A stretch of DNA of 34,213 bases from assembly GCA_043809585.1 (NCBI GenBank), contig JBDROZ010000004.1, positions 1-34,213 of the forward strand, in the 5' to 3' direction. The notes beneath the pieces are model-generated. The model saw only the letters and a program-made list of their open reading frames with translations, searched no databases and was not told where the DNA came from. Below, one piece after another: positions 1 through 34,213 of the stretch. The translations under genes and the position numbers were made by a program. Source of the DNA: Candidatus Eiseniibacteriota bacterium (GTDB taxonomy: Bacteria; Orphanbacterota; Orphanbacteria; Orphanbacterales; Orphanbacteraceae). How positions within the stretch are numbered: the stretch's first letter is position 1; the number at the start of each line of letters is the position of its first letter.

Positions 1-162
1 GGATCGGAGGAGGGAGGGGATCGGGGCAGGCTGGGACGCTCGTCGTGCGGCGGGTCATAACCCTCCCATTCTCCGGACGCGCGCAATCTGCGGTGCGCAG
101 ATCTTCCATGAGCTCCCCGGTTATGCCCCGGCCCCTCCCGATGCCGATTCCCCGTCCCGCCG
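1..162 (-). repeat. Dispersed repeat element (copy 1, cut by window edge); homologous to 11897-12134
   Basis: Reverse complement of 1-53 aligns to 12082-12134 with about 5 mismatches. 113-162 aligns to the reverse complement of about 11897-11946 with about 3 differences. Same block order, different middles. Confidence 0.85.
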
Positions 163-205
163 GGCTTTCTCTCGGGAGCGCGTGTGCATCACACGCACTC
201 CCCCC

Positions 206-1294
206 TCACACATATTCGATTGCGTGTTCTTCACCGCGCAACACCCGGAGCGCGCCTTCGGCGAGCGCCTGCAGCTCGTCCTCTCCGGGGAAAGCGTGGA
301 CCGGGGCGATCCAGTCGATGCGTTCCTTCAGGGCGCTCACCACCGCATCTTCGTGGACCATCCCCCCCGTGAGGAGAATCCCGTTCACCTTCCCCCGGAG
401 CACTGTCGCGTACGCTCCGATCTCCTTCCCGATCTGGTAGATCATGGCGTCGAAGACGAGCTTCGCCTTCTCGTCGCCGTTTCGGATGCGGCCCAGCACC
501 GCCGGGAGGTCCTTCGTCCCGAGATAGGAAACCATCCCCCCCCGGCGGAAGATCCGGTCCCCCATCTCCTTTCTAGTCACCTCCCCCGAGAGACAGAGAT
601 CGATCAGCTTCATCACCGGGACCGTCCCCGAGCGCTCCGTCGAGAACGCCCCTTCGTCCCGGGAGTTCGTCACATCCACCATCCGGCCGTTCTCGTGGGC
701 CGAGACCGAGGTGCCGCTCCCGAGATGGGCGATGACCAGCCGGAGCTCGGCGTACGGCCGCCCCGTCTCACGGGCGAACCGCTTCGCCACCGCCTTCGTG
801 TTGAGGGCGTGGGAGAGGCACTCCCGGTCGAGACCGGCGAGGCCCGAGAGCCGAGCCACCGGCTCCCACTCGTCGACGCTCACCGGGTCGACGATGAACG
901 CCCGCGCCCCCTTCGACCCGGCGGCGAGATCCGCCGCCATCGGCGCGCCGAGGTTCGACGCGTGGTCCCCCCGCCTCGCCTCCCGGAGATCGGCGAGCAT
1001 CCGGTCGTTCACCTCGAAGGTACCGCTCGGAAGGGGTTTCAACAGGCCGCCCCGGCCGACGACGGCGTCGAGACCGGCGGCGGGGAGGCCCTTCGCATCG
1101 AGGGCGGCCCGGACCCGTTCCATCCGGAAGTCGAGCTGATCCGTCAGGGGCCGGCCGTCGTAGGGGACGAGTTCCTCTTCCGAATGCCGGACCGTCTCCT
1201 GAAAGAGAGGAGTGTCGTTCTCGAAGGCGCCGAACTTGGTCGACGTCGATCCGGGGTTCAGGGCGACGACGCGGATGAGCCGTTCGTCACTCAT
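206..1294 (-). CDS. buk: Butyrate kinase (acetate/butyrate kinase family), 362 aa
   Basis: Motifs NPGSTSTK, GRGGLLKP, HASNLGA, VDPVSVDE, HALNxKAV, HLGxGxSVSAH, LTGG, PGEDELQALAEGALRVL; overlaps ptb stop by 8 nt. Confidence 0.95.
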   Translation of the reverse strand: MSDERLIRVVALNPGSTSTKFGAFENDTPLFQETVRHSEEELVPYDGRPLTDQLDFRMERVRAALDAKGLPAAGLDAVVGRGGLLKPLPSGTFEVNDRMLADLREARRGDHASNLGAPMAADLAAGSKGARAFIVDPVSVDEWEPVARLSGLAGLDRECLSHALNTKAVAKRFARETGRPYAELRLVIAHLGSGTSVSAHENGRMVDVTNSRDEGAFSTERSGTVPVMKLIDLCLSGEVTRKEMGDRIFRRGGMVSYLGTKDLPAVLGRIRNGDEKAKLVFDAMIYQIGKEIGAYATVLRGKVNGILLTGGMVHEDAVVSALKERIDWIAPVHAFPGEDELQALAEGALRVLRGEEHAIEYV

Positions 1295-2207
1295 GGACGA
1301 TCACCCCCATCGCGACGGCGTTCCTCTTGTCCTCGGCACTCTCCACCCGCGACGGGATCAGCACCGGCACCTTCGCGCCCATCACCACGTGCCCGCACGC
1401 CGAACCGCCGAGGTACTTCACCGCCTTGCCCAGGATGTTCCCCGCCTCGATGTTCGGCACCACCATCACGTCCGCCCGGCCCGCCACGGGTGAGGTGATC
1501 CCCTTCGCCTCCGCCGCCGAGACGAGCAGTGCGTTGTCGAGGGCGAGAGGTCCGTACACCTCGCACTCGCCGAACTCCCCCCGCTCCCCCATCTCCGTGA
1601 GCGCCCTCGCGTCGACCGTGGAGGGGACCTTCTCCGACACCGCTTCGGTCGCGCTCATGATCGCGATCTTCGGCCGGGCGAAGCCGAGGGCATGGAAGAC
1701 CTTGACCGCGTTCATCACGATCTGCTTCTTCTCCTCCAGGGTGGGGAGCACGTTCAACCCGCCGTCGGTGGTTCCCACGAAACGGCGCTCGCCGCTCGTC
1801 ATGTCCTCGTAGATGAGAACGTCCGAGAGCACCCGGCCGGTCCGGAGCCCCTTCTCTCTGTCGAGGACCGCCTTCAGGAGCTGGTCCGTGCGGAGATGAC
1901 CCTTGAGAATGACATGGGCATCCCCCCCGCGCGCGAGTTCCACGGCGGCGGCCGCCGCCCGCTCCCAATCTTCGGCGGGCACGACCCGCGCCTTCTCCGA
2001 GAGCTCGGTCATCCCGAGATCGTCCATCTTCGCCCGGATCTTCCCCTCGTCGCCGAGGAGCAGCGCCTCCGCGATTCCTTCGCAGACGGCCATCGAAATG
2101 GCCGAGAGGGCGACGTCATCGTCCGCCACCACGACGGCCACTCTCTTCGGCCCCGTGGCGCGGGCCCGGGCGACCAGTTCGTCGAAACTCTTCAGGGGAA
2201 CGGCCAT
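1287..2207 (-). CDS. ptb: Phosphate butyryltransferase / phosphate acyltransferase (PTA_PTB family), 306 aa
   Basis: Motifs LKGHLRTDQLLKAVLD, GLRTGRVLS, TDGGLNVLP, GPLALDNA, VAGRADVMVVPNIEAGNILGK, GAKVPVLIPSR; RBS-like GGAAGG upstream; coupled to buk. Confidence 0.92.
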   Translation of the reverse strand: MAVPLKSFDELVARARATGPKRVAVVVADDDVALSAISMAVCEGIAEALLLGDEGKIRAKMDDLGMTELSEKARVVPAEDWERAAAAAVELARGGDAHVILKGHLRTDQLLKAVLDREKGLRTGRVLSDVLIYEDMTSGERRFVGTTDGGLNVLPTLEEKKQIVMNAVKVFHALGFARPKIAIMSATEAVSEKVPSTVDARALTEMGERGEFGECEVYGPLALDNALLVSAAEAKGITSPVAGRADVMVVPNIEAGNILGKAVKYLGGSACGHVVMGAKVPVLIPSRVESAEDKRNAVAMGVIVHE

Positions 2208-2306
2208 GGGTTCCTTCCCTCTCGTCCGCGATCCGTCCTTTCCCGAGACGAAGCACCGGGGATGAACCTCGTTTCGGGGACCCGCAGGTGAGGGCGCCGC
2301 GCGACC

Positions 2307-3719
2307 CTACCGGATCAGCAGCATTTTGCGGGTTTCCGAGTACCGGCCCGCGTCCAGGCGGTAGAAGTATACCCCCGAAGGGGCGTCCCTTCCCAGGCCG
2401 TCGACGCCGCGCCAGACCACGGCGTGATCCCCCGCACCGCGCGGACCCTCCACGAGACGGGTCACGCGCCGCCCCGCGACGCTCAGCACGTCGAGGGTGA
2501 TCTCCGCCGCGTCGGGAAGATGGAAGGAGATCGTCGTCGCCGGATTGAACGGGTTCGGCCGGTTCGGGAATAGGGCGGCGGACCGGGGGGGCCCGCCGGA
2601 GAGGGCGATACCGGTGGAGACGCTAAGGAGCGGATCGAAGCCCATGAAGCCGAGATAGCTCGTCACCCACGCCTGGTCCATGGCGTCCGTGTCGAGGGGG
2701 GAAGCCTGGATGCCCCCGTCGTCGTCGGTGTCGAAGGAGCGGAGGTAGTCGGTCATCCAGAGATGCCGGGTCCCCCAGATCGGGTCTCCCGTCGCCTCCT
2801 CGAGACGCTTCATGCCGAGGGCGTACCACCCGTTCCACGCGTTCTCCCAATCTCCCGCGTCGGCGAGCGTGTCGAACTCGGCGAGGTGCGCGCCGAGCCA
2901 TGGACCCAACGAATCGGGGTACTCGCGGAAGTACGATTCGAGCATGCCCCACATCACGGCGCCGGCCGACATCGCCCACTCCTCGTTGGAGAGGATGAGC
3001 GAGTCCGCGGCGATCCACCCCTTCACCCGGTTTCCCCGGAGGGCGGCGCGGGCGACCCAGACCGAATCGGCCGCCCGGGTGCCGTACTCGTACAGGTTGC
3101 CGGCGGCCCAGGAGAGGACCGGCGGGTTGACCAGGTTGTAGAAGCCGGTCGTTCCGAGACGGATCAGGTTGTGGGTGGCGATGTAGTTCGCGCATGAGTC
3201 GGCGTAGCCCGAGTACGACAGATCGTTGAACACGTCGACGTACTTCATCTGGGCCCGGAGCGCCCATCCGCAGTTGTACATCCTGTAGTAGCCGCCGTAG
3301 CCGTCGCTCCCCCCCTCCTCATTGTAGGCGGGGTGGGTCGTGATGTACTCCCACGAGGCCCGGAGATTTCCCATGAGCGACGTGTCGCCGGTCAGCTCGT
3401 AGTAGCGCGTGAAGAACCAGATCGACTCGGACGTGTTGTCCGACTGGATGATGTCGAGGAGGTGCTCCGCCTCCCTGATGCCGCCGAAGTCGATCGACAG
3501 GGAGTCCGACACCTGAAGGGAGGCGACGAACCAGGCCGCCTGCTGGAAATCGGCGTAGTTGTCGCCGCTGAAACGCTCGCCGGGACCGGGAGGGGCCGGG
3601 CGTTCCCCCGGGATATACGACGTCCGGGCGCGGGCCGCGTCTTCCGGCGTCCAGGGGATGGTGGCGAGCGCCGGAAGCGCGAGAAAGGCGACGAGAATCA
3701 GGGCGATCGAAACGCGCAT
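2307..3719 (-). CDS. Secreted protein, putative (alpha/alpha)-barrel glycoside hydrolase-like (GH76-like) domain plus C-terminal FlgD-Ig/T9SS-like domain, about 470 aa
   Basis: Start moved from ORF-track 3866 to ATG 3719: GAGG upstream and signal peptide MRVSIALILVAFLALPALA. DNxxExIW..RYYELTGD-type helical motifs. C-terminus NRPNPFNPATTISF...VWRG..G..APSGVYFYRL...RKMLLIR. Catalytic family assignment is tentative. Confidence 0.7.
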   Translation of the reverse strand: MRVSIALILVAFLALPALATIPWTPEDAARARTSYIPGERPAPPGPGERFSGDNYADFQQAAWFVASLQVSDSLSIDFGGIREAEHLLDIIQSDNTSESIWFFTRYYELTGDTSLMGNLRASWEYITTHPAYNEEGGSDGYGGYYRMYNCGWALRAQMKYVDVFNDLSYSGYADSCANYIATHNLIRLGTTGFYNLVNPPVLSWAAGNLYEYGTRAADSVWVARAALRGNRVKGWIAADSLILSNEEWAMSAGAVMWGMLESYFREYPDSLGPWLGAHLAEFDTLADAGDWENAWNGWYALGMKRLEEATGDPIWGTRHLWMTDYLRSFDTDDDGGIQASPLDTDAMDQAWVTSYLGFMGFDPLLSVSTGIALSGGPPRSAALFPNRPNPFNPATTISFHLPDAAEITLDVLSVAGRRVTRLVEGPRGAGDHAVVWRGVDGLGRDAPSGVYFYRLDAGRYSETRKMLLIR

Positions 3720-3783
3720 GACGGACCTCACTTCCTGGGCGAGCCCTATGCGGAAATACAATTGGAGGTTACTCGACTGCTTC

Positions 3784-3792
3784 ATTTTAGCA
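3784..3792 (-). promoter_or_regulatory. Putative extended -10 promoter (TGcTAAAAT) for the 2307-3719 gene
   Basis: TGnTAAAAT in an AT-rich patch about 65 nt upstream of the ATG; no clear -35. Confidence 0.45.
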
Positions 3793-3855
3793 CAAAACGT
3801 GCGATGGGGTGAGGGGGGAGTAGCGAGAGGGCAGCGGCGGGGAGCCCGCTCAGCC

Positions 3856-3956
3856 GGGGGACACAATACCGAACTCCCAATTCGGGGGACACAATACCGA
3901 ACCCGGTATTAGGTATTGTGTCCCCCAAATCCCCTCTTGTGTCCCCCAAATCCCCT
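3856..3956. repeat. GGGGACACAATAC / GTATTGTGTCCCC palindromic repeat cluster (left)
   Basis: Two GGGGACACAATACCGAA units followed by inverted GTATTGTGTCCCCC and a tandem TTGTGTCCCCCAAATCCCCT. Confidence 0.9.
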
Positions 3957-4106
3957 CACTCCGGTTCCATGAGCGCGGTCGGTTCCATGAAGAACGAAGA
4001 GAGCGCCCGCGCCGTCCGTGCCGCCACACACCCACCCGAGTCCCGGTCAGGACCTGCCCGTGCGCGCTCGGAGCCGTGTCCCGCGGCGAAAGCCCCCGAG
4101 GGCCCC

Positions 4107-6506
4107 CTATCGAACGACGACCAGCTTTCTCGTGGCCGCGAAGTCGCCCGCCTGAAGCCGAACGAAGTAGACCCCCGCCGGGACATCTTGCCCGCGGGCG
4201 TCTCTCCCGTCCCATTCGAATCCGTGAGGGCCGGCCCCCTGCAACCCCTGATCCCGCTCGGCCACCACCCGCCCGCGAATGTCGTAGATCCGGAATGCCA
4301 CCCTCGCCTCCCGCTCCAAGGCATAGTCGATCCGTCCGACGCCGGTCATCGGGTTCGGTCCGCCGCCGAGGAGAACCGTCTCGGTTACCGGTCGCCCCGC
4401 GCCGACCTCCGTCCAAACGGGCAGGTCGAACCGGGAGACATAGGCGTCGTCCCATGCGCCCTTGAAACGATCGTAAGCGCCCACCGTTGTCGGAAAGTAG
4501 GAGGAAGAGGTCGATCCGGTGATGATCGGATTCCCGCCCGAGTCGAGGACGAGGCCGCACTGGTACTCCCCCTCGTCGTCGTTTCCCCCGATGTACGTGC
4601 CGTAGAGCAAGGTCGAACCGGCGGGAGAGAGTCTGACGACGAAGACGTCCGCCGAGTCGTTCCAAGAGGTGTCGTAGCCGTTCGGCGTCGTGGGGAAGTC
4701 GGCCGATTCGGTGCTCCCCGTCAGGACGGGGGCGCCCGAAGGATCGAGGGCCATGGCGTAGGCGACATCGACCGCCGCACCCCCCAGGAAGGTGCCCCAG
4801 CGAAGGCTCGAACCGTCGCTCGAAAGACCCGCGACGAACACGTCCCGGGTGCCCCCGTTGTGCGATGTGTCGTACGCGCCCGCCGTGGTGGGGAAGTTGG
4901 TCGACTCGGTCTCTCCGGCCACGACCGGATTCCCCTCGTGGTCGAGATCGAGCGCGTAAACGAAATCGGTCGACGATCCGCCCAGGAACGTGCTCCAGAC
5001 GAGGTTCGAGCCGTCGCCGGCGATCTTGGTGACGAACAGATCCGACCCGCCGTTGATCACCCTGTCGTAGGCGCCCTCCGTCGTCGGGAAGCCGGCCGTG
5101 GCGGTCTCCCCCGTGACGACGACATCCCCCGAAACGTCGACGGTGACGGCCTTCCCGTATTCCCAGGAAAGTCCCCCGAGGAAGGTGCTCCAGGCGAGAG
5201 TCGAACCGGTGCCGGAGAGGCGGGTGACGAAGACGTCATAACTTCCGCCGAAGGACCGGTCGTACGCCCCCACCGTCGTGGGGAAGCCGCTGGACTGGGT
5301 CAGCCCGGTCACGAGCGGGTAATCGTACTGATCGAGATCGAGGTCGTAGCTGTAATCGACGGAGCTCCCCCCGAGGAAGGTGCTCCAGAGGAGGCTCGAC
5401 CCGGAATTCGACAGCTTGGCGACATAGGCATCGAAGTCGCCGTTGTGGACGGTGTCGTACGCCCCCACCGTCGTGGGGAAGTCCGCCGAGCCCGTGTTCC
5501 CCGTGAGGACGGGGTTTCCGAAGTGATCGAGGACCAGGGCGTAACAGCCGTCGATCAGGGCGCCTCCGAGAAATGTGCACCAGAGGAGCGTCGAGCCCGA
5601 CGCCGAGAGCTTGGCGACGAAAGCGTCGACATACGAAGTCCCGTTGTGAACGGTGTCGTAGGCCCCCGGCGTGACAGGCAAATCACCGGACAACGTGTGT
5701 CCTCCCACCACCGGATTGCCGGCGTCGTCCAGGGCGAGGGCGCTCCCGTAGTCGCCGTCGTTCCCCCCGAGGAAGGTGCTCCAGAGGAGCGTCGAGGGGT
5801 CGTCTCTCACCTTGCCCGGCCGATCATGCGTCGCGGAGGCCGATGCGATCCCGCCCACCCCGATCACCCCACCCCGCGTGCCGGGAAGGCCGGGCTCATG
5901 GACCAGCGTTCCCACCCCGGTCTCGATCGCCGTCGACCCGTCGGTGCGATGGCCGATTTCGGCCGCCCCCTCATAAAGGAAGCGGACCCTGTTCGGATCC
6001 GCGCCGGGAGAGGTTTTCAGGTCGCACGCGATCCGCCCCCCGTCTTCGCGAAAGACGAGATCCACGCCCGGCCAGAGCCCGCGATACACGACCTCGTCGA
6101 AGGCGGGGACGTCGGTCCGCCACCCGGCAGGATCGTTCCCGCGGAAGTAGTTGTAGCGGGTCTCCGTCATTCCCCGCGCCTCGATCACCGGATCGGGGTT
6201 CGCGTTCTCGAAACGCATGTAGACCGCGCACCCTCGATGGGGGGCACGGGGCTCCGCCATCCCCCGCTCCGGAAGCGGCTCGGGGAAGAGCGCGGGGGCT
6301 TCGCTCTCGGAGACGGCCTCCCGGAGATCGATCACGAGCGCGTCCTTGGTGAAGTAGAACGCCGCGCGGGCACCGGGCGCGTAGTAGGCGACCCGTTCGT
6401 CCACCTGCCCTCGGTTCTCGATGAAGCCGGAACCGGCGGCGAACGCGATGGAGGAAGAGATGAGGATGAGCAGCGAAGCGCGCAACACGGCGGACCGGGT
6501 ACTCAT
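4107..6506 (-). CDS. Secreted SBBP-repeat 7-bladed beta-propeller protein with N-terminal FIENxGQ domain and C-terminal FlgD-Ig/T9SS-like domain, about 799 aa
   Basis: Start ATG 6506 has AGGAGG RBS and signal peptide MSTRSAVLRASLLILISSSIAFA; the ORF-track extension to 7526 runs through repeats. Seven repeats of LxWSTFLGG...D..GN..V.G.T.S..FPTT.GAYD...D.FV..L; C-terminal PNP...WDGRD..G..VPAGVYFVRL...RKLVVVR. Confidence 0.9.
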   Translation of the reverse strand: MSTRSAVLRASLLILISSSIAFAAGSGFIENRGQVDERVAYYAPGARAAFYFTKDALVIDLREAVSESEAPALFPEPLPERGMAEPRAPHRGCAVYMRFENANPDPVIEARGMTETRYNYFRGNDPAGWRTDVPAFDEVVYRGLWPGVDLVFREDGGRIACDLKTSPGADPNRVRFLYEGAAEIGHRTDGSTAIETGVGTLVHEPGLPGTRGGVIGVGGIASASATHDRPGKVRDDPSTLLWSTFLGGNDGDYGSALALDDAGNPVVGGHTLSGDLPVTPGAYDTVHNGTSYVDAFVAKLSASGSTLLWCTFLGGALIDGCYALVLDHFGNPVLTGNTGSADFPTTVGAYDTVHNGDFDAYVAKLSNSGSSLLWSTFLGGSSVDYSYDLDLDQYDYPLVTGLTQSSGFPTTVGAYDRSFGGSYDVFVTRLSGTGSTLAWSTFLGGLSWEYGKAVTVDVSGDVVVTGETATAGFPTTEGAYDRVINGGSDLFVTKIAGDGSNLVWSTFLGGSSTDFVYALDLDHEGNPVVAGETESTNFPTTAGAYDTSHNGGTRDVFVAGLSSDGSSLRWGTFLGGAAVDVAYAMALDPSGAPVLTGSTESADFPTTPNGYDTSWNDSADVFVVRLSPAGSTLLYGTYIGGNDDEGEYQCGLVLDSGGNPIITGSTSSSYFPTTVGAYDRFKGAWDDAYVSRFDLPVWTEVGAGRPVTETVLLGGGPNPMTGVGRIDYALEREARVAFRIYDIRGRVVAERDQGLQGAGPHGFEWDGRDARGQDVPAGVYFVRLQAGDFAATRKLVVVR

Positions 6507-6585
6507 GACGAGCACCTCCTCGTTGAAGCAGCTCAGGATGCATGTCGCCGGGATGGACGCGGAACGAGTTCCGAAAACCACAATA

Positions 6586-6594
6586 ATTTTACCA
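6586..6594 (-). promoter_or_regulatory. Putative extended -10 promoter (TGgTAAAAT) for the SBBP gene
   Basis: TGnTAAAAT in an AT-rich patch about 80 nt upstream of the ATG. Confidence 0.45.
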
Positions 6595-6678
6595 TATCCA
6601 AACATGCCGGAGCCACCGTCGAATGAGAGGGACAATGCCCGAAGTGGCCATCCTGCTCGGATTCCTCCTCTGAGGCTC

Positions 6679-6803
6679 GGGGGACACAATACCGTCTGAA
6701 ACTCGGGGACACAATACCGAATTGGGAGTTCCGTATTGTGTCCCCTTCCTGAGGAGTTCCGTATTGTGTCCCCTTCCTGTAGTGTGTCCCCTTCCTGTAG
6801 TGG
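6679..6803. repeat. GGGGACACAATAC / GTATTGTGTCCCC palindromic repeat cluster (right)
   Basis: Two GGGGACACAATACCG units, two GGAGTTCCGTATTGTGTCCCCTTCCTG units and one further TGTGTCCCCTTCCTGTAGTG. Confidence 0.9.
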
Positions 6804-6866
6804 GTGTGCCCGGTGAGATTTCAGTCGCGGAGCGTCTTCCTGTATACGGGATTGGTTCCGTTTTTC

Positions 6867-6896
6867 TTGACTCCCCCTTCCCGGGGGTGATAGTCT
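6867..6896 (+). promoter_or_regulatory. Putative sigma70 promoter for the S8 protease
   Basis: TTGACT (6867-6872), 18-nt spacer ending in TGn, TAGTCT (6891-6896). Confidence 0.55.
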
Positions 6897-6989
6897 CTGC
6901 CCCAATCGCGCCGAGGACCCGCCGGCGGACGGGGGAGCCCCCACGAATTCGATCGACCAAGGCGCCCCCCACGGGGCCGGGAGACGGCT

Positions 6990-9900
6990 TTGTCCGCGTC
7001 CACCTTCCGCCGCACCATCTCCATGGCCCTCGGCGTCCTTCTCCTCACCCCCATCCCCTCCTTCTCGTTCATCGACGATGACCCCGACATCCACCGGGTG
7101 ATCCTCGAGGAGCCCCTGGAGGGCGTCCCCGTCGACCCGGAGGGCGCCTTTCTCCGATGGGCTCCGCTCCCGGGGGCGGAGCGATACGTCCTTCTCTTTT
7201 CGCCCGAACCCTTCGCGCCGGTCCCCGGGGAGAGGGAACCCTCCGCGCCCCTCCGGCGGGAGACGGCAAGGAACGGGATCCCTCTCGCCTCGATCGGACT
7301 TCCTCCGTCGGAGGCGAACGAATGGTACTGGGCGGTGGCCGCCCTCCGGGGCCGCCGTTGGGAGACGTCGGAGGCGAGACGACTTCGGATCGGCTCCGCC
7401 CGGGGCGCGGCCTCGGTGCCGATCCGAAAGATCGGACGGGGCCGGTTCGATCCTCGGGGCCGGGCGGGAGAGATGGTCCTCTCGAACGGCGTCTCCCTGA
7501 CCGCCGGGCGGGCGGAATCGGGGCACGACTCCTTGTCCCGATACGGGATCGTTCGCTTCCGGGGGCCCGTGCGGGAAGAATGGCGGCGGGCAATCGAAGC
7601 TCGGGGGGCCGTCGTGGCGGGTTACCTTCCGGACGACGCCCTGGTGGTCCGTTGGGACCGGGCGGTCCCCACCGAGATCGCATCATCCCCCGGCGTGTCG
7701 TGGACCGCCCCCTACCGACCCGAATACAAACGATCCCCCGCCCTCGCCGGACCGGCGAAGAGGGGAGAGATCGATGCGGTGGTCCTTCTCTTCCCCGGTG
7801 AAGACTCGGGCCCATTCGCCCGCAACCTCGAGGAGTCGGGCATCGAAGTGACGGCCCGGGGACGGGAGATCGTGCGGGCGCGCCTCGGCGACGACGATCT
7901 CGAGACTCTTCTCCGGGACGAGCGGGTCCGGTGGATCGAGCCCCGGACGGAGGCGCGCCTCTTCAACGACCAGTGCCAGTGGGTCGTGCAGAGCGACGTC
8001 GCCGGCCTCCGGAGCCTCTGGCAGGAAGGGCTCCGGGGGGAGGGGATCATCCTCTCCCTCTGCGACAGCGGGATCCGAACGACCCACCAGATGTACCGGG
8101 ATGACGCGCGGGCCGTCTCCACCTGGGGCGATTACCCGGACCACCGGAAGCTGATCGCCTACCGCCGCTCCGTCGACTCCCCCTTCGTCCTCTTCGGCGA
8201 CGATCCGGGGGCGTGGTACCACGGCACCCACACGGCCTGCACCCTGGCCGGCAACGACTCCACTCTCGGGGGGAGCGCGGTGGACGGCGTCGCGCCGGAC
8301 GCGAAGATCTTCTTCGTCGACGGCGGCGGCGCGTCGAACATCATCTACACGCCCGTCGATCTGGGCGAACTCTTTCTCCCCGTCTACGAGGGGAACGAAG
8401 CGGGCGCCCCCCGCATCATGTCGAACTCATGGGGCGCCCTTCTCGGGGGCGCCTACGATTCCATGTGCGAGCAGACCGATCGGTTCGTATGGGAGCACAA
8501 GGATTTCCTCCTGCTCTTCTCCAACGGGAACGGCGGCATCCCGAACTCGGTCGCCTCGCCGGCGGCATCGAAGAACTGCCTCGCCGTGGGAGGGACCGAG
8601 AACGGTTCTTCCGCCGACCAGATCTACTCGGGGTCCTCCCGGGGACCGGCGGACGACGGAAGACGAAAGCCGGCCATCGTCGCCCCCGCACGGCTCCAGT
8701 CGGCGTCGGGCGAATGGGACGGCGCCTATCAGACGCTGGACGGAACGAGCATGGCCGCCCCCTCGGCGGCGGCGGGCGCGGGCCTGATGATGCAGTATTT
8801 CGTCGAAGGGCGCTACCCGAGCGGCGTGAAAGAGGGGTCGCCCGCCATGCAACCCTCGGCCGCCCTCCTCCGGGCGGCCCTCGTGGCCGGCGCGGAAGGG
8901 GACATGAACGGTTACGAAACCCCGTCCAACGACGTCGGCTGGGGGCGGATACGATTGAGCAACGTCCTCTACTTCCCCGGCAACGCCCGGCGCCTCGCGG
9001 TGGTGGACGAGACGGCGGGCCTCCTGACGGGGGAAACGGCGGAATACGAAATCACCGTCGCCTCCGGCGCCGAGCCGCTCGAGATCGTGCTCGTCTGGAC
9101 CGACTACCCCGCTTCCCCCGCCGCCTCGCGGAACCTCGTGAACGATCTCGATCTCGTCGTCAGCGGCGGCGGCCAGGAATACCTCGGCAACGTCTTCTCC
9201 GGCGGCTCCTCCCTTCCGGGGGGCGCGCGGGACTCGATCGACGTCGAGGAGGTGGTCCTCGTGCCGGATCCCGCGCCGGGGACCTGGTCGATCGAGGTTC
9301 GCGCGGAAGCCGTCCCCTTCGGGCCCCAGCCCTTCGCGATCGTCGTGACCGGAGATCTGGATGGTTCCGCGGCGTCCGTGGCATTCGACCGGAGTTCCTA
9401 CGGCGGCGACGACATGGTAACGGTCCGGGTCGAGGACGGGGACCTGGAGGCGGGCCCCGTGGTGGCCTTCTGGTCCGACACGGAGGGCGAGCCGGAGAGC
9501 ATCATCCTCGCGGGGGGGGGCGGCGTGTTCGCCGGGACGATCGCGACGAGCACCGGGCTTCCCATCGCCGGGGACGGCCTCCTCGCGGTCAGCCACGGCG
9601 ATTCGATCCGGGTCGCCTACGACGACGCCTCGGGGGGCGGCCCGCGCGTCGCGGCGGCATCGGTCTCGCTCGCCGGGCCCATGATTCTTCCCCCGTCGGG
9701 CGCTTCTCCGTCGGGAGGGGACGGGGAGGTCTCGTGGGAGACCGACGTCCCCGCCGACTCGAGGATCCTCTTCGGCCTCGATCCGGCATTTCTTCCCGAC
9801 ACGGTCCGCGCGCCCGAGCTCGTCCTCTCCCATCGCATTCCCCTCGCCGGGCTCCTTCCGGACACGACCTATTACTACCGTGTCGAATCCTCCGACTTCC

Positions 9901-11630
9901 GGGGAAACCGGACCGTCGATGACGGCGGCGGCGAACCGTACCGTCTGACCACCGGTCCCCGGGATGACGTGCTCGTCGTGATCGGGGACATGACATTCGA
10001 GAAGGCTGGCGCCTACCGGGATGCCTTGGACCGGCATGGGTGGACCGCGCGGATCGTGGAGGGGACACTGCCCGCCCTCGGCGACCGGACGCGGGGCCTT
10101 CGCTCCCATCCGGCGGTCTGGTGGCAGGCGGGATGGGAGGAGTACCCCCCCTTCTCGGACGCCGCCCGGGAGACGATCGACCGGTATCTGGAGGGGGGCG
10201 GCCGCCTCGGCGTCGTCTCCCACGACGCGGCGTGGGCCCTCGGCGATCCGACCTCGCCTTATCGGACGGCCGAGACCGAAACGTGGCTCGCCGAGCGACT
10301 CAAAGTCGCGTGGAACGCCGAGCCTTCGTACTGGAGCATCGTCTTCGGCTACGGCGGCGACTACATCAGCGGGGACTACACGTTCGGCGTCTCCTACGAC
10401 CCCTTCCGCTCGGGGGGGGCGGGGGACGAGATCGAAGCGGCGGACGAAGGCGCGGGCGCGACGATCGACTCGGTCTGGAAGAACAACTACGGAAACCCGG
10501 TCGGGCTCCGCTGGAGGGAGACCGCGGCGAGCGGCGATCCGGGGAGCGCGGTCTGGGGGGGAACGGCGAACCGGGGGGTCACCTACTGCTTCGAGTGGTC
10601 CGAGTTGAACGAGTGGATCGAGGACGACTACCACCGGGGGCGGATCCTCGACCGTTCCCTCCGGTGGATGATCGGCCGGGACCATCCGGACGTGACGCTC
10701 ACCAGCCTCGGCGGCGGCGGGACCGTCACCTCGGCGCCCGCCACGATCGCGTGGAACGAGACCGCTCCCGGCGGCGTCGGATCCCGGCGAATCGAGTGGA
10801 GCGGCGACGGCGGCGCATCGTGGACGGCGATCGACGAGGACGCGGGTTCCGGCCCCTACTCGTGGGACCTCGAGGGGGTGCCGAACGGCACGGCCGTGCG
10901 GGTCCGGGTCACTCTCTTCGACGCCGGCGATCCCCCCCTCACCGGGCGGTCGGAGTCGGAATCGGATTTCACCGTCGCTCTTCCCGGCAACGATCCCCGG
11001 GGACCCCGGGTGATCGCGGGGAGCGCATCGATCGCGCCCGACCCGGCGCGGCGAGAGGGCGAGGTGGTCCTCACGGCGATCCTCTCCGACTCGACCCGGG
11101 GGGGCTCGGATGTGATCGCCGCCGAGTGGTCTCTCGGTCCGGAGGCGCCGGGCGAAGGCGTTCCGATGAGCGGCGCTTTCGGTTTCTTGACGGCGACCGC
11201 CGTGGACACTCTTTCCGGCGCCCTTCTCGCGATTCCGGTCGACACGATCTGGGTCCGGGGAATGGACGAGGGGGGCGCGTGGGGCGAGGCGTATCCCCTT
11301 CCCGTCACGGTCCGGGGGGACTTCACCGGCGTCGGCGAAGCCGGCCCGCCCGCGAAGTTCGCCCTTCACGGCAACGCGCCGAACCCCTTCAATCCGTCCA
11401 CGGTGATCCGCTTTGATCTCGCCCGAGAATCGAAGACGCGCCTCGCCGTTTATACTCCGGCCGGGCGCCATGTCCGGGGACTCGTGAACGGGAACCTCTC
11501 CGCCGGTCCCCACCAAGTCGTCTGGAACGGTAGGAACGAAGGGGGGCAAGAGGTCGGGAGCGGCGTCTACCTCGTCCGCCTCGAAGCGGGAGAAGATCGC
11601 GCCGTCCGGAAGATTGTCCTCCTCCGATAG
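6990..11630 (+). CDS. Large secreted S8 (subtilisin-like, Kp43-type) serine protease with propeptide, PPC-like, FN3/Ig-like modules and C-terminal FlgD-Ig/T9SS-like domain, 1546 aa
   Basis: Catalytic motifs CDSG (Asp), HGTH (His), SNGNGG (oxyanion Asn), GTSMAAP (Ser). SSRGPADDGRRKP, PSAALLRAAL, GWGRI and LVWTD..LVNDLDL resemble Kp43-type proteases. C-terminal NAPNPFNPST...GSGVYLVRL. Start is TTG 6990 (GGAG upstream) or ATG 7023. Confidence 0.92.
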   Translation: MSASTFRRTISMALGVLLLTPIPSFSFIDDDPDIHRVILEEPLEGVPVDPEGAFLRWAPLPGAERYVLLFSPEPFAPVPGEREPSAPLRRETARNGIPLASIGLPPSEANEWYWAVAALRGRRWETSEARRLRIGSARGAASVPIRKIGRGRFDPRGRAGEMVLSNGVSLTAGRAESGHDSLSRYGIVRFRGPVREEWRRAIEARGAVVAGYLPDDALVVRWDRAVPTEIASSPGVSWTAPYRPEYKRSPALAGPAKRGEIDAVVLLFPGEDSGPFARNLEESGIEVTARGREIVRARLGDDDLETLLRDERVRWIEPRTEARLFNDQCQWVVQSDVAGLRSLWQEGLRGEGIILSLCDSGIRTTHQMYRDDARAVSTWGDYPDHRKLIAYRRSVDSPFVLFGDDPGAWYHGTHTACTLAGNDSTLGGSAVDGVAPDAKIFFVDGGGASNIIYTPVDLGELFLPVYEGNEAGAPRIMSNSWGALLGGAYDSMCEQTDRFVWEHKDFLLLFSNGNGGIPNSVASPAASKNCLAVGGTENGSSADQIYSGSSRGPADDGRRKPAIVAPARLQSASGEWDGAYQTLDGTSMAAPSAAAGAGLMMQYFVEGRYPSGVKEGSPAMQPSAALLRAALVAGAEGDMNGYETPSNDVGWGRIRLSNVLYFPGNARRLAVVDETAGLLTGETAEYEITVASGAEPLEIVLVWTDYPASPAASRNLVNDLDLVVSGGGQEYLGNVFSGGSSLPGGARDSIDVEEVVLVPDPAPGTWSIEVRAEAVPFGPQPFAIVVTGDLDGSAASVAFDRSSYGGDDMVTVRVEDGDLEAGPVVAFWSDTEGEPESIILAGGGGVFAGTIATSTGLPIAGDGLLAVSHGDSIRVAYDDASGGGPRVAAASVSLAGPMILPPSGASPSGGDGEVSWETDVPADSRILFGLDPAFLPDTVRAPELVLSHRIPLAGLLPDTTYYYRVESSDFRGNRTVDDGGGEPYRLTTGPRDDVLVVIGDMTFEKAGAYRDALDRHGWTARIVEGTLPALGDRTRGLRSHPAVWWQAGWEEYPPFSDAARETIDRYLEGGGRLGVVSHDAAWALGDPTSPYRTAETETWLAERLKVAWNAEPSYWSIVFGYGGDYISGDYTFGVSYDPFRSGGAGDEIEAADEGAGATIDSVWKNNYGNPVGLRWRETAASGDPGSAVWGGTANRGVTYCFEWSELNEWIEDDYHRGRILDRSLRWMIGRDHPDVTLTSLGGGGTVTSAPATIAWNETAPGGVGSRRIEWSGDGGASWTAIDEDAGSGPYSWDLEGVPNGTAVRVRVTLFDAGDPPLTGRSESESDFTVALPGNDPRGPRVIAGSASIAPDPARREGEVVLTAILSDSTRGGSDVIAAEWSLGPEAPGEGVPMSGAFGFLTATAVDTLSGALLAIPVDTIWVRGMDEGGAWGEAYPLPVTVRGDFTGVGEAGPPAKFALHGNAPNPFNPSTVIRFDLARESKTRLAVYTPAGRHVRGLVNGNLSAGPHQVVWNGRNEGGQEVGSGVYLVRLEAGEDRAVRKIVLLR

Positions 11631-11676
11631 CATCCGCCGGAATGCTGGAGTCGACAGGCAGCCACCAGTTTCTAAT

Positions 11677-12645
11677 TGTCATCCCCGCGAAGCATGCCCC
11701 CGCGAAGGCGGGGCGCAGGGATCCATCCGGCTCCCCCCCCCGTTCGTCCTGAGTGCCGCGGCCGAAGGCCGCGGTGTATCGAAGCCTGTCCTGAGCCTGT
11801 CGAAGGGGGCGGGCGGGGGAGAACGCGGGAATCAGGTGCGTGATTCCGAAGGCGAAGCCGTAAGTACCTGGCACCTGATTTCCAGGTATTCTGGATGCGG
11901 CGGGACGGGGACCGGCATCGGGAGGGGGCGGGGCATAACCGGGGAGGTGTTGTCGGCCTCCGCACCGCCGGTTCGCGAGGCCGGAGGGCTGTAGGCATCA
12001 TCCTCCGCGCTTCCGCGCTCCGGATGCTTCCTCGCCCACCCACCTCCGCCTGCGGCTCCGGTGGGTACCCGGGCTCGGTCGCCGCAGCACGACGAGCGTC
12101 CTAGCCTGCCCCATCCCCCTCCCTCCTCCGATCCCCCGCCCCACCGGAATCATGCCCCCCCGTTCGTCCTGAATAGGCCGTAACCCTCTCATTGTGCCCC
12201 TAACCCCCGTTCGTCCTGAGTGCCGCGGCCGAAGGCCGCGGTGTATCGAAGGATGAACCGGGGATAACGTGCTCGCACGGGCGGGTCCTGACCGCTCCTG
12301 TCCGCTGCGATGCTCGCCAGTCGCACGTTTGTACTCAGTGGTCCTTGTTGCGTGAACCGCACCTCTCGTCTTCGCTGATGCACTGATGCTCGGGATCGGG
12401 TGCTTGGTGGCTGCGCTTCTCGCGGACCCCTGTCGCGGCCACCCGCCCGTCGCTATGTATGATCAGCCAGGACTCCGCCCGAAGGAGGGGAAACGGATTC
12501 AGCGGAGAAGGCGAAGCTTCGCCCCGCCATCCCATTGTATTGTCATCCCGGCGCAGGGGATCCAGGAAATCTGATTCCCCGATTCGCCACCCGTCCCAAC
12601 CGCTGCTATCCTGAGAGTACCCGGCGGAAGCCGGCGGGGAATTCC
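11677..12645. repeat. Intergenic mosaic of several palindromic REP-like repeat families
   Basis: 48-nt direct repeat CCCCGTTCGTCCTGAGTGCCGCGGCCGAAGGCCGCGGTGTATCGAAG at about 11737-11784 and 12205-12251, with a partial third copy at about 12155-12172. TGTCATCCC...GGATCCA units at about 11677-11725 and 12541-12564. GTCCTGAGCCTGTCGAAGG at about 11788-11806. GGAATCAGGTGC/GCACCTGATT inverted repeat at about 11828-11883. Confidence 0.85.
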
Positions 12646-12677
12646 GTTCGAGAGGGTCGTCTGGAAACGGAGCGGTC

Positions 12678-13226
12678 ATGCGTGCGTGGATTCTGCCCTC
12701 CGTGCTCTTGGTGATGTGTCTTGCCCCCTCTCTTCCGGCGGAGGAGTACTCGGTCGAACTCGATCTCGACGGGGTGATCGGCAACGGACCGGACATCGAA
12801 AGCGCCCTGGTCAGCGATCTCGTCTACGTCGATGTCTGGGTGTTCGGGCCCGGTCCCCTTTTCGCGGTCGGGTTGACTATCTGCAACTTGGACGGTGCGC
12901 TGGAATACGAAGGGGCCGCGGGCAACCTCCCTCCGGGTTGGATTATGACCCCCCTGTTGCCGCCGGGGATCTGTTTCGACATCGGGGCGATTGATATCTC
13001 CTTCACCTCACCGGTTGCGCTGCCGTGGCTGTTCTTCACCGTGACCTATCACGCCGCGGTGGACGATGCCTACGGCCACATCATCGTCGACCTGGAACAA
13101 TCCGGATGGATGGATTCCGGCTTTCAGAGCGGGGTGTTTTCCGATTTCGTCGGCGCCGGCGTGCGGATCGGTGCCACGAGCACCGACAGGAGCAGTTGGG
13201 GTTCGGTCAAGAGTCTTTTCCGCTGA
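12678..13226 (+). CDS. Small secreted protein of unknown function with C-terminal SSWGSVKSLFR tail, 182 aa
   Basis: GGAG RBS, signal peptide MRAWILPSVLLVMCLAPSLPA, beta-rich mature region, terminal TDRSSWGSVKSLFR. Confidence 0.8.
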   Translation: MRAWILPSVLLVMCLAPSLPAEEYSVELDLDGVIGNGPDIESALVSDLVYVDVWVFGPGPLFAVGLTICNLDGALEYEGAAGNLPPGWIMTPLLPPGICFDIGAIDISFTSPVALPWLFFTVTYHAAVDDAYGHIIVDLEQSGWMDSGFQSGVFSDFVGAGVRIGATSTDRSSWGSVKSLFR

Positions 13227-13257
13227 CCCCTACTCCTCCCCATTCCTCTCCTCCCTC

Positions 13258-13741
13258 TCGTAGCGGTGGCCGTGGGTCGCCATCACCCGAACGATCCGGT
13301 GCTTTAGGCGGACCACGTGGGACTGAACGGCGAGTCTCGACCGGACCAACTGAAGGATCGCTTCGTACTCCGGATCGGGCACGGTCACCGGAACAAGGTT
13401 CCCGGCGCGGTAGTGCCGGACCAGGTGGACCCCGTCGAGACGACCCGTCTTCCGCCGGTCCCCGGGCTTGCGGGGGATGAGGCTCGGGGCGATGACCTCG
13501 CAGAAAAGACCGTCCTGCTCCAACCGGCGCTGAAGCACGTACCCCGCGCTCGATGCCTCATAACAGCCGCGGGGGTTGCCCTCCTGGCTGAGGCGACGGA
13601 ACATCCGTCGAACGGCGTTGAGATCCCCCGGTAATCGCTCGATCCGGGGATCGTGCCCCCGTCCGATAAGACGGCGGCGGTAACGGAGTCCTGGTGGACA
13701 TCCATCCCCACCCACACGGTCTCTGTGGTACTCTGGATCAT
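13258..13741 (-). pseudogene. IS110-family transposase (DEDD RuvC-like N-terminal domain), frameshifted and truncated
   Basis: ATG 13741 gives VWVGMDVHQDSVTAAVL. After a frameshift at the G5 run (13656-13660) it continues CYEASSAGY.L.R.L...G..C.VIAPSLIPRKPGDRRKTGRLDG..L.R..RAG.L..V.VP...EA...LVR.R. Third catalytic Asp is Gly; C-terminal transposase domain absent. Confidence 0.9.
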
Positions 13742-13828
13742 GGCTGGGCGCCTCTCGGGTTGTGTGCACTAGTCTTCGCGGACTAACCCACGATAAGCCG
13801 ATGTGCCCAGCCGTTCCATGTTGTCTAG
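13258..13828 (-). mobile_element. IS110-family insertion sequence remnant (left end plus 5' part of tnp)
   Basis: Transposase remnant plus a structured non-coding end of about 87 nt starting CTAGACAACATGGAAC; the exact element boundary is inferred. Confidence 0.7.
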
Positions 13829-13855
13829 TCGACGAGGCAGCGTCGCGATTGCTTC

Positions 13856-16800
13856 CTAGTCGTCACGCCTTTGGATCTCGCGCTCGATCGCCATCCAGGT
13901 GATCAGGTGGATATCCTCTCTGACGATAGGAGGCAGTGGTTCGGGCGGGTGGAACGGCTCCGTCCCGATACGCTCGACCTCCTCGACGAGGTAGCGCGCA
14001 TGCTCGCCGCTCGTTGGGAACTCCTGCTCCCACGCCAGCCGCAAGAGATTCTCCTCCCGGCGAGGCCACGGTGACTCGACCGCGTCGAGGCATCGATGCA
14101 GCCGATCCTGCGAGATGTCCCCCGCCGGGTTCGCACGCAGGAACGAGGCGACATCGCGGTTGAGTTTCCGGATCTTCGGTTGCAGGTTGGCCGGATCCGT
14201 CTCAAAGGTCCACGCATCGTAGATGTCTTGGCGCGCCCTGACCCACGATTCATAGGCGCCTGTCGCCATCTCCTCACTGAGAAGCCGTGGCATGCTCTCA
14301 TCACACTCCAGGAGCCGCAGGCATGTTCCCAGCTCTCCGACGATCTCCCCCTCGGTCTCCCGGGGCACGAAACGAAGGTAGATCCGCCCGCCCACCGTCG
14401 CGCAGAAGAGGTGCCCGGGCCACTCGCCCTTTCGCATCCCTGAGCCCGTGCGCCAGGGCAGATCACGGATCGCATCGCCATACTTCTCCAACGCCCGCCG
14501 CAACTCCTGCCGATACTCTTCCCCCGTCTGAGCGGCCCCTTCGGTTCCACCTGCCTCGTAGATCGAAGCGTCACCGCGGTGGAGTCTCTCGATTTCCTCG
14601 CGCGTATCGGCGAAGGACTGCTCGCCGGTCGCTCCTTGCTCGATCGGAGCCTCCTCGACTCCGACCGAGGCTGCCGCCTGTGCGAGCTTGCGGCGCACCC
14701 GGCCCTCGAGATTGAGCAGTGCCTCCAGCTGAGCGTCCGGAAAGAATGTGCGAACGAAAACACTCCTGTGCGGACTTCCGATCCGGTCCACGCGGCCGTG
14801 GCGTTGCACGAGACGCATGGGATTCCAGGGCAAGTCGTAGTTCACGACGTTCCGGCACTGCTGGAGGTTCATCCCCTCGGCGAGAACATCCGTGCACAAG
14901 AGGAGATCGAAGCGATCCTCGGCGTCCGGGGGCAGGGCCCCCGTCGAGATCGGGGCGAATCCGTGCAGTGCCTTCTCACGCGCGATACCGCCACGCACCT
15001 CGGCACCGCTCACGGAGGCGACGCGGCCACGGTAGGCAGTGAGGCGTGGGTCGCGCTCGATGGCCGGGGCGAGCTGGTTCTCCACCCAGTCGATCGTGTC
15101 TTCGTAGTGCGAAAACACAAGCACTTTGCGCTTCTGGCGCGCGTCATCTTCATCCATCGCCTCGTCGCCTGCCTGCTTGGCGATTATGGCCAGCGTTTCG
15201 ACGAGCGCCGCAAGCTTGGGGTCGCCTTCGGGCTGTACCTTGGCCGCTTCGGTCCCCATTTCCCGGAGGAGCGCCAGGTCCGATCGTACGTCGGCCGCCA
15301 GTCGCGCGACGTCGTAGGCCGATGCGTCTTCGGCGTGCTCGCTCCCCTCGAGGAGCTCCTCGATGTCTCCCTCGTCCTCGGCGGCCGACAGTTCCCGGAA
15401 GAACTCTTTGCGTACGACGCGCCCTCGTGAGATCGCATCGAGAAAGGCCTCGTGCGCTCGGATCATCCGCCCAACGGTCCGACGGAACGCCTCCACCGAA
15501 GACTCGAAACGCTTGAGAAGTGCCGACCGCAGCAACCCGACGAGCGCCGCGTCCTCGCCGGCATCGCCCCCGCCCGCCGGATAGCGCTCGGGCTGATAGC
15601 GCGCCATGCGGAGGAGCGGGTGGCCGCATTCCGGCATGAGGATTTCCTCGAGGCGCGCGAAGAACCCGGGAAGAACCGCGTCGAGGTTGTAGCCGATTGA
15701 CGAGGCGATCGGTCTCGGAAAACGGATCGGGACCATCCGCCCGTCCGGTCCGCGGATCTGGTCACTCGCGTAGTACTTCTTGATGAAGCGCCGTGTCCGC
15801 TTGACGGTGGTTGCATCGATGATCGGGTAGAGCAGATCGGGGCTCAGGTTGAACGGATCCGCGCGCATGCCGTGCTCGAACCGCTCGCGGATCGAAAGTA
15901 CCCCGCGGTCGGAGAGCCAGGCGTCTTGCTTCATGAAGAAACGGAGCAAATGATAGAGATCCCAGAGCGAGTTATTGACCGGCGTTGCCGTCAACAGCAG
16001 CAGATCCCGCCGCTTACCAGCAAGCAGACGTCTGAGGACGGCAGCGCGCTTGGCGGTATCGGGGTTCCGGTAGTTGTGCGCCTCGTCCACGACGACCAGC
16101 GCGTAGTCTTCGAGCGGATTATGGAGATGCCGCTGATTCCCTCCGAGCTGGGCGTCGTTCGCCAGCTCCTCGTACGAAAGGCACTCCACCATGAGCTGAA
16201 AATCATTCAGGAACCGTTCCCATGTGGTGTCGCGCAGGGAGGCCGGGCAGACGAGGAGAACCCGCTGCCGGCGGTCCCGGTAGTCGCGGATGATCTCCCC
16301 GGCGGTGTACGTCTTCCCGAGACCCACTCCGTCGGCGATCATCACGCCGCCGTACTTCGCGAGGATCTTCCGCGCCCGCCAGACACCGTGCTTCTGGAAG
16401 GTCGTGATCGGGATCGTGCCGGTTTCCTTCTCCTCTTCCTCCAGCTCCTCATGGTAGAGGTGCCAGAGTATCTTGAGGTAGACCAAGTACGGAGGGATCT
16501 CGATGAGCAGCTCTTCATAGATCGCCGCGAGGTCGAAGGGAGCCGCTTCGCCCCATAGCGACTCGAACCACTCCTCGACCCGCCCGACGAGGGGGTCCTG
16601 GTGGTGGCCGAGCACCAACTCGAGATTCGTCTGGAGTCCCGCGCGGGTGAGGTTCGCGGACCCCGCGAGGACTCCGCGCTCCCCGCCTCGGAAGACGAAC
16701 GCCTTGGCGTGCAGGAAGTGCCCTTCGTAGCGGCGTACCTCGATCCGGCCGGAGCGCAGGAACTCGAGTAAGCTCCGGATCGCGCCGTCCTCGGCGAGAT

Positions 16801-17182
16801 CGAAGGGCAAGAGATCCCGGTCACGGCGCAGCCCCTGCTCGAGCCGTGAGAGCCCTTGCGTCACGCGGCGGTGCGTAAACTCGGGTTCCGTCGGATCATA
16901 GGGCGTGCGCCGCGGGAGCATCGACTCCGGCGTCGGGTCCGCGCCGAGCAACAGCCGGATTCGGGGAACTTGCCGCGCCTCACTCGCGATAAGCTCTAAG
17001 CCCTGCGGATTAAAGTAGCAGGTCGCCACGCACAGCTCCGCGGGAGTTCGGCCCTCTTGCCGCAGCGCGGCAAGGTGGGTCGTGATCGCCCGCGCGAGAG
17101 TGTTCCCATCACGGTTGTCTACGAAGACGGGCCTGACGGCCCCGGTACCGCGCTCGACGTCACTCATGTTCTTCTCGTTCAC
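13856..17182 (-). CDS. PLD-family nuclease domain fused to SNF2/SF2 helicase, about 1108 aa
   Basis: N-terminal ATCYFN...LLLG...FLHAKAFVF...GSANLT..GL..N.EL (single HxK PLD motif). Helicase motifs ADGVGLGKT, VVVDEAHNYRN, LLTATPVNNS, KVLVFS...DT, TDVLAEGMNLQ, NYDLPWNPMRLVQRHGRVDRIGS. Start GTG 17182 or ATG 17167. Confidence 0.92.
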   Translation of the reverse strand: MNEKNMSDVERGTGAVRPVFVDNRDGNTLARAITTHLAALRQEGRTPAELCVATCYFNPQGLELIASEARQVPRIRLLLGADPTPESMLPRRTPYDPTEPEFTHRRVTQGLSRLEQGLRRDRDLLPFDLAEDGAIRSLLEFLRSGRIEVRRYEGHFLHAKAFVFRGGERGVLAGSANLTRAGLQTNLELVLGHHQDPLVGRVEEWFESLWGEAAPFDLAAIYEELLIEIPPYLVYLKILWHLYHEELEEEEKETGTIPITTFQKHGVWRARKILAKYGGVMIADGVGLGKTYTAGEIIRDYRDRRQRVLLVCPASLRDTTWERFLNDFQLMVECLSYEELANDAQLGGNQRHLHNPLEDYALVVVDEAHNYRNPDTAKRAAVLRRLLAGKRRDLLLLTATPVNNSLWDLYHLLRFFMKQDAWLSDRGVLSIRERFEHGMRADPFNLSPDLLYPIIDATTVKRTRRFIKKYYASDQIRGPDGRMVPIRFPRPIASSIGYNLDAVLPGFFARLEEILMPECGHPLLRMARYQPERYPAGGGDAGEDAALVGLLRSALLKRFESSVEAFRRTVGRMIRAHEAFLDAISRGRVVRKEFFRELSAAEDEGDIEELLEGSEHAEDASAYDVARLAADVRSDLALLREMGTEAAKVQPEGDPKLAALVETLAIIAKQAGDEAMDEDDARQKRKVLVFSHYEDTIDWVENQLAPAIERDPRLTAYRGRVASVSGAEVRGGIAREKALHGFAPISTGALPPDAEDRFDLLLCTDVLAEGMNLQQCRNVVNYDLPWNPMRLVQRHGRVDRIGSPHRSVFVRTFFPDAQLEALLNLEGRVRRKLAQAAASVGVEEAPIEQGATGEQSFADTREEIERLHRGDASIYEAGGTEGAAQTGEEYRQELRRALEKYGDAIRDLPWRTGSGMRKGEWPGHLFCATVGGRIYLRFVPRETEGEIVGELGTCLRLLECDESMPRLLSEEMATGAYESWVRARQDIYDAWTFETDPANLQPKIRKLNRDVASFLRANPAGDISQDRLHRCLDAVESPWPRREENLLRLAWEQEFPTSGEHARYLVEEVERIGTEPFHPPEPLPPIVREDIHLITWMAIEREIQRRDD

Positions 17183-17284
17183 TTTCCGGCCGGCTTCCCG
17201 GCACGGACATGCGCCGTGGTCGAGCCGTTTGAGCTGTTCGTGAGCCCTTTCCCCGGCGAGCTTCCGGGGTGACTTCCGGGGCCC

Positions 17285-17779
17285 TCATTTCCGCGTCTGC
17301 AGAACGAAGCGAGCCCGCTCCCGGCGCAGCATCTCGAATGGCGTCATGCACTTGATCCCGAGGCCGATGCACGGCTCAGGGATCTTGATCTTCTTTGTGG
17401 AGGTTGAAGCCTTCTCGTGCGTCACGACGGTGTGCCCGTGAGCGAGCGCATGAGCCACGAGGTAGTAGTCGGCAACTTGGAGGAAGGTGTTGACGGCAGC
17501 CGCCTCGTAGCGCTGCTCGGTAACCCAGGTGCTGACCTTGGGGAGAGCTGACAGAATCGCGGCGTCAGGCTTCAGAAAGAAGCTCGATCCGCGATCCGTC
17601 GCCCAGTCTGACAGCTCGTCGCCACCCGCCTCGATCTCATCGCCGACTCGCTCGATGCTGAAGACCTCGCCAGCGGTGTTCCGCGCCACCAGCCAATCCC
17701 AGAAGGCCGGGCAAAAGTCGAGGCCGTAGTGCAGGTTCTTGGCCTGGATGAAGACGTTGGCATCGAGCAGGTACGGCAT
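17285..17779 (-). CDS. DUF4411 family PIN-like domain protein, 164 aa
   Basis: YLLDANVFIQAKNLHY..DFCPAFWDWL, ADYYLVAHA, VVTHE, KIKIPEPC; start overlaps the upstream stop (TGATG). Confidence 0.9.
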   Translation of the reverse strand: MPYLLDANVFIQAKNLHYGLDFCPAFWDWLVARNTAGEVFSIERVGDEIEAGGDELSDWATDRGSSFFLKPDAAILSALPKVSTWVTEQRYEAAAVNTFLQVADYYLVAHALAHGHTVVTHEKASTSTKKIKIPEPCIGLGIKCMTPFEMLRRERARFVLQTRK

Positions 17780-18924
17780 CAGGCAAGTACCCCCAGGCTA
17801 CGCCCAAGCTCCTGGAACGTGCTGACCTTCGAAAACCCGAGCATGCGGAAAGCATCACGATGGAGGGTCTGGCCTTCGAGCGTGCTCACGACCAAGGCAC
17901 GCGCGAACCGCTTGCTGACGCGCGCCGCCTGCGTCAGATAGAAGTCGCCCCCGCTACCTCGTGGGAGGCGGCGCAGCCGTTCTACCTCCTGGTCGTACGC
18001 CCTCCACAGCTCCTCGCGCGTGAGGCCCCCGGCGTCATGGATCCGACGCAGCACCACCAGCGTGCTGACCTTGAAGCGGCGCGCGAGGCGGCCGACCTCC
18101 GCCCACAGCTCGGAGCTCTCGTCGTACTCGTCACGCAGGACGGCAAGGGGCATCAATAGCTCCGCCGCCACCCGATTGCACCAGCGCTCGACCTCATGAT
18201 CGGGGATGCGCCCAGCCTGCGCGTCGGAGACGGCGGACTGGCCGAGCCAGATGTGGGCCAGCTCGTGCGCCAGGGTGAACATCTGCGCCGCCTTAGTGTC
18301 CGCGCCGTTGATGAAAACCAGTGGAGCCAGTCCGTCGGCCATCGCGAAGCCGCGGAACTCATCAGGGTCGAAATGCCGGCGGTTGTTGTTGAGCACAACG
18401 CCACTGCACATGACTAGAATGCCGAGAGCGTCGGCCTGCTCGATGAACCGGCGCAGGGCGTCGGTCCAGGTGGGCATCCGGCGGCGCTCCTCGAGGTCGA
18501 AGCCGAGCATCTGCCTCATGTTCGCCGCGGTGGCCTTCACATCGTTTATCGGGCGGGTGGAGCTGACGAACCCGAGCGGCTCCTCGCCCATGGACCGCGC
18601 GAAGTCCCTGTACCACTCCTGGCGCTGTTGGCAGACGTAGATGGTGTCGAGCAGGTCCGGGCTCGGGTGACCGAAGTACACGTTCTCCACCGTGCGGAAG
18701 TCCGGGATCGGTACCTGCTCGACCGGCGGAGCGGGTAGGAACAGAAATCCGACCGGCGTGTAGGTGGCCTTCGCGAAGGTCTCGAGCTGCTTCAGCGTCG
18801 GCCGCGCTTCGCTCCGCTCCCAGGCTTCCAGCTTCGGGAACCGACGCGCGAGCATGGCAATACTGAATCCGGCGCGCTCGCGCGCCCATCGCAGCATCTC
18901 GGGGCGAACCTCGACCCGGATCAT
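17779..18924 (-). CDS. XRE-type HTH fused to ImmA/IrrE-family zinc metallopeptidase, 381 aa
   Basis: N-terminal LRWARERAG...WE....PTLKQLE.FAK HTH; IPDFRT linker; EFRGFA, FTLAHELAH (HExxH), ERWCNRVAAELLMP; GGAGGGAG RBS. Confidence 0.92.
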   Translation of the reverse strand: MIRVEVRPEMLRWARERAGFSIAMLARRFPKLEAWERSEARPTLKQLETFAKATYTPVGFLFLPAPPVEQVPIPDFRTVENVYFGHPSPDLLDTIYVCQQRQEWYRDFARSMGEEPLGFVSSTRPINDVKATAANMRQMLGFDLEERRRMPTWTDALRRFIEQADALGILVMCSGVVLNNNRRHFDPDEFRGFAMADGLAPLVFINGADTKAAQMFTLAHELAHIWLGQSAVSDAQAGRIPDHEVERWCNRVAAELLMPLAVLRDEYDESSELWAEVGRLARRFKVSTLVVLRRIHDAGGLTREELWRAYDQEVERLRRLPRGSGGDFYLTQAARVSKRFARALVVSTLEGQTLHRDAFRMLGFSKVSTFQELGRSLGVLA

Positions 18925-19126
18925 ACGCTCCCTCCGCTCGATCCTCTTGCGAGTCTACACCTTCGAGCGCCCAAAGTGAATGGTCCGCTCGCACGGGCGC
19001 GCCTGGCGAGAGAGAGGAAGTTACGAGTTCGATGCTTCCTGTCCGGAAGCCGACCGTGATCGCGAACCACGGAAAGCGCGAATGCGTGGTATGTTGTGGA
19101 GATTCACAATTCACGGGCAACGCAGC

Positions 19127-19510
19127 TCAGGTCGAGGTTCCCCGGAACAGTACCTCGACCCCCACCGGCCCTCCGGCCGTGAAGTGATGAGAGCGCATGT
19201 CTTTGTATGGACCCGCGTAGAAGAAGCCGCCCCCCGATGTGGTGGCGAGCAAGTAGGAATATGCCTTCGCTGTCGAGCCGTCGTACCGAACCGCTACCAT
19301 CTCCCCGACGACCGAGGACTCTGCTCGCGCGGGAAACGTGGTCATGTCCGCGCTCACGAAGGCCGTCACGAGCCCGGGAATCTCATGCAGTTGGGACGGA
19401 AGTGAGCTGGTTCCCAGAACCTGGATGACGCCTGCCGGCGAACAGGCAGCGGTGAGCACTTCGCCTTCCGCCTTCCGCACCCGATGCCACTTCTTGCGCG
19501 ACTCCCTCAT
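19127..19510 (-). CDS. Hypothetical protein, 127 aa
   Basis: ATG 10 nt after the methyltransferase stop, with AGGAG RBS overlapping that stop; co-oriented in the island. No recognisable family. Confidence 0.55.
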   Translation of the reverse strand: MRESRKKWHRVRKAEGEVLTAACSPAGVIQVLGTSSLPSQLHEIPGLVTAFVSADMTTFPARAESSVVGEMVAVRYDGSTAKAYSYLLATTSGGGFFYAGPYKDMRSHHFTAGGPVGVEVLFRGTST

Positions 19511-19520
19511 GATCGTGCTC

Positions 19521-22500
19521 CTATCGATCGATTCTACTCCGCCAAGCCTGGAGGTGCTTCAGCGTCGCGCGTAGGCGTTCTTCGTGGTCCCAGCCCTCGT
19601 GAAACGTCTCGAAGATGTGGACGAGGTGCTTCTCGGTGAGGCCGTAGAGGTGGGCGACGACGGCGTCGAGTTCGTGGATCATGTCCCCCTTCTCGTCTGG
19701 CGCGAGCGGGCCGCAGGCGACACCGATCTCCTCCGCCCAGCCGGCGAACCGTTCGTCGGGGCAGGCGAGGCGACCGGACAGCTCGATGGCGCGGCGAAGG
19801 AGGGGGTGGCCGGCGGGAGGGCGAGGGACGGGGAATGTGTTGACGAGGTAGAACTTCAAGCCTGTCTCGACAAAACGACGAGCGTACCAATCTAGCGGCA
19901 GCGAACGAAGTACGCCGTAGAGATAGATTTGGTTCGAGATGGATCCCCCACGCGCAAATAGGAAGTAGGGAGCCTTATCCGTCAGGAATACCCTCGGGGG
20001 GACAACAGACGTGACGACTGTCCTCGAGTCGGTAGCACGCGCTACATCGCGGAACGCGACTCGGCATGCCAGCCAAGGAGAGCTCTTGGGATCAGTTGCC
20101 CAGCTTCGAGGAAACTCAGCATAGGCGGATCCCTTGATCTGGGCGCGACGCGCGTGCTCAAGCCATCGGCTCATCACTTCAGGATCGGCATGTCCGTAGA
20201 CCTCTCCCGTCTCGCAGCGATCCAGATCGAAGGACTCGCCCTTGAAGACGGGCCAGGCAGTCGGGGACACCTCCCCAGGCGCAAGCATGAACTCCTTGCA
20301 CTTCTTCGAGTGCGCCTCGCCATACGGTCTCGCGCGCCACAACTTGCCGTCGTCGAGGTCCAGGCGTGGCGAGTTGCGGAGCTGCGCGAAGACCTCGACC
20401 GACTCGTCCGTGGGAAGGAGCGGCAGCGAGGCCGTGTCGTTCCAGGTCCGGATCTCCTCGCCGTAGAAGACCACCGGTTCGCCAAGCATGCCGCCGTTGT
20501 AGCGGTCGAGGCTCGGGTAGGGCCCCCGCAGGGCCACCGGCGTCCGCTCGGGCTTGCCTCGAGCGAGGGCGATGAGGCCGATGGTGTAGCGGTGCTCCGC
20601 CTCGTCAAAGACCCACCCCTTCGTGTTCAAGAGCGTTGTGACGTCCACACCCTCGGAACGTGCGAAGACCTCTTGCCGGAACTCGGTCGAGCCCTTCGCC
20701 GCGAGCACCGAGCGGGGCAGCACGACGCCGATCCGTCCGCCATCCTGGCAGACCAGGTTCCAGAAGCGCCAGCAGAAGGCCTTGTAGAGGTCCGGGTCGC
20801 CGGTCCCCATGCCGGCGTAGGTGCCGGCCGTGAGCGCGCGCCGGAGCGCCTCGGCCTCGGCCAGCTCACGCTCCAGCACGGCCACCAAGTCCGGGCGATG
20901 GTCGCGCAGCCGTTGCCGTTCGATTAGGGAACGTTCCTGAGAGACTCCTCTGAGCCCCGGCGAATGCCGTGCCCAGAATGCGACCTCGTGAACGGTCGGT
21001 GCCTTCCACGGAGGATTCCCCACGATCACGTCAAACCCCGGCCGCTCGCGCAGGAAGACCTCGGGGAAGGCGATCGGGAAGTGAAAGGCATGAAGACCTT
21101 CGAGCCGCTTCTCTGCGGCCTTGTGCTCCCGAGATCCCGCGATCGATTCGCGCACTCTATCCTAATCGGAGAAGTCGATGCCGACCCGCTCCCCCGTGAT
21201 CCGGGCCGCGGTAACAAGGTCGCAGACGGCGGCCGCGGGGGCAACCGCCAAGAGCGCGTCTTCCCGTGCCCTTCGCGCCCGGGTTAAGTCGGTGATGGTC
21301 AAGTCCGCCAGTTTCGCGAGCCGAGCGAGCGGCCGGGCCGCATCCCCAAGGAGGCGCTCGGTGAGACCGGTCCACATGGATATCATCGACCGCTTGTCGA
21401 CCTCACCGATCTCCACTCTGACAAACTCCTCGACCTCTTTCAGTTGCCCGATGCCGACGAGTGAGTTACCCCGCACGAGACAATGGTCGAGAAGGGAAAG
21501 CGGGAGCCCCGGTACGAAAGTATGAATCCAGATCGAAAGACGTGCGAGTTGGACGGCCGTAAGATTCACATCCACGCCGTAGATGCACCGCCGCGCAATG
21601 AGACGGCGGAGGAGCTGGGTGTCCTCGATCTCGACCTGATCGGCGAGCGGCCCCAGCGCCTCGAACGCCGCGCCGCGAAGCGCCGCCAGCTCGGCCGCGA
21701 CGCCAGGAAGGCGGCGACGAGAGAGATACCCCGTGAGAGCGCGCTCGACCCGGTCGATCGCGGCGACCAGGAAGTGCCCCGAGCCCATGGCCAGATCCGC
21801 AATGCGGAAGTCGAAGAAGCTCTCCCCCGCCTCTTCTTCGCCGAGCGCATCAAGCCGCGCCATGTGCTCCATGAGCGCGGGTTCGAGCGATCGCTCCAGC
21901 AAGTGCTCCACGGCGAAGTGCTTGGTGAAGTACGATCCCGTGGACTTGCGTAAACCCGAAGCATCGTGCAGGTACACCTCGCCCCGGGCCACGGCAGGCT
22001 CCTCGCCCTTCTTCTTGCACGGACGGAAGGCACCGCTCTTGTCCACCGCGAGGTCGGTCTCGGCAACCGATAGCTCGCTCTCGAGGAGTCCTTCGTAGAT
22101 CGTCCCGAACTCGCGCACGCCGAGGCTCCGGAAGTCCACGGGACCCAAACCTTCGGCACCCTCGACGAGGAGAAGGCCCGCCAGCGCCGGGCCAAAGACC
22201 GTGTTCGGCAGCGTGATCCCGGAGAGGAGCGCACCCGCCGCGGAGACCTCCCGCTCTTCCGAGAAGAGCCCGCCGTCGTAGCCCGGCATGCCCCACTCCC
22301 GGTTGCCGCGATCCACCGCACGCCAGAGGCGCGCCACCTCGCCCCAGAGCGTGTCCCCGGCATCGAACAGGGCGCCGCTCCGGGCCAGCTCGGCCAGTTC
22401 CTGCGCCTTCGTCTTGAGGGAACGGCGCCGGTAGAGACCGTTCCAGCGGTAGGGCAAGAGGTCCTTGTCCTCGGCGTAGGCGATAAAGAGGAGCCGAAAG

Positions 22501-23600
22501 AGCACGGTGAGCGCCATCTCGTAGGTGTCGGCGAGATCCTGCGCGGTGGGCTTCTTCAGGCCGCGGGCCGCGACGATCCCCTGGGCAAGCCGCGGCACGA
22601 CCGACTGGTAGACGCGCTCGCGAAGCCTTTCGGCGAGATTGCCGGCGAAACGTCCCGAGGCGTCGAGGATCTGCTCGAGGCTGCCGCCCGCGGCGAGCGC
22701 CTCGGCCGAGCAGAGAAGCCAGAGGTAGGCGGCGTCGGCGTCGGGCAGGAGCCCGGCGTGGCACTCGACGCAGGTTTCCGTCCGACCGCGCCGGCCGACC
22801 CCCAAGCCGACTCGCACGGGGTGAACGCGTACTTTCGCGCCGTGCTGCACGACGACCCACGGCAACCCCTCCCGGTCGGCGACGGCGAGCGCGTAACTGA
22901 TCGGGGAAAGCCCCGAGAATCGCTCGCCTGCGAGATCCGGCGATTCGTCCCGCGTGAGGAGCACCGCGACGGCGACCTTGCGGTCCCCCGTACGCAGAAT
23001 CGAGGTTGCGCCGTCGTGCCGCTCGATGCGGAAGCCGAGCGCGCGTAGGAGTTCGTCGCCGCGTTTGGCGAGGGCTCCGCGCGCCTTGCGCCCTGCGTCG
23101 GCCCAATCGGCGCGCCCGCGTGCCCCGACGCGCAGCTCGTGAGTGGCGAGAAAGCCCTCGTTACGGAGTCCCGCGAGATCCGATTCGAGCGACGGCAACA
23201 CGTCGCGCAAGGCCCGGAGCGCCGCGTGCCGATCCGGTTGCTCGAGCGCCTCGCGGCAGATGCGTCCGACCTGGCCGCGGTCGAGCCCAATGTATGCAGG
23301 CGGATCGCCGCCCGAAGGGCCGCAAAGCGAAGCCCGATCCGCATGGAGGACGACCAACAGGAGCGGTGCGGCTCGCCCGGCGTGACGAGCTTTCCAGGCC
23401 GAACGGAGCGCCGTCGCTTTCGGTGGGGCCGCGCTCGTGGCGACCAGAAGCTCGAGCGGTGACGCGCCCTGGCCGAGGGCCAACCCTCGGGCGCTGAAGG
23501 CGGCCCCCGCCGGCAGGGAGACCGGTCGAAGCGGAACGCCCTCGAAAGAAGGCGCATCCGCGCCGGATGGGATGGTGTCTTCAGACTTCTTGCGCGGCAT
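19521..23600 (-). pseudogene. Eco57I/type IIG-like N6-adenine DNA methyltransferase with C-terminal TRD, about 1359 codons, interrupted by one in-frame TAG at 21162-21164 (ORFs 21162-23600 and 19521-21155)
   Basis: LFRLLFIAYAED, GYDGGLF, VDFRSLGVREFGTIYEGLLE, RKSTGSYFT, motif I DLAMGSGHFL, IYGVD, motif IV VIVGNPPW, DLYKAFCWR, FRDVARATDSRT. Both ORFs share one frame: ...IDFSD*DRVRESI... Confidence 0.85.
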
Positions 23601-23812
23601 CCGGATCCTTCAGGTTTCTTGCACGCCGACGATCGACGCCGGAACGTGCCGTGCATCTTCTCACGTCCCGCCCCCGGCCACGAGAGGAGAGTCACCGATT
23701 CCCGCGTTCACTTCTCTTCTTGCGCAGGGGCGGCGGCCACCGGCAAGGCATCCCGTCGTTCGACCGGGTTCGCAGCCGTGCCCCCCTCACGGAAAAGGCA
23801 CGAACCTTGAGG

Positions 23813-23842
23813 ATTATACATGCAGGGAGTCGCCGATGTCAC
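23813..23842 (-). promoter_or_regulatory. Putative sigma70 promoter driving the methyltransferase/helicase island
   Basis: Minus strand GTGACA (23842-23837), 18-nt spacer, perfect TATAAT (23818-23813). Confidence 0.6.
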
Positions 23843-23891
23843 GGGATCGACTTCGCGTCGGCCTCCCGCCATCCTCGAGGAGGGGGGCCTC

Positions 23892-25028
23892 CTACGCCGA
23901 CAGCTTCCTCTCCTCCCTCTCGTACCGGATACCGTGGCGCTCGAGGTCCGCGAGGATCCGGCGGAAGCACTCTTCGTCCTTGCCGACCTCTTCGGGGGCG
24001 TTCACGCCCGGCTTCGCGAAGGTGCCGTCCAGGAGGAGCCTGGCCACGGCGGTGCACGTGTATCCCGTGGTGCGGGCCATGCTCGAGACCTTCCTCACGT
24101 CGTCCCGCCGGTCGAAGAGGTTGTACTCGATCGTCTTCTTCTCCCCTTTCTCCGAGCCGGTGACCCGGATCCGCATCACGGTGATGTCCGCCTCGTCGGG
24201 CCCGAGCCGCCAGAGGGGGAAGAGGAGCTTGGCCGTCACGTCGATGGGACGGACCATCACGCCGTTCACCTCGACCGGCTCCTTCCGGAAGAACCCCGAG
24301 TCGAGAAGAACCCGCATGTACTCGTAATGGCCCGGGTAGCGCATGGTCTTCTCCACCATGTTCGGGATGGGGAGCGTCACGAGCAGGGTGCGGAGGCCGT
24401 CGGTGTTCGACGCCTCGAGGGTGCCGATCGGGTCGATCTCGACGAACTCCGACTCGCTGAGGGCGGGGCGGATGACGATCTTGCCGTTCTCCACGATCCG
24501 GGCGGGGCGTGTGTACTCCTCCACCACGTCGATCGGCGAGAAGGGCGCCTTGTACTGATGGGGCCAGCTCCGCTTCACCGGGAGCCCCCCGACGAGACAC
24601 TCGAAGGAGTCCACCTTCATCCGCTCATGATGGTAGCCGGCGATGATGTTGCTCATGCCGGGGGCGACGCCGCAGTCCATCACGACCGTGACGCCCTTCT
24701 CCTTCGCGAGGGGGTCGAGATCGAAGGGGTTCTCGTCGAAGAAGGAGATGTCCACCGCCGGGCGGCCCGCCTCGATCACCGATCGGAGCGTGCGAAAACC
24801 GAGAAAGCCGGGGACCGCCCCGATCACGAGGTCCGCGTCTTTCACGGCCTTCCCGACCGCGCCCTCCGCGGAGAGGTCCGCCTCCCGCGCCTCCACGCCG
24901 TGGGCCTTCGCGATCTCCCGGAGCCTTGCCCCGTCCCGGTCGACCACCGTCACCCGGGCGTCGCCGGCGAGGTCCGCCGCGATCGCGCTCCCCACCATGC
25001 CCGCGCCGAGCACCGTCACCTTCTTCAT
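23892..25028 (-). CDS. Saccharopine dehydrogenase family NAD(P)-dependent oxidoreductase (lysine 6-dehydrogenase-like), about 378 aa
   Basis: Start ATG 25028 with GGAGG RBS; Rossmann VLGAGMVG; AVPGFLG, VDISF, DCGVAPGMSN, VGGLP, NTDGLRTL, EKTMRYPGH, SMARTTGY. Confidence 0.88.
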   Translation of the reverse strand: MKKVTVLGAGMVGSAIAADLAGDARVTVVDRDGARLREIAKAHGVEAREADLSAEGAVGKAVKDADLVIGAVPGFLGFRTLRSVIEAGRPAVDISFFDENPFDLDPLAKEKGVTVVMDCGVAPGMSNIIAGYHHERMKVDSFECLVGGLPVKRSWPHQYKAPFSPIDVVEEYTRPARIVENGKIVIRPALSESEFVEIDPIGTLEASNTDGLRTLLVTLPIPNMVEKTMRYPGHYEYMRVLLDSGFFRKEPVEVNGVMVRPIDVTAKLLFPLWRLGPDEADITVMRIRVTGSEKGEKKTIEYNLFDRRDDVRKVSSMARTTGYTCTAVARLLLDGTFAKPGVNAPEEVGKDEECFRRILADLERHGIRYEREERKLSA

Positions 25029-25170
25029 GAACGTCCTCCCTTTCGAATGTGACCCTTGGCGGTGGAAACATGATATCACGGACCGGGCAGAAGACGGCGA
25101 CCGGTGGCGGATCCGAGGGGCGCCGCGGCCGGTCCTTCGGGTCGCCCTCCGCTCTCCCCCCGCGCCGGCC

Positions 25171-25200
25171 TTGACAACGGAGTCCCTATCCCGATACGCT
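25171..25200 (+). promoter_or_regulatory. Putative sigma70 promoter of the pyrimidine catabolism cluster
   Basis: Perfect TTGACA (25171-25176), 18-nt spacer, TACGCT (25195-25200). A divergent TGaTATCAT lies at 25070-25078 on the minus strand. Confidence 0.6.
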
Positions 25201-25306
25201 GAATCATGTTGTCTGATCTCACCATCTCCGGGAGAGGGCCGTTCGCCCCGGTTGCGGCCTCCTCCTTTTCCCGACTCACCCCCCGAAACAGGAGAGGAAT
25301 CACCCC

Positions 25307-26176
25307 ATGGAACGTGTGGTACGAGCGGCCCTGATCCAGGCGACGCTTTGTGAAGACGCCGGGGGTCCGGTGGAGAAGATCAAGAAGGCGATGATCGACA
25401 AGCACGTCGGCATGATCAAGGAAGCGGCGAAGAAGGGCGCGAAGGTCCTCTGCCTGCAGGAGCTCTTCTACGGGCCTTACTTCTGCGCCGAACAGAACGC
25501 GAAGTGGTACGCCATGACCGAGCGGATCCCGGAGGGCCCGACCACGAAGCTGATGCAGGGGCTCGCGAAGAAGCACGACATGGTCATGGTCGTTCCCCTC
25601 TACGAAGAGGAGATGACCGGCGTCTACTACAACTCGGCCGCCGTGATCGACGCGGACGGGACCTACCTCGGCAAGTACCGGAAGAACCACATCCCCCACT
25701 GCGACCCCGGATTCTGGGAGAAGTTCTACTTCCGGCCGGGCAACCTCGGCTACCCGGTCTTCGACACCGCCGTCGGCAAAGTGGGCGTCTACATTTGTTA
25801 CGATCGGCACTTTCCCGAAGGGTGGCGCGAGCTCGGCCTGAATGGCGCGGAGATCGTCTTCAACCCGTCCGCCACGGTGGCGGGCCTCTCCGAGTACCTC
25901 TGGCACCTCGAGCAGCCCGCCGCGGCGTGCGCCAACATCTACTTCATCGGCGCCATCAACCGGCCCGGCACGGAAGGGCCGTGGAACATCGGCGAATTCT
26001 ACGGCAAGTCGTACTTCGTGAACCCTCGGGGACAACTGATGGACGTCGCGCCGAAGGGGGAGGACGCCGTGGTCGTTTCCGATCTCGACCTCGGCCTCAT
26101 CCGGGAGGTCCGGAACGTCTGGCAGTTCTACCGGGACCGCCGCCCCGAAACGTACGACGGGATCGTCGAGCCGTAA
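25307..26176 (+). CDS. Nitrilase-superfamily beta-ureidopropionase (N-carbamoyl-beta-alanine amidohydrolase), 289 aa
   Basis: Catalytic triad motifs CLQELF, KYRKNHIP, ICYDRHFPE; FWEKFYFRPGNLGYPVF; WQFYRDRRP; pathway context. Confidence 0.9.
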   Translation: MERVVRAALIQATLCEDAGGPVEKIKKAMIDKHVGMIKEAAKKGAKVLCLQELFYGPYFCAEQNAKWYAMTERIPEGPTTKLMQGLAKKHDMVMVVPLYEEEMTGVYYNSAAVIDADGTYLGKYRKNHIPHCDPGFWEKFYFRPGNLGYPVFDTAVGKVGVYICYDRHFPEGWRELGLNGAEIVFNPSATVAGLSEYLWHLEQPAAACANIYFIGAINRPGTEGPWNIGEFYGKSYFVNPRGQLMDVAPKGEDAVVVSDLDLGLIREVRNVWQFYRDRRPETYDGIVEP

Positions 26177-26212
26177 GGCGGCCGGGGGAGACCGGCCGGG
26201 ACGAGGAAGGCC

Positions 26213-27712
26213 GTGAGGATTCAGGACTCGCCCCTCTACAACGAAGACCTCGCTCCGGTCCCGCCGGACCGGCGGACCTGGCGGATGCACCACATCGCCG
26301 CCCTCTGGGTGGGCATGGCGGTCTGCATCCCGACCTACACCCTCGCCTCCGGCCTCATCTCCCAGGGGATGACCTGGAAGCTCGCGCTGCTCACCATCGC
26401 CCTCGGCAACCTGATCGTGCTCGCGCCGATGATGCTGAACGCCCACGCCGGGACGAAGTACGGCATCCCCTTCCCCGTCCTGCTCCGCGCCTCCTTCGGA
26501 ACCCGGGGGGCGAACGTGCCCGCCCTCATGCGCGCCCTCGTCGCGTGCGGATGGTTCGGCATCCAGTCGTGGATCGGCGGCTCCGCCATCTACACCCTTC
26601 TCGCGGTGCTCTTCCGGTTCGGGCGGGCGGCCCCCGGCGACCTCCTCCCGGTGATCGGGCTCTCGCCGGGGCAGTTCGCGTGCTTCCTCCTCTTCTGGGC
26701 CGTCAACATCGCCGTGATCCTCGCGGGCATCGACACGATCAAGAGGCTCGAGACACTCGCCGCGCCGTTCCTGCTTCTCATCGGGATCGGTCTGCTCGCG
26801 TGGAGCGTCTCCGCGGCGGGGGGATTCGCCCGGGTCTTCTCGGAGGAGAGCGTGGCCGCGGTGCGGGGGGGCCTTCCGGGAGACTTCGACCTCGGGCGGA
26901 CCTTCTGGCCGAACCTGACCGCCATGGTCGGCTTCTGGGCGACCCTCTCGCTCAACATTCCCGACTTCACCCGGTACGTGGCGCGCCAGAAGGACCAGCT
27001 CCTCGGCCAGCTGATCGGCCTCCCCACGACCATGGCGCTCTACTCGTTCATCGGCATCACCGTGACCTCGGCGACGGTCGTGATCTTCGGCGAGCCGATA
27101 TGGGACCCCGTGGCGCTTCTCGGCCGCTTTCCGAACGCCCTGGTGGTCGCCTTCTCGCTCTTCGCACTCACCATCGCGACCCTCTCGACGAACATCGCCG
27201 CGAACGTCGTCTCGCCGGCCAACGACTTCTCCAACCTGTGGCCCCGGGTGATCAGCTTCAAGCGGGGGGGCCTCATCACGGGGGTGATCGGCGTCCTGAT
27301 CTTCCCGTGGAAGCTCTACACCGACCTCTCGGCGTACATCTTCACCTGGCTCATCGGCTACGGCGCCCTGCTCGGCTCCGTGGGGGGCGTGATGATCGTC
27401 GACTATTACGTGGTGCGAAAGAGGCGGATCGACCCGGAGGAGCTCTACCTCCCCCGGGGGGCCTACTCGTTCGGCGGGAGGGGCTGGAACTGGAGGGCCC
27501 TCGCCGCCGTCGCCGCCGGCATCGCCCCCAACGTCCCCGGTTTTCTCGCGGTCGCCTCGGGGGGGACGATCGGCGCGCCCGAGTTCTTCCGAAACCTGTA
27601 CACTTACGCCTGGTTCGTCAGCCTCCTCCTGGCGGGGGGCGCCCACGGTGTTTTGAATCTCCTTTTCCCGGCCGAAGAGAAGGCCCGTCCCTCCGGGGGC
27701 GGGCGACGATGA
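26213..27712 (+). CDS. NCS1 nucleobase:cation symporter-1 (uracil/hydantoin-type permease), 499 aa
   Basis: LYNEDLAP, ALWVGMAVCIPTY, KYGIPFPVLLRASFG, FWATLSLNIPDFTR, NIAANVVSPANDFSN; many hydrophobic helices; GTG start. Confidence 0.93.
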   Translation: MRIQDSPLYNEDLAPVPPDRRTWRMHHIAALWVGMAVCIPTYTLASGLISQGMTWKLALLTIALGNLIVLAPMMLNAHAGTKYGIPFPVLLRASFGTRGANVPALMRALVACGWFGIQSWIGGSAIYTLLAVLFRFGRAAPGDLLPVIGLSPGQFACFLLFWAVNIAVILAGIDTIKRLETLAAPFLLLIGIGLLAWSVSAAGGFARVFSEESVAAVRGGLPGDFDLGRTFWPNLTAMVGFWATLSLNIPDFTRYVARQKDQLLGQLIGLPTTMALYSFIGITVTSATVVIFGEPIWDPVALLGRFPNALVVAFSLFALTIATLSTNIAANVVSPANDFSNLWPRVISFKRGGLITGVIGVLIFPWKLYTDLSAYIFTWLIGYGALLGSVGGVMIVDYYVVRKRRIDPEELYLPRGAYSFGGRGWNWRALAAVAAGIAPNVPGFLAVASGGTIGAPEFFRNLYTYAWFVSLLLAGGAHGVLNLLFPAEEKARPSGGGRR

Positions 27713-27731
27713 AAGAGAGGAACCGAAAGTC

Positions 27732-29105
27732 ATGGCCGAAGCGAAACCGAAGGCGCCGCCGGTGATGCCCCCTTGCACCCACCGTCCCCCCGCGTACGAA
27801 GGGCCCTCCCGGGAGGAAGTCCGTGAACTCCGGAGCCGGTACTGCAATCCGGCCCTCTTCGCCCTCTACAAGGAACCCCTCCTCGTCGCGGACGGGCACA
27901 TGCAGTACCTCTTCGACCACACGGGGAAGCGCTACCTCGACATGATCGCGGGCATCGTCACGGTCTCCTGCGGCCACTGCCATCCGAAGGTGACGGAGAA
28001 GATGATCGAGCAGCTCCGCCGCCTCCAGCACACGACGACGATCTACCTCCACCCGAACATGCCCCGGCTCGCCGAGAAGCTCGCGTCGAAGATGCCGGAG
28101 GGCCTCGACGTCACCTACTTCGTCAACAGCGGGAGCGAGGCGAACGACCTCGCGATCCTCATGTCCCGGCTCTTCACCGGATCGAACGACGTGATCGCCG
28201 TCCGGAACGGCTACCACGGCGGGTCGGCGGTGCCGATGAGCCTGACGTCCCACCACACATGGAAGTACCCGGTCCCGACGGGCGGCCCCATTCATCACAC
28301 GGCCTGTCCCGATCCGTACCGGAGCCTCTTCGACGGGACACCGGAGGAGATCGCCGAGAAGAGCGTGAAGGAGCTCCGGGACCTGATCCGCTTCTCCACC
28401 CCCGGCCGGGTCGCGGCGTTCCTCGCCGAACCGATCCAGGGGGTCGGGGGAACGACCTCGGGCGCGCCGAACTACCTCGGCCTCGCCTACGAGGCGATCC
28501 GGGAACATGGCGGACTCTGCATCGCCGACGAGGTGCAGACCGGGTTCGGCCGGACCGGCGCGAATTACTGGGGGTTCCAGAACTCGAAGGTCGTGCCCGA
28601 CATGGTGGTGATGGCGAAGGGGTTCGGAAACGGCGTCCCGATCGGGGCGGTGACGGCGCGCCGGGAGATCGCCGAGACATTGAAACAGCGGGTCCACTTC
28701 AACACCTTCGGCGGCAACCCGGTCAGCATGGCGGCGGCCCTCGCCGTGCTCGAGGTGATCGACGAGGAGGGGCTGCAGGAGAACTGCCGGATCGTGGGGG
28801 GCCGTCTGAAGAAGGGGCTCGAGGGCCTGATGGCGGCCCATCCGATCGTGGGGGACGTCCGGGGGATGGGGCTCATGCTCGGCGTGGAGCTCGTGAAGGA
28901 CCGGGGGACGAAGGAGCCCGCGCCGGAGGCGGCGCTCCGGGTGCTCGAGGAGTGCCGGGAGATGGGCGTGCTTCTCGGCAAAGGAGGCCTCTTCGGCAAC
29001 GTGCTCCGCATCAAGCCACCCATGTGCATCACCGAGAAGGACGCGGACTTCGCGCTGGAGGTGTTCGATCGGGCCTTCGCCGCCGCGGCCTCGGCCTCGG
29101 CCTAG
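27732..29105 (+). CDS. Class III PLP aminotransferase, AGXT2/PYD4-like (beta-alanine/beta-aminoisobutyrate:pyruvate transaminase), 457 aa
   Basis: GHMQYLFD..GKRYLD..AGIVTVSCGHCHP, FVNSGSEANDLA, IADEVQTGFGRTG, MAKGFGNG (PLP Lys), HFNTFGGNP, RIKPPMCIT. Confidence 0.9.
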   Translation: MAEAKPKAPPVMPPCTHRPPAYEGPSREEVRELRSRYCNPALFALYKEPLLVADGHMQYLFDHTGKRYLDMIAGIVTVSCGHCHPKVTEKMIEQLRRLQHTTTIYLHPNMPRLAEKLASKMPEGLDVTYFVNSGSEANDLAILMSRLFTGSNDVIAVRNGYHGGSAVPMSLTSHHTWKYPVPTGGPIHHTACPDPYRSLFDGTPEEIAEKSVKELRDLIRFSTPGRVAAFLAEPIQGVGGTTSGAPNYLGLAYEAIREHGGLCIADEVQTGFGRTGANYWGFQNSKVVPDMVVMAKGFGNGVPIGAVTARREIAETLKQRVHFNTFGGNPVSMAAALAVLEVIDEEGLQENCRIVGGRLKKGLEGLMAAHPIVGDVRGMGLMLGVELVKDRGTKEPAPEAALRVLEECREMGVLLGKGGLFGNVLRIKPPMCITEKDADFALEVFDRAFAAAASASA

Positions 29106-29139
29106 GCCTTCGTTCGTTGATCGAGAGGGGAGCGTACCG

Positions 29140-30531
29140 ATGAAGCTGGAGAAGATCGTCCGCGGGGGAGACGTGGTCACTCCGGAGGGAATCCGGCGGG
29201 TCGACGTGGGAATCGCGGGGGAGAAGATCGCCGCCGTCAGGGCCGATCTGAAGTCGGAGGAGGCGGAGATCGTCGACGCCGCGGGGATGGTCGTGATCCC
29301 CGGCGTCATCGACGTGCACGTCCACCTCGAGCTCCCTTTCTGCGGGACTGTCTCGTCCGACGACTACCGGAGCGGATCCCGGGCGGGCGCGCGGGGGGGC
29401 GTCACGACGCTGATCGACTTCGCCATCCCCTACGCGGGGGAATCCCTCGGCCAGGCGGTGGACAACTGGTTCGCCCGGGCCGAAGGGAAATCGCTGATCG
29501 ACTACTCCTTCCACGTCTGCGTCACCCGGTTCCACGAGCACAAGGACCAGCTGAAGGGGATGATCGACCGGGGGATCCCGACCTTCAAGGAGTTCATGAT
29601 CTACGAGTCCGAAGGGTGGCAGTCGGACGACGCCGCCATGTTCTGGACCCTCGAGAAACTGAAGGATTGGGGCGGGATGCTCATGGTCCACGCCGAGTCC
29701 TCCCGGGTCCTGGACGAGCTGATCGCGCGCCACCACACTCCGGAGATGATGGCGAAGCACGGCGCCCGGCTTCACGGCATGTCGCGGCCGAACTTCATCG
29801 AGGAAGAGGCGATCCAGCGTTCGATCAAGTGGAGCGAGGCGACGGGCGGCCCCCTCTACGTGGTGCACATGTCGACCGGCGGCGGCGCCGAAATGATCCG
29901 CGCCTCCCAGGAGAAGGGCGTGCCCGTCCTCTCCGAGACCTGCCCCCAGTACCTGGTGCTGGACGACTCGGTCTTCGCCCGCGAGGAGGGCCACCTCTAC
30001 GCCTGCTGCCCCCAGATCAAGAAGAAGGAGGACGGCGAGCGCCTCTGGAAGGGGCTGAAAGACGGCGAGGTGTCGGTGATCTCCACCGACACGTGCAGCT
30101 TCACCCGGAAGCAGAAGGCGATGTGGGGGGGAGATTTCACGAAGATCCCCATGGGCCTTCCGGGCCTCGAGACTCTTCTTCCCGTGGTTTACACTCACGG
30201 CGTCAAGAAGGGGCGGCTCACCCTCGAGGAGATGTGCGCGAAGCTCTCGTCGAATCCGGCGAAGATCATGGGCCTCTCCTCCCGGAAGGGGGAGATCCGG
30301 GAGGGCCTCGACGCGGACCTCGCGATCATCGACCCGGAGAGGACGATGAAGGTCGACCCTTCTTCGATGGAGACGAACACCGACTGGTCCCCTTACGAAG
30401 GATGGGACCTGGCCGGCTTCTCCCGGACCACAATCGCCCGGGGCGAGGTGATCGTGGATGATTACAAAGTGATCGGAAAAGAAGGACGGGGGCGGTGGCT
30501 CCCGAGGAGCGCGCCGGTCTTCCCCGGATAG
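29140..30531 (+). CDS. hydA: Dihydropyrimidinase (D-hydantoinase), 463 aa
   Basis: PGVIDVHVH, GGVTTLIDF, FKEFMIY (carboxylated Lys), MVHAE, YVVHMS, ETCPQYL, STD, IPMGLPGLET, DADLAI. Confidence 0.93.
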   Translation: MKLEKIVRGGDVVTPEGIRRVDVGIAGEKIAAVRADLKSEEAEIVDAAGMVVIPGVIDVHVHLELPFCGTVSSDDYRSGSRAGARGGVTTLIDFAIPYAGESLGQAVDNWFARAEGKSLIDYSFHVCVTRFHEHKDQLKGMIDRGIPTFKEFMIYESEGWQSDDAAMFWTLEKLKDWGGMLMVHAESSRVLDELIARHHTPEMMAKHGARLHGMSRPNFIEEEAIQRSIKWSEATGGPLYVVHMSTGGGAEMIRASQEKGVPVLSETCPQYLVLDDSVFAREEGHLYACCPQIKKKEDGERLWKGLKDGEVSVISTDTCSFTRKQKAMWGGDFTKIPMGLPGLETLLPVVYTHGVKKGRLTLEEMCAKLSSNPAKIMGLSSRKGEIREGLDADLAIIDPERTMKVDPSSMETNTDWSPYEGWDLAGFSRTTIARGEVIVDDYKVIGKEGRGRWLPRSAPVFPG

Positions 30532-30610
30532 CCGGGAGAGCGCCGTCACGAACGATCAGTAAAATCGAAGCCGGGCCTCGGGGGCCGGGCGTCATATCGA
30601 GGATGGAAGA

Positions 30611-32086
30611 ATGAACAGCAAAGCCGCCACGGAATCGATGGTCCCGAACTTCGTCGGAGGCGCTCCGGTCCGAAGCGCCTCGGACCGTTTCCTTCCCGTC
30701 ACCGATCCCTCCACGGGGGAGACGATCGCGAAGGTCCCCCTCTCGACGAAAAAGGAACTGGACGAAGCGGTCCGGAGGGCCGCGGAGGCCCAGAAGAGCT
30801 GGGGCGTACAGTCGGTCAAGGACCGGGTGCAGGTCCTCTTCCGCCTGAAGGCCCTCATCGAGAAGAACCAGGACGAACTGATCCGGACCATCGTCAGGGA
30901 GAACGGGAAGACCGCCGAGGAGGCGGTGGGGAGCGTGCTCCGCGCCGTGGAGTGCGTCGAGTTCGCCTCCTCCCTCCCCCAGATCGCGCCGGGCGGCGTC
31001 CTCGAAGTGACCCGCGGGATCGAGTGCAGGATGATGCGCGAGCCGGTCGGTGTCGTGGCGGGCATCACCCCCTTCAACTTCCCCTTCATGGTCCCCCTCT
31101 GGATGATCCCCCTCGCCGTCGGGTGCGGGAACGCGTTCATCCTGAAACCTTCGGAGCAGACCCCCCTCTCGGCGACGCACATCGCGAACCTCTTGAACGA
31201 CGCGGGCCTCCCCGCCGGGCTCTTCTCGGTGGTGAACGGCGACCGGGAGATCGTCGAGGGAATCTGCGATCACCCGGCGATCAAGGCGGTCGGCTTCGTC
31301 GGGTCGAGCAAGGTGGCGCGCCTCGTCCACGAGAGGTGCGCGGCGGCGGGCAAGAAGGTGCGGGCCCTCGGGGGGGCGAAGAACCACCTCGTGGTGGTGC
31401 CCGACGCGGACCCGGAGATGACCGCGACGAACGTGGTCGCCTAGGCGACGGGGTGCACGGGCCAGCGGTGCATGGCGGCGAGCGTCCTCCTCGCCGTGGG
31501 GAACGTGGAGCCCATCCTCGAGAAGATCCGGGAGAAGATGGCCTCCCTCCGGGGGGGGAAGGAGCTCGGCCCCGTGATCAGCAGGCAGGCCCTCGAGCGG
31601 ATCGCCGGGTACATGGAGCGGGCGGAGAAGGGGGGCGCGAAGGTCACGGTGGACGGCCGGAAGAACGTGGCCGAGGGCGCCCACCCCGGCGGTCACTGGA
31701 TCGGCGCCTGCGTCATCGACCACGCGAAGCCGGACCACGAGGCGGCATGCGACGAGATCTTCGGCCCCACGCTCACCATCATCCGGTGCAAGACCCTGGA
31801 CGAGGCGATCGAGATCGAGAACGCCAATCCTTACGGCAACGCGGCGGCGATCTACACCTCCTCCGGCAAGGCGGCCCAACATTTCACGAGCCGGGCGTCG
31901 GCGGGAATGATCGGCGTGAACATCGGCGTCCCCGTCCCCCGGGAGCCGTTCGCCTTCGGCGGGTGGAACCTCTCCCGGTTCGGCGACGGCGACATCACCG
32001 GGCAGAGCGCCATCGACTTCTGGACGAACGCGAAGAAGATCACGACGAAATGGTCGGACGAGTTCCGTAGAGATTGGATGTCCTAG
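30611..32086 (+). pseudogene. mmsA: CoA-acylating (methyl)malonate-semialdehyde dehydrogenase, about 491 codons, interrupted by in-frame TAG at 31442-31444
   Basis: GITPFNFPFMVPLW, LKPSEQTP, FVGSS, LGGAKNH; then NVVA*ATGCTGQRCMAASV in one frame; EIFGP, NPYGNAAAIYT, GMIGVNIGVPVP, FGGW..S.FGD. Confidence 0.88.
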
Positions 32087-32093
32087 CCCGTGA

Positions 32094-32253
32094 TCGGCGG
32101 GTGGGTTCTACTGCGGGTGAGCATCGTGGGCTGCGACGGGCTTCTCCTTCGCCCGCTTACTCGACGTAGCTAGGGCTACGCCTCCGGGAGCGGGCTCGTC
32201 CGAAACCCGTCTCGCCACACGCTGCCCCCCCTCGTGACGAACCCACCCGCCGA
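32094..32253. repeat. 160-nt long-hairpin palindromic element between mmsA and preT
   Basis: Perfect 15-bp terminal inverted repeat TCGGCGGGTGGGTTC / GAACCCACCCGCCGA with nested arms (GACGGG/CCCGTC, GCCCGCT/AGCGGGC, CGTAGC/GCTACG). Confidence 0.8.
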
Positions 32254-32437
32254 CCCCGGGCTACCGGGCAGGCAAGGGGCAAGGAAGACAAGCCCTCGGC
32301 AGACCCGGGCTAGGCGTTTGGCGCGGTCGGGGAGCCCCCCGTGCTTCCGGCCACGGAATCGCGTATGAACCCGGTGGCAAGATGAACGGAGCGGATGACG
32401 ATCCTGTAGTCGGACTCCTGACAGAAGGGAGCTTCGA

Positions 32438-33775
32438 ATGGCGAAGACGAGATTGAGCGCGGAGGAGCTGGCGCGGAACTTCGCCGATCTCCATCCGCCG
32501 TACACGAGGGACGAGGCGGCGCTGGAGGCGTCGCGGTGTCTCTTCTGCTTCGACGCTCCGTGCACGCGGGCCTGCCCGACCGGCATCGACGTCCCCCGGT
32601 TCATCCGACAGATCCTGCACGACAATCCGGCGGGGGGGGCGGAGACCATCCTCGAGGAGAATGTCTTCGGAGGATCATGCGCGCGGGCGTGCCCGACCGA
32701 GGTTCTTTGCGAAGGTGCGTGCGTCGACCGGGCCCTCCATGGCGGGCCGGTCCGGATCGGCCGCCTCCAGCGGTACGCCACGGACCACGCCATGGAGCGG
32801 GGCCTCCGCTTCTTCGAGCCGGGACCGGAGAGCGGGAAGAGAGTCGCCGTGATCGGCGCGGGTCCCGCCGGCCTCTCCTCGGCCCACGAGCTACGGCGGA
32901 TGGGTCACGCCGTCACCGTGTTCGACGCCCGGGACCTTCCGGGGGGCCTGAACACCATCGGCATCTCGCCCTACAAAATCAGCACCGAGTTCGCCCTCGC
33001 CGAGGTCGACTGGACCGAGCCCATGGGCGTCGGCCTCCGGCTCGGCGCGGCGGTGGACGGGGCGATGCTCGCGAAGCTGCTCCGCGAGTACGACGCGGTC
33101 TTTCTCGGCGTCGGCCTCGGCCCCACGATCCCCCTCGGCATCCCCGGCGAGGACTCGAACGGGGTGTGGGAGGCCCTCGACTTCATCTTCCAGGCCCACA
33201 CCGGCCCGTACCGCTCGTGCGAGGTGGGCCGCCGCGTGGTCGTCATCGGCGGCGGCAACACGGCGGTCGACGTCGCGACCCAGGCGGTCCGCCTCGGCGC
33301 GGAGGAGGTCGTCATCGCCTACCGGCGCTCCCGGGAGGAGATGCCCGCCTTCGCCTACGAGTACGAGCTGGCCGTGGCGGACGGCGTCCTCTTCGAGTGG
33401 TTCGCCCTTCCCTCCGAGTTCGTGACGAAGGGGGGCGCCCTCGAAGGCGTCCGTTTCCGGCGGGCCCGGCCGGAAGGATCGGGGCGGTCCGCGAAGCTCG
33501 TCCCCGTGCCGGGGAGCGACTTCGTGATCCCCTGCGACATGGCGGTGAAGGCCCTCGGCCAGAGTCCCGCGCTCGATCTCCTCTCGGGGCTGGAAGGAAT
33601 CCGCATCGAAAAGGGCCGCGTTCTCGTCGATCCGAAGACGGGCCGCACCGGGGTCCCCGGGCTCTACGCCGGCGGGGACTGCGTCAGCTTGGGGGCGGAG
33701 ATCGTGAACGCCGTTCAGGAGGGGAAGATCGCCGCCCGCGCCATGGACCGTTCGTGGAGGGAGCCGGAGCGATGA
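32438..33775 (+). CDS. preT: Dihydropyrimidine dehydrogenase subunit PreT (GltD-like FAD/Fe-S), 445 aa
   Basis: EASRCLFCFDAPCTRACPT, CARACPTEVLCEGAC, IGAGPAG, IGGGNTAVD, YAGGDC; directly upstream of preA. Confidence 0.92.
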   Translation: MAKTRLSAEELARNFADLHPPYTRDEAALEASRCLFCFDAPCTRACPTGIDVPRFIRQILHDNPAGGAETILEENVFGGSCARACPTEVLCEGACVDRALHGGPVRIGRLQRYATDHAMERGLRFFEPGPESGKRVAVIGAGPAGLSSAHELRRMGHAVTVFDARDLPGGLNTIGISPYKISTEFALAEVDWTEPMGVGLRLGAAVDGAMLAKLLREYDAVFLGVGLGPTIPLGIPGEDSNGVWEALDFIFQAHTGPYRSCEVGRRVVVIGGGNTAVDVATQAVRLGAEEVVIAYRRSREEMPAFAYEYELAVADGVLFEWFALPSEFVTKGGALEGVRFRRARPEGSGRSAKLVPVPGSDFVIPCDMAVKALGQSPALDLLSGLEGIRIEKGRVLVDPKTGRTGVPGLYAGGDCVSLGAEIVNAVQEGKIAARAMDRSWREPER

Positions 33776-34213
33776 AGAAGCCGAATCTGGAATCGACGAT
33801 CTGCGGCGTCCACTCCCCGAATCCGTTCTGGCTCGCGAGCGGTCCGCCGACCAACTCGGCCTATCAGGTCGATCGTGCGTTCGAGGCGGGATGGGGCGGC
33901 GTGGTCTGGAAAACGCTCAGCCACGAACCGATCGTGAACGTGTCGTCCCGGTACGGGGCGGTCGACTACGACGGCCGCAAGATCATGGGATTCAACAATA
34001 TAGAACTGATCACGGACCGTTCTCTCGAGGAGAATCTCCGGGAGATCCGGGAGGTGAAAAGACGGTGGCCGGACCACGCCGTGGTCGTCTCCCTCATGGT
34101 GGAGAGCAACCGCGAGGCGTGGCACGACATCGTGCAAAAAGTGGAGGAGACCGGCTGCGACGGACTGGAGCTGAACTTCGGGTGCCCCCACGGCATGAGC
34201 GAACGGGGGATGG
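33772..34213 (+). CDS. preA: Dihydropyrimidine dehydrogenase subunit PreA (FMN), partial, runs off the window
   Basis: Not in the ORF track. ATGA overlap with the preT stop; translates MKKPNLESTICGVHSPNPFWLASGPPTN..AFEAGWGGVVWKTL..GFNNIELITDR..LELNFGCPHGMSERGM. Confidence 0.93.
   Translation, partial: MKKPNLESTICGVHSPNPFWLASGPPTNSAYQVDRAFEAGWGGVVWKTLSHEPIVNVSSRYGAVDYDGRKIMGFNNIELITDRSLEENLREIREVKRRWPDHAVVVSLMVESNREAWHDIVQKVEETGCDGLELNFGCPHGMSERGM

Follow-up and report, generated by a model that had tools for sequence, protein, structure and literature searches.

A run of five co-oriented genes in a genome of Candidatus Eiseniibacteriota bacterium raises the question of whether a giant adenine methylase, a nuclease-helicase and the small genes between them form one undescribed defence system. 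The original prediction read them as a single unit in which the methylase marks and recognises sites, the helicase translocates and cuts, and an embedded protease-gated toxin serves as backup. Here we analysed the window, that is, the whole 34,213-nucleotide stretch of contig JBDROZ010000004.1, together with related loci. With a probability of about two thirds, we read the locus as a two-protein, ATP-dependent restriction-modification-like defence module that carries unrelated defence cargo between its genes. The methylase is proposed to be its specificity and modification subunit, and the PLD-Snf2 protein its translocating nuclease.

The island and its interrupted methylase gene

The five open reading frames lie on the minus strand where they had been placed (13856-17182, 17285-17779, 17779-18924, 19127-19510 and 19521-23600), and profile searches bore out the domains claimed for them: PLDc_2, SNF2-rel_dom and Helicase_C; DUF4411; Peptidase_M78; and an Eco57I-type methylase (Pfam PF07669). 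The described insertion between secretome and housekeeping genes was also found, the left flank encoding secreted subtilase/FlgD_ig proteins and the right flank carrying genes for saccharopine dehydrogenase and pyrimidine catabolism. Codon usage differed as claimed, GC3 being 0.76-0.85 in the island and 0.86-0.95 in the right flank. At the left edge lies a truncated IS110-family transposase fragment (13233-13769, minus strand; DEDD_Tnp_IS110, E 4e-5). The reported IS110 remnant is therefore present, but its 23.8 bits fall below the Pfam cut-off of 29 bits, and no second copy was found in the genome. The lower GC3 and the adjoining remnant are consistent with acquired DNA. About 210 nt 5' of the methylase start, we found the near-consensus promoter of the original prediction (GTGACA-18 nt-TATAAT, 23842-23813, minus strand), which matches the consensus at 11 of 12 positions and is the only such site in 13500-24100. 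However, shuffled sequences contain 0.9 such sites on average, so that the count is not above chance and the site is a consensus match only. As had been stated for DrmB (DUF1998), BREX PglZ/BrxC and type I HsdS/HsdR, none of these was found in the window's large ORFs, and neither was DUF499.

The methylase gene (19521-23600, minus strand, 1359 codons) encodes a large gamma-class N6-adenine DNA methyltransferase and is split by one in-frame TAG at codon 813 (21162-21164), upstream of motif IV (NPPW) and the target-recognition part. Tryptophan occupies this column in 29 of 47 homologues, which makes mutation of TGG to TAG likely. Short contigs from two runs span the site with no differences. Since the stop removes both motif IV and the DNA-reading part, the window's copy of the module is most probably inactive, although a GTG at 21155, two codons past the TAG, might still allow a split methylase to be produced. 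With its methylase broken, this copy is uninformative on function.

Conservation, domains and predicted docking of the core pair

The collection comprised 78 loci, spread over many phyla, that encode a helicase homologue; 60 of them had at least 4300 nt upstream and could be tested for a linked methylase. The predicted co-occurrence in other genomes held: a whole methylase, with both halves, lay upstream on the same strand in 59 of the 60 loci and the C-terminal part alone in one, so that no locus lacked the methylase altogether. In 33 loci the core genes touch or overlap, frequently stop to start, and in the other 27 an insert of 0.37-7.3 kb separates them. When the 1051 neighbouring ORFs were clustered, the helicase was recovered in 76 loci and the methylase in 66, while the next cluster reached 12, and no third conserved gene was found around the 78 loci. 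The conserved core is the methylase and the PLD-helicase, two genes and not five. The five genes do not behave as the single unit that had been proposed, as only these two are conserved together, the orphan ORF being unconserved and the peptidase and PIN genes optional.

The two proteins are also co-inherited. Identity to the window's helicase followed identity to the N part of the methylase (Pearson 0.95, n = 59) and showed no correlation with the C-terminal target-recognition part (aa ~901-1359; 19524-20900, minus strand; r 0.21). In locus L007, for example, the N part is 69% and the C part 28% identical to the window's methylase, and in L043 the values are 80% and 43%. The methylase is thus an adenine-methylating core with a swappable C-terminal DNA-reading part. 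The pair is plasmid-borne in Mycobacterium gallinarum and in the archaeon Halorubrum lacusprofundi, where RefSeq labels the proteins 'hypothetical protein' and 'helicase-related protein'. Among relatives its distribution is patchy, with the helicase domain found in one of eight same-family genomes and in none of 52 other genomes searched.

The second protein (1108 aa; 13856-17182, minus strand) is a fusion of a PLD nuclease that has a single HKD motif with a Swi2/Snf2 motor for double-strand DNA. Its PLD region (aa 84-210; 16553-16933) matches the PLD protein SauUSI by sequence profile (7clg, E 8.3e-6). Across 14 helicase sequences the HKD residues H158, K160, G174, S175 and N177 are invariant, as are, in the motor (aa ~255-825, within the same gene; SNF2-rel_dom and Helicase_C), Walker A G289-K290-T291, the DEAH residues D366-E367-A368-H369 and Q793-R800 of motif VI. 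The C-terminal domain (aa 826-1108; 13859-14707) belongs to a family of 990 cluster representatives and resembles no clear known fold, its best fold match reaching only Z 6.5.

In the methylase, motif I (ADxAMGSGHFL) and GNPPW are kept in at least 90% of the 47 homologues. Three domains precede this catalytic core. The first is an N-terminal alpha/beta domain (aa ~20-150; 23151-23543; model pLDDT 87.5) whose fold is weakly similar to that of DHHA1/C-Ala domains (Z 6.6, rmsd 3.4, 93 aligned); its R72 does not vary, and R76 and E50 are retained in at least 96% of homologues. Next comes a PD-(D/E)xK-like domain with a restriction-endonuclease fold (aa ~179-314; 22659-23066). The third is a helical domain (aa ~319-526; 22023-22646) resembling the N-terminal domain of HsdM and PglX (PglX 8c45, Z 9.7, rmsd 4.7, 161 aligned; HsdM 2okc, Z 9.1; MmeI, Z 7.8).

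Fold models of the pair predicted a direct contact in which the methylase N-terminal domain (residues 25-132) docks on the helicase C-terminal domain (residues 992-1085). The three runs scored 0.71, 0.73 and 0.73, while the best control scored 0.00; they shared at least 77% of contacts, with partner pLDDT of at least 79. Of 157 solved complexes, 116 attained the score mark, compared with 2 of 215 mismatched pairs; these counts are only rough because our own alignments were used for the docking models. Columns at the predicted interface are more conserved than the rest, both in the helicase domain (0.72 versus 0.59) and in the methylase domain (0.66 versus 0.56). Linkage, co-inheritance and predicted docking together support the proposed two-component restriction-like pair.

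These features bear on a rival reading, in which a Type IIG/IIL methylase works autonomously as a single chain and cleaves DNA by its own PD-(D/E)xK domain, while the PLD-helicase is just a separate neighbour, for example a SauUSI-like modification-dependent nuclease. The PADLOC model PDLC03620 'REase_MTase_IIG' does cover the methylase end to end, with matches at profile positions 41-799 (E 9.7e-187) and 817-1359 (E 1.5e-89) of 1378, and the order of nuclease fold, helical domain, gamma-class adenine methylase and C-terminal recognition part is that of BpuSI, MmeI and DrdV. At the usual Type IIG position, aa ~179-314 resemble the HsdR nuclease fragment 3h1t (Z 7.8, rmsd 3.2, 100 aligned) and the nuclease domains of DrdV (Z 6.7, rmsd 14.8, 234 aligned) and BpuSI (Z 6.0, rmsd 4.7, 119 aligned). 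The window's copy has D196, D206 and K208 and may therefore have nuclease activity of its own, and the SauUSI match of the PLD region suits a modification-dependent neighbour. However, only 9 of 48 methylase sequences, this copy included, retain the full D196...[DE]206-x-K208 triad, which leaves the PLD as the conserved nuclease. In addition, the family has an extra N-terminal domain, the predicted interface lies between family-specific domains, domain profile and fold searches found no recognisable modified-base reader in the helicase, and the helicase tracks the methylase N part so closely. As a PLD-Snf2 helicase invariably accompanies these methylases, the family is not single-chain in the manner of Type IIG, and we consider the autonomous enzyme unlikely.

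Interchangeable cargo between the core genes

The gap between the window's core genes holds an HTH-ImmA/IrrE protein with an M78 zinc peptidase domain (17779-18924, minus strand; Peptidase_M78, E 2e-18; HELAH motif) and a DUF4411 PIN-like nuclease (17285-17779, minus strand; E 2.8e-56 over the full profile), the start of the latter gene overlapping the stop of the former. PADLOC matched the peptidase protein to RmrA (63.6 bits) and CapP (53.9 bits), while its RmrT models gave no match to the PIN protein. We take the pair to be akin to RosmerTA. The peptidase protein is predicted to be the antitoxin or regulator, and the PIN protein the toxin. In the accessible text of PMC5499597, DUF4411.1 downstream of HTH-DUF955 fusions is listed among predicted toxin-antitoxin modules, and the three-component HTH-DUF955 and DUF4411 arrangement has a make-up identical to that of this pair.

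We therefore weighed whether the five ORFs form one integrated system, with the IrrE protease and PIN nuclease as an obligatory protease-gated backup arm. The co-orientation of the ORFs behind one promoter-like site fits this, and embedded backup effectors are a recurring theme in BREX-related loci, as described in the available part of PMC12839542. In 13 of the 78 loci both cargo genes sit between the core genes just as they do here, in position and orientation, and 2 more loci have only one of them there. However, with only these 15 loci carrying it, the cargo is optional; nothing separates the core genes in the 33 loci counted above, the same spot elsewhere is filled by unrelated inserts encoding SIR2 and HerA, a Shedu SduA_C domain, Schlafen/AlbA_2, ABC-type ATPases or RhuM, and HTH-DUF955 with DUF4411 is described in PMC5499597 as a predicted toxin-antitoxin module that stands alone elsewhere. 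The IrrE/PIN pair is one among several interchangeable cargoes, and the embedded backup arm of the original prediction was not supported; an obligatory five-part system is quite improbable. Nor is the 127-aa orphan ORF (19127-19510, minus strand) shared, as no counterpart exists in any of the 78 loci. It gave no Pfam, PADLOC or NCBIfam match, its Atlas model has a pLDDT of 0.35, and its spacer of ~600 bp occurs only in the window, recurring neither elsewhere in the genome nor in the related loci. It may be no gene.

Known relatives and a proposed mechanism

The closest tested relative is the four-gene MANTIS system (Gao_RL/Gao_29; a Type-2 DUF499-centred BREX-related system), which comprises the AAA+ ATPase MtsA, MtsB, the methyltransferase MtsC and the PLD-helicase MtsD. 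In the accessible portion of a preprint (10.64898/2026.09.23.753747), MtsD is a PLD-SF2 helicase-nuclease whose dimer forms one PLD site, and the system hemimethylates asymmetric 6-bp sites and restricts most effectively when sites are inverted. That portion also reports that size-exclusion chromatography (SEC) showed no stable MtsD-MtsABC interaction and that MtsD cleavage was not reconstituted. By their descriptions there and in PMC12839542, MtsC and MtsD resemble our pair in combining a site-reading N6-adenine methylase with an effector whose N-terminal HKD/PLD is fused to an SF2/Snf2 motor, and asymmetric-site hemimethylation, methylase-directed restriction and a dimeric nuclease-motor are probably common to both. 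In contrast to MANTIS, our pair has no third conserved gene, no match to the loader ATPase DUF499 was found in the window or the 97%-complete genome, and its methylase is much larger, with N-terminal docking and restriction-endonuclease-like domains. A search for DUF3780 gave no match, but its control had no match anywhere either. Direct docking of methylase and nuclease is predicted for the pair, whereas MANTIS, from what the preprint excerpt states, lacks a stable complex of this kind.

Class 1 DISARM (DrmD, DrmMI, DrmA, DrmB/DUF1998, DrmC) and ARMADA II (ArmA-D) likewise combine a Snf2 helicase with a large adenine methylase and with a PLD nuclease, according to the available text of 10.1101/2025.09.22.677730 and PMC12458937. 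The pair might then be a leftover of a larger system, whether class 1 DISARM, MANTIS/BREX-related type 2 or ARMADA, needing partners encoded elsewhere; in PADLOC, DrmMI (E 3.9e-55) and DrmD (E 2e-45) were matched in part, and DUF1998/MZB proteins lie on two other contigs of the genome. We regard this as very improbable, given that the NCBIfam DrmD match reaches 185 bits against a cut-off of 610, that the window yielded no DUF1998, DUF499, PglZ or BrxC and the 97%-complete genome no DUF499, and that loci from so many phyla share only two genes. Unlike in DISARM, moreover, the PLD is fused to the Snf2 protein, and DrmA/YprA helicase and DUF1998 were not found in this or the related loci. Identity with DISARM, BREX or Type I was rejected on the DrmD score and on the lack of matches to DUF1998, PglZ/BrxC and HsdS/HsdR in the window's large ORFs.

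Snf2 proteins such as RapA have housekeeping roles, and orphan adenine methylases can regulate genes. RapA is the helicase's best solved-structure match (E 2e-17), but a role of the pair in epigenetic regulation or DNA repair and remodelling is highly unlikely in view of its patchy and plasmid-borne occurrence, the swapped DNA-reading part, the defence genes inserted between the pair, the invariant nuclease motif and the signs of acquired DNA.

The pairing itself has been noticed before. The accessible part of PMC6098607 describes orf33/orf34 of Lactococcus lactis pLd8 as a methylase classed 'Type IIG' by REBASE but lacking an evident nuclease, next to a PLD-SNF2 helicase with a proposed restriction role, and Table 3 of PMC9881135, a programmed-inversion survey, lists 'Type II RM CDS next to a PLD + SNF helicase CDS' loci. 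By these descriptions, the idea is shared and function likewise only proposed, but the methylases are shorter and Cj0031-like or TaqI_C-bearing. The counterpart PLD protein encoded by Haloferax volcanii pHV4 shares only 25% identity with helicase P0001, and its methylase has no match to the window's, indicating that the arrangement recurs with different families. Type ISP (LlaGI, LlaBIII) and Type III enzymes also couple a motor-driven nuclease to an asymmetric-site methylase, with a site-orientation logic that we infer to be alike, and the methylase helical domain is weakly like LlaBIII (Z 5.3). The pair differs in having two chains rather than one, a PLD instead of Mrr/PD-(D/E)xK and a Snf2-type instead of an HsdR/Res-type motor. 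The claim that the system is undescribed thus goes too far, given the Type IIG-modelled methylase, the pairing noted in the cited texts and the nuclease-motor, which is of MANTIS type as excerpted. For the loader-free two-gene family, our literature searches found no name and no test.

In the two-protein module that we favour, the methylase would read a short asymmetric site and methylate host DNA. Its N-terminal docking domain would hold or load the nuclease-motor through the helicase C-terminal helical domain, direct docking taking the place of an AAA+ loader of the MtsA/DUF499 kind. From an unmethylated site the motor would track along DNA, and two nuclease-motors would jointly form one cutting PLD active site, a step that we include because it was shown or proposed for MANTIS MtsD and SauUSI. 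Cutting would be readiest between inverted sites. The XRE-ImmA/IrrE and DUF4411 PIN genes would ride in the gap as an independent three-component toxin-antitoxin module. An intact nuclease gene beside a broken methylase fits restriction that needs the methylase for target recognition. We infer methylation, cleavage and protection for this methylase/PLD-helicase family, which would represent a widespread, as yet unnamed two-gene family of restriction-like phage defence.

Linkage of the methylase and helicase genes

The assembly that holds the window is 4.24 Mb long, about 67% GC and 97% complete, and the window is one entire contig of 34,213 bp. We examined the island of minus-strand ORFs at 13856–23600. 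Its last gene (13856–17182) encodes a 1108-aa protein with Pfam PLDc_2 (aa 84–210), SNF2-rel_dom and Helicase_C domains, referred to here as the helicase. Upstream of it lie a 164-aa protein (17285–17779, minus strand) matching DUF4411 at E 2.8e-56, a 381-aa protein (17779–18924, minus strand) matching Peptidase_M78/IrrE at E 2e-18 with a HELAH motif, and a 127-aa orphan ORF (19127–19510, minus strand) that received no Pfam assignment. The methylase, a 1359-codon frame (19521–23600, minus strand) with an Eco57I methylase domain (PF07669, E 7e-9), is open save for one TAG at 21162–21164; the other island genes are uninterrupted, and each occurs once in the genome. The left flank encodes secreted subtilase/FlgD_ig proteins and the right flank saccharopine dehydrogenase and pyrimidine-catabolism enzymes, with GC3 of 0.76–0.85 in the island genes and 0.86–0.95 in the right flank.

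These ORFs, domains, flanks and the lower GC3 had largely been described correctly in the original prediction, made from the sequence alone. Other parts of it held less well. The IS110-like truncated fragment at 13233–13769 is a weak remnant (23.8 bits against a Pfam cut-off of 29). The small orphan ORF is doubtful: nothing useful came from Pfam, PADLOC, NCBIfam or the ESM Atlas (Atlas model pLDDT 0.35), and blastn found no other copy of it or of its ~600-bp spacer in the genome or the related loci. The promoter-like site proposed to drive the unit, GTGACA-18-TATAAT at 23842–23813 on the minus strand, is present with 11 of 12 consensus matches, but one such site in this stretch equals the shuffle expectation (mean 0.9).

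Several features outside the island were also recorded. Between the subtilase gene and the island, at ~11730–12580, lie short dispersed repeats (~50–330 bp, 70–100% identical) that recur on dozens of this genome's contigs, often near contig ends. The ORF at 12615–13226 (plus strand, ~200 aa), with a hydrophobic N-terminus and no Pfam match, resembles stretches read in frame on some ten further contigs of the same genome, at 25–46% identity. At 206–2306 on the minus strand, an acetate-kinase-like ORF adjoining a phosphate acetyl/butyryl transferase gene matches the Pfam Acetate_kinase profile at positions 178–339 alone, with an E value of 3e-17 that is weak for this family.

Using 14 aligned helicase homologues, we fetched 78 loci from one-genome-per-species contigs. 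Their record titles name Planctomycetota, Gemmatimonadota, Acidobacteriota, Alpha-, Beta-, Gamma- and Deltaproteobacteria, Eisenbacteria, Rokubacteria, Zixibacteria, Latescibacterota, Spirochaetia and Rhodothermales. The linkage count was restricted to the 60 loci whose sequence extends 4300 nt or more beyond the helicase on its upstream side. In 59 of these, the two methylase halves were both present upstream on the same strand; the remaining one had the C-terminal half alone, so that the methylase was absent from none. Among 12 loci with 300–4299 nt upstream, eight held a methylase piece and four were too short to judge; one short upstream stretch (locus L061) contained the IrrE/PIN pair. 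The two genes abutted or overlapped in 33 of the 60 loci, and an insert of 0.37–7.3 kb separated them in the other 27. When the 1051 ORFs of all loci were clustered, the helicase cluster covered 76 loci, the methylase cluster 66 and every other cluster at most 12, leaving no third conserved gene across the 78 loci. Thus the co-occurrence in other genomes on which the original prediction depended was borne out, and its five ORFs lie where it placed them, but only two of the genes make up the core.

Across the loci, helicase identity to the window's copy rose and fell with identity of the methylase N part (r 0.95, n 59) but not with that of the C-terminal, DNA-reading part (r 0.21), a pattern that joint inheritance of the pair with exchange of the DNA-reading part would produce. 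The pair is also plasmid-borne, in Mycobacterium gallinarum and the archaeon Halorubrum lacusprofundi, where RefSeq names the genes 'hypothetical protein' and 'helicase-related protein'. Among relatives, the helicase C-terminal domain was found in one of eight same-family genomes and in none of 52 other searched genomes. The family defined by this domain numbers 990 cluster representatives at E ≤ 0.001 and 207 at the stricter limit of ≤ 1e-30, with full-length members of ~1080–1290 aa.

Domain architecture and a predicted contact

The helicase keeps an invariant HxK...GSxN motif (H158, K160, G174, S175, N177), Walker A (G289-K290-T291), DEAH (366–369) and motif VI in all 14 sequences. PLD nucleases of the kind of BfiI and SauUSI assemble one active site from two chains. 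Each helicase chain has a single HKD motif, so two chains would be needed here as well. Such an arrangement is described for MtsD, the PLD-helicase of the MANTIS system, which was solved as a dimer (preprint 10.64898/2026.09.23.753747). By sequence profile, RapA (E 2e-17) was the best-matching solved structure, with SauUSI (7clg, E 8.3e-6) the best for the PLD part; among PADLOC models, 'HKD+Snf2' (PDLC01075) came first, matching in part at 183 bits. The C-terminal 283 residues are modelled as a small beta unit followed by a four-helix bundle (pLDDT 78.7). VIA-align found no clear known fold for this domain (best Z 6.5), and a RapA-like inactive restriction-endonuclease fold was not among the matches listed.

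In the methylase, motif I (ADLAMGSGHFL) and GNPPW are kept in at least 90% of 47 homologues. Residues 1–530 were modelled (pLDDT 87.5), and Foldseek returned no PDB match at E ≤ 0.001 for this N-terminal model. Three domains were resolved, with Z values that are middling on the fold-comparison tool's own scale: an alpha/beta domain (aa ~26–130) weakly resembling DHHA1/C-Ala domains (Z 6.6); a restriction-endonuclease, PD-(D/E)xK-like fold (aa 179–314) matching the HsdR nuclease 3h1t (Z 7.8, rmsd 3.2, 100 aligned), DrdV (Z 6.7, rmsd 14.8, 234 aligned) and BpuSI (Z 6.0, rmsd 4.7, 119 aligned); and a helical domain of the PglX and HsdM type (aa 319–526; 8c45, Z 9.7). Just 9 of 48 sequences, including that of the window, keep the whole canonical D...[DE]xK triad, so the methylase's own nuclease looks dispensable across the family.

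We co-folded the helicase C-terminal domain with methylase residues 18–530, together with three controls. The predicted contact scored 0.71, 0.73 and 0.73, and the best control 0.00; fold runs shared at least 77% of contacts, and partner pLDDT was at least 79. Of 157 solved complexes, 116 attained the mark for such scores, as did 2 of 215 mismatched pairs; these counts are rough here, as our own alignments were used. The interface is predicted to involve helicase residues 992–1085 (T995, D996, P997, Q1001, P1002, A1012, R1016, E1036) and methylase residues 25–132 (E50, R72, R76, A77, H125, R129), and its columns are more conserved than the remainder of their domains in both partners. The scores express the confidence of a model rather than a measured contact; the model places the family-specific domains of the two proteins against each other.

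The in-frame TAG and the state of this copy

The column of the methylase TAG holds Trp in 29 of 47 homologues, which is most simply explained by a change from TGG to TAG. Since the stop comes before both motif IV and the DNA-reading part, the methylase of this copy should be dead; a split methylase, restarted at a GTG two codons past the TAG (21155), is possible from the sequence. As to a possible assembly error, short contigs from two public sequencing runs of one study (X1 and X3) carry the TAG unchanged, which at depths of 2–5 lends weak support to a real stop.

Recoding of TAG was considered on account of a second TAG-split gene, an aldehyde dehydrogenase, and was rejected as the main reading. 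A stop occurs in one of six Aldedh genes of the genome, the methylase TAG falls on a Trp column, and most TAGs end ORFs normally, with a median in-frame continuation of 56 codons against 43 for TGA. The split aldehyde dehydrogenase gene (30563–32086, plus strand) belongs to a pyrimidine/beta-alanine catabolic cluster; its single in-frame TAG (31442–31444) separates Pfam positions 4–258 from 262–461, and its paralogues have Ala at that column. Genome-wide, TAG terminates 766 of 1779 long coding-like ORFs, unusually many at 67% GC. Coding-like sequence in the same frame directly follows the stop in 5.0% of ORFs for TAG, 6.6% for TAA and 1.4% for TGA. This excess after TAG and TAA could stem from some tens of genes broken by nonsense mutations, from a degree of read-through, or simply from a scarcity of same-frame neighbours after TGA.

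Carried genes, known systems and significance

In the window, the M78/ImmA-IrrE peptidase gene lies directly upstream of the DUF4411 PIN gene and overlaps it at 17779. PADLOC models RmrA and CapP match the peptidase protein. Its N-terminal HTH had no Pfam match and is inferred from the RmrA model, which spans residues 9–299. The pair is RosmerTA-like. The cargo has the same make-up and gene order as a predicted, free-standing three-component toxin-antitoxin module described as HTH-DUF955 plus DUF4411 (PMC5499597). Of the 78 loci, 15 carry IrrE or PIN genes in the gap separating methylase from helicase, 13 of them both genes; this cargo is optional.

Other genes in the same gap of related loci include ABC-type ATPases, a DEAD helicase and RhuM. 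Entire known defence modules also lie there (L043, 5027–8550; L018, 5391–7622; L070, 8479–9885; and L004, L008, L013 and L050), of the types SIR2_2 with HerA/DUF87, Shedu SduA_C, Schlafen/AlbA_2 with HATPase_c_4, and DUF4062–HATPase_c_4–Fic-like_C. Several inserts encode proteins without a family match, for example at L015 6482–8425 and L056 7715–9958.

The closest tested system is MANTIS (Gao_RL), which the preprint describes as the AAA+ ATPase MtsA, MtsB, the methylase MtsC and the dimeric PLD-helicase MtsD (10.64898/2026.09.23.753747). According to the same source, it hemimethylates asymmetric 6-bp sites, restricts inverted sites best and takes two extra proteins to load its methylase; MtsD cleavage was not reconstituted there, and a stable MtsD–MtsABC complex was not seen. 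The same set appears as a Type-2 BREX-related group of DUF499, N6-methylase, HKD-Snf2 and DUF3780 (PMC12839542). The locus shares with it the N-terminal HKD nuclease–Swi2/Snf2 helicase fusion and the N6-methyltransferase, but lacks the DUF499 ATPase (MtsA): none was found among the window ORFs or in the 97%-complete genome, in a search whose control was positive in two genomes. DUF3780 (MtsB) had no Pfam match among the window ORFs and none in the genome, where the control was equally silent.

A second possibility is that the methylase acts alone as a Type IIG enzyme. It has the gamma-class N6-adenine methyltransferase core of that type, with motif I and (N/D)PP(Y/F/W), and the PADLOC Type IIG model PDLC03620 spans it end to end. 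Type IIG enzymes are single polypeptides without a partner, whereas this family has a PLD-Snf2 helicase gene linked in 59 of 60 loci plus one partial case. This linkage, the co-varying identities (r 0.95) and the predicted docking argue against a methylase working alone.

The remaining systems fit poorly, as the original prediction had proposed from the lack of DrmA/DUF1998, PglZ/BrxC and HsdS/HsdR among the window ORFs. Class 1 DISARM has the DrmA helicase and DrmB (DUF1998); neither is in the window or conserved in the 78 loci, and DUF1998/MZB occurs in the genome only on two other contigs (C44 and C91). DISARM DrmD and DrmMI models gave partial matches far under cut-off (for the DrmD equivalog, NF038317 at 185.1 bits against 610; NF038318 at 113.4 against 950). 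BREX has the PglZ phosphatase and BrxC ATPase, which had no Pfam or PADLOC match among the window ORFs, and PglX models were weak (PADLOC E 8.7e-7; NCBIfam 20.8 bits against 500). Type I systems have separate HsdS and HsdR, also missing from the window ORFs, and the likeness is at fold level only (methylase helical domain with HsdM; aa 179–314 with the HsdR nuclease).

To call the system undescribed overstates the case. A REBASE 'Type IIG' methylase adjoining a PLD-SNF2 helicase is mentioned, untested, for Lactococcus pLd8 (PMC6098607), and the same untested pairing occurs at two loci of a programmed-inversion survey (PMC9881135). For the loader-free two-gene family itself, we found no name or test in the literature searched, supplementary tables aside; those of PMC12839542, the MANTIS preprint and PMC9881135 may list variants.

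Haloferax volcanii pHV4 (L083, 13369–18958) encodes an N-6 DNA methylase and, directly after it, a 777-aa 'phospholipase D-like domain-containing protein' whose gene stops beside an IS4 transposase. From its size and place, the methylase is the 3267-bp putative Type IIG gene HVO_A0079. We rejected this locus as a member, the PLD protein being 25% identical to the window's helicase (aa 21–770) and the methylase giving no match. The PLD protein may be the truncated nuclease-motor of an analogous pair, and the low identity and unmatched methylase show that the architecture recurs with different families.

We conclude that the locus holds a damaged version of an unnamed two-gene, restriction-like module that recurs across genomes and carries cargo in only some of them. 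Methylation, cutting and protection by the module are predicted from linkage, conserved motifs, the modelled interface and parallels with MANTIS and SauUSI. A more far-reaching reading of its working, which we rate at about 40%, is that of a loader-free, minimal cousin of MANTIS. In it, the methylase N-terminal domain would dock on the family-specific C-terminal four-helix domain of the helicase, replacing the AAA+ ATPase and co-regulator, and the gene junction would be a standing slot for carried, co-expressed defence systems (IrrE/PIN, SIR2-HerA, Shedu, Schlafen and others).

For this genome the practical message is smaller: its copy is broken. The family spans many bacterial phyla and haloarchaea, and PADLOC and RefSeq file it as a lone 'Type IIG' enzyme next to a helicase of unexplained role, a label that would miss a two-protein system should the two proteins act together as we propose. 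With just two proteins and a contact predicted to be stable, this relative of MANTIS could also be an easier setting for studying the hand-over of unmodified DNA from a methylase to a PLD-Snf2 nuclease, and the gap between the two genes may be a good hunting ground for new defence genes.
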